64,000 bases of DNA from Clostridiales bacterium (GTDB taxonomy: Bacteria; Bacillota; Clostridia; Saccharofermentanales; Saccharofermentanaceae): NCBI GenBank assembly GCA_017513085.1, contig JAFWDK010000015.1, forward strand, positions 32,001 through 96,000, written 5' to 3'. Below are positions 1 through 64,000 of this stretch, in pieces. Numbering within the stretch: the stretch's first letter is position 1; the number at the start of each line of letters is the position of its first letter. The position numbers were made by a program, and so were the translations under genes. The notes under the pieces are model-generated. The model was not told where the DNA came from and did no database searches. It saw only the letters and a list, made by a program, of their open reading frames with translations.

Positions 1-45
1 GATTTCGGGATAACCGAGAGAATCGAGAGCAAAGGAGCCATTCTT

Positions 46-729
46 ATGATCATTACACCGAAGAATCCTAATGAGACTAACAGAGAATATGCTTTTCGTG
101 TGATCAGCGACAATATCATCAGTCTGGATATCGTACCCGGCAGCATGATCGGCGAACAAGAAGTCGCCTCTGAACTTGGACTCTCCCGTACTCCTGTACA
201 CGAAGCGCTTCTGGAGCTTTCGAAATCAAAGATCGTCGATATCCTGCCGCAGAAAGGCTGTCTCGTCTCCATGATCGATCCGGACCTTATCCGCGAAGCT
301 CGTTTTCTCCGTATTACTGTAGAAACAGCGCTTGTCGAAGACTCTTGCGAACTTGCCAAGGAGACAGATCTTCAGGATCTTGAAGAAAACCTTCAACTTC
401 AGGAATTTTACCTCCAGAAGGATCCTCTTAAGCTTCTGACTCTCGATAACGATTTCCATAAGATCATCTACCGCATCTGCAACAAGATGCAGTGCCACTA
501 TATGGTCAGCCTTATGAGCATGCATTTTGACCGTGTCCGTAGCCTGAGCCTCCATTCTGTCAAAGATCTCAAGATCGTCTCGGATCACCGTGCGATCTTT
601 GAGGCCATCAAGAAGAAGGACCCGGCTGCTGCCCGTGCTGCTTTCCAGAAGCATATGGCCCGTTTCGAGCTTGACTGGAATATCATCAGCAGCGAGTACA
701 AGCAGTACATCTCTGACAGCAACAAGTAA
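46..729 (+). CDS. GntR-family (FCD domain) transcriptional regulator
   Basis: N-terminal wHTH EQEVASELGLSRTPVHEAL; C-terminal FCD-like LDNDFH...DHRAIFEAI...KHM; SD AAGGAG upstream. Confidence 0.9.
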   Translation: MIITPKNPNETNREYAFRVISDNIISLDIVPGSMIGEQEVASELGLSRTPVHEALLELSKSKIVDILPQKGCLVSMIDPDLIREARFLRITVETALVEDSCELAKETDLQDLEENLQLQEFYLQKDPLKLLTLDNDFHKIIYRICNKMQCHYMVSLMSMHFDRVRSLSLHSVKDLKIVSDHRAIFEAIKKKDPAAARAAFQKHMARFELDWNIISSEYKQYISDSNK

Positions 730-736
730 ATCTGCC

Positions 737-1813
737 ATGAATACGACATCTTCGGATCTATGGACTTATCTGACGACCGCCCAAAAGCCGGTCGTTCTTT
801 ATGGTACGGGAAACGGTGCGGATAAGATCCTTGATCAGTTAATACTACGCAATATTCCCGTCTCAGGTGTCTTTGCGAGCTCCGGCTTTGTCAGGAACCG
901 TTTTTTCCGCGGTTTCCCGGTAGAGAGCTATGAAACCCTTCACGATCGTCTGGGTGACATGATCGTGCTGATCTGCTTCGGTACATCCCGAAGTGAAGTT
1001 CTGGAGAATATCGACCGCATCGCCCGGGAATGCGAAACGTATGCCCCGGATGTTCCGGTATACGGGCAAGTGCTTTTTGATCAGGCATATCATGGATCAC
1101 ATAAAAGGTCCTTCGAAAAGGTGCGCGATATGCTATCGGACGACATTTCACGGGCTACGTTCGATGCAACGATTCAATATAAGCTTTCCGGTGACTATAA
1201 GCTGCTTCGTCCCGTCGAACGGCCGCTTTCCGACGCCGCGGAGTTGTTTGCGATCCCGGATCCGTCCACTTTTCTTGATCTGGGTGCGTACAACGGGGAC
1301 ACAGTGCTTCTTTATACTTCCCTCTTTCCGCAGATACATAACATCATCGCGGTTGAACCGGACAGCAGAAATTTCAGAAAACTGCAGGAAAATACCAGGT
1401 CCTTTTTCGAGGATACGGTACAATACACGATTTCTTACCTGCGCGCCCTGGTGTCGGACCACGACGGGATCACTACGATCGACCGGAATAAGGGGCGCGG
1501 CGTCCATGAGACCTCGGGTTCCCATAATACCGAAGATCTTACAGCCGCCACGATCGTAACGATGTTACAAGGGCAGAAACCGGACCTTATCAAACTGGAT
1601 GTGGAAGGAAATGAGCTTTTGGCCCTTGAAGGAGGTCGTGATGTAATCGCCCGTTCCCGTCCGTCTCTCATCGTATCCTGTTACCATAAGAGCGAGGACC
1701 TTCTTACCCTCCCTCTTTTTCTCAAAGAACTGGTTCCGGAGTATAAAGTTTACATGCGTCACCATCCGCATCTTTTGTGCTGGGATACGGAGTATTATTT
1801 CACGATCGGATAA
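737..1813 (+). CDS. FkbM-family SAM-dependent methyltransferase
   Basis: FLDLGAYNGD, IAVEPD and IKLDVEGNE motifs; start moved to the ATG at 737, just after the GntR stop. Confidence 0.85.
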   Translation: MNTTSSDLWTYLTTAQKPVVLYGTGNGADKILDQLILRNIPVSGVFASSGFVRNRFFRGFPVESYETLHDRLGDMIVLICFGTSRSEVLENIDRIARECETYAPDVPVYGQVLFDQAYHGSHKRSFEKVRDMLSDDISRATFDATIQYKLSGDYKLLRPVERPLSDAAELFAIPDPSTFLDLGAYNGDTVLLYTSLFPQIHNIIAVEPDSRNFRKLQENTRSFFEDTVQYTISYLRALVSDHDGITTIDRNKGRGVHETSGSHNTEDLTAATIVTMLQGQKPDLIKLDVEGNELLALEGGRDVIARSRPSLIVSCYHKSEDLLTLPLFLKELVPEYKVYMRHHPHLLCWDTEYYFTIG

Positions 1814-1957
1814 CGTGCATCCGCCTATCGGACAGACTTCTCGTTTTTTCATACTATTCTGCAACTTCTTCTCTATTCAAATATCAAATACCCGTGATAG
1901 AATGGTAATGGTTGGAAAAGGTGTTGCCTTGGCTTCACTCAAAAAGGAGATACATAT

Positions 1958-3214
1958 ATGGCTAAGAATTGTCCCGGCTGCGGAGCTCCTATGGAGTATG
2001 ATCCCGGTTTTGATTCACTTGTCTGCCAGTCATGTGGAAATATCATCGATCCGAAATCGTTGCCGGATGCTGACGATTTCTATTTAAATTACGGTTCAGA
2101 GGAACCTGTCGACTTGAAAGACATGGTCGATGAAGATAGTTGGTCCGGTGAGATGTATGATTGTCATATATATACCTGTAGTCAGTGTGGCGGTGAAGTC
2201 ATCGTTTCCGGAACAGAAGTGTCGACCCGATGCATCTACTGCGGTTCCACCGCCGTGGTTTTTAACCGCATTGCCCGGGAACACCGCCCGGATTATATCG
2301 TTCCTTTCAAGATAACTAAAGAAGAGGCACTGGAAAATGTTCGGGAGAAGCTCCTCTCCGGTTTTTTTGTGCCACGCTTTTTCAAGAAGGCGGAACCTTC
2401 CGTTGTCCGCGGAATCTATATCCCCTACTTTCTTTACGAAGGATCGTATCAGGACACACAACGTTTTTTGGCTGGAGAGACGCCATATATTTACGATTGC
2501 GAATGTGAATTCGAGGATCTCCCGGTTGAAGCATGTAAGGCGCTTGCCGACAGGACAAGCGCTATGCTTGAGCCTTACTACCTCAACGAAAAAGTTGAAT
2601 TTGATACATCGTATCTGATGGGTTTCTACTCCAATGTACAGGATCTGGAACCTCGCGTCGCAGCAGGTGGTGCGAATATAAAAGCAAGAGCTTTCTTTGA
2701 CCGGGAAGTCATGAATCAGCTCCCGAAATCATATTTCCGCAAAATGAGGCGTGTAACATCCGTTCCGAAGTCGAAGCTTTCCCGTTCTTCCTATGCACTT
2801 CTTCCCGCCTGGTTCATCACCATTAATCGTGAGAACACACCCTATACTTTCCTGGTAAACGGACAGACCGGAAAAGTTGTCGGGACTGTTCCGTGGAACC
2901 GTTTTCTTATTGGCGCAATGATTGCTTTGTCCTTTATTGTGCTTACGCTTCTTTCTACTGTGATTTTTTTCAAATCCGGTCTGGTAGCTGACGTTTTCGG
3001 CTTAAACGAAGAATTCTCATATCGTGCGGGACATAAGCTTTCTTCTTCCGTCGACAGTGCTCAGATCTATGCTTCTATTGGTATTCTGGGAGGTGCGCTC
3101 GGTATCCTGAGTGTAGGATTTGCAAAATTCAAGAAAGTCCTGGACAACCTGAATCTGTCCCGTTCGATCGTTACATTTATCTTCTCCAAGAAGAGACAGG
3201 GGGATGCAAAATGA
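1958..3214 (+). CDS. Double zinc-ribbon membrane protein (TFIIB-type zinc-ribbon family)
   Basis: Four CxxC pairs (CPGC, CQSC, CSQC, CIYC), IVPFKIT, YIPYFLY, VNGQTGKVVG, two C-terminal TM segments; SD AAGGAG. Confidence 0.75.
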   Translation: MAKNCPGCGAPMEYDPGFDSLVCQSCGNIIDPKSLPDADDFYLNYGSEEPVDLKDMVDEDSWSGEMYDCHIYTCSQCGGEVIVSGTEVSTRCIYCGSTAVVFNRIAREHRPDYIVPFKITKEEALENVREKLLSGFFVPRFFKKAEPSVVRGIYIPYFLYEGSYQDTQRFLAGETPYIYDCECEFEDLPVEACKALADRTSAMLEPYYLNEKVEFDTSYLMGFYSNVQDLEPRVAAGGANIKARAFFDREVMNQLPKSYFRKMRRVTSVPKSKLSRSSYALLPAWFITINRENTPYTFLVNGQTGKVVGTVPWNRFLIGAMIALSFIVLTLLSTVIFFKSGLVADVFGLNEEFSYRAGHKLSSSVDSAQIYASIGILGGALGILSVGFAKFKKVLDNLNLSRSIVTFIFSKKRQGDAK

Positions 3215-3381
3215 TCATTATTATCATGCTTTTTATTGCCTCGATCATCGCCGCGCTGGGACTGAGTTTTCTCTTTGTCAGTGTCCTTCTGGAGCGCTCG
3301 AACAGTTATGGAAGCAATATAGAATCGACGCCTTCCATGAAAAGGTTTACCGTAAAAGATGTAAATCAGCAGAAGCTCTGA
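3211..3381 (+). CDS. Small 56-aa single-TM protein (absent from the ORF track)
   Basis: ATGA overlap with the upstream stop, SD AGGGGG, translation MIIIIMLFIASIIAALGLSFLFVSVLLERSNSYGSNIESTPSMKRFTVKDVNQQKL. Confidence 0.6.
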   Translation: MIIIIMLFIASIIAALGLSFLFVSVLLERSNSYGSNIESTPSMKRFTVKDVNQQKL

Positions 3382-3396
3382 TCATTGTGCCTTTCC

Positions 3397-4722
3397 CTAC
3401 AGGATCTTCCGTGCGCCATAAGGCCGGATACGTAGGATATGACAGGTTCCTTTTCCGAAAACGCCTTCCAGTGTGAAGACGTATTCCGTGATCTTTTCTT
3501 TTGGAACAAAGGCCTGTATCGTGCCTGCAAAACCTCCTCCATGGACCCGGCATGCGCCCTTTGTCCCTAAGATCCTGCGGCTTAGCATAAGAGCCAAAGG
3601 GATCTCCTGATCCTGTGGTCTCTCTGCACAGAAGAGATTCTGAAGAAGATCAGCAGAGGATTCTCCCGACTCATTGACCAATTCCAGAAATCTCTGAAAA
3701 TCTTCTTTGTCGAGCGCCTGCGCCTCTTGGCCGACACGATCATCGTCTGCGAAAAAATGTGCACTGCGTAAGATCGCCCGATCACTGATCTGCGGATCTT
3801 TTTTCAATTTGCTGATCCGTGCCCAAAACTCTTTCTCATCTACTTCCCGAAGATATTCTTTGTCAAAGAATCGGGCCACGCTCCGCATCTCATGCGGAAT
3901 GGCCGAATACTCGTTGGAAAGACCGGCATGGCTGCCTTGGGTGTCCGTTATGACAAGTGAAAAACCGAGCTTATCCAGATCACATTGATGAGTATCTATC
4001 TTTGGCATAGCGGGATCTTTAAAGTCGATTTCCACAAATCCTCCGACTGACGAAACCATCTGGTCCATCAATCCGCACGCTTTGCCGAAATACTCATTTT
4101 CCGCGATCTGTCCATACTTTGCGACCTCGATCGCTCCTGCCTTTTCTTCATTATCGGTGCTGTCGATGATCTTCCCGATCAGCATTTCGAAAGCCGCCGA
4201 AGAGGAAAGACCACTGCCGGGAAGTACGGTCGAAGTAACGTATGCATCAAATCCTCTGACGCATACGCCTCTTTTAATAAATTGCGCTACCATGCCCCGA
4301 ACCAGGGAAGCTGTTGTTTCTTTTTCTTCGCTATGCGGCAAATAGTCTGTCACATCCACTTCCAAAAGCGGATATCCTTCAGACAGGATACGGATCCGAT
4401 TACTTCCGTTTGGCGATACTACTGCAATGGCATCCAGATCCACAGCAGCCGCCAGGACTCTGCCCCGCTGGTGATCTGTGTGATTTCCGCAGATCTCCGT
4501 CCGTCCCGGAGCCGAGAAGATAGAGATATCCCGCATATCCTCAACCGCAGTATCCGACACAAGTTCTTTTGGATCAGGAAATGCAACCGTGAATGCCTCT
4601 ACAGCATGTGCATATCTTTCTTTCTGCGCTTCGACTTTTTCCGGAAGATTTCCGTAAAGCTCGGAAAACAATTCATTTATCTCATCTGATCGAATCTTAG
4701 TGAGAACTTCTTGGATCGTCAT
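3397..4722 (-). CDS. galK: Galactokinase (GHMP family)
   Basis: APGRTEICGNHTDH, LPGSGLSSSAA, CGLMDQ and RVHGGGFAG motifs. Confidence 0.9.
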   Translation of the reverse strand: MTIQEVLTKIRSDEINELFSELYGNLPEKVEAQKERYAHAVEAFTVAFPDPKELVSDTAVEDMRDISIFSAPGRTEICGNHTDHQRGRVLAAAVDLDAIAVVSPNGSNRIRILSEGYPLLEVDVTDYLPHSEEKETTASLVRGMVAQFIKRGVCVRGFDAYVTSTVLPGSGLSSSAAFEMLIGKIIDSTDNEEKAGAIEVAKYGQIAENEYFGKACGLMDQMVSSVGGFVEIDFKDPAMPKIDTHQCDLDKLGFSLVITDTQGSHAGLSNEYSAIPHEMRSVARFFDKEYLREVDEKEFWARISKLKKDPQISDRAILRSAHFFADDDRVGQEAQALDKEDFQRFLELVNESGESSADLLQNLFCAERPQDQEIPLALMLSRRILGTKGACRVHGGGFAGTIQAFVPKEKITEYVFTLEGVFGKGTCHILRIRPYGARKIL

Positions 4723-4744
4723 GGGTCTCTCCTTCTTCTGGATC

Positions 4745-5485
4745 TTATCTTGAGTACACGCCGGTTAGAACTTCATTCGCAAAAGAATCCGCAAGAGGAA
4801 GTCCTTCTGTGGAAAGTGCGATCTCCGCTTCTTTCTTGTTGTCGTAGGGAACCGACAGGATCGTAAAAGAGATCGGACTGATCTCTTGCGAATCCAGATC
4901 TCCCTCCACCAGAAGAGCATGGGCACGCGGCACGCCGATGCTGTTTCCGATACTTCCCGTGTTAACGGCATATCCGTCATGGAGAGAACGCACATACGGA
5001 CGATGGCTGTCTGCGCAGATGTAACTGTCGTACTTCATTTGCTTGTCACTTCGATAGAAACCTTGTTTCATAGTTTCGTCAGGATCATATCCCTGATAGA
5101 GCTGATCGACCGGTCGCCCGTGAAAAAGCCGGATACGTAAACCACTGATCAGGATCTCTGCTTCAAGAGGAAGAGAGTGTAACCAATTGAGTCTTTCTTC
5201 GCCAAGCTGGTCTGCGAAAAACAGATTATCTTTCGCATATGGATTCTGGTCCGGGTTATTTCTATCTTTATGGCAATCATAGATCCACTCATCCCAGTTT
5301 CCTTTCAAAAAATGATCACAATGTTCCCGCACCCAATCACAGGTTTCCACGTTGGAAGGTCCTTTTCCCACGGCATCACCTAAAAACCAGATCTGATCCG
5401 GTCCGATCTTCTTCAGACAGGCCTCCATCGCCTGTGTGGCAGTATAGTTACCATGCAGGTCTCCCAAGAAAACGATGCGACTCAT
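4745..5485 (-). CDS. Calcineurin-like metallophosphoesterase
   Basis: DLHGN, GDAVGKGP, GNWD, FHG, DSH and NTGSIG motifs. Confidence 0.85.
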   Translation of the reverse strand: MSRIVFLGDLHGNYTATQAMEACLKKIGPDQIWFLGDAVGKGPSNVETCDWVREHCDHFLKGNWDEWIYDCHKDRNNPDQNPYAKDNLFFADQLGEERLNWLHSLPLEAEILISGLRIRLFHGRPVDQLYQGYDPDETMKQGFYRSDKQMKYDSYICADSHRPYVRSLHDGYAVNTGSIGNSIGVPRAHALLVEGDLDSQEISPISFTILSVPYDNKKEAEIALSTEGLPLADSFANEVLTGVYSR

Positions 5486-5541
5486 ACATGTTCCTCCATT
5501 TCGGGAATTGTGTTCTTTTCCGCTGTGATAAAAACCACATT

Positions 5542-5590
5542 AAAAAAGCAGACGGGAGCGTGCCTCTTCTGAAGCACACTCACCCTCTAC
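5542..5590 (-). terminator. Intrinsic terminator
   Basis: Minus-strand stem GTAGAGGGTGAGTGTGCTTC/GAGGCACGCTCCCGTCTGC followed by T6. Confidence 0.7.
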
Positions 5591-5990
5591 TCATGATAAT
5601 ACAAAGTTCTTTTTCAGGCAAAACGGCTGCGCCCGGCGATCGGTCATCCGTTGATCGTATTGTGACGCATTATCAGTATAAAATCGAAGGCCAGAATAAG
5701 AAGAAGCGCAAGGTATCTTGCTGGTGGATATCATCATCACCGCATAGTGAACAGCCGCACCATCCACGATGTGCTGCAGGATCCCAAGAAACCTGTATTT
5801 CTTCAAGTCATAAAAGAAAAGTACAAACTGTACTTGTTCTCTTTGTCCTTTCGAAAGAGAAGAAATCTTCTGCTTAGCATCAAAATGCAAAGTCTTAAGA
5901 AACGAAAGTGCTTTTGCCTTATCAAAATCCGGGAAGAATCTCTCCATGTAGGAAACCGAAGCTTGTATCGTCGAAATCTTCCAATTTGAT
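5591..5990 (-). pseudogene. Collapsed ABC-2 ATPase/permease remnant
   Basis: FFPDFDKAKA...QKISSLSKGQREQVQ is an ABC signature region with no Walker A or B; it runs into permease-like LFFYDLKK and a hydrophobic tail. Confidence 0.6.
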
Positions 5991-6357
5991 TTGCCGGACA
6001 GTCAGTATATTTACGATGATTCTCCATTTCCACTGACGCGAAGTCAGTGGAAATTGGCATAACACCAAAAAACACTGATTCGGAGTAGCGGCTGTCAGTG
6101 CTTTTCGCGAAATCATAGAAAAAAACTGACAGGTAATCAGTGGAAATTACAAAAATCATGAAATACACTGACAAGTGGTCAGTATAAAAATCGAAAACAA
6201 AGAAAAACACTGATTCAATTGCCGGACAGTCAGTATATTTACGATGATTCTCCATTTCCACTGACGCGAAGTCAGTGGAAATTGGCATAACACCCAAAAA
6301 CACTGATTCGAAATCGCGGCTGTCAGTGCTTTTCGCGGAATCATAGAAAAACACTGA
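5991..6357. repeat. Array of eight 35-bp inverted-arm sites TCAGT-N25-ACTGA, including a ~140-bp direct duplication
   Basis: TCAGT at 6002, 6044, 6095, 6137, 6179, 6230, 6272 and 6323, each with ACTGA starting exactly 30 nt later; 5991-6129 is duplicated at 6219-6357. Confidence 0.9.
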
Positions 6358-6423
6358 AATGCCGGTTTCATCATGACCTCCGGGGGTATATCAAAGAGGG
6401 ACTGGATCGTTCTCAATCCCATG

Positions 6424-6463
6424 AAAAAAGGGACCATCTCGTAGTTTTTGAGATAGTCCCTTC
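6424..6463 (-). terminator. Intrinsic terminator of the DUF4428 gene
   Basis: AAGGGACTATCTC-loop-GAGATGGTCCC followed by T6 on the minus strand. Confidence 0.75.
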
Positions 6464-6494
6464 TGAATTGCTTATCCAATTCGTAAAACAGGAA

Positions 6495-7706
6495 TTATAC
6501 GAGACGTGTTCCGCAGAATCCGCAGCATCCGTCAGGTCCGATCGCTGTTGTTGCCTGACATGCCGGGCAAGTTACCTGCTGGCCGACTGCTGCGCCCATA
6601 CCTTGCTGCGCAAACTGTTGCGGCTGACCGAACTGCTGCTGCGGCATACCCTGCTGAGCAAACTGCTGTGGCTGACCGAACTGCTGCTGCGGCATACCCT
6701 GCTGAGCAAACTGTTGCGGCTGACCATACTGTTGCTGTGGCATTCCATAGCCTTGCTGCATCGGCATTCCCTGCTGCATCGGCATACCCGGCTGAGCGAA
6801 CTGCTGCGGCTGGCCAAACTGTTGCGGCTGACCAAACTGCTGCTGCGGCATTCCGTAGCCCTGCTGCATCGGCATACCGGCCATAGCTCCCACCATGCCA
6901 ATACCCATACCGGCGGCGCCAAGACCATTCTGCTGAGCCGCTGCCATTGCCTGCTGCTGAGCCTGCTGCAATGCCATAGCCACGCTATTGGGATCATTAG
7001 GGTTAAACGGCATATTGCCGGCAGGAGCCGGAGCCGCACCACGCATCATGTCGATCGCGGCCTTGATCTCGTTACCCATATTCATGCACTCGTAGTACTT
7101 ATCGATGTTGTTATTATGCAGGCCGATACCGGAGTGGGATACGGTCCATCCGCCGTTTCCGCCCATCACGCCCATCGGCTGCTCACCGGTCTTGATGTAA
7201 CCATTCGACAGAGAGAATGTCATCTCGTCAAAATACTGGTGGCTGACACGGATCGTGCAGTGGAAATCGTAGGAATATTCATAACGCGGAGGATTGTAGC
7301 TTACGGACTTTCCTGTGCTGTCCGTACGACGGATCTCGTTTCTGCTCTCCTTTACGTCCAGGTCGCATCCCAAAGCCTGGGAATAATCCAGAACGTCCGG
7401 ATTGGCAGCATGGATATCGCTTGCACTGGTTACCATGAATTTTCTGGCATTCTCATCGATGATAAGTTTTGTATTGCGGCCGATCGTCTTGGTAGCGTTA
7501 AAAGCAGCGACCGCTGACTTGTTTTGCTCACGATACTGAAGCTGTGCATCAATATCTGCCTTCGTGCTGTGACGGCGCTCGCTAAACCAAGGAGAAAGCT
7601 TCGATGCGCACTCTTTACACATGTTCGCATCCTCAAGTTTTTTGTTGCCCAAAAGTCCGATCTTGTTTCCGCAAAAATCGCAGAATTTCTTATCAAAAAG
7701 TCCCAT
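6495..7706 (-). CDS. DUF4428-like zinc-finger protein with Q/G/P/M-rich repeats and a C-terminal zinc ribbon
   Basis: MGLFDKKFCDFCGNKIGLLGNKKLEDANMCKEC N-terminus; C-terminal CPAC...CGFCG; SD GGGAGG before the ATG at 7706. Confidence 0.75.
   Translation of the reverse strand: MGLFDKKFCDFCGNKIGLLGNKKLEDANMCKECASKLSPWFSERRHSTKADIDAQLQYREQNKSAVAAFNATKTIGRNTKLIIDENARKFMVTSASDIHAANPDVLDYSQALGCDLDVKESRNEIRRTDSTGKSVSYNPPRYEYSYDFHCTIRVSHQYFDEMTFSLSNGYIKTGEQPMGVMGGNGGWTVSHSGIGLHNNNIDKYYECMNMGNEIKAAIDMMRGAAPAPAGNMPFNPNDPNSVAMALQQAQQQAMAAAQQNGLGAAGMGIGMVGAMAGMPMQQGYGMPQQQFGQPQQFGQPQQFAQPGMPMQQGMPMQQGYGMPQQQYGQPQQFAQQGMPQQQFGQPQQFAQQGMPQQQFGQPQQFAQQGMGAAVGQQVTCPACQATTAIGPDGCCGFCGTRLV
6597..6890 (-). repeat. 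Coding tandem repeats (QQFGQPQQFAQQGMP, about 45-bp unit)
   Basis: Repeated peptide visible in the translation and in the DNA. Confidence 0.85.
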
Positions 7707-7772
7707 ACAAAACCTCCCAAACAAAAATTTATATCAACAATACTTTACCATTTTTACGCTCTGTCTTCAAGG

Positions 7773-7850
7773 AAAAAGAGCGCCGCGGAAGTGCTTTTGC
7801 ATGCGTCTAATTCCGCTTTGCGAGCACTTGTGCCACGGCGTATTTTTCTT
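7773..7850 (-). terminator. Long imperfect hairpin, probable terminator after DUF2130
   Basis: CGCCGCGG-AAGTGCT...AGCACTT-GTG-CCACGGCG arms; CTCTTTTT follows on the minus strand. Confidence 0.6.
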
Positions 7851-7875
7851 GTCTTGGTTGAGACTTTGGAAGAAA

Positions 7876-9213
7876 CTACTCTTGCTTTGCATCCTTCAGG
7901 GCGTCAAGCTTCGCCTGCATGGTGGGATTGCCCTTCGTCAGTTTCTTGATCGTGACATCGTCCACCTTCTTGTTAGCCAGATATAACTGCTTGTCCGAAC
8001 CGGTAAGTTCTTTCTTGACCTTCTGCAGATGGTCGATCGTCTTGTCGATCTCCTCGATTGCCTTATCAAAGTGGGCATGTGCCAGATCGTAGTTTCGGCT
8101 GAAGTCGTTTTTGAATTGCATGAGCGAATCTTCGAAGTTCGTGATATCGATGTTCTGGTTTCTCGCCACCGCCAGCTCCTGCTTGTAGGTCAGTGCATTG
8201 AGGGCGGCATTACGAAGGATCGTGATGATCGGGATAAAGCACTGCGGTCGGACGACATACATTTTTTCGTACTTATAGGAAACATCCACGATTCCGCTGT
8301 TATAAAGCTCGTTGTCGCTCTCGAGAAGTGATACCAGCACGGCGTACTCACAGTCCTTCTCCCGTCTGTCCTTGTCCAGTTCTTTGAAAAAGTCCTCGTT
8401 CTTATGCTTGGTAGCCGTCGTATCCATCTCGTTTTTCATCTCAAACATGATCGAGATGATCTCGACACCGTTCTCGTCATTCTCGCGGTAAATGAAATCG
8501 CCCTTGCTTCCGGTCTTGGCATCGTTGTCTTTCTCGAAATATGCATTCCGGAACGCCGTCGCGCGCAGCTGGTTGAACTGGATCTCGCAGTGCTGCTCGA
8601 GGGATTCACCCACCATCTTTGTGGACATTTTTGTCTTCATCTCTTTATAGAAAGCGATCTCCTCATCCTTCTGCGTAAGAAGCGCCTTGCCAAGTTCTTT
8701 TTCCTTCGCAAGAGCATTCTCCAGATCACGCTTCTCCTGCGCGGTCGTGTTCTCGAGTTCATGCTTTTCTTTGGCAAACTTGATCTCCAGGTCGCTCTTT
8801 TCGAGAGTCAGCTTTTTCTCGATCTCGCTTTTTTCCAGCGTGAGTTTCTTCTCGAGTGCGCTCTTTTCTTCCTCGACCTTTTTCACTGCTTCGAGTACTT
8901 CGATACGCGTTCTGTCTTCGCTTGCATCGATCCGGCTCTGCAGATCTTTTGCCTTATCTTCGGCCGCACGAAGCTGATCCTTCAAGTCCTGTATCTCCTT
9001 CTCGTGGGCATCTTTGACAGACAGACGGATCTCATTCTCCTTTGATTCCATCTCCAGCTCGTGCTTCTCGGTCAGATGCTTCTGCAGATCATTGACTCTC
9101 TCAGTAAGGTCCTTCTCAAACTCCTTGTCCCGGATCTGCTGCACGATCGAACTTAATTCCGTATCATCTACTGTAAATGCTTGTCCACAATGCGGGCACT
9201 TCAACTCTGCCAT
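7876..9213 (-). CDS. DUF2130 coiled-coil protein
   Basis: CPHCG N-terminus, long coiled coil, KMVGESLEQHC, KGDFIYR, IMFEMKNE. Confidence 0.85.
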   Translation of the reverse strand: MAELKCPHCGQAFTVDDTELSSIVQQIRDKEFEKDLTERVNDLQKHLTEKHELEMESKENEIRLSVKDAHEKEIQDLKDQLRAAEDKAKDLQSRIDASEDRTRIEVLEAVKKVEEEKSALEKKLTLEKSEIEKKLTLEKSDLEIKFAKEKHELENTTAQEKRDLENALAKEKELGKALLTQKDEEIAFYKEMKTKMSTKMVGESLEQHCEIQFNQLRATAFRNAYFEKDNDAKTGSKGDFIYRENDENGVEIISIMFEMKNEMDTTATKHKNEDFFKELDKDRREKDCEYAVLVSLLESDNELYNSGIVDVSYKYEKMYVVRPQCFIPIITILRNAALNALTYKQELAVARNQNIDITNFEDSLMQFKNDFSRNYDLAHAHFDKAIEEIDKTIDHLQKVKKELTGSDKQLYLANKKVDDVTIKKLTKGNPTMQAKLDALKDAKQE

Positions 9214-9305
9214 AAACGGTTCCTCCTTATGAAATAGTATCGGGTCTGATCTTGAGCTGAGTATACAAGATCCCCTCCGGAAAGAGGTCTCCCGCCGGGA
9301 GACGT

Positions 9306-10679
9306 TTATTTCTTCTCAGGGTCGGCTTTCTCTTCAGAGGATTTTACTTCCTTCGGCGCTTCCTTGGCCATCTTCGGGAACTCCAGCGTGATCTTCGTAC
9401 CTTCGCCAAGTTCACTCTCGAGGCTTACCTCGGCGTTATGGAACTGGGCACCATGCTTCACGATAGAAAGGCCGAGACCTGTACCGCCGATTTCTTTCGA
9501 GTGGCTCTTGTCCACGCGGTAAAAGCGCTCGAACACGCGTTTCTGATGTGTTTTCGGGATACCGATACCGGTGTCCGATACGGAAAGGATCACTTTATCG
9601 TCAGTGGAATGAACATCGACTTCGACTTTTCCGCCCGGCCGGTTATACTTGATCGCATTGTCACAGAGGTTATAGACCATCTCGGAAAGGAGCTGGTACA
9701 CACCGGACACCTCTTCATGCGTTCCCTTCATCTCCAGCTGAATATTTGTCTTAGAGGCTGTCGGTTTCAGACTGTCCAGAACTTCCGCGGAAAGCTCATA
9801 TAGATCGACATTCTCTCGATCTGGTCCGATGCCCTCCTCGTCCAGTTTCGAAAGCTTGATGATGTCTTCGATCAGCATCATGAGACGCTGGGATTCTTTA
9901 TAGATATCCGATGAAAATTCCTGCACTTTCTCCGGCGGAACAACACCCTTGGCCATCAGTTCGGCAAACCCGGAGATCGATGTCAGTGGGGTCTTCAACT
10001 CGTGCGAAACATTCGCGGAGAACTCCCGGCGAAGTGCTTCCCGCTGTGCCACTTCTTCCTGAATGGTCAGTTTCTGCTCACGGATCTTCTGAATAAAAGG
10101 AGAAAGCTCCGGATACGTATTCGTCTCCGGATGGTCGATATCCAGTTCATTGATCGGTCGTACGATCTGCTTTGCTACACGGAAAGAAAGCACTACGGAA
10201 ATCATGAGAACGAGAACCAGTACCCAAAGGACCGGGCTTACTGCATAAAGAGCATAGCGGACAGCGCTGAGCGGACGGCTGAGTCTTAAGATCGTGCCAT
10301 CTTCGCACTTTGTGGCGCAATACATGGTGGTTTCACCACTGCTCTCTGACTTACGGATCGCCTTGCCTTCCCCATCCTGAAGTGCCGACTTGACCTCCGG
10401 ACAATCCTTCTGATTGGGAAACGGCACCCCCGTTTCATTGTCAAAAAGGACGCTTCCGTCTGCACCGATCCAAGTGATCCGGTTGATATCGCCAAGCTTC
10501 GAAAGATACGTCTCACCGCTAAGCATGAGTCCTTTCTCCGCATAAGACACCTCCTGCTGAAGCGCCGCATACGTCTCATCCATTCTCTGCTTATATTGCA
10601 GCCCGAAAAAAAGCGCTCCACAAACGATCAGAACAGACAGACCTACTAAAAATGTGTTTCGAAAAATCGTCTTGATCAT
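9306..10679 (-). CDS. phoR: PhoR-like sensor histidine kinase
   Basis: H box NVSHELKTPLT, N box NLCDNAIKY, RVFERFYRVDKSHS, GTGLGLSIVKH; divergent from a Na/Pi transporter. Confidence 0.8.
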   Translation of the reverse strand: MIKTIFRNTFLVGLSVLIVCGALFFGLQYKQRMDETYAALQQEVSYAEKGLMLSGETYLSKLGDINRITWIGADGSVLFDNETGVPFPNQKDCPEVKSALQDGEGKAIRKSESSGETTMYCATKCEDGTILRLSRPLSAVRYALYAVSPVLWVLVLVLMISVVLSFRVAKQIVRPINELDIDHPETNTYPELSPFIQKIREQKLTIQEEVAQREALRREFSANVSHELKTPLTSISGFAELMAKGVVPPEKVQEFSSDIYKESQRLMMLIEDIIKLSKLDEEGIGPDRENVDLYELSAEVLDSLKPTASKTNIQLEMKGTHEEVSGVYQLLSEMVYNLCDNAIKYNRPGGKVEVDVHSTDDKVILSVSDTGIGIPKTHQKRVFERFYRVDKSHSKEIGGTGLGLSIVKHGAQFHNAEVSLESELGEGTKITLEFPKMAKEAPKEVKSSEEKADPEKK

Positions 10680-10682
10680 ATA

Positions 10683-11363
10683 TTAATCCTCCACAAAGCG
10701 ATATCCGACTCCTCGCACGGTTTGGATATACATGCCGGCCGGTCCGAGCTTGGCCCGAAGCGTACGAATGTGTACATCCAGAGTACGGTTTTCCCTTTCT
10801 GCTCCCAGTCCCCATATCTTTTCAAGGAGTGTTTCCCGCGACATAACGATGCCACGGTTATCGATCAGAAGGAGAAGTAACATGAATTCTTTATAGGTCA
10901 GCGCGATTTCTTCTTCGTTTACCTTCACTTCGTGCCTGTCCCGGCAAACATACAGTTCGCGCCAACTATATTCGGATGTTTTCGAGCCGGAAGAACGTCG
11001 GCGCAATACTGCACGGACGCGTGCCACCAGTTCCATCATTCCGAAAGGTTTGGAAATATAATCATCTGCACCGGCGTCAAGGCCTTCCACCCGGTCATAT
11101 TCCGTATTTTTCGCAGTTAAGATGATCACGGGGATCTCCTCGGTGGCAAGCTGATTGCGTAAACGCTTTAATATCTCGATTCCACCTTCTCCCGGAAGCA
11201 TGATGTCCAGAAGTATTAATTCCGGTTCCTCTTTTTTCATCGCTTCCCAGAATCTCTCCGGCGTCCCGAATCCTTCCGCTTGAAAACCCTGGCTTTCCAG
11301 TGCATAGATAACCAGTTTGCGTATACTTTCATCGTCTTCAAGCATGTAGATCACAGTTCTCAC
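10683..11363 (-). CDS. phoB: PhoB/PhoP-like OmpR-family response regulator
   Basis: LLDIMLP, GADDYISKPF, RTLDVHIRTLRAKL, TVRGVGY. Confidence 0.8.
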   Translation of the reverse strand: MRTVIYMLEDDESIRKLVIYALESQGFQAEGFGTPERFWEAMKKEEPELILLDIMLPGEGGIEILKRLRNQLATEEIPVIILTAKNTEYDRVEGLDAGADDYISKPFGMMELVARVRAVLRRRSSGSKTSEYSWRELYVCRDRHEVKVNEEEIALTYKEFMLLLLLIDNRGIVMSRETLLEKIWGLGAERENRTLDVHIRTLRAKLGPAGMYIQTVRGVGYRFVED

Positions 11364-11428
11364 CTCGTGCTCATCTTAACAAAGAAACGTGAGAAATAAT
11401 AGTCTTTTCGTTTACAAATCACGAACAA

Positions 11429-11468
11429 TTAACCTGTATTTAACATAAACCTGATCAAGGATTTAACA
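11429..11468 (+). promoter_or_regulatory. Pho-box-like direct repeats
   Basis: TTAACC (11429), TTAACA (11440) and TTAACA (11463) at about 11-bp phasing upstream of the Na/Pi symporter. Confidence 0.65.
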
Positions 11469-11504
11469 CAGGGATCATAAAGTAGATATTGGAGGGATAA
11501 AACT

Positions 11505-13256
11505 ATGGGAATTTCTGAAGTTATTAGTCTACTATCCGGTATCGCATTATTTCTATTCGGCATGACCCTTATGGGTGATGGTCTGAAACGGGTCTCCGGC
11601 AATAAGCTGGAACCGATCCTTTTCCGTCTGGCAGGAACACCTATCCGTGCTATGCTTCTCGGTACTTTCGTCACCGCCGTCATTCAATCTTCTTCTGCCA
11701 CGTCCGTCATGGTCGTCGGTTTCGTAAACTCCGGCATGATGAAAATGAAACAAGCGATCCGCGTTATCCTCGGCGCCATTCTCGGCACCAGCATCACCGG
11801 CTGGATCATCTGCTTAAGCTACATTGACAGTGGCTCAGGGATCCAGAGCATCCTTTCCACTTCGACACTGACGGGAGTCATTGCTGTTGTCGGCATTATC
11901 TTCCGTATGTTCTGCAAGAAAAAGATCCACCACCATATCGGTGACATCATGATGGGTTTTGCCGTCCTGATGTTCGGTATGAGTAACATGAGCTCCGCCG
12001 TCTCAAGCCTCGGTACCCAGCCATGGTTTACTTCTCTTCTGACTTCCATGACCCACCCGATCATGGGTATCCTCATCGGACTCGTTTTCTCGGCTCTTCT
12101 GCAATCGGCATCTGCCGCAGTCGGTATCATTCAGGCCCTCTCCCTTACCGGAGCGATCACCCTGGAGTCCGGACTTCCGCTCCTCATGGGTATTGCGATC
12201 GGTGCCTCTGTTCCGGTACTTCTTTCCGCACTTGGCGCGAATGTTAACGGTAGAAAAACCGCGGTCAGCTATCTGGTTGCATCCTTTATGGGCGTTATGG
12301 TCTGCTCGTCACTCTTTTACATCGGCGATGCCATCTTCCATTTCTCTTTCCTGTCCATGACCGTGAATCCTGTTTCGATTGCTTTGGTCAACACGATCCT
12401 TCGATTCTCCATCCTTCTGGTCCTCGCACCTTTTGTCGATGTGCTGGAAGCTGTTGCCAACCTGGTCGTTCCTACCAAGAACGAGCCCAATGACCCGGCC
12501 CTCAAGCTGGAGGAACGTTTCTTGACTCACCCTGCTTTGGCTATTGAACAGAGCAAGGCCACCATTGCCGATATGGCGCGCGATGCAGAAAAGTCAGTCG
12601 AAGCTGCCTCCGGTCTTATCTCGAACTTCAGTGAAGAAGGTTTCACGCATGTTGAAGATCTCGAAAACGCCGGCGACCGCTACGAGGACGCACTCGGCTC
12701 ATATCTCGCCAAATTGACCGGGGTAGAGCTTTCAGAGCGGCAGAATTGTGAAGTATCCAAGTTCCTGCACACACTTTCAGATTTCGAGCGTATCTCCGAC
12801 CATGCAGTCAGCATTGCCAGAAGCGCCCAGGAGATTCATGACAAGAATCTGACTTTTACTGATGATGCGAAAAAAGAACTGGCTGTCCTCATTTCTGCAG
12901 TTCGTGATAATCTGCATAATACCATCACATCCTTCATTAACGAAGATATCTCTATGGCACAGCGCGTCGAACCTCTTGAGGAAGTGATCGACTCACTTTG
13001 CGATGAGATGAAGATGCGCCACGTCGACCGCGTGCAGCAGGGACAGTGCACGATCGAGCATGGTTTTGTATTCAATGACCTCATCACATGTATGGAGCGT
13101 ATCTCCGATCACTGCTCGAACATCGCCGTCGCCCTCATCGAGCTCAGCACCGGTTCTTTTGACACACATATGTATCTCGGAAGGATCAAAGAGAAGCGCT
13201 CACCGGACTTCGAACACTATATCCAGGATTACACTGCCAAGTATTCTTTTGACTGA
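11505..13256 (+). CDS. Na+/Pi cotransporter with C-terminal PhoU repeats
   Basis: Two QSSSA/QSASA motifs, many TM helices, two ERISDH PhoU motifs. Confidence 0.9.
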   Translation: MGISEVISLLSGIALFLFGMTLMGDGLKRVSGNKLEPILFRLAGTPIRAMLLGTFVTAVIQSSSATSVMVVGFVNSGMMKMKQAIRVILGAILGTSITGWIICLSYIDSGSGIQSILSTSTLTGVIAVVGIIFRMFCKKKIHHHIGDIMMGFAVLMFGMSNMSSAVSSLGTQPWFTSLLTSMTHPIMGILIGLVFSALLQSASAAVGIIQALSLTGAITLESGLPLLMGIAIGASVPVLLSALGANVNGRKTAVSYLVASFMGVMVCSSLFYIGDAIFHFSFLSMTVNPVSIALVNTILRFSILLVLAPFVDVLEAVANLVVPTKNEPNDPALKLEERFLTHPALAIEQSKATIADMARDAEKSVEAASGLISNFSEEGFTHVEDLENAGDRYEDALGSYLAKLTGVELSERQNCEVSKFLHTLSDFERISDHAVSIARSAQEIHDKNLTFTDDAKKELAVLISAVRDNLHNTITSFINEDISMAQRVEPLEEVIDSLCDEMKMRHVDRVQQGQCTIEHGFVFNDLITCMERISDHCSNIAVALIELSTGSFDTHMYLGRIKEKRSPDFEHYIQDYTAKYSFD

Positions 13257-13268
13257 TCGATCGACAGA

Positions 13269-14342
13269 TTATGTGAAATCCGGGTGATCGCCACGGCTGT
13301 CCACGACTTCGTACCCGATCTTCGTCATACGTGCACGGAGGCACACATTACATTCTGCCGCTTCCTCGCCGGTACAGATCTTGCCGTCATACAGCAGATA
13401 CTTGCCGCGCACCTGCACCGGAGACAGGTTTGGCATAATGACATTTGCTCCGGCCAGAATGCCTTTCTCGCGTCCAAAAGCATCCGCCGTTCCCAGTGCG
13501 GTCGTGGCCGGAAGCAGCACTTTCGGAAATAGGATCCGCAGCACAGCAAGCAGAGCAATCGTTTCTTCTGCCGAACCATTCGGCTCGTCGCGGAATGGTG
13601 TATCTTTGTGGGCAAGAAACGGACCGATACCGATCATGTGAGGCTGGAGTTCCTGCATGAAGCGGATATCTTCCAGTATATGCTCCGTTGTCTGGTGCGG
13701 CGTGCCGATCATGATGCCGCAACCCACTTGAAAACCGATTTTTTTGAGATCACGCAGGCACTGTTTTCTGTGCGCACCGGAAAGCGATGCCGGATGAAGC
13801 ATCGCATAGTGCTCTTCATTTGCTGTCTCATGGCGGAGAAGATAGCGCTCCGCTCCCGCTTCAAAATAGCGCTGATAGCTCTCATAGGATTTCTCCCCGA
13901 TCGAAAGTGTAACTGCGCATGTCGGGTGCTTCTCCTTAATGGCACGTACCAGTTCACAGATCCGGTCATCGGTATAGTACGGATCTTCACCCCCTTGCAG
14001 GACGAAAGTCCGGAAACCCAGTTCTTCGCCTTTGTCACAGCAGGAAAGGATCTCTTCCCTAGTCAGGCGGTATCGGCTGGCATTCTTGTTGCTCAAACGG
14101 ATCCCGCAGTAATAGCAGTCATTTTTACAGTAGTTGGTAAACTCGATCAAACCACGGAGATAGACCGTCTTTCCGAAAACGGCTTGCGATATCTCTCTTG
14201 CTTTGGAAAAAAGGATCTCCCTTTCTTCCTCGGTTGCCCGGTGTAAGATATAATCCAGCAGTTCTAAAGAAATTTGCCGGGTTTCAGCCATTTCCTCGAT
14301 CTTTTGCGTAAATCCGTCCATATTGGTATCTCTCTTTTCCAT
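13269..14342 (-). CDS. hydE: [FeFe]-hydrogenase maturase HydE (radical SAM)
   Basis: RGLIEFTNYCKNDCYYCGIR, VLQGGED, YLLRHET, MIGIGPF, PATTAL, GANVIMPN, YLLYDGK; start could also be 14321. Confidence 0.9.
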   Translation of the reverse strand: MEKRDTNMDGFTQKIEEMAETRQISLELLDYILHRATEEEREILFSKAREISQAVFGKTVYLRGLIEFTNYCKNDCYYCGIRLSNKNASRYRLTREEILSCCDKGEELGFRTFVLQGGEDPYYTDDRICELVRAIKEKHPTCAVTLSIGEKSYESYQRYFEAGAERYLLRHETANEEHYAMLHPASLSGAHRKQCLRDLKKIGFQVGCGIMIGTPHQTTEHILEDIRFMQELQPHMIGIGPFLAHKDTPFRDEPNGSAEETIALLAVLRILFPKVLLPATTALGTADAFGREKGILAGANVIMPNLSPVQVRGKYLLYDGKICTGEEAAECNVCLRARMTKIGYEVVDSRGDHPDFT

Positions 14343-14343
14343 A

Positions 14344-14889
14344 CTATTCATTCTCGAAATCATACTCCCTGACTTCACAGTTTTTTATGCCGAACTTGGC
14401 ATATTCATCGTTTTCCATCTCATAGAAGTATGAGTGGATCACCCGTGCTATACCATTATGCGCAACCAGGATATAAGTCTTATCCTTCTGTGCTTTTAAC
14501 TCATCGAGAAGATTATATATCCTTTGAGCCAGCTGAAACATAGACTCTCCGCCATCAAAACGATACAGAAATCTTTGCTTCATCTCGAAAAACTCCTGCC
14601 CGTCTCTCGGCGTGGACTCATATTTTCCGAAACATTGCTCGAAAAGGCGCTTGTCCGGCATCGCCGGCACACCGAGGATCTCGGAGATATGCATGGCCGT
14701 ATCTTTGGCACGGGATAAGGGCGAGTACAGGATCATGTCGGCTTTGACATCCATACCAAGAAGATTGTTCGCAGTCTGGATCGCCTGTTCGTGACCCTTC
14801 TCCGTCAAAGGACTATCTGTCGCGCCGCAGATTTTGTTTTCAACGTTCCAGACCGTTTCTCCATGCCTGACAAAATACAGTTTCGACAT
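14344..14889 (-). CDS. Histidine phosphatase (phosphoglycerate mutase family)
   Basis: VRHGET, SPLSRA, LVAHNG. Confidence 0.9.
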   Translation of the reverse strand: MSKLYFVRHGETVWNVENKICGATDSPLTEKGHEQAIQTANNLLGMDVKADMILYSPLSRAKDTAMHISEILGVPAMPDKRLFEQCFGKYESTPRDGQEFFEMKQRFLYRFDGGESMFQLAQRIYNLLDELKAQKDKTYILVAHNGIARVIHSYFYEMENDEYAKFGIKNCEVREYDFENE

Positions 14890-15039
14890 TTCTTCTCCTT
14901 TTCGCTATCTTCGGGATATATAAAGGAAGACAGCATTCTTTAAGATTATATCACGTGCCCGCCGTTTCGCCTCTACTGTCAAAGAATCGGGAGTTTATTT
15001 CTTTGCCGAAAGGTCATATAATAGTATAGTTAAACGCAA

Positions 15040-16224
15040 ATGATGGGAGAAAAAGAATTGAATCGATTCAAAAACGCACTCGGGCGCCGTTGGGGAGCCT
15101 ATTCCGTAGCTGCCGTAACCGGCGTAGTCGCCTACCTGGTTTTGACGAATATGCCTGTAGTTCTTGCATGGTTATCCCACGTCGTACAACTGATGTCACC
15201 GATCATCATCGGCATCATTATCGCTTATCTTATCGATCTTATCGTCGTTTTTTTCGAAAACAAAATATTCAAGAAGGTTAAGAAGCCGAAGACCCGCTAT
15301 ATCCTGTCCGTCACCGTCTCGATCCTTCTTGTTCTGATCTTTATCGGGTTCTTCTTCTGGCTGGTTTTACCGGAGATCGTGCAAAGTATCACGCATTTCA
15401 TATCCAATGCACAGAATTATTCATCTCTGCTGGATGAGAATCTCGCAAAACTCGATAAATTCGCTGCCCAATACGATATCCAACTGAATGCCACCAAGTG
15501 GACTTCGAACATTCACGCATGGACGGATACCATGATCGCCGATTTCACCACGAATCTCTCTCGCGCCATGAATACTGTCTTAAGTGTGGGCTCTATGCTG
15601 GTCAATGTTTTCGTCGGCATCATTCTCGCGGTTTATTTTCTGGCCGGAAAGAAGAAGCTCTATGCAGGCATCCGCCGATTCCGCCATGCCCTTCTTACCG
15701 ATGAACAATATGAGAAGCACACCGCCTTTCTTAAGCGAAGCAGTGCAATCTTTGCCAAATACATCAGTTATACGATCCTTGAAGCGATCGGAGTAGGCAT
15801 CGTTAATGCTATTTTCATGCTGATAGCAGGTCTTCCGAACGTGACTCTCATCTCCGTCCTTGTTGCGGTAACTAATATCTTACCGACATTCGGACCGATC
15901 ATCGGAGGTGCTTTGGGTGCATTTATCCTATTGCTCGAAGACCCGATGTATGCCTTGATCTTCATCATCTTCACTTTGATCCTGCAGACGATCGACGGAT
16001 ACATCGTCAAGCCACACCTTTTCGGTGACTCGCTTGGCATGCCGTCTTTCGTTTCTTTGATTTCTATTATCCTCGGGGGCAAGCTATTCGGACCAATTGG
16101 TATCCTTATCTCGATTCCTTTTGCCGCTGTCTGCGCGATCCTTTATCGTGAAAGTTTTCTGCCCTGGCTCAACAAGCGCAAACAGATGCGTACTCCCGCG
16201 CCTGCGCAGAAGAAAGACAAGTAA
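15040..16224 (+). CDS. AI-2E family transporter
   Basis: TM pattern with NILPTFGPIIG, QTIDGYIVKP, GGKLFGPIG. Confidence 0.85.
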   Translation: MMGEKELNRFKNALGRRWGAYSVAAVTGVVAYLVLTNMPVVLAWLSHVVQLMSPIIIGIIIAYLIDLIVVFFENKIFKKVKKPKTRYILSVTVSILLVLIFIGFFFWLVLPEIVQSITHFISNAQNYSSLLDENLAKLDKFAAQYDIQLNATKWTSNIHAWTDTMIADFTTNLSRAMNTVLSVGSMLVNVFVGIILAVYFLAGKKKLYAGIRRFRHALLTDEQYEKHTAFLKRSSAIFAKYISYTILEAIGVGIVNAIFMLIAGLPNVTLISVLVAVTNILPTFGPIIGGALGAFILLLEDPMYALIFIIFTLILQTIDGYIVKPHLFGDSLGMPSFVSLISIILGGKLFGPIGILISIPFAAVCAILYRESFLPWLNKRKQMRTPAPAQKKDK

Positions 16225-16247
16225 GCAGAAGCGTTATCGCTTTCCGC

Positions 16248-16889
16248 TCACGCATCCTCTCTCGCGCACTGGATCATCGGATCATCGACAAGTTCCAGAC
16301 GGATCTCCGGCACATCCACACCCATCGTCTGAAGATTCTTTCTTGCCGTATTCAGGAAAAGCTCTGCGTTTTCGGACTTGATCTCCGCCGGGCACTTCTC
16401 GAGATTATCTGATGCCTTGATCTCTGCACCGATCTCCTTTAAGACCGCTTCCAAAGCCTTCTCCGCTTTCAATGCTTCCAGTACAGATCTCAACTGGAAA
16501 TAGCCGTAGATCATGACGTTGTTGATCGCTTCGGTATTCCAGATACGTGTATAGAAAGACACGAAGTCTTCGCCCTCCGGCATCGGCGCCGGCACCTGGC
16601 TCAGGATATTTGTAAGACGGTCTTTAAGCTGTCCCAGTCTTTCCTCTTCTCCCATGTAGCGGTAATACGCGACCGCAAGAGAATTGACGTACATCTCCTC
16701 ATCCACTTTCGAGAATTTCGCGCCCTGCTTCTCAACAATGCAGTGACCCATCTCGTGAACGAGATTGTACCAGTGGAAATAAAGGTCAAAGAAATACTGA
16801 ATATTCTCCGCTCCGAAAAGCATCGTGTATCCCTGCTGCTGTTCCTCGTTTCCGCTTTCAAACTTGCCTGACATAATGACGTACTTCAT
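16248..16889 (-). CDS. Hypothetical protein with HExxH zincin-like motif
   Basis: LVHEMGH followed by EEMYVN; SD GAGGAG. Confidence 0.6.
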   Translation of the reverse strand: MKYVIMSGKFESGNEEQQQGYTMLFGAENIQYFFDLYFHWYNLVHEMGHCIVEKQGAKFSKVDEEMYVNSLAVAYYRYMGEEERLGQLKDRLTNILSQVPAPMPEGEDFVSFYTRIWNTEAINNVMIYGYFQLRSVLEALKAEKALEAVLKEIGAEIKASDNLEKCPAEIKSENAELFLNTARKNLQTMGVDVPEIRLELVDDPMIQCAREDA

Positions 16890-16909
16890 GTGTTTTTTTC
16901 TCCTCGTAT

Positions 16910-18820
16910 TTAGACTTGCGGGTTAATCGAATCGATATACTGATGGTATTTCTCTTTTTCGCTATACATGTATTTATCCGCACGGTCAATGTATTCTTCG
17001 ATCGTCTCATCGTCACCGGGCTCGATGATCGCATATCCAATGCTGGCGTGAAGAATAAATGCAAGATTCAGTGCTTTGAAATCATTACTCATCGCTTCAG
17101 AGATCTGCCTGATCAGTTCCTCGATCGTCTCGGTTTCCGGACATGGTCCGACAGCGATGAATTCATCTCCGCCATATCTTCCGAAAAGCCATTCTTTCGG
17201 CGAATGTGTCTTGAAAGCTTCCGCGGTCGCCTTGATGGCAAAATCGCCGTTCAGATGTCCGTACACATCATTGATCGTCTTCATTCTGTCGATATCCGCG
17301 AATACAAGCATCGACTTCAGACCGGCCGCTTTGCGGGAAGAAATGTACTCATACAGCACCTTCAGACAGCCTGTACGGTTATAGATTCCCGTGAGCGCAT
17401 CCGTCATATAGATCTTCTTCAGTTCATCATTATCACGCTTCGCAAAGATATGCCGGCGCATGCTGAAAAGCTGCGCGTTCATGCTCATGCAAAACTTACC
17501 GAGGCTGATATTATAAAGAAGTTCCGGCGAATTCTTGATTGCCACATAACCGATGATAAAATGCATATAGTTCAGCGGCGCAAAAATATAAAGATTCGAT
17601 TTTCCTTCTTCATGCACATAATCCGGATAAAGTTCTTTCGAATCAAAACTGCGTATCGCCATTCTCTTCCCGTTCCGCAGTTCATGCAGAACATCCATAT
17701 TTGAACTGTAACCTCTTATTCTCTGCGGATACTGCTCATCGTCCAGGTCAAAAAATATCGGCTCCGTGCAAAGACAATAATCCGGACCGAGAGTCGGCAG
17801 ATCCGGGTTATCCTGCATTCCTTTTTCGACAAAATCCTCTTTTCGGGTTGCCATAGACAACGGGATCTGCATGCGTCGGAAAAATATATCCATCATATCC
17901 TGTTTCAGCAAGGAATAGTATGTATTTCTGACCGCATCAAAGCGATTATGTACCGCCTCTTCCGTAGCAGGGCATCCGCAGCTTTCGGAGGGAATGTAGT
18001 GAGAAGAACATTCTTCCGTAAATCTCTCTTCCGGATGGCTGATCTGATACTTCAATTTGTCGTATGCCAGTTCACCCAGTGTCTCCCATCCTCGGGAAAC
18101 TGTCGCCAGAATAGGGAAGGTATGTTGTCCGATATTAGTCATATCAAAACCGGTCAGAAGGACATCTTCCGGTATGCGGAATCCTCGCTCATTTAACGCA
18201 GAGCCAATGCCGAGCGCCATATTATCATTCGCACAGACAATGGCATCCGGAAGCTTATTCCCTGCATCCAGATATGCATTCATCTGGAGATAAGCTGTAT
18301 AAAATCCATAATCACATTGAAATTCCGCCAAAAGAGTATTGTCATGCTCAGCAAGAACATCGACAAGAGCCTGACGCCTTATCATGTTTTCTTCATTTCC
18401 TTGCACGCCATTCACATATATGATCGTTTTTGCATGGTGATGTTCAATAAGATGTGTGGCAAGTTCTCTGACACCTTTATAGTTTTCAGACTTGATACAG
18501 GACATATCGGGAACATCCACTTCAAGTGAGATCATGGGTACGCCGGCCCTCTGAAATCTTGCACAAACGCGTTCCTGTTCATCCGGGATATTAAAGGTAT
18601 TGGTCAGCATGACGGCTCCGTCAAAATCTTTCGGATCAGGAAGATGAACCAGATTCAGCTGACATTTATTCTGCAGTTCATGGTCATTTGCCGCGCAATA
18701 TGTGACAAACACAAAAATATCCACGCTGTCTTCTTGCGCCTTTTTCTGCAAGCCGGTTACCACATGTTCGATGAATTCATTGCTATATCCATTTGTAAAG
18801 ACTGCGATCCGCTTATTCAT
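16910..18820 (-). CDS. Diguanylate cyclase with LacI-type sugar-binding sensor domain
   Basis: PDAIVCANDNMALG, IPEDVLLTGFD, SESCGC; C-terminal DALTGIYNR, KTINDVYGH, RYGGDEF. Confidence 0.85.
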   Translation of the reverse strand: MNKRIAVFTNGYSNEFIEHVVTGLQKKAQEDSVDIFVFVTYCAANDHELQNKCQLNLVHLPDPKDFDGAVMLTNTFNIPDEQERVCARFQRAGVPMISLEVDVPDMSCIKSENYKGVRELATHLIEHHHAKTIIYVNGVQGNEENMIRRQALVDVLAEHDNTLLAEFQCDYGFYTAYLQMNAYLDAGNKLPDAIVCANDNMALGIGSALNERGFRIPEDVLLTGFDMTNIGQHTFPILATVSRGWETLGELAYDKLKYQISHPEERFTEECSSHYIPSESCGCPATEEAVHNRFDAVRNTYYSLLKQDMMDIFFRRMQIPLSMATRKEDFVEKGMQDNPDLPTLGPDYCLCTEPIFFDLDDEQYPQRIRGYSSNMDVLHELRNGKRMAIRSFDSKELYPDYVHEEGKSNLYIFAPLNYMHFIIGYVAIKNSPELLYNISLGKFCMSMNAQLFSMRRHIFAKRDNDELKKIYMTDALTGIYNRTGCLKVLYEYISSRKAAGLKSMLVFADIDRMKTINDVYGHLNGDFAIKATAEAFKTHSPKEWLFGRYGGDEFIAVGPCPETETIEELIRQISEAMSNDFKALNLAFILHASIGYAIIEPGDDETIEEYIDRADKYMYSEKEKYHQYIDSINPQV

Positions 18821-18911
18821 GAATATTCTCTCCTCATCGACCATTACATTTCTGCTCTTCCGACATAAAACGTAAGGGATACTTTTCATTACTCCCACAA
18901 CATTTTATTAT

Positions 18912-18946
18912 AAATCAGCAGGCACAAAAAATGTACCTGCTGATTT
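18912..18946. terminator. Hairpin or terminator after the ABC transporter gene
   Basis: AAATCAGCAGG...CCTGCTGATTT inverted repeat. Confidence 0.6.
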
Positions 18947-18984
18947 TGATCTCTATGAAAAATCTTCTGATTTTGTGACGATCC

Positions 18985-20700
18985 TTACTTCGCTACCGTA
19001 TAAAGAGCTTTGAAATATCCGTTGTTATTCATGAGCGTCTCGAAGCTGCCTTTCTCTTCGATCGTCCCGTCTTTGATCACGACGATCTCATCATAACGGC
19101 GCAGAAGGGATTCTTCCAGAGTATGCGTCACCACGATCCTGGTCATGGAATCCAGTTCCAGTATCTCATTGATCACTTCATACGAAGTCTTGGCATCCAG
19201 TGCAGATGTAGCTTCGTCTGCGAGAAGGATCGAAGAATCTTTCAAAAGGCTTCTCGCGATCGAGATACGCTGCTTCTCTCCTCCCGACAGACCCTTGCCG
19301 TTTTCTCCGCACAGATAATCTTCACCGCGTTCACGGATCAGTTCTTCTATGTGCGCCTTGTTCATGGCCATAGCTACTTTCTCTTCCGGGAAGTCACGGA
19401 ACAGTGTTACATTGTCCTTAATTGAGGCGTTAAAGATAAATACATTCTGCTGGATCACGGACATCAGATCGTAAAGCGATTCCGGACGGATGGAGCGAAG
19501 CTCCTGACCATCGATCGTGATCTTGCCTTTATAATCGTCATTTGCTGTCATCAGAAGATTGAGGAACGTGGATTTTCCGCTTCCGCTTGCTCCGACGATC
19601 GCATAGGATCTTCCGGGCAGGAATTCGCAGTTAATGTCATGAAGGACTTCCTTCTCCCCTTCTTCATACGCAAAAGAAACATCCTGGAAACAGATCTTCT
19701 CTGTCACTGCTTCGACTTCGGCCTCTCCGGAAGAACCGTTGTTCCGGGAGAGAGAATCAGAGAGCTTCTCGATCAGTCCACGGGCCGCTTTTTTACCAGC
19801 CAGAAGCTTCGGAAGTTCGGCAACCGGTGGAATCAGGAAATTCATCAGATTCACGAACATCAGGATCGATCCGGCGGTGATCCCTTTTCCTGTCTGAACG
19901 AGGTATGTACCGAACAGGAATACACCAAGTTGAGAAATGATCCCTGCCATCAGGCCAAGCGAACCGGTTAAGGATGCGATCCGACGCAGGTGGCATTTTG
20001 CGTCTTCGAGTTTGCCGTTTTCATTGACGAAGAGCCGGTTCACTTCATTTTCTGCCCGGAAGCTCTTGACGACCTGAAAACCGCCGAGGCAGTCGTTTAT
20101 CGCGGATGTAAATTCCGTGTTCTGGTCGGACACTTCTTTTTGTACCTTCGCCATTTTCTTCCCCATGATCGCGGATACCAACATAGGAATGATTATGATA
20201 AGGACAGAGAATAATGTCAGGATAGGCGAATTCAGGAACATAAGAATGAGCGATCCGAAAAACGAAACTATTTTAGTCATGATCGGCATTATAGAAGCAA
20301 CATAATTCGTTTCAACAGCAGATGCATCATTCGTCAAAGCGGAGAGATAGGAAGCAGAGGCTTCTTTTCGAAATGAAGAAATATTCTTCTGCGAGAGAAA
20401 CCAGAATGCTTTATTCTTATACTGTGTCATCGCGCGACGGATAAAGGATGGTTCCGCAAAGTAATTCAGTAGCATGATCAAGACTTCCAGTCCAAAAAAA
20501 CCGGTACAGATGAGAAGGATCTGTACAAAAGAATATGCGCTCTGACCGGAAATAAGATCGATCAGTTCTTTGAGGATCCAGGAGACGATTATTCCTGTAA
20601 GACCATTGAGTATGGAAGCAGAAAGTGCCAGAAAAAGGGCGCAGTGATTTTTCCTGTAGAACCGGGAAACCAGTTCCACACGAGTGGAGTTGTTATTCAT
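18985..20700 (-). CDS. ABC exporter, fused permease/ATPase
   Basis: Six TM segments; GASGSGKST, LSGGEKQR, LLADEATSALD. Confidence 0.9.
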   Translation of the reverse strand: MNNNSTRVELVSRFYRKNHCALFLALSASILNGLTGIIVSWILKELIDLISGQSAYSFVQILLICTGFFGLEVLIMLLNYFAEPSFIRRAMTQYKNKAFWFLSQKNISSFRKEASASYLSALTNDASAVETNYVASIMPIMTKIVSFFGSLILMFLNSPILTLFSVLIIIIPMLVSAIMGKKMAKVQKEVSDQNTEFTSAINDCLGGFQVVKSFRAENEVNRLFVNENGKLEDAKCHLRRIASLTGSLGLMAGIISQLGVFLFGTYLVQTGKGITAGSILMFVNLMNFLIPPVAELPKLLAGKKAARGLIEKLSDSLSRNNGSSGEAEVEAVTEKICFQDVSFAYEEGEKEVLHDINCEFLPGRSYAIVGASGSGKSTFLNLLMTANDDYKGKITIDGQELRSIRPESLYDLMSVIQQNVFIFNASIKDNVTLFRDFPEEKVAMAMNKAHIEELIRERGEDYLCGENGKGLSGGEKQRISIARSLLKDSSILLADEATSALDAKTSYEVINEILELDSMTRIVVTHTLEESLLRRYDEIVVIKDGTIEEKGSFETLMNNNGYFKALYTVAK

Positions 20701-20712
20701 TTTTCATTCACC

Positions 20713-21780
20713 TCATTTGTTAATGGATTTCCAGAGTTCAGCCAACTCTTGAGATTTTAGATATTTGATCGTGTTTTCGATTCCTTCTATGCTGGTTTTG
20801 CCTGTAGTATCGAATGCCATGCATGGTTCCTGTATGTCGACGAAGCGCTCTCTTCTGGCATCGTAATTCGGTGCCGCATCGAACAGTTCCGCTTTCTTTT
20901 TCGCTTTTTGGAGAAGATCCTTTGCCTTCTTCTGGTTTTTTATCTTGAGCTCAACATATGCCAACGCTGTAAGAAAGAGGCTATCGATCCTGTCCAGATA
21001 AAAAGGTTCCTCGTTCCGTCTGAAGAACTCGTTCTCTTTGATCCCCATCTCCAGGATGGCTTCGGCTTCTTTATAGTTCTTCGTCTCCAAATAGCATCGG
21101 GCTTTATTTGAAATAAGATTCACTCTCGCACTGATCTGATTGACGAGGGCATACGACAGATATGTTTCTGCCTCCGCATATTGTCCTTTTTCCACCAGAA
21201 GTGAACCGATATAGGAGTTATAAATGTATCCGGCATTATGGTCCTGAAAGATCTTCAGACTTGTGTCTGTATCTCCCATCATCAGATATACCTGAGCAAG
21301 CTGTCCGTAAAGATGCGTCTCATCAATATTCGGATCTGTATTCTGAGAGATAAGCCTGATTGCCTGCTCATACAGTTCCTTAGCTCTGACACAATATTTC
21401 TTATCGATCTCGAACAATGCTGCAAAAGCTCTGTAAAGGTAAGCGCTCTCGTAAACGATATTGAAACTGTTCGGATATTTTTTCAGTGCTTTTTCCGCCT
21501 CCTCGGGGCCACTCGGATCCATAGAATCCGTCAGTTTCCGAAGTTTTCTGGCAAGAATGCTGACCCGGTTATCGCGGATGTCAAAGCCAACCAGAACATC
21601 CAGAGATATATCGAAAAAGTCAGCCATCTCCATCAGTAAAGAAATATCCGGTGTTGACAGAGCAGCTTCCCACTTATGGACGGCTCCGACAGTTACTCCG
21701 AATACTTCTGCCAGCTGTTCCTGTGTAAGTCCTCTTTCTTTTCGGAAAGACTTGATATTTGCCGGAAAATTATTTTTCAT
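20713..21780 (-). CDS. XRE HTH regulator with TPR-like C-terminus
   Basis: LTQEQLAEVFGVTVGAVHKWE; helical repeats AKELYEQAI, YAEAETYL, YKEAEAIL. Confidence 0.8.
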   Translation of the reverse strand: MKNNFPANIKSFRKERGLTQEQLAEVFGVTVGAVHKWEAALSTPDISLLMEMADFFDISLDVLVGFDIRDNRVSILARKLRKLTDSMDPSGPEEAEKALKKYPNSFNIVYESAYLYRAFAALFEIDKKYCVRAKELYEQAIRLISQNTDPNIDETHLYGQLAQVYLMMGDTDTSLKIFQDHNAGYIYNSYIGSLLVEKGQYAEAETYLSYALVNQISARVNLISNKARCYLETKNYKEAEAILEMGIKENEFFRRNEEPFYLDRIDSLFLTALAYVELKIKNQKKAKDLLQKAKKKAELFDAAPNYDARRERFVDIQEPCMAFDTTGKTSIEGIENTIKYLKSQELAELWKSINK

Positions 21781-22116
21781 TTTCTCGTTTCCTCCACTAT
21801 CAGTATCGGTTCAACTGTCTTTATTGTAGAGGAAAACGAGCGAGAATAGAATACACTGCCAATACAATTAGAATAGAAATAACTATACTGTTAGTGTAGG
21901 TAACTTTGGGGACGAAGCCTTCTTTGCTCCGATGCCATACCGCTCACCTCGATTCTATGTAATGTGTACCATTGTTTGCTCTATTATCCACTAGTCACTT
22001 AGTATATTCGCGCCATGATAAACTCTGATTATACTGCGCGATAAGTTGCCGGTATTTTTCAGAAACTCCCGTAGATGCTAGCATAAAATTACAGCAAATT
22101 ATTGGAGGAACCAAAC

Positions 22117-23109
22117 ATGGCCGGTATTTATCAATCAATCACAGAGTTAGTAGGAAGAACACCGCTTTTGCAGCTGAACGGCTATAACAAAGCAAATGGA
22201 TTACAGGCCGATGTCATCGGTAAGCTTGAGTATTTTAATCCGAACCAGAGCGTAAAGGACCGTATCGCTCTCGCCATGATCGAAGATGCGGAGAAGTCCG
22301 GGAAACTGAAGCCGGGCTATACTGTTGTCGAGACAACGAGCGGTAATACAGGTATTGGTCTGGCAGCGATCGCTGCATCGAAAGGATATCCTTTCCGCGT
22401 ATATATCCAGGATCAGGTATCCGAGGAACGTTTCAAGGTCATCCATGCATTTGGCGGAAAGACGATCAAACTTACTGAAGAGCCGACACTAGGAAGAGTT
22501 CTCAAAGAAACGAACGGTGACTTTGTCGCAGCGATCGCAGCACTGAAAGAAGAAGTCCTCAGCAAAGAAGAAAACATCGTTTTTGTTGACCAGTGCTCAA
22601 ACCCGGCAAACCCGGCCATCCATAGAGCAACCACAGGCCCCGAGATCTGGGAAGACACGGAAGGCAAGGTCGATATCCTCGTTGCTTGCGTAGGCACAGG
22701 TGGCACGATCTCCGGTGCAGGCGGATTCTTAAAGTCGAAGAATCCGAATATTAAAGTAGTCGGTGTACAGCCGGGACCCGATTCTCTCCCGAGTGATGAG
22801 AAGCCGGAACCGGACGAAGAAATCACCGGTGTACATCCTTTCTCAGGCGTTCCGGATAACATTATCCCGGCAACTCTGGATCGGAACATCTACGACGAAG
22901 TCATTGCCGTAGAAGCACTCGATGCATATAAGGCAGCAAGACAGGTCGCAAAAAAAGACGGTATCCTCATCGGTACATCTTCCGGAGCTGCTCTCTTTGC
23001 CGCCACCGAACTTGCCAAGAGACCCGAGAACAAAGGAAAGAAGATCGTTGCTGTCTTCCCGGATACAGGACTTCGTTATCTTTCGACAAATCTTTTCGCC
23101 GAGGAGTAA
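22117..23109 (+). CDS. cysK: Cysteine synthase family PLP enzyme (divergent)
   Basis: KLEYFNPNQSVKDRIA, TSGNTG, VGTGGT, IGTSSGA, FPDTGLRYLST. Confidence 0.8.
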   Translation: MAGIYQSITELVGRTPLLQLNGYNKANGLQADVIGKLEYFNPNQSVKDRIALAMIEDAEKSGKLKPGYTVVETTSGNTGIGLAAIAASKGYPFRVYIQDQVSEERFKVIHAFGGKTIKLTEEPTLGRVLKETNGDFVAAIAALKEEVLSKEENIVFVDQCSNPANPAIHRATTGPEIWEDTEGKVDILVACVGTGGTISGAGGFLKSKNPNIKVVGVQPGPDSLPSDEKPEPDEEITGVHPFSGVPDNIIPATLDRNIYDEVIAVEALDAYKAARQVAKKDGILIGTSSGAALFAATELAKRPENKGKKIVAVFPDTGLRYLSTNLFAEE

Positions 23110-23111
23110 CC

Positions 23112-24050
23112 TCAGAAAAGATCCAGCCGCAGCTGCCGGTCGATCCAGCTCTTCTGTACTGCCTGATGAATCATATCATCAGGCATACTTGTCCCGATGA
23201 GAAAAGGTGATTTCGGATCGTGACGCCGCATGTTTTCGCGAACCAGCGAAGGATCCGTATTGGCATAGCAGTACCTGCATAAATGTCCGCAGGTATCGTA
23301 AGCGCCGATGTCCGATCCCAGAAGGCAGGCGCACTCTCCGTTTCTCTGGTTCTTCCCCGTCTTTGGGACGAGCAGGTTTGCGTGAAGCGCCGTCTCATAA
23401 GTTGACACCGTCATACAGCCCGAGCAGTCGGCACCATACGGTTCCAGTGCTTTTCCCTCGGCACAGGGACGGATCGTCATGCCATACTTTCTTGCGATCT
23501 CGATAAACGCTTTGCCGAGAGTCATCCGATCATCCAGAGAGACTTCCCGCGCCTCCGGAAAGTTCCTCTCCACTTTCTTATAGATGTCCAGAAAGCTGAT
23601 GACGCAGGTCTTCGTGTAACCGGAAAGGGTCGCTGCCATCTTCTCGAACATGCCGATATGCCATTCCACAGAGTGAGCCGCATCGACGAGGATCGGATCG
23701 TAGCGCCAGCCCATGCTGTCCACACCGACCCGCTCCGAAAGCTTCTGAAAAGACTCCATCACCCGATCCTTATCCGGAACATTCGGCTCGATGTCTTTTC
23801 CATAAGGCGTGATCGTCACAAACCAGTACTGTCCATATGGATCCAGCACGTCCATCTTCGGCAGCATCGGCGCGGGATTCTTGGTGCAGAAAGAGATCAG
23901 ATCCACCACCTCAGGAGACAAACTGTATCTCGTCACCTGCGAAGGATTATAGGGATTACGCACGAGGACGAAGCCTTCTTTGATCCGGTTGCAGAGCCAC
24001 TCGGAATAAAAGGCCGGAATATCGGTCCGCATGCCTGTCTGGATGATCAT
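23112..24050 (-). CDS. DUF1848 family protein
   Basis: RTDIPAFYSEW, VRNPYN, FCTKNP, WRYDPI, DIGAYDTCGHLCRYCYAN. Confidence 0.85.
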   Translation of the reverse strand: MIIQTGMRTDIPAFYSEWLCNRIKEGFVLVRNPYNPSQVTRYSLSPEVVDLISFCTKNPAPMLPKMDVLDPYGQYWFVTITPYGKDIEPNVPDKDRVMESFQKLSERVGVDSMGWRYDPILVDAAHSVEWHIGMFEKMAATLSGYTKTCVISFLDIYKKVERNFPEAREVSLDDRMTLGKAFIEIARKYGMTIRPCAEGKALEPYGADCSGCMTVSTYETALHANLLVPKTGKNQRNGECACLLGSDIGAYDTCGHLCRYCYANTDPSLVRENMRRHDPKSPFLIGTSMPDDMIHQAVQKSWIDRQLRLDLF

Positions 24051-24898
24051 GATTTCAGCTCCTTTAAGACCTCTCCGATATCGCCCGTGATTAGGATCGC
24101 CTGGTCCTTGATCTCCTCCGGACAGAGGGCTTCTTCGAAGTTGATGTAGGCGTAGGTCGCCTTCGGATTCTGCGCGGTCATTTTCCAGAACGGATACTTA
24201 ATGATGACCGGTGTGTTGTATCCGACACCCAGTTCCAGGAAAAGGACTTTCCCCGTCTTATGCGTCTCCAGAAATACTTCATATCTCGAGCACGCAAGTT
24301 TCCATCCGTCATCCTCGACAAATTTATCGTCGGAACGAAGATTCATGGTAAGCGGTTTTCCGCACTTTGGACATTTCGGGATCAGCTCGGACGGGATCCG
24401 CATATCCTTCTGCTGCTCGTACATTCTCTTTATCATCTCTTCGTTATCGTAGGTATCCTGCGTACAGGGCTCCGTGCACTGGAAAAGACCATAATCCCCC
24501 TGGGTATAAAAGAGCCTCTCTTTATCGAATCCCGCCTTCTGAAAGCAGTGATCCACGTTCGTCGTCAGGACGAAATAATCCTTGTCCTTCACCAGCGCAA
24601 AGAGCTCGTCGTACACAGGTTTCGGCGCATCCAGATAACGGTTGATGTAGATGTATCTGGACCAGTACGCCCACATGATCTCCGGCTCCATCCCCAGCAC
24701 ATGAAAGCCGCCGGTATACATGTCCGTGAAACCGTACTTTTCCGAAAAGTCGGAAAAGTATTTCTCGAATCTCTCACCGCTATAGATAAAACCCGCCGAC
24801 GTGGAAAGACCTGCACCGGCACCGATCAGGACAGAATCCGCCTCTGCGAGAGCCTGCTTCAAATTTCTAATGTTTTCTGCAAAATCCATACTAACCAT
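24047..24898 (-). CDS. Class M sirtuin (SirTM-like ADP-ribosyltransferase)
   Basis: IGAGAGLSTSAG, TTNVDH, TQGDYGLFQC (Q where deacetylase sirtuins have H), CPKCG, ELGVGYNTP; SD GAGGAG. Confidence 0.85.
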   Translation of the reverse strand: MVSMDFAENIRNLKQALAEADSVLIGAGAGLSTSAGFIYSGERFEKYFSDFSEKYGFTDMYTGGFHVLGMEPEIMWAYWSRYIYINRYLDAPKPVYDELFALVKDKDYFVLTTNVDHCFQKAGFDKERLFYTQGDYGLFQCTEPCTQDTYDNEEMIKRMYEQQKDMRIPSELIPKCPKCGKPLTMNLRSDDKFVEDDGWKLACSRYEVFLETHKTGKVLFLELGVGYNTPVIIKYPFWKMTAQNPKATYAYINFEEALCPEEIKDQAILITGDIGEVLKELKS

Positions 24899-24988
24899 GC
24901 TAATACTCTCCTCGCGACGCAACTGATCGATATCACTTTGGATAAAAGTCAAATGTAAAGAGTCTGACTGGGTTTTCAATCTGTCTCT

Positions 24989-25267
24989 TTATTCGAATAA
25001 TTCAGAGTGTGACCCCACTCTGTACAGCAACAGAACAAGGGTATTTTCTCTTATCTCATACATAAGGAGCCAATCAGACTCAACATGGCATTCACGTATT
25101 CCGGCAAAATTCCCGGATAATTCGTGATCACGGAACTTATCCTCAAGTTTTTTGCCTTTAGCAAGCTTATCTATTACTTCAAAAAGCAGGTCGATGTTTT
25201 TCTTCTGCTTCTTTGCGAGTTTTAGATCTTTCTTAAACTTACTGGTTACCTTGATTTCATACTTCAT
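24989..25267 (-). CDS. yafQ: Type II toxin, YafQ/RelE-family mRNA interferase
   Basis: FKKDLK, DHELSGNF, RECHVESDWLLMY, RVGSHSELF. Confidence 0.9.
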   Translation of the reverse strand: MKYEIKVTSKFKKDLKLAKKQKKNIDLLFEVIDKLAKGKKLEDKFRDHELSGNFAGIRECHVESDWLLMYEIRENTLVLLLYRVGSHSELFE

Positions 25268-25536
25268 ACGCCCAAAGCACTCCTAAGGGATTTTGCATCT
25301 TTATATCCCGGGATTTTCGGATCGTCTGCAATTCGACGTCCTTCTTCAATTGCCTTGACCGTTTCCATATTGGGAACATCTATCTTAAGATCAAAAGGAA
25401 TGCCCCGCTCTCTGACTGTTTTTCTTAAAAACATATTCACTGCGGTGGTCATGTTCAGGCCAAGTTCCGCAAATATTTTCTCTGCCTGATCTTTAATCTC
25501 TTTATCTGTTCGAATATTCAGATTAGTTGTAGCCAT
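25264..25536 (-). CDS. dinJ: RelB/DinJ family antitoxin
   Basis: NLNIRTDKEIK...FAELGLNMTTAVNMFL...IPF...PNMETVKAIEE; ATGA-coupled to the toxin. Confidence 0.85.
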   Translation of the reverse strand: MATTNLNIRTDKEIKDQAEKIFAELGLNMTTAVNMFLRKTVRERGIPFDLKIDVPNMETVKAIEEGRRIADDPKIPGYKDAKSLRSALGV

Positions 25537-25571
25537 AACCATCTCTCCTTTACAATCCATCTTTCATTTGT

Positions 25572-25600
25572 ATTATACACAAGAACTCGTGCAATAGCAA
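25572..25600 (-). promoter_or_regulatory. Sigma-A-type promoter of the TA operon
   Basis: TTGCTA-17 bp-TATAAT on the minus strand. Confidence 0.65.
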
Positions 25601-25632
25601 CACATTGTCATTACATTATACATATTGAAACA

Positions 25633-26412
25633 TCACTTGAGCAGGTTCTGATAAAACAGAAGATCAATATCCTTAAACACATTGAAAAGCACTTTGATGC
25701 CGCTTCCGGTCGTATCCAGGTATTCCTTCACTGTCGCCACGGCAATCTCCGCTGCTCTTTCATTCGGGAACATAAATACACCGGTAGAAATGCAGCAGAG
25801 GGCGACACTCGAAAGGCCGTTTTCATCCGCCAGTTTCAGGATCGACCGATAGCAGGATGCCAGATCGTCTTCATTTTGTTTCGTCAGAACATGCTGTACG
25901 ATCGGACCGACGGTGTGGATGATATACTTAGCCGGAAGATTAAATGCCGGCGTGATCTTGGCGCCTCCGGTCGGTTCCGGATACCCCTGCTTCTCGATGA
26001 TGTCATTACAGTAAAGCCGAAGCTGGATGCCGGCCTTGGAACCCAGGATGTTATCCAGACACGAATGCAGCCACTGATAGCAGCCGGTGAAGCCGGAATT
26101 TGCCGGATTCACCACAGCATCCACAGAAAGCCTGGACATATCTCCCTGCCATAGATAGATCCTCGCATCCGATCCGATGTGATGAAGATCCTCTAATCTC
26201 ACAATTCCTTCCGCTTCATTTTCCGCCGTCAGATATTCATCCTGAATCTTCAGAAATTCCTCACTGATCGGGTCGGGCATACGGATATTCATAAGACCCC
26301 GCAGGAGATCTTTCTGTTCCTTTTCGCCGGCGGGTATTTCCACATCGGCTGCATCCGACCTCTCCGCCAGAAGCTGTTTTATCAGCCATATTCTCTGCTC
26401 GTCATGGGTCAT
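25633..26412 (-). CDS. Zn-macrodomain protein-ADP-ribose hydrolase
   Basis: AVVNPANS, Zn loop GCYQWLHSCLDN (Cx4HxC), IIHTVGP, CCISTGVFMFP. Confidence 0.85.
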   Translation of the reverse strand: MTHDEQRIWLIKQLLAERSDAADVEIPAGEKEQKDLLRGLMNIRMPDPISEEFLKIQDEYLTAENEAEGIVRLEDLHHIGSDARIYLWQGDMSRLSVDAVVNPANSGFTGCYQWLHSCLDNILGSKAGIQLRLYCNDIIEKQGYPEPTGGAKITPAFNLPAKYIIHTVGPIVQHVLTKQNEDDLASCYRSILKLADENGLSSVALCCISTGVFMFPNERAAEIAVATVKEYLDTTGSGIKVLFNVFKDIDLLFYQNLLK

Positions 26413-26417
26413 AATGT

Positions 26418-26822
26418 TCACTCCTCTTCCAATGTCTCAGAAAACCGCAGGAGATACCCGTCCGGGTCCTGGATCAGCACTTCTTTCTCCACATAACAGA
26501 TCCCGTCGCAGCGGTATTTACTGGTGAATAGATCTTTAAACGGAACCACGCCTTTTTCTTTTATCCGGGCAACGAATTCCTCCAAGTGGTCGATCTCGAT
26601 CTGGAAATTGATCCCTCTTCCAAGCGGATACTCCAGCTTCCCGGTCTCCCAATGGCCATTGATCTCGTTGATCATTAACTGCGCTTCCCCAAGCGAAAGA
26701 AAAGCAAACTTATCCTCGACCCGTTCGTACTCGATCTTAAAACGCAGCACGTCCGTATAAAATCGTTTGGAATTCTCAATATCGGAAACACTCAGTTCCG
26801 GAACCAGTTGATTGAATCGCAT
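26418..26822 (-). CDS. VOC/glyoxalase/bleomycin-resistance family protein
   Basis: LVPELSVSDIENSKRFY, GRGINFQI, QDPDGYLLRF. Confidence 0.85.
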   Translation of the reverse strand: MRFNQLVPELSVSDIENSKRFYTDVLRFKIEYERVEDKFAFLSLGEAQLMINEINGHWETGKLEYPLGRGINFQIEIDHLEEFVARIKEKGVVPFKDLFTSKYRCDGICYVEKEVLIQDPDGYLLRFSETLEEE

Positions 26823-26858
26823 ACTCTTTTCTCCTTGAAGGGTTCCCTTCTCCTTGAA

Positions 26859-27539
26859 TCATTCCCCTAAAAGATCGGCTAACGTATCAGAGGTTTCGAC
26901 CGGTGTCCAGTGGCCTTCCACGCAGATCTCCGGGTCTATGCGCTTGATCGTATCCGCAAGTTTTCTGCTAAGATCCTTGTCTTTTTCTCCATTGGGAAAA
27001 GCACTGCACGTGGCGTCTCCCAGGAACAGGGTCTTGTCTTCGCACACATAGATGAGTGTCGCATCATCGGTGTGCGGCGATTCAGACTCGAGGATCTTCA
27101 CCGTGCATCCGCCCAGATCCAGCGTCATCTCTCCATGGTAGATCATGTCGGAAGGAACGACGATGACTTCCTTATTTCCGGCATATTCTTTTTGCACACT
27201 ATCACCGATGGCAAGGAAAACCGAAGGGCCGTTCTTCTCGATCGTTTCCTTCCATTCCTTCAGGTACTGATTCGTTCTTTCATTGCAGATAGAAAGACCA
27301 TGTATCGCATGCATGGCGAAGGTGTGATCCCAGTGCCAGTGCGTGATGACCGTCAGTTCCGGAAGCGGCAGTCCTTCTTTTTCCAGAAGTGCATAGAACT
27401 CTTTCATGTGCACATCCGAATGCCCTGCGTCGATCGCCAGGCTCCAGTTCTCACCCCGAACATAGCCGAGATTCGGCCGGTCCCGCTCCTCTTCAAAAGG
27501 CATATACCAAATATGTTCCGTTAGTTTTTGAAGTTCCAT
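26859..27539 (-). CDS. Metallo-beta-lactamase-fold hydrolase
   Basis: IDAG, THWHWDH, PHT, LGD, GH. Confidence 0.85.
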   Translation of the reverse strand: MELQKLTEHIWYMPFEEERDRPNLGYVRGENWSLAIDAGHSDVHMKEFYALLEKEGLPLPELTVITHWHWDHTFAMHAIHGLSICNERTNQYLKEWKETIEKNGPSVFLAIGDSVQKEYAGNKEVIVVPSDMIYHGEMTLDLGGCTVKILESESPHTDDATLIYVCEDKTLFLGDATCSAFPNGEKDKDLSRKLADTIKRIDPEICVEGHWTPVETSDTLADLLGE

Positions 27540-27556
27540 CTTTTCTCCTCTGCTCG

Positions 27557-28432
27557 TTACCAGTGAACAAACTCTCCGCCGATCACGCCCCGCACTTCGG
27601 GATCAGACAGGATCCCGTACTTCTCCGGACGTCTGTACTTGTCGCCCATGATGTCGTTGCTTCGATGTTCTCTGAGCTGATCCAAATCGAGTTCCGCGAT
27701 ATACACACCCGGATCTCCCGGTGCTTCCAGTACACACATGTCTCTCACGCCCGGCTCATTTCGAAGCCACGGCACGCCGTCGAAAAGTGTCGAGTGACCA
27801 TTGCAGTCCGGCTGTCCTTTCGGGTAGTTGCAGGTAGCGACCGCCACCATGTTTTCGTACGCTCTCGTCCGAAGTGTGGAAAGGCGGTTGATCTCCATGG
27901 GGCAGGCATTCGGCGCCAGGATCAGTTCCGCACCTTTGAGCATCAGGATCCGGGCGCTCTCCGGAAATTCCCTGTCGAAGCAGATCATGGATCCGAACTT
28001 TACTTTTCCTCTTCCGAAATCCAGGTCCGTGACGTAGAAATCCTCTCCGCCACTTAAGACTTTTTCATCGGCAAAAGCACATGGATGTACCTTCGAGTAG
28101 TGAAGGATCTCTTTTCCTGTCCGATCAAAGAAGATCACGGAATTCAGCGGCTTCGGTTCATTCGTTTCTAAGAAAGTGATGCCGATCGCCATCTGAAGTG
28201 CAGAGGCAAGATCCCGGAACGTATTGACGAACTCACTGTCTTTTTCGATAGCGAGTTTGCGTATTTCGGCTTCATCCTGTGGAAGCGCATATCCGTCGCT
28301 CCACATCTCCGGAAAAAGCGCTACATCCGCGCCTTTTTCTTTTGCTTCCTCACAGGCTTTTTTCCCGATCAGAAGATTCTCATCAAGATCCTTACCGGGA
28401 AGGATCTGAAGTAATGCTATTTTCAGGTTCAT
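27557..28432 (-). CDS. Carbon-nitrogen hydrolase (nitrilase family)
   Basis: FPE, YSKVH and ICFDREFPE catalytic triad motifs, RAYEN. Confidence 0.9.
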   Translation of the reverse strand: MNLKIALLQILPGKDLDENLLIGKKACEEAKEKGADVALFPEMWSDGYALPQDEAEIRKLAIEKDSEFVNTFRDLASALQMAIGITFLETNEPKPLNSVIFFDRTGKEILHYSKVHPCAFADEKVLSGGEDFYVTDLDFGRGKVKFGSMICFDREFPESARILMLKGAELILAPNACPMEINRLSTLRTRAYENMVAVATCNYPKGQPDCNGHSTLFDGVPWLRNEPGVRDMCVLEAPGDPGVYIAELDLDQLREHRSNDIMGDKYRRPEKYGILSDPEVRGVIGGEFVHW

Positions 28433-28482
28433 TTTATCTCTCACTTTACTCTTTTTCAGAAGGAACAGATCCGTCATCCCAG

Positions 28483-29514
28483 CTATGTCAGGATATCCGG
28501 ATCCTTTCCGTTTTCTCGTATATATGCTATCACGTTTTCCTTCGTTCGGATCTTCTCCGCAAGCTCCTTCGGAAGGGTAGATAGAAATTCCGAAATCGAC
28601 ACTTGCGAGTTCTTCCGGATTTCTTTGAGAAGAAGTGTATCTTTCTTTTTTCTCTCCGCTTCCGACTTCGGATATCCCTGTCCGAAAGGCTCGGAAAAAA
28701 GTTTCTCGACCGTCTGTTCAAGATTCTCTTTTCCCTGCCATGTATATTCCTCACCCAGAGGAACCGACACGGCATTTCCGTCGTTGATCTGCGCGAAAAG
28801 ATATGCATCCATCGGTGTCGGAACATACCCGCAGAGCACGCCCGGCACGTTATTACAAGCCAGCATCATGCCCTGCCCGGAAGAGCATCCTGTCACCACA
28901 AGATCGAGAGATCCTGACGCCAGAAGAAGCCCCGCCAGAATGGAGATCTCGATGTAACTGTACTTCTCTTTTTCCTCCGGTGTGCAACCGAAGTTCAGCA
29001 CCGTCGCATACTTCGCATACTTCTTCACGGTCTCGAATAGAAGTGAGTTCTTTTCGCTCTGGGAACTAGCCTGGATCACGCCGATCCGCATCGGGACTCC
29101 GCGTATATTTTTCTCCTTCTGGTAAAAAGCACGGACGAACATCTGAAACTCTTCTTCGCTTTCGCAGGCCTTTCGGCACTGCTCCATTTTCGAAGCAGAG
29201 CGGAGATACACATCCTCGATCTTTTTGCACTCGAACTCCGGGCATTCCTTGCACCAGGATACGTCATGTTCTTTCGTGCAGGGAAGGAGCATAAAGCTGC
29301 AGGTCGGACGGCAGCCGCAGCCGGTACACCGGATCTCATCGTTACTGACTACGTGATCCCTCCATCCGGCACGATACCAGAACTCCGCCGTCTCGTGAAG
29401 TTCCTCTTCTGTTCTTGCCAGAAATCTGGGGCAGACCGCACAATCGTCCCCGCACACGGAGTAGATCGGCGGTGCTTTTCGAAGCTCAGGAAATCGATCA
29501 ATATACCATTTCAA
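28483..29514 (-). CDS. Fusion of a Cys-rich DUF3795-like domain and an RpiB/LacAB-family isomerase
   Basis: CGDDCAVC, CTGC and CKECPEFEC in the N-terminal 141 aa; then MRIGVI...TGCSSGQGMMLACN...INDGNA. Confidence 0.75.
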   Translation of the reverse strand: MKWYIDRFPELRKAPPIYSVCGDDCAVCPRFLARTEEELHETAEFWYRAGWRDHVVSNDEIRCTGCGCRPTCSFMLLPCTKEHDVSWCKECPEFECKKIEDVYLRSASKMEQCRKACESEEEFQMFVRAFYQKEKNIRGVPMRIGVIQASSQSEKNSLLFETVKKYAKYATVLNFGCTPEEKEKYSYIEISILAGLLLASGSLDLVVTGCSSGQGMMLACNNVPGVLCGYVPTPMDAYLFAQINDGNAVSVPLGEEYTWQGKENLEQTVEKLFSEPFGQGYPKSEAERKKKDTLLLKEIRKNSQVSISEFLSTLPKELAEKIRTKENVIAYIRENGKDPDILT

Positions 29515-29520
29515 ATCGCG

Positions 29521-30003
29521 TCACACTTCTTTCTGCATATAGCCACAGGTAAACGGGAAGAAATCGAATTTCTTCGTGCCGATATGGACCGCGCCGAAGC
29601 TCTCATACCACTTCCTAAGGACAGTATTTTCTTCCACGATGGAGATATTTACGATCGTACATCCGATGCTATGCGCGTAGGAAAAAGCATGCTCCAGAAG
29701 AAGTCTTCCTATCCCCTGATGACGGCACTCCGGAAGGACCGCCAGGTTATTGAGTTCACACTCCAGATTCTCCTGCATCGCCAGAGAATAATATCCGCAG
29801 ATATTTTCCTTCTCATCCACATAGACGAACATCGGCCGGCCTTCTTCCAGCTGCGAATAGAGCCTGTCTTCCGACATAGCAAAAGCTGTGAAACGAGGTG
29901 CATTTTCCGTGGTAAAACCAAGCTCCTCCGCAACTGTCAGAAAACTCTTTCGGATCACATCCACACACTGCGGGATCTCTTCCCGCTTCATTTCACGAAT
30001 CAT
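29521..30003 (-). CDS. GNAT acetyltransferase
   Basis: LAVLPECRHQGIG, WYESFG. Confidence 0.9.
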   Translation of the reverse strand: MIREMKREEIPQCVDVIRKSFLTVAEELGFTTENAPRFTAFAMSEDRLYSQLEEGRPMFVYVDEKENICGYYSLAMQENLECELNNLAVLPECRHQGIGRLLLEHAFSYAHSIGCTIVNISIVEENTVLRKWYESFGAVHIGTKKFDFFPFTCGYMQKEV

Positions 30004-30255
30004 TTCGCAGCTCTCCTTTCCATCTGGATCTTTTTCCTACGACCGGGCTATCGGTTTTTGAACACTAGCAATCGTTTTTTCTTTAAGAAAAGTATAGCAT
30101 TCCTCGGCGGAAAAGGCTTTATCCTTTCAGTATAGGATCTGCGGTGTGTGCATGGTTTTCTCTCAAAATTTTCCACTTTTTCCATGAAAAATCTTTCTGA
30201 ATTTCCACTTTTTCCATAACGCAAGTGTAGCACTAAGTTGGCATCAAATTGAGTC

Positions 30256-30957
30256 TCACACCTTCCGCATCCTGGCGACGTTCCTGTTCATAACTTTTCT
30301 TCCGTAGTGAACATAGGCGAAGTCCTTTACTTTGCTCCATGTCTGCTTGTGAAGGGTGAAGAAAGTATCCGGATCATCGAAGGTTCCGAAGTCTTTCACC
30401 ATCGATGCATTTTGTACGAAAAGATCCTGTCCCCGCCAGGTCAGATCCAATTCTGTCAAGTCCGGGACCGAGATGGCATATTTCTGAAATGGCCCTTTCT
30501 CCGGGTTCTCCTTCTTCTTCACGCCCTGCACATAGGCATCGTCCGTGATCACGCCCTCCAGTGCGATCCATTTCCCGTCATAGAAAACCTCCACCCAGGT
30601 ATGGGCGATCGTCTTCGGTGCCAGGATCGAGATGATGCCCGAGGTCGCTCCTCTCTGAAAGCACTTGCTGACTTCCGATCCGTGCAGGCGGCAGGGGATC
30701 CCACATCCGCGAAAGAGCGCCATGAGAAGTGTCGCCTTCGTGTTGCACTGGCCATATCCATCTGCGAGTACTTCTTCTGCGGTAAGTGTGTCAGAGCGGT
30801 TATATCCGAAAAGGATCTCATTTCGGACATAGTCATAGATCGCGCCGATCCGATTATAGGTGTCGAGATCTTTCCATCCACGGGATTCGATCAGATTCTG
30901 GATCGGTGCGGCGTCATAGTTTACCATCGGGGTTTTCTTAAGATATTTATTTTCCAT
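30256..30957 (-). CDS. Transglutaminase-like protein
   Basis: GYGQCNTKA, GIPCR, HTWVEV. Confidence 0.85.
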   Translation of the reverse strand: MENKYLKKTPMVNYDAAPIQNLIESRGWKDLDTYNRIGAIYDYVRNEILFGYNRSDTLTAEEVLADGYGQCNTKATLLMALFRGCGIPCRLHGSEVSKCFQRGATSGIISILAPKTIAHTWVEVFYDGKWIALEGVITDDAYVQGVKKKENPEKGPFQKYAISVPDLTELDLTWRGQDLFVQNASMVKDFGTFDDPDTFFTLHKQTWSKVKDFAYVHYGRKVMNRNVARMRKV

Positions 30958-31061
30958 ACTGTGCCTCTTTTCTATAGCCGCCTCATGCCCGCGTGCCCTT
31001 GGTTCGGGCATCGCGCGCCGGGCGCTCTTTCTTTTCTGGCATCAGTATAGAAAATCCCGGA

Positions 31062-31811
31062 TTAATAAACTTTCAGAAATTCGCTATCTTTTATGGTGCT
31101 TCTTGCCGGAAGTCCCATGAGTCTTTTTACCGTGGAGGCAAAATGCGATGGCGAGTCAAAGCCCGCATCCATCGCGGCATCGGTGATCTTCCTGCCGCTT
31201 AAGATATCCTGGAAAACTCTCTCCAGCTGGTGAAGAAGCAGATAGTCTTTCAAGGTGATCCCCACCTGCTCAGAGAAAAGATGCGACAGGCGGGACGAAG
31301 AAAGGTGCAGTTCTTCCGCAAAATGATCGACAGAGTGATCCGTGCAGCTGCAGTTTTCCAGCATGGAAAGGAATGCCGTGATCCGCTCATCCAGCTGCTT
31401 CTCAGAAGATCCGGCACCGACAAATTCATAGAGCTTCTCCATCAGATTCGTGTACGATTCTTTGGAAAATGCACTTGTCAGAGATCGCGCAAGTTCGATC
31501 AGTTTATCTACCTTCTTTTCATCTAGGATATAGTATTCGTTCCCGCTAAGAAGCATGCTCAGTTTCCGCCCCATATCCGAGGCAGGTTCGATCACGCAGG
31601 TAAAAAGAAGACCGCCACTAAACTTTACGGCATGCTTCACGTTCACATTCACAAAAAGGCACCGGTCGTGGATCTTCTCCTTTCCCACTTTCATCTCCGG
31701 AGTGCCGTGAAGAAACAGGAAAAACTGGATCATGCCGTGACTGTGTGTCGCGGCTTCCAGATGATCCGTGAGTGAAGCGATCTTATCGATATCCCAGTAG
31801 ATCCGGTTCAT
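31062..31811 (-). CDS. AraC-family regulator
   Basis: LSSSRLSHLFSEQVG, AGFDSPSHF. Confidence 0.9.
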   Translation of the reverse strand: MNRIYWDIDKIASLTDHLEAATHSHGMIQFFLFLHGTPEMKVGKEKIHDRCLFVNVNVKHAVKFSGGLLFTCVIEPASDMGRKLSMLLSGNEYYILDEKKVDKLIELARSLTSAFSKESYTNLMEKLYEFVGAGSSEKQLDERITAFLSMLENCSCTDHSVDHFAEELHLSSSRLSHLFSEQVGITLKDYLLLHQLERVFQDILSGRKITDAAMDAGFDSPSHFASTVKRLMGLPARSTIKDSEFLKVY

Positions 31812-31855
31812 GTTTTTCCTTTCTATTCATTCACTAACAGCCTGTGCGCCGGGCA

Positions 31856-32764
31856 TCAGAAAAGGTCCAGCGAACTGTCCAGATAGATCTCTTCTCTTAC
31901 TTTCAGCTGATATTCCGGCTTCGTCATATAGTATAGCAGGAACTCCAGGACAATGGCGCTTCCGAGGCTTCTTCCCTCAATCTTAAAGTGGGAAAAACCG
32001 GAAGCAAGATAGGTGTTCTGAATGTCATCGATCCCGATAAAGCCCGGGTTATTCATCGCGTCGGAGAAACGGTAGCCGAAAGAGGCAGAAGGCGATACGC
32101 AGACGTGGTCTTCCACGTCTTCACCGAGGCTTTTGCGGCTGACATTTTCGTAGCACTTCTTCCGGTCGCAGCAATCAAATCCGCAGCATTCGTTGCAGAG
32201 AAATTCCACTTTCGCTTTCTTATCGGGAGCGAGTGCTTTTAGCAAAGAAAAGGCTTTATTCAATCGGAAATCCGGCACCACATAGCGGAATTCTTCACGG
32301 GCCAGCTCGGCATCGAGATCCTGAAAAGCCGTCAGGACTTTCGTTGTGGAAGACACGAAATAGAAGCCCGGATAATTCGTTCGGATATAGTCCAGTAGAA
32401 GCTCGGAATGGACGATGATACCGTTCTCTGCGCCGCCGTTTCTCTCGAACAGCGCGCAAAGATCGTTGCAACGCTTGTCGGCAAGATGTTCTTCCCGAAG
32501 CAGTGAATTGCTGAATGTCAGGCGCGAAGAAATGCTGTATTCTTTCATGAGAGACGCGACATCGTGGGGATCCGCCTCGCCGAAACCGACACGGCCGCCG
32601 CCCCAGAGACAGTCCGCCGGCGCGCCGTAGATCGAGCCGATCCCGCACCAGTCGTAGAAATACTCGCGGTGCTCCCGGAATAAAGGAAGGAAAACCTTGT
32701 AGAGCTCATAGAACTCGAACAGGCCCGGCAGATGATAGCAAGCTGTCTTTTCTTTCTGATTCAC
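31856..32764 (-). CDS. Conserved hypothetical protein, peptidase-U32-like Fe-S protein
   Basis: FLCNECC...CCDRKKC Cys cluster and FKIEGRS motif; GTG start uncertain. Confidence 0.55.
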   Translation of the reverse strand: MNQKEKTACYHLPGLFEFYELYKVFLPLFREHREYFYDWCGIGSIYGAPADCLWGGGRVGFGEADPHDVASLMKEYSISSRLTFSNSLLREEHLADKRCNDLCALFERNGGAENGIIVHSELLLDYIRTNYPGFYFVSSTTKVLTAFQDLDAELAREEFRYVVPDFRLNKAFSLLKALAPDKKAKVEFLCNECCGFDCCDRKKCYENVSRKSLGEDVEDHVCVSPSASFGYRFSDAMNNPGFIGIDDIQNTYLASGFSHFKIEGRSLGSAIVLEFLLYYMTKPEYQLKVREEIYLDSSLDLF

Positions 32765-32793
32765 GATCCTGATTCCCTTCCGCACGGACGATG

Positions 32794-33918
32794 CTAAGCA
32801 TCCTCACTGAAATCCGTATCCATTGCAATTTGGAGCGTGTGATCAGGGTATTCTTTGCTGACTTTTTCGCAGACCTCCTGATACACCGCGCGTCGGTCTT
32901 TCGCATCAAAACTGATCACGATATCGAATCGGATCGACTTTTCAGCTTTATCAAGATAGAATCCGTGCATTTGCAAAACTCCGGAAACCTCGCCGACGAT
33001 CTTGGCAACTTTATTTCTGGCCTCCACTGCTTCAGGATCCCGGGTGTTATAGGAATACACGCCGATTGCAGTAAGGATCACATTATGTTCACTGAATACC
33101 TTGATCTGGATCTTCCGCAGCAGTTTATCAAGATTATCGGCAGAGAGAGTATCAGGAACTTCAATATGAACTGATCCGTTAAAAGAATCGGGTCCGTAAT
33201 TATGCAGGACAAGATCATAGACGCCATTTACTTCCGGAAAGCTTGCTACTGTTGCTTTAATGCTTCTGGCTAAATCAGCATCCACACGCTCGCCGAGGAT
33301 CTTCGACAATGTATCCCTTAGCATCTCTACACCTGCTTTGATGATCACTGCAGAAATGATAGCACCAAGCCATGCTTCCAAAGATAGGCCAAAGAGAAGG
33401 TATATGGCAGCAGCTGCAAGTGTTGAAGCGGAAATGACAGAATCCAGTACAGCATCGTCGCCCGAATTGATCAGCGAATCGGATTTCACTTTTTTCCCGA
33501 CACTCTTCACATATCTTCCAAGGACGATCTTGACCAGAACCGCCACGCCGACGATGATAAGAGAAACGGGAGCATATTCCGGCGTAACAGGGTGGATGAT
33601 CTTTTTGACTGATTCGATAAATGCCGTAATACCGGCATAAAGAACGATCACGGAAATGATCATGGCACTTAGATATTCGATTCTTCCATATCCGAACGGG
33701 TGCTTCTTATCCGGCTCCTTGCCGGCAAGCTTCGTACCAATGATCGTGATCACAGAACTCGCTGCATCTGAAATGTTATTTACAGCATCCATGATAATAG
33801 CGATAGAATTGGAAAGAATTCCTATTACTGCTTTAAAAGATGCAAGAAAAACATTGGCAACGATACCGATCCCACTTGTCCTGATGATGATCTTGTTCCG
33901 ATCATTTCGTTCGTTCAT
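32794..33918 (-). CDS. Cation diffusion facilitator transporter
   Basis: DAVNNISD, PDKKHPFGYGRIEY, DLVLHNYGP. Confidence 0.9.
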   Translation of the reverse strand: MNERNDRNKIIIRTSGIGIVANVFLASFKAVIGILSNSIAIIMDAVNNISDAASSVITIIGTKLAGKEPDKKHPFGYGRIEYLSAMIISVIVLYAGITAFIESVKKIIHPVTPEYAPVSLIIVGVAVLVKIVLGRYVKSVGKKVKSDSLINSGDDAVLDSVISASTLAAAAIYLLFGLSLEAWLGAIISAVIIKAGVEMLRDTLSKILGERVDADLARSIKATVASFPEVNGVYDLVLHNYGPDSFNGSVHIEVPDTLSADNLDKLLRKIQIKVFSEHNVILTAIGVYSYNTRDPEAVEARNKVAKIVGEVSGVLQMHGFYLDKAEKSIRFDIVISFDAKDRRAVYQEVCEKVSKEYPDHTLQIAMDTDFSEDA

Positions 33919-34052
33919 ACCCGTTCCTCCTAAACTCTCTGTTTCAACATATCAAATCTATTTCGTATGCCCATTACCGAAGTACATTAACAGGAAGTGA
34001 TGGTAAAAGCATACCACTTCAACAGATTTCAGACAATGAACGAGGAGCATCA

Positions 34053-35303
34053 TTACAGCCAGTTCAGACGATCATGGAATTCGATCTTTCTTTCACCTTT
34101 TTTCACTTCACCGATCTCGTAGCAATCGTAGGTCTTTCCGATATGATCCATGATTACTTTTTTATTTTTCTGCGAAGTGACCACAATAAAACCTACACCG
34201 CAATTAAACGTACGCAGCATCTCTTCATCCGTGATATTGCCATTATCGCGGATGAACTTGAAAAGGTTGAGGATGCGGATCTTTGACAGATCGATATCGG
34301 CACATAGTCCATCCGGAATGACACGGCACAGATTGCCTTCGATGCCGCCACCGGTGATATGCGCCATACCATGGATGATATCCTTCGGGAATAGTGCTTT
34401 TAGAGCGGGATAATAGGGTGTATGAGGCTTCATGATCTGCTCGATGAACGTCATGCCGTCAATCTTATCGAGCTTGATCTTCGGCATCTTATCCATAAGA
34501 AGACGCACCAAAGAATAACCGTTGGTGTGAAGTCCATTGGAAGCGATCGCCAGGACCGCGTCTCCCTCTTCGATCTTTGATCCGTCAATGACTTTCGACT
34601 TCTCCACAATGCCGGCGATACTGGATGTCAGCACGTAGACGCCCGCATCCACCACCAGCGGCTGGATGGAAGTTTCGCCGCCCACAAGGGAGCACTCGTT
34701 CTCCCGGCAGGCATCCGACACACCTTTGACCAGCGTCTTGATGGTATCCTTCTCCGCATTTCCGCAGACGATGGTATCGAGGACCGCCAGGGGTTTAGCG
34801 CCCATGACGACGATGTCATTGACCAGGTGGTTGATCATGTCATGGCAGATGGACTCCGTGTAGCCGTATTCCATAGCCAGTTTCTGTTTCGAACCGGGCT
34901 CTTCGGACTTCAGGACCAGTACCGGATCGGTTATTTCCGGGAACTTGATATCGTACAGTGAGGCAAAAGGACCCAGGCCGTTCAAGACGCGGCGGTCTTT
35001 CGTTTCCAGACTCTTTGCCATTTCTTTCTTGATCGTATCCGTATAAGTGATATCGATGCCGGCCTTGCTATATGAAAGTCCGTCGGCTTCTTTTTCACTT
35101 CCAGCAAGAAGCTCATCCACCGAAACTTCAAGGACCGTCGCCAGTTCTTTTAGACTCTCGATATTGGGATATGCGGTGCCGTTTTCCCACTTGGACACCG
35201 CCTGAAAAGACACCTTCAATTTATCCGCTAGCTGCTGTTGGGTAAGATTCAAACTCTTTCTTTTCTCTGCGATAAAACGACCGATCTTCGAACTGTCCAG
35301 CAT
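34053..35303 (-). CDS. purM: XRE HTH fused to a divergent PurM (AIR synthetase)-like enzyme
   Basis: LTQQQLADKLKVSFQAVSKWE; then YSKAGID, VNDIVVMGAKP, LVGGET, SNGLHTNGYSL, AHITGGG, RTFNCG. Confidence 0.8.
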   Translation of the reverse strand: MLDSSKIGRFIAEKRKSLNLTQQQLADKLKVSFQAVSKWENGTAYPNIESLKELATVLEVSVDELLAGSEKEADGLSYSKAGIDITYTDTIKKEMAKSLETKDRRVLNGLGPFASLYDIKFPEITDPVLVLKSEEPGSKQKLAMEYGYTESICHDMINHLVNDIVVMGAKPLAVLDTIVCGNAEKDTIKTLVKGVSDACRENECSLVGGETSIQPLVVDAGVYVLTSSIAGIVEKSKVIDGSKIEEGDAVLAIASNGLHTNGYSLVRLLMDKMPKIKLDKIDGMTFIEQIMKPHTPYYPALKALFPKDIIHGMAHITGGGIEGNLCRVIPDGLCADIDLSKIRILNLFKFIRDNGNITDEEMLRTFNCGVGFIVVTSQKNKKVIMDHIGKTYDCYEIGEVKKGERKIEFHDRLNWL

Positions 35304-35422
35304 GACCCGGCACCTCCGTTTTTTCTTTATCATAGCCGCTTAGCCGGCGCGAAAACAATAACCTTCTACTTGAGTTTAACATGAAAATTCAACTTGTGGT
35401 TGAGGAAAAATATTTAACTTTT

Positions 35423-35463
35423 TGTCGTATATACTTGACATTATGTCGCAGACGTTGTACTAT
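35423..35463 (+). promoter_or_regulatory. Sigma-A promoter with overlapping palindromic operator
   Basis: TTGACA (35435)-17 bp-TACTAT (35458); TGTC-gtatatactt-GACA dyad over the -35. Confidence 0.7.
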
Positions 35464-35526
35464 TCATCTTGCAAGGCAGGGAGAAGCCCTGCCGGACAGA
35501 TGCGTTTTGCACGGAGGTGTAAACTT

Positions 35527-36480
35527 ATGAAAAAGAAAACATTAGCCTCGACGGTTTTGTCGATCATTATTGTGACAGTAGTCATTCTGGCAGCAGGCAT
35601 CAGATGCGCGCTTCGGCCGGAGAGCAAAGACTTTATTCAGTTTAGTAGCACGGTCACCGTCACAGACACCGGCATAGAACATGAACTCGAACCCATCCAC
35701 TTCGAGCCGATCGGCAAGAAGGTCACTTTTGATGTAGAGATCGATGGACCGGACGGAATAGATACCGAAGTCATCATCCACGTCGGATCACCGGATTCCG
35801 CATCTATCGTGAAAGAGAAGATAACCGGAACCGGGGATGGCAGTGCGAAGATCCATGTCACCGATGCTGAGGGCAAGGATCTGTATATGCAGTTCATTCC
35901 TGAAAACAGCGGTTCTCTCGCCCCCTCATCCTATAGTCTCCAATTCAAGCTGAAGGGCACTTCTGACGAACTGAAATTCCATAGCGGTCCCATGATGATT
36001 GCCGCCCTTCTCCTGGTCTTTGGGATCTATGTAATCGTGACAACCAACCGCAGCGAAAGCAAATACGATGAGCGTCAGCTGGCCGCTCGCGGAAAAGCTG
36101 CGATGAATGCACTGATCATTGTTATGATGTGCTGTTTTACATATGGCTGTCTGAGCATGTCCGTCGAGAACTTCCCGATCTCCATGTATGAGGTTGGCAT
36201 CGGATCAGTGATCGTAGGCTCGACCGCATTTGCCATCATGTGCGATGTCAATGATGCGTTCTTCGGTCTTTCCGAGAGACGCGCGAAGTTCATTGCCCTT
36301 TCTTGGGTCATGGGCATCCTGGCACTCTTTGGCGCCGGCATGACATTCCTCGGGCTCGGAAGATTTAACGAGATCACCGGCACAGGGCTCGTTGTAGGCA
36401 TCTGCTTCCTCCTTCTCGCCATCGAGCTCACGGTGAAGTCATCCATCGAGAAAAAGGAGGCCACTGATGAAGAATCTTAG
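35527..36480 (+). CDS. Membrane protein (beta-rich extracellular domain plus DERQ-motif TM domain)
   Basis: N-terminal TM, beta-rich region, KYDERQLAARGKA, 4-5 TM helices; SD GGAGGTG. Confidence 0.65.
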   Translation: MKKKTLASTVLSIIIVTVVILAAGIRCALRPESKDFIQFSSTVTVTDTGIEHELEPIHFEPIGKKVTFDVEIDGPDGIDTEVIIHVGSPDSASIVKEKITGTGDGSAKIHVTDAEGKDLYMQFIPENSGSLAPSSYSLQFKLKGTSDELKFHSGPMMIAALLLVFGIYVIVTTNRSESKYDERQLAARGKAAMNALIIVMMCCFTYGCLSMSVENFPISMYEVGIGSVIVGSTAFAIMCDVNDAFFGLSERRAKFIALSWVMGILALFGAGMTFLGLGRFNEITGTGLVVGICFLLLAIELTVKSSIEKKEATDEES

Positions 36481-36661
36481 GTTAAAAGCGGCACGCGCCG
36501 CCCTGGACATGTCCCAGCAGGATCTGGCCGACAAAGTCGGCGTCTCCCGACAGACGATCAACGCCATTGAAAAAGGCGACTATAATCCCACGATCAAGCT
36601 CTGCCTGGCGATATGCAGAGCCCTCGGCAAGACCCTGGACGAGCTGTTCTGGGAAGAATAA
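36467..36661 (+). CDS. Small XRE/Cro HTH regulator
   Basis: SQQDLADKVGVSRQTINAIEKGDYNPT. Confidence 0.9.
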   Translation: MKNLRLKAARAALDMSQQDLADKVGVSRQTINAIEKGDYNPTIKLCLAICRALGKTLDELFWEE

Positions 36662-36669
36662 GTTCAGTC

Positions 36670-36704
36670 AAAAGGGGTGCCTCCTGCTGTGAGAGACACC
36701 CCTT
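36670..36704. terminator. Hairpin between convergent genes
   Basis: AAGGGGTG...CACCCCTT. Confidence 0.65.
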
Positions 36705-36731
36705 GTATCATTTCTGAAATATACAAAAATC

Positions 36732-36874
36732 TTACGCTTTCCACACGCTCTTTTCGATCGCACACACATCATCGTGATACGGCCCTTCCCCGGTGAAAAG
36801 CACCTGGAACCTGCACTTTTCCAGCACGCGCCCCGACGCCTTGTTCTCCTGAAGGCGTACGCCGCGCACGTGTT
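36732..36874 (-). pseudogene. 3' remnant of a RimJ/RimL-type GNAT
   Basis: ENKASGRVLEKCRF motif with no 5' half; abuts the stop codon of the upstream gene. Confidence 0.7.
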
Positions 36875-37651
36875 TCAGATCCCTTTCAGCGCACCATATC
36901 CCTTCGACGGAAGGATCGTTGTCTTCTCTGGAAAAAGCACTTCGCAAATTCTCAGTTCCAGTTCCTGCCTGTGGGCAAAGTGCGCGATCAGGGCCTCCTC
37001 CCCCGAAACTCCTCTTGCCTTCGCGTAGGGTGAATTATCGAAGAACTGCATCATCAGCGGAAACCACATCTCCACACCGTTTTCATCCGACCGTTCTTTT
37101 CTGATCACCTGAAGATTCCCGAGAAGATCTTCCGCCTTGAGATAAAGGATCTGAAACTCTTTTCCCGAAAGAGCATCGCGGATTTTCTGATAGAAAGAAA
37201 GGATCTCTTCATCAGACAAATTCCGGAAGAGGATCATGTCCTCGACGATGTTCTGGAAAAGCGAGCACTCGAAGATGTTCCCGTCACTGTTCCACGCCGC
37301 AAAACGCCGGAGAATGATCGACTCGAATTCCTCAAAAGTCACCCGGTTATTGTAGATCTCATACTGCTCCAGATCCTGATAGAATGCCCGATCTTCGGAA
37401 CGGATCTTGGTATAGGTCACGATCCGCTTTGTCCCCTCAGAAAAAGTCTTCTCCTCGATCTCATTACGAAGAGACGGATACTTCTCGAGGATCGCCGAAT
37501 ACTTCTCCTCATCCAAATATGCACACCAAGCAAGTTCCACAGGCGAATACTCGCCTTCCCGGACCGCCTTGAGTTCCGGATGAAGCTCCTGAAGCTTACT
37601 TACCAAGGTGCTTTTGCCACTTCCCTGTAAACCTTCAACGAAATAATTCAT
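36875..37651 (-). CDS. P-loop nucleoside/nucleotide kinase-like protein
   Basis: FVEGLQGSGKST Walker A at the N-terminus. Confidence 0.7.
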   Translation of the reverse strand: MNYFVEGLQGSGKSTLVSKLQELHPELKAVREGEYSPVELAWCAYLDEEKYSAILEKYPSLRNEIEEKTFSEGTKRIVTYTKIRSEDRAFYQDLEQYEIYNNRVTFEEFESIILRRFAAWNSDGNIFECSLFQNIVEDMILFRNLSDEEILSFYQKIRDALSGKEFQILYLKAEDLLGNLQVIRKERSDENGVEMWFPLMMQFFDNSPYAKARGVSGEEALIAHFAHRQELELRICEVLFPEKTTILPSKGYGALKGI

Positions 37652-37673
37652 CAGCCTCTCCCTTCTTCGGAAA

Positions 37674-38126
37674 TCACTTCACGAACTTTCTGTACACCCG
37701 GCTGGTGTCGCCGTTCCAGTCAGTCATATCCTGCCAGTAGGTGTAGCCGTACTTCTCGTAAAGACCTTCTTCTCCTGTGGAGATGTAGATCACCTCATGC
37801 CCGTCTTCCTTCGCCAGCTCGTAGGCGCGATCCAGAAGAAGTCCCATGCGGCGCCCGCCGCGATATTCGGGGAAAGTATAGACAAACCCGACCCACGGCG
37901 TGAGTGTCGGATCTTCGATCTCGTCTCTTTCCGCATAGGTGCAGAATGCCGCGAGTTTCTCACCGTCGGTGAGAAGCAGAAGTTTCGACGTCTCCCCCAG
38001 AAGATTCTTGAATTTATTTTCCGAAAGTAATTCATATAGAAAAGCACCTGCCACCCAGTCGCTTTTCTTGATTTCTTCTTTCCAGTGTTCCTGGTTGTTC
38101 GAATCAAAATAGTTAATGATTTCCAT
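37674..38126 (-). CDS. GNAT acetyltransferase
   Basis: VYTFPEYRGGRRMG, LYEKYGY. Confidence 0.9.
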   Translation of the reverse strand: MEIINYFDSNNQEHWKEEIKKSDWVAGAFLYELLSENKFKNLLGETSKLLLLTDGEKLAAFCTYAERDEIEDPTLTPWVGFVYTFPEYRGGRRMGLLLDRAYELAKEDGHEVIYISTGEEGLYEKYGYTYWQDMTDWNGDTSRVYRKFVK

Positions 38127-38246
38127 GTATTCCTCTTTTGCCCAAAGTATCGGTTATAGATTCATCTTACAGCAGGAAAGAAATCTTCGCATTATACCCG
38201 AAATCTAATCCGGGCCGGATTCGACAAATAATCGCCACCAATCGGG

Positions 38247-39026
38247 TCAGTCGGTAATCAGCTCTACCATCTCTTTGATCTTATCGCCTACATCCTCCGT
38301 ACGATGTGCATCCGAAGACGTGATGATCGGCACATTATGCTTTTTCAGAATGCGGATCAGTTCCGGTTCCATTCCAAGGGAAGCGGTGTCCGGGCAGCGC
38401 CGGTAGGCGCCGCTGTTTTCATCAGCATACATGCCGTTTCGCGCCAAGGCTTCCGCTAGTTTCTCGTAATATTCCGTGAGCGGAAAAGACGCTTTATGCC
38501 CGAAAAGCTTGATGGTATCCGGATGACCGATCCCGTCGAAAAGCCCGCTGTCCGCAAGTTTCACGGAATCTTCGAAATACCTTCTGTAGGTGCTGTCCAC
38601 GTCGATCCCTTCCCACAGATCTGCATTATGATCGAAGGCAAAATCACCTACGAAGTGCATGCTTCCGAGAAGGAAATCCAATCCCTTATCCTTCGTCAGT
38701 TCGCGGATGAGATCTTCGTATTTTTCGAAGTAGCAGACCTCAAGTCCGAACTTGATCTTCACGGGATACTCCTGCTGCCGCACCTTATCCACCAGTTCCA
38801 GATACTCGCTAAAGTACTTCTTCCCGGCCTTTCGCTGAAACCAGTTGTCGACAAAATCACTTGCCGCGCGGGTAGAATCGTACATAGGAGCGAACTCCGG
38901 GAACATGTAGTTATGCTCCAGAAGCCGGATCTCTGAAAGCCCCATCTTCACCGCCTGATCCACAAACTCCTGGATCCAGGGAAGAGTATACGGACCCCTT
39001 TCGATATGGATGTGTCCGTCGATCAT
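38247..39026 (-). CDS. PHP-domain phosphatase (HisK/HisJ-like)
   Basis: DGHIH, LEH, GLEV, GSMH, GHPD, SSDAH. Confidence 0.85.
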   Translation of the reverse strand: MIDGHIHIERGPYTLPWIQEFVDQAVKMGLSEIRLLEHNYMFPEFAPMYDSTRAASDFVDNWFQRKAGKKYFSEYLELVDKVRQQEYPVKIKFGLEVCYFEKYEDLIRELTKDKGLDFLLGSMHFVGDFAFDHNADLWEGIDVDSTYRRYFEDSVKLADSGLFDGIGHPDTIKLFGHKASFPLTEYYEKLAEALARNGMYADENSGAYRRCPDTASLGMEPELIRILKKHNVPIITSSDAHRTEDVGDKIKEMVELITD

Positions 39027-40012
39027 GCTTTCCCCGACTCCTTCGCCGTCTCACCTGCCGCCGTTTTTTCCGCCTTCCGGATAGCTTCTGCCAGATTTCT
39101 TCCGTAGATCTCACAGCCCAGTGCATTCGGGTGCAGATTGTCGAGGAAATATTCCGGGAAATGCGGCACCATCTGCATTCCGTCGATTACAGTAACATTG
39201 TTATACTTTTCTGCGATAGCCTTCACTTTCCCGCAGAACTCGATCAGCTTCGGAAGTCCGTCCCAGGAATCACCACGCCAGAGCGGAGTGATGCAGAAGA
39301 TCGGGATCTCGTTTCCGTAGATGCTGATCAGGGTCTCGTAGTACTCCTCGACCGGGGTCATATCCTTCTCGCCGTACTGGTTCGTGCCAAGGGCCACGAT
39401 GATCTTATCCGGAGTATAACCGTTCATCTTCATGAGGGACTTCTTATCGTAGATATAGCCGCCGATGCCCTGGTTGATGATGTCGTAATTCAGGATCCGG
39501 TTGGCGACACTGACGTAGGTGCAGGACGAACGGAGCGGGCCGTATCCCTGAGTAATGGAGTCGCCCAGCCACAGGACTTTTTCGTTCTTCTTGGCAGGTG
39601 TCACTTCCGCATCGATGGTGAAGTTACGGATCAAGACCGTCGCATCCGCCGGCAGGTAAATGACGACGGACTTTTCGCCTTCCGGAAGTTCCCACTCGAA
39701 AGTGCCGACATCCATGATATCCTTGACCCGCGCGATATTCGTAACAAAACCATTCACCAGGAGTTCAAAGGAATCCGGAGATCCTTTCCAGATGGTCTTA
39801 TAGTCGAAAGAAAGCTTCGTCGCAGACGTGGTGAATTCCAGTGTTTTTGCCGTAGTAGCCGTGCATCTTTCGTACCACATGAAAAAAGCACCTTTAAAGT
39901 ACTCAATCTGATCCTTGGTGTACTGGAAGGCCTGGAGATACCCGTCCTCCGTCTCCTCGAATTCATATGCGCCGAAATAGATCTTCTTTAATTCTTCGTT
40001 CGTTAAAACCAT
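39023..40012 (-). CDS. SGNH/GDSL hydrolase
   Basis: LGDSITQG, NQGIGG, GTN, DNLHPN. Confidence 0.9.
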   Translation of the reverse strand: MVLTNEELKKIYFGAYEFEETEDGYLQAFQYTKDQIEYFKGAFFMWYERCTATTAKTLEFTTSATKLSFDYKTIWKGSPDSFELLVNGFVTNIARVKDIMDVGTFEWELPEGEKSVVIYLPADATVLIRNFTIDAEVTPAKKNEKVLWLGDSITQGYGPLRSSCTYVSVANRILNYDIINQGIGGYIYDKKSLMKMNGYTPDKIIVALGTNQYGEKDMTPVEEYYETLISIYGNEIPIFCITPLWRGDSWDGLPKLIEFCGKVKAIAEKYNNVTVIDGMQMVPHFPEYFLDNLHPNALGCEIYGRNLAEAIRKAEKTAAGETAKESGKA

Positions 40013-40158
40013 ATTTTTGTCTCCTTATCCTTCGAAGGCTGATGTATCTATTCTACTATTGTGCAGATCCTTTATCCGTCCTTCTTATGAATCAGCTTGA
40101 AAAGGACCCACCATTTTCTCCGTGGTAGATCATCTGCTCTGACATACCGCTCTCCATC

Positions 40159-41301
40159 TCATCCCACGATCCCGGCAAACTTTTCCATGATCTCCGATAT
40201 ACCGATACTCTGCGGGCAGACCTGCTCGCAGCTCTGGCAGTGCAGGCATGCGGAAGGTTTCTTCTCCTGCGGCATCGAGCTCACCGCCATCGGAGCAATG
40301 AAGTCGAATCCGCCGCCGGCAACCGTAACATTATGTTCGTTGTAGAGCGCGATCAATCTTGGGATATCCAGCTCCATCGGGCAATGACTCACGCAGTAAT
40401 GACATGCGGTACAAGGAACGGAACCTATACTGAGGATCTCGGAAGCTACCTTCAGAAGTCCTTCCATTTCACTTTCGGAAAGAGGCTTATCTTCCGAGAA
40501 AGTCTTGATGTTCGCACGAAGCTGCTCCGGATCCGACATGCCGGAAAGAACCATCGTCACCTCCGGGATCGACTGCAAGAAACGGAACGCCCACGCCGGG
40601 ATCTCTTCCTCCGGACGCAGTGCTCGTAACTCAGATTCAAACTTCTCCGGAAGCTTCGCTAGTTTTCCGCCACGTAGCGGCTCCATGACCCAGACCGGGA
40701 TGCCGTATTCTTTCAGCATCTCCACCTTCTCTTGACCATGCTGGAACGTCCAGTCCAGATAGTTCAGCTGCAGCTGGCAGAATTCCATATCTTTTCCATA
40801 GGCTTCAAGGAAGCGGCGGAGCACATCCGGCTCGCCATGACAGGAGAACCCGAGATGACGGATCTTGCCTTCGTTTCTTCTCTCGATCAGGTAATCGTAG
40901 ATGCCGTATTTCGGATCGAGATACGCATCAATATTCATCTCACACACGTTATGGAAAAGATAGAAATCAAAATAATCGTGACCGGTCTTCTCCAACTGTT
41001 TCGGGAAGATCTCCTTGACCTTCGGCATATTCGAGAGGTCATATCCCGGGAACTTATCCGCAAGATAATAACTGTCGCGCGGGTGCTTCCGGAGCGCCTC
41101 GCCAAGGACGATCTCTGAGTTGCCGTTATGGTATCCGAATGCTGTATCAAAGTAATTGATTCCTGCGTCAAACGCCTCATCCACCATCTTCTGTGTATGC
41201 TCCACATCGATCTGGCTGTCATTTCCGTCGATCACGGGAAGACGCATCGCGCCAAAGCCAAGAGCAGAAAGCTTAATGTCCTGAAAATCTCGATACAACA
41301 T
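40159..41301 (-). CDS. Aldo/keto reductase with C-terminal 4Fe-4S dicluster
   Basis: LGFGAMRLP, YFDTA, MEPLRGG, CTACHYC...C, CLHCQSCEQVCPQ. Confidence 0.9.
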   Translation of the reverse strand: MLYRDFQDIKLSALGFGAMRLPVIDGNDSQIDVEHTQKMVDEAFDAGINYFDTAFGYHNGNSEIVLGEALRKHPRDSYYLADKFPGYDLSNMPKVKEIFPKQLEKTGHDYFDFYLFHNVCEMNIDAYLDPKYGIYDYLIERRNEGKIRHLGFSCHGEPDVLRRFLEAYGKDMEFCQLQLNYLDWTFQHGQEKVEMLKEYGIPVWVMEPLRGGKLAKLPEKFESELRALRPEEEIPAWAFRFLQSIPEVTMVLSGMSDPEQLRANIKTFSEDKPLSESEMEGLLKVASEILSIGSVPCTACHYCVSHCPMELDIPRLIALYNEHNVTVAGGGFDFIAPMAVSSMPQEKKPSACLHCQSCEQVCPQSIGISEIMEKFAGIVG

Positions 41302-41392
41302 AGGAAGACCCTCCTTCATTTGCGGTAATAATCTCACTTACGGAGTCGCGAAGACACGCATTCCGATGTATTCATTATATCACCGCATCAGA

Positions 41393-41809
41393 TCACGCCA
41401 GTGCTTTTGCCAGGAAATACTTCGTCAGCTTCGGGTTTTTATCCTCGCGGATGAACTCCACCCGGAACCCGAGTTTCTTATAGAATTCCGGCGCCTGAAA
41501 CCCGAAGGTCGTCAGCGTGATCTTCTCGTATCCCTTGCCGGAGAATGCCTCCTCCACAGCATGCACGAGCTTGCTTCCGAGTCCGCTTCTTCTTTGGTCT
41601 TCCGCGATGATCAGATCGCCGACATGCACCTCGTTATAGTAGGCTCTTCCAGTGATCACGCCAAGGATCTTCCCATCCTCACCTTCTGCGACAAAACAGT
41701 AATCCTCGTAGTTCACATCCACGCCGTTTTGCAGTGAATAATTCGCGAATCCATCTCCGATAAACTCACCGATCTTCTCGTTCTCTTCTTCTACTCTTCT
41801 GATCTGCAT
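41393..41809 (-). CDS. GNAT acetyltransferase
   Basis: QRRSGLGSKL, FQAPEFYKKLGF. Confidence 0.9.
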   Translation of the reverse strand: MQIRRVEEENEKIGEFIGDGFANYSLQNGVDVNYEDYCFVAEGEDGKILGVITGRAYYNEVHVGDLIIAEDQRRSGLGSKLVHAVEEAFSGKGYEKITLTTFGFQAPEFYKKLGFRVEFIREDKNPKLTKYFLAKALA

Positions 41810-41821
41810 TTTTCTCTCTCC

Positions 41822-42700
41822 TTAAAGATCCCAAAGACTCATCTGGGTGTATTTTTCCGGGAACTCGTGCATATACCGGAAGATCTCGTCCGGGTCATGC
41901 ATGATCCCTTTTTCTTTGCAAAAGCACTTGAACATCCTCATCAGTTCTTCCGACCTGGGGCTCGGGATAATGTACGCATTTCCGAAGTTCTTCATGTAGC
42001 GTTCCTTCATCCCCGGGAAGTGCTGATCCATCTTTTCATAGAGATATTCCCGATCACCCTCACGAAGGGTCACGCCCATGTCAAAAGATAAAATGCCCTT
42101 CACTCCGACTCTAGAACACTCTTCGAGGATCGGCTTTACATTCTCTTCGTTATCGTTAATGAACGGAAGAAGCGGCGTCAGCCACACAACGGTCGGGATG
42201 CCTCTTTTATTCATCTCCTCCAGCACTTCGATGCGCCGCTTCGTGTTACAGACATGAGGTTCCAGTATCTTACAAAGATCGTCATCGTAGGTGGTGAGCG
42301 TCATCTGCACGACGCACTTACTTGCTTCGTTGATCTCAGAAAGAAGATCGATGTCCATGAGGATCCGGTCCGACTTCGTCTGTACCGCCACACCGAAACC
42401 GTACTTCTTAATGACCTCCAGGCACTTCCTCATGAGGTGAAGATCCGCTTCGCAGTGCATATACGGATCCGACATGGAACCGGTGCCGATCATGCACTTA
42501 GTTCTCTTCGAGCGGAGTGCTCTCTCCAGAAGCTCCGGTGCATTTTGCTTCACTTCGATATCCTCGAAAGGATGCTTAAACTGATAGCAGGTGCTACGGC
42601 TGTCGCAGTAGATGCACCCGTGCGTACACCCACGGTAGATATTCATCCCGCAGGAACCATGGTTATTTGTCAGGATCCCTTTTGCATCCACAAAGTGCAT
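41822..42700 (-). CDS. Radical SAM protein (SplB/Rv2578c-like)
   Basis: NIYRGCTHGCIYCDSR, MSDPY, QTKSD, PLLPFIND. Confidence 0.85.
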   Translation of the reverse strand: MHFVDAKGILTNNHGSCGMNIYRGCTHGCIYCDSRSTCYQFKHPFEDIEVKQNAPELLERALRSKRTKCMIGTGSMSDPYMHCEADLHLMRKCLEVIKKYGFGVAVQTKSDRILMDIDLLSEINEASKCVVQMTLTTYDDDLCKILEPHVCNTKRRIEVLEEMNKRGIPTVVWLTPLLPFINDNEENVKPILEECSRVGVKGILSFDMGVTLREGDREYLYEKMDQHFPGMKERYMKNFGNAYIIPSPRSEELMRMFKCFCKEKGIMHDPDEIFRYMHEFPEKYTQMSLWDL

Positions 42701-42845
42701 CGCGCTTCTCCTTTCGATCAACAGTTTACTAACATTTTCCGACTTACAAAGTCAGCAAATGCAAGTATAATGGAGACAGGAAGCAGTTAACTTGCTTCCC
42801 TCGAATAGTTACATTATATCACAAAAGGAACGTATTTTCGACCAC

Positions 42846-43769
42846 TTACTCTTGCTTTTTCTGCATGTGAAGAAGCTTCTTTTCCTTCTGGTAGCCGATC
42901 TTTTTATAGAACAGATTTCCTCCGCCGGTCATGATCTCGGCGCCGAGCTTACGCATCACCTGATCGTGACGGGACAGTGCTGCGGCGGCAAGTCCTTTGT
43001 GCTGATGGGAAGGAACTGTTCCGAGCGGCTCCATGTAGGCCAGTTTATTTTCCGGCACCCACCACATACCTGAGAAACAGACATATTCTTCGTTCTCATC
43101 GGCGATGATCACGGTGTAATCATATGTGGCATGCGGAGAAGGAGCGATCGTGCAGCCATACACATCCTGAAAGAGTTCATGGGCACTTGCGCCACCGCTC
43201 TTTTTGGGGGTCTCCACATCCGTAAACTCTCCGAAATCTTCGCTCATAAAACTGTCCCACATACACTTGGCGGACTTGAGTGGATCCGATGTTTTTGAAT
43301 CTACAAAATGGTATCCTTCCGGAAGCGGATAGTCGAGTTTTCCTTCACGGAAATCGAAGTAGTTTTCCGGTTCTTCATAAGTTACCTGATAGCCGCGCTT
43401 CTTCGCTTCCTCGATCAGCGCGGTCTGGCTGCTGTACAGGTTAAACTCGCGTGGTTCATCAAATTTCGGGTAAGCCTTTTCTGCATACTCGATCATTTCC
43501 CCGGCCAGAAATTCATAGCCTGGACGAAGAACAAAGTATGTGGAAGTAACAGGATTCTCGTAAAACACAAAAGCCACCGGAATATCTCCATCCATCCAGA
43601 AACGATTGAGGCGGAGATAATCTTTATCCATCCAGCAGCAAGTGATCGCATACTCCAGAAACGGTGCCGCAGGTCCGTTACTTCCCTCGGGATCATAGAC
43701 ATCTGTCATGAGTTTCCATGCAAGATCTATGTCTGTTAATATCTGAAATTGTTTTGTTCTAATAGTCAT
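42846..43769 (-). CDS. GNAT acetyltransferase (long form)
   Basis: MEPLGTVPSHQHKGLA, FYKKIGY. Confidence 0.85.
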   Translation of the reverse strand: MTIRTKQFQILTDIDLAWKLMTDVYDPEGSNGPAAPFLEYAITCCWMDKDYLRLNRFWMDGDIPVAFVFYENPVTSTYFVLRPGYEFLAGEMIEYAEKAYPKFDEPREFNLYSSQTALIEEAKKRGYQVTYEEPENYFDFREGKLDYPLPEGYHFVDSKTSDPLKSAKCMWDSFMSEDFGEFTDVETPKKSGGASAHELFQDVYGCTIAPSPHATYDYTVIIADENEEYVCFSGMWWVPENKLAYMEPLGTVPSHQHKGLAAAALSRHDQVMRKLGAEIMTGGGNLFYKKIGYQKEKKLLHMQKKQE

Positions 43770-44191
43770 GTTTCTTTATCCCCTTCCAGCCACTGATGCA
43801 TGCCGGGTCCGAACTGTTCCGACGGACGGTCCACAAATCCGAATTTCTTATAAAACTCGTTTTTTCCTTTGGCGGACATTAGGGACACCATAAACAGATA
43901 TCCGGGTTTCATCTGGGCACGGATGAAGTCCATCATGGTCTCCATGATCTTTCTTCCCAGGCCTTGTCCCTGATGCTCCGGAAGCACGATGACATCCGCT
44001 ATATAGATCACATATCCATGGTCCCAGATGATCCTTCCCAGAGCAATCGGGCGGTCATCTTCACGGATACACCAGATATAGCAGTTCTTCAAGCCCTCGG
44101 CAGCCTGTTCCAGCGGGAACTCATGCCAGCCGACTGCTTTTCTCATCGCCATGTATTCATCCGGACGGATCGTATTTGTCATCACCTGCAT
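43766..44191 (-). CDS. GNAT acetyltransferase
   Basis: DVIVLPEHQGQGLG, FYKKFGF. Confidence 0.9.
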   Translation of the reverse strand: MQVMTNTIRPDEYMAMRKAVGWHEFPLEQAAEGLKNCYIWCIREDDRPIALGRIIWDHGYVIYIADVIVLPEHQGQGLGRKIMETMMDFIRAQMKPGYLFMVSLMSAKGKNEFYKKFGFVDRPSEQFGPGMHQWLEGDKET

Positions 44192-44264
44192 CGCACATGC
44201 CTTCTTTCGATTATTCTTCTGTCATTATAATCTACCCGGTTTCATTGCAACAGAAACTGGTAGT

Positions 44265-44824
44265 TTATATATTGCCTATATATGTTCCCAGCCAGGTAGA
44301 GATAATATATTTCCGATCCTCGTCTATCATCTTAAAATCAGCAAGGTATTCATATTCAAACTCACGCACCAGTTTCATGGACGATAGTTCTAATAATGCA
44401 GATACGCATATAAGGTATGTCCTTTCTCATCTTTAAACCCATCGTCTAAAATACTGAAATGATTCTCCATATCCAGAAGCATCGTGTTCCCATTATCAAG
44501 ATCCAGAATGTAATTACTGTCGTCGGTGAACGTCATGAGATTGCCTTCGCACTTCAACATTTTATTTCTGAAGATCTCTTCTCCGGTTTCCATGGATATC
44601 AGTGCCAGAAGTCCGCTGGTGTTCTTTGCCGCTACCAGTTTTCTGTCCGGAGATACCGCAACATATCCAACATTGCTGACGGTTTTCGTCTTAAGTACAG
44701 GCTCTAGTGTCTCAAGATCATAAACATAGATACCGTTTCTGCCATTACTCGTTGCGGTCAGTTTCTCATCATCGGATATAAACAGATCCCACGACCAGCC
44801 GCTTATCTTCTTATCTTTCGCCAT
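44265..44824 (-). pseudogene. Beta-propeller (WD40/YVTN-like) gene, frameshifted or internally deleted
   Basis: Blades IYVYDLET, VAVSPDRK, FTDDSNY stop at 44390; a second frame continues LELSSMKLVREF...YIISTWLGTYIGNI* to 44265. Confidence 0.6.
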
Positions 44825-44834
44825 TTTCTACCCC

Positions 44835-46394
44835 TTACATCAGGTTCTTATGATTTCCATTATAGCTCTTAAACACGAGTTTCCCGGCATCATCTTTATT
44901 GTTTCTATAAAGCCGGATCTCGGTTTCATGAAGCGGATAGCACTTGCCGCCTGCTTTGATTTCGAATGTAAAAGCACTTTCCCCGGTTCCGACACGGATG
45001 ATGAATTCTCCTTTCAGGGAGTCACCTCTGTTTCCGAACGCCTCGTCAAAAACCCGCAGGATCTCCTCTTTATTGAAGTAAATAAAGCAGGAGTATTTCT
45101 CTTTCTCATCTTCGAAGCGTAAGAACACATCCTTCAAGCGGGCAGGATCCATCTTCTCTTCCCATTCCCCACCGGAAAGGATCTTTTCTCCGTTGAAAAA
45201 ACGGCAGATGGTTTTCGTGATTTTGAAGCGGTCGTTTTCCGGACGGAAAAGGATCGTATAGTGGAATCTTTTCAGGTAGTTGTTGATGGTTTCAAGAGAA
45301 GGAACTCCGGATACTTCGCCGATCTCATCACCGGTTCTCTCGTGGGTAATGAAATTGCTCTTTTTCTCTTTCAGAAAGTCCGACACCTTCTGCTCATACT
45401 CCTTCGTCAATTCCCCCTGAAGAGGATAATCGAGCATGATGTTATGGATCTGGTTACGCCAGTTATGATACATAACCACTTTTCCATGAGGCAGGATCTG
45501 AAATTCGATATAATCCCATCTGAATCGTTCTTCATCATCCAGATAGCGATTCAGCTCATCCGGAAGATCTGCATCTAATTTATACGTATTCCCTTCAGAA
45601 AAGTCATACCATGCCATTACCACATGACTTGGCACAGGCGGCGAATCTCCGCCCTCATCACCTGCGAATCCGAGACAGCCGCGAAGAAGACCGTAGCTGG
45701 ACACACTATGTGTTTCGGTTGAAAAAGTGAATTTCCCTTCCAGAAGAAAAAAACACAACTTACCATACGTCTTCACACTGATATTGTTACTTCCATATAC
45801 ATCCCAGTGCGTAAGTTCAATCGGGACCGCATCCAGTTCTTTTCCTTCCCACTCGTCATTTCCCTCCAGCATACTTTCCCGGAACAGTGCTTTTCGATAG
45901 TCTTCCGTGCGAAGCTTAGCCCATCTTGCATGGTCATCAAATGCATCGCCGGAAAGATGTGACTCCCGGTTCATCAGCATAATAGAAATACTGATCAAAG
46001 CAGCAAAAGCTAACACAATATATAAACCGATCGGGTTTCCGTTCACTTTGAAAAACTGAATCAGAAGGAAAGATATCACACCCAGGATCACACTTGTAAC
46101 TGTCACATAGAACGAACGGAAACCGCGTGCCATACCGTTCCCCGCCGCGTCACTGTTGGGATAGAAGGGCCTGAAATAGAACCAGTAATGGTCAAAAAGA
46201 ATGATCGCGATCATAGAAGAAAATGGTGATCTCAACGCGATGAGATAAAGGCTTTCCAGCTGGGATAGAAGGACCAGCGATATGAATGTGGTCAGAAGAA
46301 AATTTCTTACACGGCGGGCCGGCTTATACAGCCATTTCACACACAGGCCGAAAAAGCTGCCTAAAATACAGGCCACATATAATCCGATATGCAT
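44835..46394 (-). CDS. Membrane-anchored protein with DUF2931-like domain(s)
   Basis: Four N-terminal TM segments; PVPSHVVMAWYDFSEGNTYKLDADLP...ILPHGKVVMY resembles the DUF2931 core. Confidence 0.5.
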   Translation of the reverse strand: MHIGLYVACILGSFFGLCVKWLYKPARRVRNFLLTTFISLVLLSQLESLYLIALRSPFSSMIAIILFDHYWFYFRPFYPNSDAAGNGMARGFRSFYVTVTSVILGVISFLLIQFFKVNGNPIGLYIVLAFAALISISIMLMNRESHLSGDAFDDHARWAKLRTEDYRKALFRESMLEGNDEWEGKELDAVPIELTHWDVYGSNNISVKTYGKLCFFLLEGKFTFSTETHSVSSYGLLRGCLGFAGDEGGDSPPVPSHVVMAWYDFSEGNTYKLDADLPDELNRYLDDEERFRWDYIEFQILPHGKVVMYHNWRNQIHNIMLDYPLQGELTKEYEQKVSDFLKEKKSNFITHERTGDEIGEVSGVPSLETINNYLKRFHYTILFRPENDRFKITKTICRFFNGEKILSGGEWEEKMDPARLKDVFLRFEDEKEKYSCFIYFNKEEILRVFDEAFGNRGDSLKGEFIIRVGTGESAFTFEIKAGGKCYPLHETEIRLYRNNKDDAGKLVFKSYNGNHKNLM

Positions 46395-46521
46395 CGCCGA
46401 TCATTCTCCTTTTCCTCGATGAACAATATTCGAGGGGATTATATCAGCAAACCAAATCGCGATTTGGTAAAAAACTTACTTTTCTGTTGAATAAACTACT
46501 TGAGAATGCCCATAGGTATGA

Positions 46522-47145
46522 TTACTTTGGTCCTGTCGGTTTTCCATGACCATAGTAGATCTTTCTTGGACCTAGGCTTCTTATCTTCTCTGCGCTCGCC
46601 TTAAGGGCATCCTTATCACAATACAAGTGTCCGGTGGCCGGTGTGATCCAGTTATCCAGCGCATCGCCTACGATCAGGTCCGTTCCTTCCACATCCACGC
46701 CTATCGAGCCTTTCGTATGACCGGGAAATTCCAGTATCTTCGCGCTGATCCCATATTCGGACAGATCGTCTCCCTCTTTGATATGGATCACATTTTCAGG
46801 TCTTTTCACAACGGTATTGCGCAGAACTTTCAGTGACATTCCCAATACGACTTTCCCGACGATTCCGTAGGATTTCATCGGCTGATTATCGAAGCTCTCG
46901 AAAAGATTCTCGTCTGCTGCATGGTAAGCAACCGGTACCCCAAAGTGTTCTGAAAGTTTCGCCGCATTTTCTGCATGATCGAAATGCACATGTGTCAGTA
47001 CGATAAGGCGCATGTTATACTTGCTGCATTCTTCCAGCACTTTTTCATAAGACTCCCCGCTGGCCGTATCCACGAGGATCGCCTCTTTCCCTTCTGATAC
47101 GATGTAGCAGTTATCCGTCTTACCTTTGATCCATTCTATCTTCAT
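46522..47145 (-). CDS. Metallo-beta-lactamase-fold hydrolase
   Basis: LVDT, THVHFDH, PGHTKGS, VGD, GHG. Confidence 0.9.
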   Translation of the reverse strand: MKIEWIKGKTDNCYIVSEGKEAILVDTASGESYEKVLEECSKYNMRLIVLTHVHFDHAENAAKLSEHFGVPVAYHAADENLFESFDNQPMKSYGIVGKVVLGMSLKVLRNTVVKRPENVIHIKEGDDLSEYGISAKILEFPGHTKGSIGVDVEGTDLIVGDALDNWITPATGHLYCDKDALKASAEKIRSLGPRKIYYGHGKPTGPK

Positions 47146-47184
47146 CCTGTTCCTTATCCTTCCACTTCAGCAATCAGTTCTCAC

Positions 47185-47212
47185 AAAAGAGAGCCGGTTT
47201 CCCGACTCTCTT
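47185..47212 (-). terminator. Intrinsic terminator
   Basis: AAGAGAGTCGG-GAAA-CCGGCTCTC then TTTT on the minus strand. Confidence 0.75.
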
Positions 47213-47241
47213 CTATGAACTTTCGTATCTTATTATACTGC

Positions 47242-47976
47242 TTATTCTGCCTGATCGCAGTAGATCCGGATCGCGTTGTCCAAGAAAACCGCTGTGCCTT
47301 CTCCGCCCCAGGAATCGATGTTCTCGGTGAATTCACCGCCGCCGGAATACATCTTTCCAAGGCCGCGCAGGATCTTGGGGGTGCAGGTGTACATGTTTTC
47401 CGTGATGAATCCCTGGAGCTGCTTCACCATGTCCTGTGCTTCCGGTGATGCCGGATCTTTCTCCTTCATCTTTCCGGCTTCCTTAAACAGCAGCATGAAG
47501 CGGTCCATCATGAGGTTCTCCTCTTCCTTCGTCCGGCTGCTAGACTTCTCCTGCATCTCCTGAAACTCCGGTGTGCTCCCGTACTGTTCTTTTGCCTTGC
47601 GGGAATACTCATCTAACTTACTTCTATCAAAGGCTTTAAAATCCATATGCCTCACTCCTACTTTCTTTATTCCAAGCGCGAAATTCATCAGGTTCTCGAT
47701 GTGCTCCTTCTTAAGACGCAAAAGCTCGATCTGCTGATCCAGAGCTTTGTTTCTGTCAAAGTCCGGGCTGCTCAAGATTGCCTGAATATCCTTAAGCGGA
47801 AACTCCAATTCACGAAACAGTAAAATGTGCTGAAGGCGTTCCAGATCCGTATCGTCATACAGTCTGTATCCCGCATCGGTGTATCCCGTCGGATGCAAAA
47901 GACCGATCTTGTCGTAATACTGCAGGGTGCGTATACTCACCCCGGCGAGCTTACTTACTTCATGTACCGTCATCAT
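47242..47976 (-). CDS. MerR-family regulator with TipAS-like antibiotic-binding domain
   Basis: VSIRTLQYYDKIGLL, GYRLY; C-terminal DPASPEAQ...LGKMY...FTENID...GTAVF. Confidence 0.9.
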   Translation of the reverse strand: MMTVHEVSKLAGVSIRTLQYYDKIGLLHPTGYTDAGYRLYDDTDLERLQHILLFRELEFPLKDIQAILSSPDFDRNKALDQQIELLRLKKEHIENLMNFALGIKKVGVRHMDFKAFDRSKLDEYSRKAKEQYGSTPEFQEMQEKSSSRTKEEENLMMDRFMLLFKEAGKMKEKDPASPEAQDMVKQLQGFITENMYTCTPKILRGLGKMYSGGGEFTENIDSWGGEGTAVFLDNAIRIYCDQAE

Positions 47977-48007
47977 GTTTTCGTCCTCCACTTAGCTTGG
48001 TAGCTTT

Positions 48008-48038
48008 ACTATAAACTATGACGTAACGTCAGAGTCAA
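48008..48038 (-). promoter_or_regulatory. MerR-type promoter (19-bp spacer with dyad)
   Basis: TTGACT-19 bp-TATAGT with TGACGTTACGTCA palindrome. Confidence 0.85.
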
Positions 48039-48095
48039 GTGCTTTTTCCAAAGATGTATCATAAAGGGGTATTGTTCGAAAAAAGAATGATCTGA

Positions 48096-48168
48096 TTCCC
48101 GTTTTTTCCTCAAAAAGTATGAACCGATTTTTCTTGAACGACACTCCAAAAATGGTGCATCGTTCAAC
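48096..48168. repeat. 73-bp direct repeat, copy 1
   Basis: Identical to 48601-48673; contains the 34-bp dyad TTGAACGA-N18-TCGTTCAA. Confidence 0.9.
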
Positions 48169-48173
48169 GATCT

Positions 48174-48271
48174 GGGGGGTGGGGCGGGGAGCGTAAGGGG
48201 ACATGGGTGCTGGAGTGCAGGGGGGGCTGGAGTCAGGGGCCCAGGGGCGCAGGAGTCAAGGGTGCAGGGGC
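48174..48271 (+). other. G-rich tract, predicted G-quadruplex
   Basis: G6-T-G4-C-G4-N7-G4, followed by short GCAGGGG/GCTGGAGT-type units. Confidence 0.7.
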
Positions 48272-48272
48272 A

Positions 48273-48628
48273 AATTCATACTTTTTGCAAGTTTCGAGCT
48301 CAAAAGAATGTACTTGTCTCAGTCCTGAATTAACGAATTCATACTTTTTTCCGTTTTTTTCTCAAAAGGTAAGAAATCCCTTTGACGGAGCGCAGGTGAA
48401 TTCATACTTTTTCCCGTTTTTTCCTCAAAAGGTATGAAATCCCCTTTGACGGAGCGCAGGTGAATTCATACTTTTTCCCGTTTTTTCCTCAAAAGGTATG
48501 AAATCCCTTTGACGGAGCGCAGGTGAATTCATACTTTTTCCCGTTTTTTCCTCAAAAAGTATGAATTCTCATAGACGGAGCACAAGTGAATTCATACTTT
48601 TTCCCGTTTTTTCCTCAAAAAGTATGAA
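48273..48628. repeat. Six-unit 63-bp tandem array of 38-bp inverted-arm sites
   Basis: AATTCATAC at 48273, 48336, 48399, 48463, 48526 and 48589; consensus TTCATAC-N24-GTATGAA. Confidence 0.92.
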
Positions 48629-48673
48629 CCGATTTTTCTTGAACGACACTCCAAAAATGGTGCATCGTTCAAC
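48601..48673. repeat. 73-bp direct repeat, copy 2
   Basis: Identical to 48096-48168, offset 505 bp. Confidence 0.9.
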
Positions 48674-48810
48674 TGAAGTGACCCTAAAGCTGGCAACAAC
48701 TTTGGATACACTTCGTTTTGAGGCAGCCTTTTCATGTTTCTTTATCCCCTTCCTTTCAATAGAAAATGTGGTGCTATAATGAAGACAGAAATCCGAAGGA
48801 GGCTCCATAT

Positions 48811-49710
48811 ATGCTTCGACAACCGTTGGGAGAACTCCCTGTCAGCATTCGCAGATATGAAACTACGGTAACCGGAAAAACAACGCAAAGAAGAGTGCCT
48901 CTTACTATTTTCTATCCATCTATCAGATGGGAAACCGAGTATCCGTATCAGGATCCGGTCTGGCAGAAATCGCCGGATCATCCGGACAACGGAGTACACA
49001 CTTTTTGCGGAAAAGAAGAAGCGTTAGCCGAAGTCAAGAATAAGTACCCTGTGATCCTTTTCAGCCATGGTCTCTGCGGGTATGAAATGGAGAGTACCGT
49101 CCTTTGCGCAGATCTGGCTTCTTACAGATATGTCGTAGTCAGTATCGGTCATCCTCGCGGCTCAAAAGTCGTGACGTATATCGATGGAAGTATATATGAA
49201 GATCCCGAGCCCTTCAGTAAGATCCGCCATAAACTGGATACGGTCGAACCCCTCTGGTATGAGGACTTCCTGTCCGCCAGGGACATGCTTTCAAACCTGA
49301 ATCAGACAGATCCGTTCTGGCGCGATCACCTGGATGTCTCTGACATAGGTATCGTAGGAAACTCTTTCGGCGGATGCTGCGGCATCGCGACGGCTCTAAA
49401 AAACAACACATTCCGATATGCCGTAAATCTGGACGGAGGACTCTTTGTTCCCCTCACCTATTCATTTACGGACACCCCGATCCTGATCCTACGCAGCATT
49501 CTGAATTTCAAATCAAATGCCGGACTTTCACGTCACGGCTGTACGAATGTGGAAGTAACAAAATACAGAAAACTCGTCCACTACGAATTCAGCGACGGCA
49601 TTTATCTGGGTCCGAGAGGAAAGAAGAACCGCGACTGGGCAGATCAGATCAGTCGTGAACGTTCAGAGCGGATCCTGGCATTCCTTACTAAATCCCGATC
49701 AGATCTCTGA
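48811..49710 (+). CDS. Alpha/beta hydrolase (PAF-acetylhydrolase-like)
   Basis: YPVILFSHGL, GNSFGG nucleophile elbow, VNLDG, HYEFSD; SD AAGGAGG; TGcTATAAT upstream. Confidence 0.85.
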   Translation: MLRQPLGELPVSIRRYETTVTGKTTQRRVPLTIFYPSIRWETEYPYQDPVWQKSPDHPDNGVHTFCGKEEALAEVKNKYPVILFSHGLCGYEMESTVLCADLASYRYVVVSIGHPRGSKVVTYIDGSIYEDPEPFSKIRHKLDTVEPLWYEDFLSARDMLSNLNQTDPFWRDHLDVSDIGIVGNSFGGCCGIATALKNNTFRYAVNLDGGLFVPLTYSFTDTPILILRSILNFKSNAGLSRHGCTNVEVTKYRKLVHYEFSDGIYLGPRGKKNRDWADQISRERSERILAFLTKSRSDL

Positions 49711-49837
49711 ATCCCTCACTTACACATGTGTCGGCTTCTATACTTTTGGGCATTTAAAAAACTCGTTTCCCATTCACGGGCAGTTTACAAAATGCTGCTA
49801 TTCTAATATCAAGAGATTTCTGTCATGGAGGTACCGG

Positions 49838-51022
49838 ATGAATACACGTAACGGATTTCCGATCCTGGGCTTTGGCTGCATGCGCTTTGCCACGAAAGGC
49901 CGTAGTATAGATTTTGAAAAAGCAGAAGAACAGATCCTCCGCGCATTTGATCTGGGGATCACTTATTTTGATACGGCGTATATCTATCCCGGAAGTGAAG
50001 ATACCATAGGAAAAGTACTGGAAAAGCATCATCTTCGTGAGAAGATCACTTTGACGACAAAACTCCCGCAGTATCTTGTCAAAAAGCGCGAAGACCTGGA
50101 TAAGTATCTGGACGAAGAACTTAAGCGTCTGCGCACCACTTACCTCGATTATTATCTGTTCCATCACATGACGGATATCGTGCAGTGGGAATACTTGCTT
50201 TCACTGGGTGTAACAGACTGGATCGAAGAGAAAAAAGCAGAAGGAAAGATTCGTCACGTCGGCTTCTCTTTTCACGGAAATACGGAGATGTATCTGAAAA
50301 TCCTTTCCGCTTATTCGTGGGAATTAAGTCTCGTCCAGTATAACTACATGGATGAAAACTCTCAGGCAGGAAGAGAAGGAATTGCCGAAGCATATAAAAG
50401 AGGTATTCCCGTTTTCATCATGGAACCTCTTCGTGGTGGTAAACTTGTAGATCTTTTGCCTGAAAAAGCGAAGAAAGAAATCGCCGCGGATCCACATGGC
50501 TGGACACCGGCCGAGTGGGCATTCCGATGGCTTTGGAATCAGAAAGAGATCACCTGCGTGCTTTCGGGCATGAATTCGATCCCCATGATTGAAGAAAATA
50601 TACGTATCGCCTCCTCCACGGAAGCCGATTCATGGGGACCGGAAGAGATGGCCATGATCGACAGGATCCGTACCTACATCAACGAAAATACGAAGGTTGG
50701 CTGCACAGGATGCAAGTATTGTCTTCCCTGCCCTCGCGGTGTAGACATTCCGAGTATTTTTTCCTGCTACAATCACATGTATTCCGAGAAAAAATCCTCC
50801 GGACGGAAAGAATACTATCAGACGATCGCCTTACGTCTGGAACCGGCAGACGCGACCCGCTGTGTCGGATGCGGAAAATGTGAGAAACACTGTCCGCAGA
50901 ATATTCCGATTCGCGAGAAACTGAAGGAAGCCAACAAAGCGCTTTCTCCTCTTCCTTACAGAGTCGTTGCCAAGCTCTCGCGGAAAATACTGGTCGCAAA
51001 GAAAAAGAAAAAAACTTCCTGA
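49838..51022 (+). CDS. Aldo/keto reductase with C-terminal 4Fe-4S dicluster
   Basis: LGFGCMRF, YFDTAY, MEPLRGG, CTGCKYCLPCP, CVGCGKCEKHCPQ. Confidence 0.9.
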   Translation: MNTRNGFPILGFGCMRFATKGRSIDFEKAEEQILRAFDLGITYFDTAYIYPGSEDTIGKVLEKHHLREKITLTTKLPQYLVKKREDLDKYLDEELKRLRTTYLDYYLFHHMTDIVQWEYLLSLGVTDWIEEKKAEGKIRHVGFSFHGNTEMYLKILSAYSWELSLVQYNYMDENSQAGREGIAEAYKRGIPVFIMEPLRGGKLVDLLPEKAKKEIAADPHGWTPAEWAFRWLWNQKEITCVLSGMNSIPMIEENIRIASSTEADSWGPEEMAMIDRIRTYINENTKVGCTGCKYCLPCPRGVDIPSIFSCYNHMYSEKKSSGRKEYYQTIALRLEPADATRCVGCGKCEKHCPQNIPIREKLKEANKALSPLPYRVVAKLSRKILVAKKKKKTS

Positions 51023-51184
51023 GTTATGTTTCCCAAAGAATGACTACTTGATCTCCAAGGATTATATCAGAATTGGGAATCTGTTGTTCTTTTCATGACG
51101 AAAGTCATATCCAAATCATCACTTTTTGCACTTCTGTTGCCGTGTTTCATTTCGTAGAATCAGAATCACGAGAGGAGAGAGTAT

Positions 51185-51808
51185 ATGGATTTGAACAAGA
51201 TGATTTCTAAAGCAGGTTCAGCGATAGTAACAGTGACAGTATTTCTATTTGCGATATTTCTGCTGATCGATTTTTCTATGGGTAGCTACTTTGTCTGCCT
51301 TATCCTTCCGGTAGGGTTTATCATGATGACGGCAGGTCTGCAAAACGAGTGCGAAGGTGACCGGAAAGTCTCAGCGAATATAGGTTTGATCCTTTCGGCG
51401 GTGTATGGCACGTTTATTATGCTCGTCTATTATTCACAGCTGACTACGGTACATAACGAACAGTTGAATGAACAAGCGGCAAAACTTCTGGAATTTAATA
51501 AGTTCGGGCTGATCTTCAACTACGACCTTCTCGGCTACGGTGTAATGGCACTTTCTACCTTCTTCACGGGACTTTCGTTGAAGCCGGGCAGCAAGACGGA
51601 TAAGTGGCTCAAAGCGTTGCTGATGATACACGGCGTGTTCTACTTCAGCTGCACATTTATGCCGATTACGGGAATGTTCGCAAGGATGTCCTCCGGCGGG
51701 GACGGACTCGGCGGAAGGCTAGCCCTTGTTGCGTGGTGTGTATATTTTCTTCCGGTTGGAATTCTTTCCTATCTTCATTTCAGAAAAAGTGGCGAAGCAC
51801 TTCCCTGA
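51185..51808 (+). CDS. Hypothetical multi-pass membrane protein
   Basis: About six hydrophobic segments; SD GAGGAG. Confidence 0.75.
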   Translation: MDLNKMISKAGSAIVTVTVFLFAIFLLIDFSMGSYFVCLILPVGFIMMTAGLQNECEGDRKVSANIGLILSAVYGTFIMLVYYSQLTTVHNEQLNEQAAKLLEFNKFGLIFNYDLLGYGVMALSTFFTGLSLKPGSKTDKWLKALLMIHGVFYFSCTFMPITGMFARMSSGGDGLGGRLALVAWCVYFLPVGILSYLHFRKSGEALP

Positions 51809-51829
51809 AAACTCAGGGAAGTGCTTTTT
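51795..51829 (+). terminator. Intrinsic terminator
   Basis: AAGCACTTCCCTGA-AAAC-TCAGGGAAGTGCTT followed by a T-run. Confidence 0.85.
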
Positions 51830-52087
51830 CTTTACTTCACATGTTATGTATGTTCATGTTGATGACAGTCATATCGTCGTTCTCTGTCTTAATCTTCTCT
51901 TGATTTTCTTTCGTAAGCTCCTTCTTTGAATCCTTAGTTCCTTGAAGAATGACTCGCAAGATCATTTGAAAGTGTTTAAGTCATCGTCAAACGCTGGTAA
52001 AGAATTGATAAAGAAGACCAAGGCTGTTTTGCCAGGTATAGTATAATGTACTCAAAAACCAGAAGATGTCAACAAAGAGGAAGAAGA

Positions 52088-52840
52088 ATGGGCCTGTCGA
52101 TAGGTGATGTGGAGAAGATAACAGGAATATCTAAAGACCGGTTAAGATACTACGAAGAGAAGCAGCTTATTTCACCGGTCCGGGATACTGATAACAGTTA
52201 TCGCGAATATGATAACGAAGAAGTACTGAAGCTTCTGGGGATTCAGCTGTACAGATCAATGGATCTCGGAGTAAAGGAGATCCAGCAGATTCAGGATTCC
52301 GACTCAATAGAAAAGATATGCCATGTTTTTAAGAGACGTCAGGAGGAACTTCTGCTCCAGATGGCCCAATTACAATATCAGAAAGACATTGTATCAAGAA
52401 GTATCGATGACTGTGAGAAAATAACTGATCACCTCGGAAAATACACTATTAGGAAAGTAAAATCATTACGGCTTATCGATAAGATAGATGATTTGGTCAG
52501 CACAGAAACAGGTGCGAAGTTCAGGACGGAATCCGATGAGCAAATGATCATAATCAGAAGCTTAGTAAGACGTATTGAATTGACTCCTGCAGGTATAGGA
52601 GAGAATGCTGTTTTTGTGGCGGAAGAAACCGGAGAAGAGGATATCGAGTGCGTTTATACCGTAGTAAGAGACAGTGCCGAATACGATCCTCTGATGGATG
52701 AGTATGCCAAGTGTATGCAGTGGGTCCGCGAGAATAATATCAAATTAGGCAGGTATTGCTATATCAGACCTCTTCTTGTGTCGCATCTTGGAAAAAGCAC
52801 GGAAAGTTTTCTGGAAGTTTTTGCGCCGATCGAAAAATAA
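52088..52840 (+). CDS. MerR-family regulator
   Basis: SIGDVEKITGISKDRLRYYEEKQLI, NSYREY. Confidence 0.85.
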   Translation: MGLSIGDVEKITGISKDRLRYYEEKQLISPVRDTDNSYREYDNEEVLKLLGIQLYRSMDLGVKEIQQIQDSDSIEKICHVFKRRQEELLLQMAQLQYQKDIVSRSIDDCEKITDHLGKYTIRKVKSLRLIDKIDDLVSTETGAKFRTESDEQMIIIRSLVRRIELTPAGIGENAVFVAEETGEEDIECVYTVVRDSAEYDPLMDEYAKCMQWVRENNIKLGRYCYIRPLLVSHLGKSTESFLEVFAPIEK

Positions 52841-52843
52841 TGC

Positions 52844-52874
52844 TTGACCTTGGTACGATACCATACTTTATGGT
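52844..52874 (+). promoter_or_regulatory. MerR-type promoter (19-bp spacer with dyad)
   Basis: TTGACC-19 bp-TATGGT with TGGTA-CGA-TACCA dyad. Confidence 0.8.
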
Positions 52875-52910
52875 TTACAGCATAAGACCATAAAGAAAGA
52901 GGTATGTATC

Positions 52911-53717
52911 ATGGAAACAAAAAAGAAGGATCTCCTTTTCTTCGTTATTCTTACGTATGTGTTATTTTACATTTCACTGGGGATGTGTTTGGTAATTGCA
53001 GCTTTCGGCGTGCCTATGGAAAGCATATCAAAATATGCTCCGGTAGTCATTTCGTGGGTGTCTTTGGCTGTGCTGATGATCTGGGCAAAACGGTTGCTTA
53101 AAGGTTCGTCGAGAAAAGAATTTCTAAAGGGATTATTTGCCGAGAAACTGAAAATCAAGTGGGTCTTGATCTCGATCATTATCCCTTCCGCTGTATTTGC
53201 CATTACTGTTATTGTTCTTAGCGTGGTCGATCGAAAACCTGTAGGTGAACTGATCAATCGGGATTATGCATCCTTTCCGCTTCTGTTTGTCCTGCAGCTT
53301 CTAATGGGCCCTACTGCTGAAGAACCGGGATGGAGAGGATACTTCTTTACGGAAGTGTCAGCTGAAAGAGGAATACTGAAAGGATCAGTCATCACGGGCC
53401 TTGTTTGGGGATTGTGGCACACGCCGCTTTGGTTAATGGAAGGATTTTCTCCGTTGAATCTGGTAATATATGCGGTTTCCTTCATGGGAGCAGTAATAGG
53501 TATAAGCATTATTATCGGATATATTTACGGAAAGCACAGGAATCTGATCTACTGTACGATCATCCACCTGTTGTTTAACTTCCTGAATGCACTCGTCATT
53601 ATTGATCAGAACAGAATGCCCTTTGTTGTGGTGATTTATGCAGTCCTTTATCTTCTCATTGCAGCAGTAATGATTTTGATCAACAGGACAACTTCCCGTA
53701 GAAATGAGATACAATAA
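52911..53717 (+). CDS. CPBP (CAAX/Abi) intramembrane protease
   Basis: AEEPGWRGY, WGLWH, IIHLLFN. Confidence 0.9.
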   Translation: METKKKDLLFFVILTYVLFYISLGMCLVIAAFGVPMESISKYAPVVISWVSLAVLMIWAKRLLKGSSRKEFLKGLFAEKLKIKWVLISIIIPSAVFAITVIVLSVVDRKPVGELINRDYASFPLLFVLQLLMGPTAEEPGWRGYFFTEVSAERGILKGSVITGLVWGLWHTPLWLMEGFSPLNLVIYAVSFMGAVIGISIIIGYIYGKHRNLIYCTIIHLLFNFLNALVIIDQNRMPFVVVIYAVLYLLIAAVMILINRTTSRRNEIQ

Positions 53718-53838
53718 AAAGCTGCATCATGAAGGGTGGCAAAAACGTCAAGGCAGGAAGGTCGATCTCGTTTTCCGCCACACCCGTGCAGACGACAAGA
53801 TCCGCATCGATCCGAAAATGTGGATCAGGTCGCAAAGC

Positions 53839-53875
53839 GTTGATATTCTCCTGAAAGTTGACTATAATATCAACT
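53839..53875 (+). promoter_or_regulatory. abiE promoter with inverted repeats
   Basis: TTGATA-17 bp-TATAAT; GTTGATATT...AATATCAAC and AGTTGA...TCAACT dyads. Confidence 0.7.
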
Positions 53876-53892
53876 AAGCGGAGGAAATCGAC

Positions 53893-54483
53893 ATGGTTAT
53901 CACTACAGAACAGCTGTTATATGAAAACAGGATGTATAAAGATCCTAAGCACCGTATATTCAATATGGCTCGAAAGGGTGAGATTATACCGATCAAGAGA
54001 GGCATGTATGAAACGGATAAGGATACACCGGGATATCTTTTGGCGAATGTACTGTTAGGTCCATCATATCTATCTTTCGAGTATGCTTTATCATATTACG
54101 GAATGATTCCTGAGAGAGTAGAAGTTTATACATCGGCAACCTTTGGCAAAAGGAAAATACATGAATTCAAGAATGATTTTGGGACATACAGATACAGGGA
54201 TATTCCGCTTGAGGTATATCCGTATTTCTATACCAGAGAAGTAATCGGAGACCGACCGTTTTTAATTGCGACGAAGGAAAAAGCACTGTGCGATATGGTA
54301 AGTATTGTTTCGCCGATCAGAGGCATAGCCGATTTTGAAGAATATCTTTTTGACGGGATGCGTCTTGACGAAGATGAATTTGACAGTCTTGACGAGACCA
54401 GGATCTCAAGGATCGCACCGCTGTATCATAAGACAAATCCGGACAGACTCATACGGGTTATAGAAAGAAGGAAGAATCGATGA
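53893..54483 (+). CDS. abiEi: Type IV TA antitoxin, AbiEi family
   Basis: IKRGMY, PSYLSFEYALSYYGMIPE, IATKEKALCD. Confidence 0.85.
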   Translation: MVITTEQLLYENRMYKDPKHRIFNMARKGEIIPIKRGMYETDKDTPGYLLANVLLGPSYLSFEYALSYYGMIPERVEVYTSATFGKRKIHEFKNDFGTYRYRDIPLEVYPYFYTREVIGDRPFLIATKEKALCDMVSIVSPIRGIADFEEYLFDGMRLDEDEFDSLDETRISRIAPLYHKTNPDRLIRVIERRKNR

Positions 54484-55349
54484 ATGACGCAATAATGTCG
54501 ATGATGACGAGATACGATTGTAAGAGCAGTGAAGACTATGAAAATGCACTGAAGGAAATCGTGCAGGAGGTTGCACTTGTTGGCCTTTCCCGAAGTGGCT
54601 TTTTTACCCAAGCATCCTTTTACGGTGGAACGGCATTGAGGATTTTTCACGGCTTGAGGCGTTTCAGTGAGGACATGGATTTTTCATTGGATAAGCCGGA
54701 TGATACATTTGATCTGAGCGAATACATTCCATACGTTGAGAAAGAACTTGCCGCGTACAATTTCAGTCTGACTGTCAGAAAGAAGGAAAAGACTAAGGAT
54801 TCTGCAGTTCAGTCCGCTTTTATTAAAGGAAATACAGTACAGAACATTCTTGAAATAACATCTTCCGATTCTGCAGTATATGGGATAAGCCCCAATGCTG
54901 GTGTGAAGATAAAGTTTGAGATTGATACCCATCCACCGCTGGGAGCATCCTATCAGTATCTGAATGCCATCAATCCGACACCGTACCGAGCCAGGTTATA
55001 TGATCTGCCTTCATTGTTTGCTGGAAAGACACACGCCGTTCTATGCCGGGATTATAAGAACCGGGTGAAGGGAAGAGATTTCTATGATTATGTCTGGTAT
55101 TTGCAGAAAGGGTGTCAGATCAATCTGTTTCATCTTCAGAAACGCTTGGAACAATCGGGAAAGTGGGACGTCAGGGAAGAACTGACGTTAGAAAAGTTGA
55201 AAACTATGCTGATAGATCGATTTGAAAAGATCGATTACGATAGTGCCAGAGCGGATGTTGAGGTATTCCTGAATGAACACGACAGAGAAGGGCTGTCCGT
55301 ATGGGATGCGGAGTTCTTTTCCGACATAACGGACAAGTATCTTCGATAA
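54480..55349 (+). CDS. abiEii: Type IV TA toxin, AbiEii nucleotidyltransferase
   Basis: FYGGTALRIFHGLRRFSEDMDF, IKFEID, AGKTHA, KGRDFYD; ATGA-coupled to the antitoxin. Confidence 0.9.
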   Translation: MNDAIMSMMTRYDCKSSEDYENALKEIVQEVALVGLSRSGFFTQASFYGGTALRIFHGLRRFSEDMDFSLDKPDDTFDLSEYIPYVEKELAAYNFSLTVRKKEKTKDSAVQSAFIKGNTVQNILEITSSDSAVYGISPNAGVKIKFEIDTHPPLGASYQYLNAINPTPYRARLYDLPSLFAGKTHAVLCRDYKNRVKGRDFYDYVWYLQKGCQINLFHLQKRLEQSGKWDVREELTLEKLKTMLIDRFEKIDYDSARADVEVFLNEHDREGLSVWDAEFFSDITDKYLR

Positions 55350-55362
55350 TGGATAAATAGTG

Positions 55363-55393
55363 TTGACTCTCACATCGTGTCAGGGTTTATCCT
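55363..55393 (+). promoter_or_regulatory. MerR-type promoter (19-bp spacer with dyad)
   Basis: TTGACT-19 bp-TATCCT with ACTCTCACA-TCG-TGTCAGGGT imperfect dyad. Confidence 0.8.
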
Positions 55394-55436
55394 TGATTTG
55401 AGCTCAAGGAAAACACATCCATGGAGGTAAGTACAA

Positions 55437-56240
55437 ATGCTTAAAATAGGAGATTTTTCAAAACTATCCAGAGTCAGCATCAGAATGCTCCGGCATTACG
55501 ATGATATCGGTCTTCTGAAGCCCGCCGAAATCGATGAGTTCACAGGATACCGCTATTATCAGGAAGAACAGCTCTTCACCATCGGAAGGATCACTTCCTT
55601 AAAGGATATGGGGTTTTCCCTTGCGGAGATCGTCCGCATCCTGGAAAACTATGATGATAAAGAGAAGATGGAGAAGTTCCTCTTAAAAAGACAGGAAGAA
55701 CTTCGGAAACTTTCAGAAGAGACTTCTTACAAACTGATGCTTCTGGAGTCAGCCCGAGACAGGCTGAGGAAGGAGCAAAAAATGAATTACGATGTGACAG
55801 TAAAAACCATTCCCGAAAGATACGCCGCCACCGTGCACACGGTCATTCCCCGCTACGAAGATGAAGGCATGGCATGGGGCTACATGAGTGAGATCGGACC
55901 GTCTCTGGTGCCGGCCGATCCGTGCCTGGCCGCCGCCGAGTTTCTGGACGATGAACACAAAGAAAAAGATGTGGAGATCGTGGTCTGGATGACCGTCAAA
56001 GGCACCTACGAGGATACCGAGCACGTGAAGTTTCAGACACTTCCTGCAGTAAAGGTTGCCAGCTGCATCATGAAGGGCAGCTACGCGCAGATGAACGAAG
56101 TCGTACCCACGATCGTGAACTGGATCAAGGCCAATGGCTATGAAGCCAATGGCCCGATGTTCAACATCTATCACGTGGGTCCGGTTCAGACACAGAACCC
56201 CGACGAATTCGTCACGGAAGTGTGTTTTCCGGTGAAGTAA
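55437..56240 (+). CDS. MerR-family (BmrR-like) regulator with GyrI-like domain
   Basis: KIGDFSKLSRVSIRMLRHYD, TGYRYY; C-terminal GSY...WIKANGY...Y...TEVCFPV. Confidence 0.9.
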   Translation: MLKIGDFSKLSRVSIRMLRHYDDIGLLKPAEIDEFTGYRYYQEEQLFTIGRITSLKDMGFSLAEIVRILENYDDKEKMEKFLLKRQEELRKLSEETSYKLMLLESARDRLRKEQKMNYDVTVKTIPERYAATVHTVIPRYEDEGMAWGYMSEIGPSLVPADPCLAAAEFLDDEHKEKDVEIVVWMTVKGTYEDTEHVKFQTLPAVKVASCIMKGSYAQMNEVVPTIVNWIKANGYEANGPMFNIYHVGPVQTQNPDEFVTEVCFPVK

Positions 56241-56247
56241 AGAAGGA

Positions 56248-57705
56248 TCAGGAGTCCTCCTTCTTCCCGGACGGCGGATCACCCTTTGGCTTTTCCCCGG
56301 AAGGCGGAGCATCATGGTCTCCGCCTTCCGGTCCGCCCTTACTTCTATCAGAAGAAGATTCTGTCACCAGTGTGATCGCCTCACCTGTTGATGCCGTTCC
56401 TGCGCCATACGCTACACCGTCTACATAGAGAGTATGTCCGTTAAGGTCGATGGCATCCGTATCGCAGGTAAGAGAGGTAACATAGGAATCCCCGGTAAGG
56501 ATCCACTTTGATCCCGACTCGATCTCTACATAAACTTTTCCTTCGTTATCCGGGTCGATCGCACCCTGATAAGTCGAACCGGATGTAAGATACATATTCA
56601 CCGCCGAGACACTGTCTACCAGGATATCCCCATCTTGTTTCTGATTCTTAAGATATAGATTGACCTTTCCGCCGTTGGCTCCTTCCGATCCCCAGCCGGC
56701 CGCAGCTGCACGGAGGAACACGCCTTCGCTGTCCTGATTGGTGATCTCCACATTCTCAAGTGTGATCGTTGTGACGGTATTATTGACGAAGAAGATATCC
56801 CCGTTTTTATTTGTCAGCGATCCGTCTTTCATGGAAAAAGCGGCTTCGCCTTCCGCCGCATCACCGGACATGGACTGGTATATCATGACGGCCTGATACC
56901 ACGACGATTTATCACTGTTCTTGGAGTTGTTATCCGCCACCAGACTCACGTTATTCAGCGTTACGGAATTTCTTCCTTCCACTACTACGCCCTGGGATGA
57001 AGTGGACTCCATCTTCGCATCGTTGACCGTGATATCTGCCGTCGAGTAGATGACCGGAGATCCTTTTCCGTCCGTCGTATAAGAGCCGCCGGTAACGGTT
57101 ACGGTTCCGCCTCCACGGTCCGACCGGATCGCCGCGGAAGAATTTCCCGTAGTATGGATCGTAAGGTTCTCGGCATTCATCGTGCCGCCTCCGGTCGTCA
57201 TCAGTCCGCCGGAACAATTCCCGGATGTTCTGATCTCGGAGTTACTGATATTTACCGTCGTTCCTTCGCCGTAAGAGAACACCGCATTGGCATGTTTTCC
57301 ATCCGTATCGACTACGATATCCGACAGATCCAGTGTCGCTCCGTTCGTGGCAAAAATAGCGGCATTGTCGCCGTAGAAATCCGCCTCGTCACCTTCTTCC
57401 GAATCGCCGGTTTTGGTGACACGGACTTTGGAATAGGAAGCAGATTCACCATCTGCTTCGATGGCATGTTCACCATCACTGCTATTGGAGATTTCTTCTT
57501 CTGTAGCGATTCTATCCGGACTTTTCGAGACAGTGGATTCGGACTCTTCTTCAGTCTCACTTCCGTCCGGCTCGGATTCCGCGGCCGATGTAGAGGTGGT
57601 TGTATCGGTATTCTTTTCGCTCCGGTTCGAGCAGGCCGTCATGGAGATCATCATGGTTGCGGTCAGTAAAAGGGACAGGGTATTTAAGTGTTTTCGGTTA
57701 AGCAT
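56248..57705 (-). CDS. Lipoprotein with right-handed beta-helix repeats
   Basis: Lipobox MTAC, acidic S/T linker, repeats such as IxTxGxxSxAI. Confidence 0.75.
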   Translation of the reverse strand: MLNRKHLNTLSLLLTATMMISMTACSNRSEKNTDTTTSTSAAESEPDGSETEEESESTVSKSPDRIATEEEISNSSDGEHAIEADGESASYSKVRVTKTGDSEEGDEADFYGDNAAIFATNGATLDLSDIVVDTDGKHANAVFSYGEGTTVNISNSEIRTSGNCSGGLMTTGGGTMNAENLTIHTTGNSSAAIRSDRGGGTVTVTGGSYTTDGKGSPVIYSTADITVNDAKMESTSSQGVVVEGRNSVTLNNVSLVADNNSKNSDKSSWYQAVMIYQSMSGDAAEGEAAFSMKDGSLTNKNGDIFFVNNTVTTITLENVEITNQDSEGVFLRAAAAGWGSEGANGGKVNLYLKNQKQDGDILVDSVSAVNMYLTSGSTYQGAIDPDNEGKVYVEIESGSKWILTGDSYVTSLTCDTDAIDLNGHTLYVDGVAYGAGTASTGEAITLVTESSSDRSKGGPEGGDHDAPPSGEKPKGDPPSGKKEDS

Positions 57706-57764
57706 TTTCGTCGTCTCCCTTCTGGATTATGACACCAGTATAGGAGGCGAACCTTAAACTAACT

Positions 57765-59801
57765 TCAAACCGTCTTCACTACCAGATTTCCTCTTCCCGG
57801 GATCGTGACATTGCCGTTGATCGTCTCGCCGGTGACCAGATCGATCCCGTTCAATCCCGAAAGAGTTACATCCTGTTCCGAGAGATTCAGGTAGAAATCA
57901 TAGGTCGCATCTGCCCCGACCCGCCTGTGCCACTCGATGCCCGATGGGAGCTCCCGCGTCTTGATCCCCGCATCTGAAATCAGCATGTCGAGGAATCCCA
58001 CTAGCTCTTCCGGAAGGATCCGGGCCGCCTGATAATAGGCCTTACCCTGCCCGTTCTTTTTGCACGTGATAGCCGGGGTTCCGGAATAGAAATCATCTTT
58101 ATATTTCCCGAGCACTTCCGCATCCGAGACACGCAGGATCTCGCAATAATCTCTTACGGAGAAGCACTTGTCCTCGGTCATGCAGATCGCATTTTTATCT
58201 GATGGGTATAGCGTGTCGATCTCTTCCGCGATCACTCCGAAAAGCTCCTTCAATCCCGCACCCGGAAAACCGCCTTCGTAGCAGAGTGTATTTTCATTGA
58301 CGTAGCCGGTCATGTAAGTGCCGAGAAGGATGCCTCCTTTTTCCACGAAGGCCTTCAGTTTCTCCGCCGTCTCCGGTCGCACGGAAAAGAGCATCGGCGC
58401 AAGAATGAGTTTATAGCCGTCAAAATCATCGTTCACGGAAATGATGTCAGCATCAATGCCGCGGCGCATCAGGGCCTCCCAGTATTTCTGGCAAGTCGTA
58501 TCGTACTTTTTCGTCTTCCCGCTGAATCCACCGGAATAGTCGATCGCCCACCAGTTTTCCCACTCGAAAATGATCGCCGCTTCGCTTCTTGAAGTACTGC
58601 CTTCCACCTCCGCGATCTTCTTTAGTGTCTCTCCTGTGTGGGCCACTTCGCGGAAGATCCTCGTGTCATTGGTCCCCAGATGACTAACCACGGCACCATG
58701 GAACTGTTCCCATGCGCCACGGGACTGTCTCCACTGAAAATACTGCACCGAGTCCGACCCGCAGGCCACCGCCTGCAGTGAGAACTGCTCATGGACTTTC
58801 GGTCTTTTCAGCTTGTTATATTCCGACCAGTTCACGCTTCCCGGACAACTCTCCATCAGAAGGAACGGCTTGTCCTTCCTAAGTCCCCGCATGATCGCGT
58901 GGTCAAAAGCACCTTCGATCATGGTATCTTCGTAGCTTTCCCAGTCGTTATGCATCAGCGGATAGCTGTCCCAGGAGATCACATCGAGTTCTTTTGCCAG
59001 AACACGGTAATCGATGTCGTAAAACCGCTTCATGAGATTGGTCGTGATCGGGACATCTTTCTTCTTCGAGCCTTCCCGGATCGCGCGGATCTCGGATCTC
59101 GTATAGTCCGCATAGTTCCACGTGGTGAATCTCCGCCAGTCGAGTTTATGTCCCATAATGGCGATCTGGCCGTTCGCATAAGGCGGTTCTACCTCGGAAA
59201 AATCACTGTACCTTGCGCTCCAGAATGTCGCCCACCATTCGTGATTGAGTTTCTCGATATCGCCGTTATAGCGCTTCCGGAGGAAGTCCTGAAACTTCGC
59301 TTTACACAGGTCGCAGAAGCATTCGCCGCCGAATTCATTGGAGATATGCCATGCCAGAAGTCCCGGATGATCGCCGACTTCTTCTGCCAGTTTTCTGTTA
59401 ATGATGCCTACCTTCTCACGATAGACTTCGGAAGACATGCAGTGGTTGTGGCGAAGGCCATGGCGTCTTCTGATACCCATGTCATCGACGCGCATGACCT
59501 CCGGATACTTACTGTCCAGCCACGCCGGGCGCGCGGCAGAAGGCGTTGCCAGGATCGTATAGATCCCGTTTTCGTAGAGCCGGTCCATGATCTCATGCAG
59601 CCACTCCAGATGGAACTCGCCTTCTCTCGGCTCATACATGGCCCAGGAAAACACACCGAGAGTCGCTTCGTTGACGCCGGCCTGCTTCATGTACTCGATG
59701 TCTTTTTCCAGGATATCGGGCCGGTCCAGCCACTGCTCCGGATTATAATCTCCACCATGAATGATCTTCCCAATAGGTCTTCCAAAAGCATATTCCGACA
59801 T
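57765..59801 (-). CDS. Beta-galactosidase, GH42
   Basis: GGDYNPEQW, WHISNEFGGECFCDLC, ISWDSYP, LLMESCP, YFQWR, EQFHGAV. Confidence 0.92.
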   Translation of the reverse strand: MSEYAFGRPIGKIIHGGDYNPEQWLDRPDILEKDIEYMKQAGVNEATLGVFSWAMYEPREGEFHLEWLHEIMDRLYENGIYTILATPSAARPAWLDSKYPEVMRVDDMGIRRRHGLRHNHCMSSEVYREKVGIINRKLAEEVGDHPGLLAWHISNEFGGECFCDLCKAKFQDFLRKRYNGDIEKLNHEWWATFWSARYSDFSEVEPPYANGQIAIMGHKLDWRRFTTWNYADYTRSEIRAIREGSKKKDVPITTNLMKRFYDIDYRVLAKELDVISWDSYPLMHNDWESYEDTMIEGAFDHAIMRGLRKDKPFLLMESCPGSVNWSEYNKLKRPKVHEQFSLQAVACGSDSVQYFQWRQSRGAWEQFHGAVVSHLGTNDTRIFREVAHTGETLKKIAEVEGSTSRSEAAIIFEWENWWAIDYSGGFSGKTKKYDTTCQKYWEALMRRGIDADIISVNDDFDGYKLILAPMLFSVRPETAEKLKAFVEKGGILLGTYMTGYVNENTLCYEGGFPGAGLKELFGVIAEEIDTLYPSDKNAICMTEDKCFSVRDYCEILRVSDAEVLGKYKDDFYSGTPAITCKKNGQGKAYYQAARILPEELVGFLDMLISDAGIKTRELPSGIEWHRRVGADATYDFYLNLSEQDVTLSGLNGIDLVTGETINGNVTIPGRGNLVVKTV

Positions 59802-59866
59802 ATCCGCGCCCTCCATTATATGTATCCCCGCGTCCGCTGATCGGTCAGGGGGCATTATTTTCCGAG

Positions 59867-60895
59867 TTACACCGGCATCTTCTCCATATACACGAACACC
59901 AGCTCATCGGTGATCTTTTTCTCGTCGAAGATCTTGTAACCGAGTTTCTCGTATAGTCTAATATTATCCACACTTCTCGTGCTGGTAAAGAGTTCGTAGC
60001 GTGTATCGACATAGTAGCACTCGATCTCCCGGAGAAGCTTACTGCCGTAACCTTTGCCGCGGAAATCCGGATGCACCATGAGTTTGCCGATGTAAGCGGT
60101 CTTATCCTTGGCACAGGAGCGGACGGATCCGATGATCTTTCCGTCCTCGGAAACCATCTTCAGAACAATGCCGTTTTCAAACTCTTCTTCCAGTTCAGAG
60201 AGCGTCTCCTTCAGCGGCGGAATATCTTTATTCCCAAAAAGCGCTGCCTCGCTTTGGTATGCGAGATACTGCAGATCCAGGATTTCTTTCAGATCTTCTT
60301 TCGTTGCCCTTACCACATCCGGCCGGATGTAATACACCAGGTTGATGCGCACTTCATGACGGGCAATATCGAAGTTTCCGTAGCAGCAGCTGTCGATACC
60401 CAGGAGCCGGAAGCCCTGGCTCCGATAGAAAGCGATGGCGTGAAGATTGCAGCTCTGGGTCTCCAGCATAATGGCACGGCGTCCGTCCCGCTGAGCTTTT
60501 TCCTTCACGAGATTCATCATTCTCGTTGCAATGCCCTGACGGTGCAGTTCGTCCGCCACCCACACTTCGGTGACCATAAGACGGTTGCTCCACTCTTCCG
60601 GACAGCACTCGATGCAGGCGAGAAGCTTCTTCTTCGGAAGGCCATTCTCACCTGTCTCTTCTCCGATGATGCCCCAGGCTTCAGCACCGGGCCAGTAGTC
60701 CGGATAAAGCCCGTCCATGAAATCCGGCTCATGCAATACCGGTTCATCGAATAACTTCTTTACCATATCCACATGGAATGAATCCGCATCTTCACGGATC
60801 TCCACGTCGAAGTACCCCTCCGTTGTGTAGCGCATCGGAATAGGCGTTCCTTTCCATTCCTCTTTCGGAAGCGGAACGATCTCATATGTATTCAT
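59867..60895 (-). CDS. Tandem GNAT-GNAT fusion
   Basis: Domain 1 VWVADELHRQGIA...LETQSCN...FYRSQGF; domain 2 LMVHPDFRGKGYG...LYEKLGY. Confidence 0.85.
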   Translation of the reverse strand: MNTYEIVPLPKEEWKGTPIPMRYTTEGYFDVEIREDADSFHVDMVKKLFDEPVLHEPDFMDGLYPDYWPGAEAWGIIGEETGENGLPKKKLLACIECCPEEWSNRLMVTEVWVADELHRQGIATRMMNLVKEKAQRDGRRAIMLETQSCNLHAIAFYRSQGFRLLGIDSCCYGNFDIARHEVRINLVYYIRPDVVRATKEDLKEILDLQYLAYQSEAALFGNKDIPPLKETLSELEEEFENGIVLKMVSEDGKIIGSVRSCAKDKTAYIGKLMVHPDFRGKGYGSKLLREIECYYVDTRYELFTSTRSVDNIRLYEKLGYKIFDEKKITDELVFVYMEKMPV

Positions 60896-60971
60896 TTTTC
60901 TTAACTCCTTTATTCTCGGCGCCTCCGAAAGGCGCCATGCCGGTCATTTCAACACAGGCAGGAAGCCCCGG

Positions 60972-61949
60972 TCATGACCAGCTGTTAAACTTCACGCGCT
61001 CGGAGAAAGCCTTTTTACTCGGCGCATGAAAATCATCCAGTGCTTTTCCCACGGGAAGAATGCAGACCACGTCGTACTCCTCCGGTACCTTCAGGATCGC
61101 ACCGATCTTATCGCAGATCCGGTCCTCGTCCGTGATATGACCCTCGTACCAGCAGCTCTGATAGCCCAGCTCCACGATGGCCAGAAGCATGTTCTCGATG
61201 GCTGCGGAATAATCCTGGATCGCGAAGCATCGGTCACGGTACGCATTGATCCGGCGCGTCAGAACAACGATCATGGCAGGCGCCGTCTGCGCCACCGGCG
61301 GATCCAGCACACCCTTGATTTGGTCAAGCACTTCTTTATCGTCCACGATCACTACATCCGTTGTCTGCTTGTTGCACCCGGACGGGGCGTCGATGCCCGC
61401 CGAAGCAATCGCCCTAAGGTCCTCCTGCGGTACTTTTTCGTCGGCAAAAGCACCTCTATAGCTGTGTCTCGTGGCGATGGTCTGAAGGGCGCTACGAAGC
61501 CCCATGATATAGATCTGGCACGGGTTCGCCTCGTCCCAGACGCTCTCGATGACTTCCATTTCCTTGAAGCCCAGGCTCTTATAGAACGCATTCGTAATGT
61601 CGTAATCCGCGTACATGCCTTCCTTCACGGTCTTGACCTGGATGAAGGAAAAGCCCTGCTGCACCGCATAGTCCTTCGCTGCCGCGAAGAGACGTCGTCC
61701 GTATCCTTTTCTATGGCAGGTCTTAAGGACACCCATCACGGCCAGTTCCATCGTGGCATCGCCCGTCTGCTTCAGGCAGAGAAAACCAACCGGCTTATCG
61801 TCCTCGCACGCCGCCCAGTAGGGCCAGTCCACACATTCACGAATATACTGCTCGCGGCTTTCTTCCACCTCGAACCACTCCGGAAGTGCCTCCAGGATCG
61901 CGCGGGTTATCGTCTTCTTCTCATTTGAATCGGTAATAAATCTAATCAT
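60972..61949 (-). CDS. GNAT-nitroreductase fusion
   Basis: MGVLKTCHRKGYG...FYKSLGF, then RHSYRG, APSGCNKQ, AIENMLLA, GYQSCW. Confidence 0.85.
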   Translation of the reverse strand: MIRFITDSNEKKTITRAILEALPEWFEVEESREQYIRECVDWPYWAACEDDKPVGFLCLKQTGDATMELAVMGVLKTCHRKGYGRRLFAAAKDYAVQQGFSFIQVKTVKEGMYADYDITNAFYKSLGFKEMEVIESVWDEANPCQIYIMGLRSALQTIATRHSYRGAFADEKVPQEDLRAIASAGIDAPSGCNKQTTDVVIVDDKEVLDQIKGVLDPPVAQTAPAMIVVLTRRINAYRDRCFAIQDYSAAIENMLLAIVELGYQSCWYEGHITDEDRICDKIGAILKVPEEYDVVCILPVGKALDDFHAPSKKAFSERVKFNSWS

Positions 61950-62086
61950 AGTACCTCCCAAGTACTGTATTTCTGTCGTCTACATAATAGACTACAGCGG
62001 AAGAAAATGCTTTACCTTCTTAGTATACAACATCTTCGTATTTCGGGATTTGTAACAATATTACACGTGCTGTTTTTATGGATCAT

Positions 62087-62551
62087 TCAGTATGCGGCAG
62101 GAGAATTTCCCGGTCTGTAAAAAACCTGATTCGGATAACCGAATTCTTCAGTCAGTTCGCCTTCGATAAAACCGAACTTCCGGTAAAGCGCACGTGGCGC
62201 CGTACCCTTCTCATCACCTTCACGGAAAGTCGATACCGTCACGTCAGAAGAAAGATCCAGCTCAGACAGAGCTTCTTGCAAAAGAATGGAAGCTATGCCC
62301 TGCCGACGGAATTCCGGATCGACTGCCAGGCAGCAGATCATGTTCCGGTTCCTGGAGAAAAGAAGCACACCGGCGATGGTATCCTCTTTCTTTACGCAGA
62401 CCGCCTGCTTCTTTCCCATGAATTTCAAAACCGTATTCTGATGCTCCAGAAGCGCCTCTTCCGTTTCCAGTCCGGGAAAACCTTCACGCACTTTTCGAAC
62501 CAATGCCATCCAGTTCTGTATGTCCGATGATTCTCCATACAAAGCTTTCAT
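62087..62551 (-). CDS. GNAT acetyltransferase
   Basis: LAVDPEFRRQGIA, LYRKFGF. Confidence 0.9.
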   Translation of the reverse strand: MKALYGESSDIQNWMALVRKVREGFPGLETEEALLEHQNTVLKFMGKKQAVCVKKEDTIAGVLLFSRNRNMICCLAVDPEFRRQGIASILLQEALSELDLSSDVTVSTFREGDEKGTAPRALYRKFGFIEGELTEEFGYPNQVFYRPGNSPAAY

Positions 62552-62570
62552 TTTCTTTTCTCCGTCTCCA

Positions 62571-63866
62571 TCAGAACAGTTCATCCAGAAGGATGTAGTA
62601 GTTTATCTTCTCCCAATCCGGCTCTATTCCAAGCTCTTCAAAAAGCACTTCCGGCCGAATGTCCGGATAGACTTTGCTGCCCCATTTCCCGTCGGCGTTA
62701 TGCTTTAAGCTCCGGTAGCAAAGAGCAATATCCATCCACTTATCGCCGGTTCCGGTATTACCGAGGTCAATCAGTCCGCTGAGTTTTCCGTCCTTGATAA
62801 ACACATTCGGCAGGCAGAAATCGCCGTGAGACAGCACCGGCTCATAAGAAGGCTTGTTTTCCTTAAGCCAGGAAAGAAGCTCGGAAGGGTCTTTAAATCC
62901 ACCTTCTCCGAAGGTCTCCGGTTCCACATCGCTTAAGTCCACCAGATCGTTTTTCACCCGGTACTCTGCTTCCGAAAGAAGCGTATCGAGATCTTCTTTT
63001 CTCGGGCAGCCGGAGATATCGATGCTCCAGAGAAGCTTAAGCGCGTCTGCAAGGACCGGAATCATCTCCTTCGGATGCTCCATATAGTATGGATCGCAGG
63101 CAACGGTGCCCGGGATCCTGCTCATAAGAAGATACCGGTACTTCCCGTCTTTTTCATAGGCGAGGACCTCCGGTACCGGAAGCTTTCCCTTAAGATACCG
63201 CATGACCTCGACAGTCTGATCCTGATTTTCGCAGAACGGTCCTTCTTCCATATCGGCCGGATCCAGGATCTTCTCGCACTTCAGGACGCAGTCATCGAAG
63301 AGAAAGATCCTCGATCCGGATTTTCCCATGTCGTCGATCCGGAATTCTTTGCCGGATACTTTTTCCCGGATGCCTTCCGGAAGTTCCGAGAGAAGGATCT
63401 CCCGGAGTGCTGTGTATTCGCGATAATACATACCTCTACGCATCTCGTCCGTGCCGTCATATTCCGCATGGGTGGAAAAGATCTGAAGGATCTCCCCAAG
63501 CGGCATCCATCTCGGTTCCATGCCGGCTTCGATCTCCCGATCGGTCAGATGGCGCTCGGTCTCACCCGTCACTTCCGCGAGAAAATACTTGTTGAGCCAC
63601 TTACAGTCTTCGTAATATTCGTCGATCTGAAGCACACAAGGAGAAGTTTTGATCACTGCGCCACACTCTTCCGCCACTTCACGGATCACGCACTCTTCAT
63701 CGGTTTCATTCTCTTCGAGACCGCCGCCCGGAAGCATCCATTGATCGTTCTTCGTCTCATAGGACATCAGGATCTTCCCGTCTTTCATGATCACTGCCCG
63801 GCAGCCGGTTCTTGAGCTCGTCCAATTTCCAAAATAGTTGTCACCGATTATATCCAGGATCTTCAT
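62571..63866 (-). CDS. NUDIX hydrolase-APH(3')-like aminoglycoside phosphotransferase fusion
   Basis: Nudix box GGGLEENETDEECVIREVAEECG; APH motifs GKSGS, LPVPEVL, SHGDFCLPNVF, IDLG, DIAL, YYILLDELF. Confidence 0.85.
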   Translation of the reverse strand: MKILDIIGDNYFGNWTSSRTGCRAVIMKDGKILMSYETKNDQWMLPGGGLEENETDEECVIREVAEECGAVIKTSPCVLQIDEYYEDCKWLNKYFLAEVTGETERHLTDREIEAGMEPRWMPLGEILQIFSTHAEYDGTDEMRRGMYYREYTALREILLSELPEGIREKVSGKEFRIDDMGKSGSRIFLFDDCVLKCEKILDPADMEEGPFCENQDQTVEVMRYLKGKLPVPEVLAYEKDGKYRYLLMSRIPGTVACDPYYMEHPKEMIPVLADALKLLWSIDISGCPRKEDLDTLLSEAEYRVKNDLVDLSDVEPETFGEGGFKDPSELLSWLKENKPSYEPVLSHGDFCLPNVFIKDGKLSGLIDLGNTGTGDKWMDIALCYRSLKHNADGKWGSKVYPDIRPEVLFEELGIEPDWEKINYYILLDELF

Positions 63867-63921
63867 GTTTCCCTCGCTTTTTTTCTTTCCTCATTATCCG
63901 AAACTGTGTTTTTTCGGATCT

Positions 63922-64000
63922 TCAGTCAAAAAACTCCGGCTCGTCGAAGACGAATCCGTTATCCAGAAGTTGCTGGATAAGGGTCTTATAGTACTCCGGC
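63922..64000 (-). CDS. 3' end of a gene cut by the window edge
   Basis: Open frame PEYYKTLIQQLLDNGFVFDEPEFFD* on the minus strand. Confidence 0.55.
   Translation of the reverse strand, partial: PEYYKTLIQQLLDNGFVFDEPEFFD

Follow-up and report, generated by a model that had tools for sequence, protein, structure and literature searches.

A helix-phased array of inverted half-sites in a Clostridiales genome: a candidate orphan copy of a nuclease-linked repeat module

The window analyzed here is a 64,000-nucleotide stretch of a contig from a Clostridiales bacterium. A repeat block extending from 48096 to 48673 lies in it between two divergent genes, with no gene inside. To the left, on the minus strand, is a MerR/TipAS-family regulator gene (47242..47976), found at 91–95% DNA identity in seven other genomes of the genus. 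The similarity of these relatives to the MerR flank ends at about 48048–48088, just short of the array. A putative MerR-type promoter, read by eye, lies outside the array at 48005..48050 of the minus strand, where TTGACT and TATAGT are separated by a 19-bp spacer carrying the dyad GACGTTACGTC. To the right, on the plus strand, is an alpha/beta-hydrolase gene (48811..49710; PAF-AH_p_II-like, i.e., PAF-acetylhydrolase-like); among the relatives examined, it is not a neighbor of the MerR gene. Thus, gene orientation flips at the array, as an earlier note made from the DNA letters had stated. That note had also seen no credible ORF over the array, and the ORFs across it are indeed at most 79 aa long. 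Coding repeats are rejected: the 64-bp unit disrupts the reading frame, and the frame of the conserved words is not the same in this genome, G000, as in G155. RNA run X15, from a related strain, covers part of the MerR gene alone and is silent on the array either way.

The core of the array is a bipartite inverted site, TTCATAC-N24-GTATGAA. Repeat search places left arms at 48277, 48340, 48403, 48467, 48530 and 48593. The steps are thus 63, 63, 64, 63 and 63 bp, which is the six-unit spacing first described; Tandem Repeats Finder reports a period of 63, with 4.7 copies, 94% matches and a score of 502, at 48335–48628. All parts of the block are given on the plus strand. Unit 1 (48272..48334) retains the left arm (TTCATAC, 48275–48281) and, as had been noticed, the 24-nt inner spacing, and its right half, GAATGTA (48306–48312), is degenerate. 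Units 2–6 (48335..48628) carry five 38-bp sites, at 48338–48375, 48401–48438, 48465–48502, 48528–48565 and 48591–48628. Linkers of 25–26 bp set the alternating half-sites 31–33 bp apart, with a period of 63/64. The earlier description of a 38-bp site with both arms in every unit applies to units 3–6, the only ones in which both arms are perfect; it does not extend to unit 1 or to unit 2, the right arm of which is GTAAGAA. Units 3–6 are 87–100% alike, and the linkers of units 2–6 are near-identical.

Preceding the units is a G-rich head of degenerate 17- to 23-bp repeats (48169..48271), 88% identical to C32:23364-23469; the C32 array described below has the only other copy in the genome. The whole is bracketed by an exact 73-nt direct repeat (48096..48168 and 48601..48673, offset 505 bp), correctly reported as identical and as closing in a second dyad. 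The left copy contains a truncated site, of which the sole half-site is the right GTATGAA (48117–48123), followed by a 45-bp tail. The right copy comprises the last 28 bp of site 6 and the same tail. The tail dyad, TTGAACGA-N18-TCGTTCAA, was read at 48134–48167 and 48639–48672. As single-stranded DNA it folds at −8.4 kcal/mol, and 0/200 shuffles fold as well. The site hairpins fold at −5.4 to −8.0 kcal/mol, with G-T pairs in units 2–4. The T/A tracts said to recur every 10 bp do so roughly; the figure is approximate, as AA/TT power within the array is highest at 9 bp (9.6), followed by 10.5 bp (4.3). As a check on curvature, this periodicity gives a mixed outcome.

The assembly is supported by Logan contigs from two runs in two studies, one of which may be the source sample. 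They cover 48139–48302, i.e., the tail, the G-rich head and unit 1, with 0 differences and at flank-like depth; being 31-mer contigs, they do not resolve the count of identical inner units. Joints in run X7 (48083 to 48133 and 48396 to 48674) hint at an architecture without the 73-bp duplication; these are single contigs with short sides and serve as a lead only. The 505-bp circle that recombination between the 73-bp repeats had been predicted to release is a generic possibility, for which the Logan contigs, which could miss one, contain no in-register joint.

A genome-wide search for other copies, as had been proposed, was productive. The site pattern has 11 matches in the genome, against 0 for the reversed-pattern control, and two further arrays were found. 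One, at C32:23364-23796, is 89% identical to window positions 48169–48601 over 432 bp. It sits between convergent genes and adjoins a gene for a nuclease-family protein of about 267 aa. The other, at C15:50458-50811, has six 63-bp units with arms as in the window and a different linker. Neither has the 73-bp bracket, which is therefore not a feature of the family. An orthologue of the C32 locus is present in G013, where the flank proteins are 72–74% identical and the array has seven diverged units at 63, 64, 64, 64, 64 and 63 bp. Unit 1 of the window is similar to the unit with which the C32 array begins, and to the TACAT-type units in its G013 orthologue. G013 also contains a composite element, about 480 bp long, that has inverted ends of 11 bp and carries two CATAC-type sites inside; two copies of it occur in G000, and no autonomous version was seen among the copies followed.

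Half-sites of this type, and their spacing, are retained even where sequence homology is lost. In G154 (Firmicutes bacterium CAG:194, a human-gut lineage), inward pairs matching TTCATMC-N(5-35)-GKATGAA have N = 24 in 10 of 13 cases, and outward pairs have N = 25 in 7/11 and N = 24 in 1/11; reversed-pattern controls gave 3 and 2 matches. One G154 locus has ten half-sites at steps of 31, 31, 31, 32, 31, 105, 32, 31 and 32 bp with unrelated spacers. Comparison of seven strains at this locus shows no variable columns among 70 in the half-sites versus 40 of 313 elsewhere (Fisher p = 1.9e-4). Some G154 sites, having 7- to 8-bp stems and 22- to 24-nt loops, fold at only −2.1 to −3.3 kcal/mol and are conserved nonetheless. 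The G154 sites occur in convergent, co-directional and divergent gaps beside unrelated genes. The consensus of 54 sites is aT-TTCATAC...GTATGAA-a.

A two-site lattice pattern that leaves the linker free between 16 and 42 bp matched 11 of 142 genomes of the family, and its reversed control matched one. In all lattice matches listed, the linkers are 18/19, 29/30 or 39/40 bp long, and the periods are accordingly 52/53, 63/64 and 73/74 bp. Arrays with an 84/85-bp period were found in G155 and in three metagenome contigs. Array periods cluster at 52–55, 62–64, 73–74 and 84–85 bp, corresponding to five to eight helical turns. Modal periods fall within 1.5 bp of a multiple of 10.5 in 18/22 arrays, the exceptions being 54, 54, 54 and 55 bp. 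Periods counted in helical turns point toward recognition of the duplex rather than of a single strand. In the tandem arrays the arms are 12–15 bp perfect palindromes, and lineage-specific positions stay complementary, which also fits a hairpin or cruciform substrate. Neighbor genes of orphan sites showed no shared partner, and BLAST against plasmid and phage collections gave no match to the array. Pattern scans returned three isolated sites of other lengths in viral contigs and 42 matches in genome contigs; the former, and the single 34–40 bp sites in unrelated phyla that make up most of the latter, were taken as chance.

The gene beside the C32 array belongs to a family found in 108 of the 142 genomes, at 1–8 copies per genome, and comprising at least 1,553 protein clusters. 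In G000, an array flanks each of the five family genes, and the half-site differs from gene to gene. In a sample of loci chosen by gene, an array was present on exactly one side in 27/30 (16 downstream, 11 upstream), although several of these 27 are short or irregular (n = 5–6) and the tally of periods omits 7. The remaining three loci were sub-threshold, and the opposite flank was flagged in 0 of the 29 cases long enough to test. Random 900-bp segments of G000 were flagged in 3 of 100 cases, all three being arrays of the same kind. The gene-linked arrays are built of inverted half-sites, each gene having its own 7-mer. Half-site words differ between family proteins that are 50–68% identical and are shared only by a pair at 93%; unless specificity evolves very fast, the protein would make the arrays and not read them. 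G002, represented by one gene copy in the flank sample, has at least five family copies (nine at a looser threshold) and no CATMC-type sites, an absence to be expected should these copies rely on half-sites of another kind.

In its AF2 model (pLDDT 94.5), the protein has a variable N-terminal helical hairpin, which ends in a small beta tip, and a conserved nuclease fold of the PD-(D/E)xK type at the C-terminus. Fifteen columns are invariant across 50 sequences, including K158, E160, D191, E206 and H207. Variability is 2.0–2.5 bits in the N-terminal half versus 1.41 bits in the nuclease domain. VIA-align matches the fold to the Bax1 nuclease (Z 8.3, rmsd 3.3, 100 aligned residues), the catalytic domain of I-Bth0305I (Z 8.0, rmsd 3.4, 93 aligned) and TnsA (Z 7.7, rmsd 3.7, 115 aligned), Z scores in the range that the tool calls common. 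Foldseek against the PDB gave weak rows only (best E 3e-3), the N-terminal hairpin matched generic coiled coils only, and the ESM Atlas returned unnamed clusters only. The C-terminal domain also aligns with the PADLOC PDC-S68 models, at their C-terminal end (E 5e-26 to 1e-27). Pfam and NCBIfam have no family for the protein, and its homologues, from Lachnospiraceae MAGs and Butyrivibrio, are named solely as hypothetical proteins. Literature searches of main texts found nothing on PDC-S68 and no report of intergenic palindromic tandem repeats in Butyrivibrio. The motif words were met only in unrelated papers; for Lachnospiraceae extragenic palindromes with a nuclease, the item listed was irrelevant, and for an endonuclease with inverted-repeat arrays, a Tn7 paper (PMC8649781) alone was found.

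Modeling supports a homodimer. The homodimer score was 0.71, compared with 0.00 for the best of three controls; that mark was reached by 20/30 proteins whose structures were solved as a pair of one chain and by 1/23 solved as a single chain, counts that are rough here given the use of our own alignment. At least 94% of contacts recur between runs, with a partner pLDDT of 88 or more. The predicted interface takes in the nuclease domains (residues 203–261), which would place the two catalytic cores together. It is conjectured that the free N-terminal tips read half-sites 31 bp apart.

Based on these observations, we consider it rather probable, with modest confidence, that 48096–48673 is a gene-less, or orphan, copy of the repeat array of a two-part module, serving as a double-stranded DNA docking platform for the C32-type protein. 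The first part of the proposed module would be the gene for the 267-aa predicted homodimer, with its hairpin and PD-(D/E)xK domain. The second would be a one-sided row of inverted half-sites, specific to the gene copy and separated from their neighbors by whole helical turns. The window array has phased inverted half-sites and, while no family gene is beside it, is assigned to the module because its half-site is that of the gene-linked C32 array, to which it is 89% identical. C32-type dimers supplied in trans may bind side by side on one helix face of the window array, presumably cooperatively, and might nick or cut there. Arrays would grow, shrink and homogenize through recombination between units, and could be copied into new intergenic sites. 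The 73-bp direct repeat may be the scar of an event that placed or enlarged the window copy beside a pre-existing tail hairpin.

The interpretation offered in the earlier note is thus borne out in part. Its term non-autonomous fits, since the gene of the C32 module is missing beside the window copy. Its suggestion of a nucleoprotein platform is favored by the conservation of half-sites and spacing, by periods in helical turns, and by the cognate gene adjoining such arrays. An iteron or partition locus is not supported, no rep or par genes being among the neighbors scanned.

Could the array instead be a set of operators, acting in cis on the MerR and hydrolase genes here and on the nuclease gene in complete modules? 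Autoregulated par and rep loci are known to contain phased operator arrays, the window array does lie between divergent genes, and 11/27 gene-linked arrays are on the upstream side of their nuclease gene. Still, the other 16/27 are downstream of the stop codon, the C32 array is between convergent genes, and the G154 sites occupy every type of gap beside unrelated genes. The seven relatives, which have no array, retain both the MerR gene and its own promoter. A scan for promoters with 16- to 18-bp spacers, a range that leaves the 19-bp MerR promoter beyond its reach, and for terminators found neither within the array. We regard the operator reading as unlikely.

More doubtful is an origin as REP/BIME-type repeats, in which a Y1 (RAYT/IS200-like) transposase would recognize the 38-bp palindromes as single-stranded hairpins, cut them and amplify them, as in a BIME-2-like cluster. 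The REP description does apply, in that the sites are imperfect palindromes of 20–40 nt, dispersed between genes and often paired in inverse orientation within tandem clusters, the linkers of which are conserved. Array architecture varies among strains, the distribution is patchy, the window hairpins do fold as single strands, and three genomes (G000, G013 and G015) have Y1 as well as the lattice. In the available portion of one account, REP/BIME clusters and RAYT (TnpA-REP) genes are described for Proteobacteria (PMC3333891). Set against that portion, the present arrays share short intergenic palindromes, inverse pairs with linkers, tandem amplification (BIME-2) and strain differences in copy number, as well as a cognate enzyme gene flanked by repeats and many gene-less copies elsewhere (PMC3333891). 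They differ in that the linked enzyme is of the PD-(D/E)xK type rather than a HUH/Y1 transposase, and is multicopy (1–8 per genome) with its own repeat per copy. Further differences from the same account are the bipartite site, with a fixed 24-bp spacer needing no self-complementarity, and the helical-turn periods (PMC3333891).

The distribution of Y1 transposases argues against REP-type amplification as well. Y1_Tnp is found in 6/11 lattice-positive genomes (two as fragments only) versus 29/131 lattice-negative ones. G076, with the most lattice matches (28) and 97% completeness, has no Y1_Tnp, and neither G154 nor G155 has one. An IS605 copy in G000 has ends without such hairpins, and no GTAG-like foot is apparent in the 54-site consensus. 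The weakly folding G154 sites are conserved all the same, and quantization in helical turns is meaningless for single strands.

An RNA-level element, with transcribed hairpins acting as a stabilizer, terminator, sRNA or protein sponge, is very improbable. It would draw on the regular hairpins and on the G-T pairs of units 2–4, which become G-U in plus-strand RNA. Rfam, however, has no match at E up to 1 for window positions 46500–50500 and 11 related loci, and no terminator-like site or promoter is found in the array. In addition, the window copy is upstream of both flanking genes, the wobble in the C15 array is on the opposite loop orientation, and repeat reading frames differ among lineages. 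Helical-turn quantization and the non-hairpin G154 sites likewise misfit an RNA fold. Least probable of all is a neutral minisatellite arising by palindrome-seeded tandem duplication, or a mis-joined assembly, for although units 3–6 are closely alike, the exact 73-bp repeat may be a recent duplication and short-read assemblies are poor at such repeats, the junctions recur at single-copy depth in independent contigs from two studies, the geometry recurs in other lineages without sequence homology, and half-sites evolve more slowly than their surroundings.

Other known systems were compared, and none of the REP/RAYT, RNA, CRISPR, centromere and AimR readings fits the array. CRISPR arrays have regularly spaced, partly palindromic repeats of 36–38 bp, and BOX, MIRU and NIME elements are modular or tandem intergenic repeats of variable copy number. 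To our knowledge, neither helical-turn quantization nor a linked PD-(D/E)xK gene defines any of these four. The CRISPR pattern of identical repeats and unique spacers is absent here: the "spacers" are near-identical in units 2–6 and, unlike those of CRISPR, are related between arrays, resembling the C32 linkers. No cas genes are among the flanking ORFs listed.

The F-plasmid centromere sopC, as presented in part of PMC3177203, has 12 direct repeats of 43 bp with an inverted-repeat motif for dimeric SopB and forms a nucleoprotein platform. Phased tandem repeats carrying an inverted motif are common to both. In contrast to sopC as presented there, the arrays have many dispersed chromosomal copies, half-sites 31 bp apart rather than adjacent, and a nuclease-fold protein (PMC3177203). 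A plasmid-type centromere was rejected, as no parA/parB-type operon adjoins the array (the neighbors being MerR/TipAS and the hydrolase) and no plasmid or phage match was found. The AimR operator of arbitrium phages is close in geometry, with two inverted boxes about 25 bp apart (7-N24-7 here, N being 24 at all ten G154 sites) and a centre-to-centre distance of 31 bp in both cases (PMC6458997, in part). AimR, per the same source, is an HTH-TPR (RRNPP) regulator and its operator a single site (PMC6458997). An AimR/RRNPP protein was rejected because, in G000, G013, G154, G155 and G002, the RNPP_C model (PF18768) gave 0/5 and the AimR Pfam model (PF22871) gave 0/5 above its cut-off.

Two nuclease systems share the C-terminal fold. 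I-Bth0305I is described, in the relevant part of PMC3239194, as a multidomain homodimeric homing endonuclease whose footprint spans about 60 bp. The present genes have neither an intron nor an intein context. Tn7-like ends, whose element encodes TnsA, have protein-binding repeat arrays beside transposition genes, according to part of PMC8649781. Unlike these, the present arrays are one-sided (27/30; 0/29 opposite flanks) and consist of alternating inverted half-sites (PMC8649781). ORF lists beside the copies listed contain no DDE transposase.

As to the purpose of the module, we favor a selfish nuclease-plus-repeat element, of which the orphan arrays would be non-autonomous derivatives; a store or sensor for a defense-type nuclease is the runner-up. 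More tentatively, and with some doubt, we suggest that the modules constitute an undescribed class of DNA element, in which hypervariable, sequence-specific PD-(D/E)xK dimers have their own phased landing pads and multiply as gene-linked and orphan arrays. Repeat families paired with an enzyme, REP-RAYT and CRISPR-Cas among them, have proved fruitful for bacterial genomics. Here, a gene family without a Pfam or NCBIfam model, widespread in gut Clostridia, is linked to helix-phased arrays, and the pairing of protein and DNA site is open to direct test with dozens of natural specificity variants. The module would account for one kind of intergenic repeat that breaks assemblies of rumen and gut genomes, and in annotation such arrays would be named orphan arrays of their module rather than CRISPR-like or REP-like. 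If the N-terminal tips do read the half-sites, the family would hold a natural, fast-evolving code for recognizing bipartite sites with a 31-bp separation, and possibly a new scaffold for long-spacer DNA recognition. The arrays themselves might in that case form chromatin-like filaments by which the nuclease is sequestered, armed or guided, whether for self-propagation or for defense.

The block at window positions 48096–48673 is built as the earlier note had described it. With Tandem Repeats Finder the period is 63 bp (4.7 copies, 94% matches, score 502) at 48335–48628, and the left arms found in a repeat search lie at 48277, 48340, 48403, 48467, 48530, and 48593, at spacings of 63, 63, 64, 63, and 63 bp. 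An exact 73-nt direct repeat occupies 48096–48168 and 48601–48673, and each copy is closed by a tail dyad, TTGAACGA-N18-TCGTTCAA (48134–48167 and 48639–48672). The proposed 38-bp site is perfect in units 3–6, TTCATACTTTTT-N14-AAAA(A/G)GTATGAA, whereas unit 2 has GTAAGAA in its right arm; unit 1 agrees with the site in its left arm and 24-nt spacing alone. Logan contigs of two sequencing runs, from two studies, match 48139–48302 with 0 differences, at a depth as in the flanks, and do not resolve the number of identical inner units. There is indeed no credible ORF, the longest being at most 79 aa and the frame being broken by the 64-bp unit, and gene orientation does flip here, from a minus-strand MerR/TipAS regulator on one flank to a plus-strand PAF-acetylhydrolase-like hydrolase on the other.

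The units are preceded by a G-rich head (48169–48271), about 100 bp of degenerate 17- to 23-bp repeats with G4–G7 runs on the plus strand. In the source genome (3.06 Mb, 47% G+C, 36 contigs, of which the window covers C10:32001–96000), such a head is found only here and before an array on contig C32 (C32:23364–23469); the orthologous array of a relative, G013, lacks it. The C32 array (23364–23796) is 89% identical to window 48169–48601 over the head, unit 1, and four units, and is without the 73-bp bracket. G-rich or C-rich runs also adjoin single sites elsewhere. A third array, C15:50458–50811, has six 63-bp units with arms as in the window, the loop reversed in orientation, and a different linker. 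A unit profile search of the genome added single or paired sites on contigs C12, C14, C24, C33, and C34.

The gene ending just before the C32 array belongs to the same family as ORFs of about 265 to 273 aa that adjoin arrays in four other genomes (G041, G059, G104, and G117). The source genome has five copies, each flanked by an array with a distinct half-site. CCCGTAA/TTACGGG half-sites lie beside the copies on C15 and C4, with the C4 spacing alternating between 31 and 32; the C21 array uses GTCAGTG/CACTGAC at spacings of 22 and 30, and the C24 array TTAGA(T/C)C and GAGCTAA words. The C4 copy (C4:16248–17043) is split into two frames, with a regular 63-bp array persisting downstream, and from its sequence is probably a pseudogene. 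That half-site words differ among proteins 50–68% identical we count as a difficulty.

At E ≤ 1e-30, 108 of 142 genomes of the GTDB family carry the gene, with 1–8 matches each. A gene-first sample of 30 loci comprised one top match per genome from 28 other genomes, the C32 locus, and its orthologue in G013 (G013:C48), and was scanned for an enriched inverted 7-mer over 900 bp per side. A one-sided array was flagged at 27 loci (16 downstream, 11 upstream), some of them short or irregular, and an array on the opposite side at 0 of 29 testable flanks. The three loci below threshold were a 93%-identical pair (n = 5) and the diverged G013 array. Only 3 of 100 random 900-bp segments of the source genome were flagged, and every one was a module-type array. 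A census of that genome counts at least 16 arrays of this kind, five gene-linked and the others orphan; four of the five gene-linked arrays reached the scan threshold, and the C24 array was added from flank reading. A second orphan array in the window, at about 6020–6345, alternates GTCAGTG and CACTGA(C/T) words; its type recurs in the gene-linked array C21:24702–24968 and in one at the beginning of C14.

No Pfam or NCBIfam family was found for the protein. A search of 5.8 billion proteins gave 1,553 clusters at E ≤ 1e-5, nearly all of 257–288 aa, the sole names among them being "hypothetical protein" of Lachnospiraceae MAGs and Butyrivibrio sp. MC2013. Over its last ~120 residues the protein aligns with the C-terminal end of the PADLOC PDC-S68 candidate-defence models (E 5e-26 to 1e-27), and this region weakly matches a phage "Holliday junction resolvase" PHROG. 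Fifteen columns of a 50-sequence alignment are invariant, including K158, E160, D191, E206, and H207 (VRSKSE...PDF...EHxG). In the AlphaFold model (pLDDT 94.5, pTM 0.71), a long helical hairpin (residues 3–28 and 63–93) bears a three-stranded tip (33–57) and is followed by an α/β core. VIA-align relates the core to PD-(D/E)xK nucleases (Bax1, Z 8.3; the I-Bth0305I catalytic domain, Z 8.0; TnsA, Z 7.7), scores within the range that the tool calls common, and Foldseek E-values are weak. The nuclease assignment is therefore drawn from motif, PADLOC match, and fold taken together. Column variability is 2.0–2.5 bits in the N-terminal half versus 1.41 bits in the nuclease domain.

Modelling supports a homodimer. 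Its score was 0.71 against 0.00 for the best of three controls, a mark reached by 20 of 30 proteins solved as one-chain pairs and 1 of 23 solved as single chains, these counts being rough because a custom alignment was supplied. Contact agreement between runs was at least 94% and pLDDT at least 88. The interface involves residues 3–22, 66–120, and 203–261, leaving the tip mostly free. Since the nuclease cores lie together in the modelled dimer, reading half-sites 31 bp apart would need the N-terminal tips or a higher oligomer, and we conjecture that one of these does so.

The strict site pattern occurs 11 times in the source genome and in none of 141 other genomes of the GTDB family; among 196 genomes of the order, each at least 90% complete, TTCATMC-N24-GKATGAA occurs 15 times there and once each in 14 others. 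In a species-representative scan, multi-site loci outside the source genome were confined to two genomes. G155, a MAG titled uncultured Lachnospiraceae bacterium, has several arrays with window-type arms, different loops and linkers, and an 84/85-bp period, and three metagenome contigs carry similar arrays. The more telling genome is G154, titled Firmicutes bacterium CAG:194. With the spacer free from 5 to 35 bp, it is exactly 24 bp in 10 of 13 inward pairs there; outward pairs are at 25 bp in 7 of 11 and 24 bp in 1 of 11, and reversed-pattern controls gave 3 and 2 matches, respectively. At one G154 locus, ten half-sites alternate at spacings of 31, 31, 31, 32, 31, 105, 32, 31, and 32, with unrelated DNA between them. 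In an alignment of seven strains of this locus, variable columns number 0 of 70 in half-sites versus 40 of 313 elsewhere (one-sided Fisher p = 1.9e-4). Because half-sites and spacing are kept amid unrelated DNA, the window period of 7 + 24 + 7 + 25 = 63 bp recurs beyond the reach of tandem duplication.

A lattice search for two CATMC-N24-GKATG cores joined by any linker of 16–42 bp was positive in 11 of the 142 GTDB-family genomes, and its reversed control in one (G051, which holds all four control matches, perhaps a tandem repeat of another kind). A narrower pattern was positive in the source genome and one other in a 400-genome class sample. Among the matches listed, linkers were all 18/19, 29/30, or 39/40 bp, giving periods of 52/53, 63/64, or 73/74 bp; with the 84/85-bp arrays, these are 5, 6, 7, and 8 times ~10.5 bp. 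Over 22 arrays, excluding seven irregular flagged ones and including two below threshold, the modal period is 52–55 bp in 14, 62–63 bp in seven, and 74 bp in one, with none at 56–61 or 64–72 bp. This quantisation by helical turns fits proteins binding neighbouring sites on one face of the duplex, not single-strand hairpins or RNA. AA/TT phasing in the window array is strongest at 9 bp rather than 10.5, which we count as a further difficulty. The palindromic arms that extend the common core are particular to each lattice-positive genome, and complementarity is kept at these lineage-specific positions; a junction-type nuclease acting on cruciforms would fit this as well. Some G154 sites have predicted stems of merely 7 to 8 bp, with loops of 22 to 24 nt (−2.1 to −3.3 kcal/mol).

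On sequence grounds, the window array belongs to the C32-type module as an orphan, with half-sites, head, and odd unit 1 all in common. At both ends of the C32 array, the terminal unit is similar to its counterpart in the diverged G013 orthologue (flank proteins 72–74% identical), so that C32 looks like an old gene-linked site and the window array like a later copy. The MerR gene is shared, at 91–95% DNA identity, with seven other genomes of the genus; similarity stops at about window 48048–48088, and the array is absent from this locus in all seven. A putative MerR-type promoter (48005–48050, minus strand; 19-bp spacer with a dyad) driving the TipAS-family regulator is kept in relatives, and synteny to its right is broken in every relative examined. 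The 73-bp repeat consists of a site end plus the tail dyad, and we read it as a scar left when recombination positioned or enlarged the array next to a tail already present. In the source genome the tail dyad is confined to these two places. It is a small repeat family in its own right, with intergenic copies of 36–42 nt at 85–95% identity dispersed through seven other genomes of the genus (loci L072, L075, and L079–L085); two copies flank a 1.5-kb segment in G003.

Presence varies for the C15 module, which is missing at the equivalent G013 site, the flanks being ~300 bp apart there versus 2,437 bp in the source genome. That gap (C15:18432–22214, L165) holds the module and GC-rich ~100-bp tandem repeats, and its equivalent on G013:C33 (L171) holds small palindromic repeats of other kinds; gaps of this sort resemble hot spots in which repeat elements collect. 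A MITE-like composite of ~480 bp has inverted ends of 11 bp and contains two CATAC-type sites in its interior as well as a perfect GC-rich palindrome. It has at least four aligned copies in G013 (L073, L074, L076, and L077) and two in the source genome (C24:203480–203918 and C33:32244–32609); no autonomous version was seen among these.

We propose that C32 protein dimers provided in trans would dock on each 38-bp site and touch their neighbours along one helix face, where the protein may nick, cut, or merely coat the DNA. The earlier note had suggested a nucleoprotein platform or a non-autonomous element, and both branches gain support. Our preferred reading is a selfish element of nuclease plus repeats, its orphan arrays being non-autonomous; second choice is a platform sequestering or sensing for a defence-type nuclease. 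By analogy, REP/BIME with RAYT would be closest in working, having dispersed palindromes, tandem clusters, an adjoining cognate enzyme gene, and many orphans; by the defining features given in PMC3333891, the module is not a member, having no GTAG foot and no Y1 association. Among other systems, sopC/SopB (PMC3177203), the AimR 6-N25-6 operator (PMC6458997), I-Bth0305I (PMC3239194), and Tn7 ends with TnsA (PMC8649781) each share one feature with the module and differ in another. No description of the module was found in the open-access papers searched, and it is new as far as our searches show. The wider finding is a widespread, unannotated family of predicted nuclease genes whose members each have a helically phased repeat array of their own.
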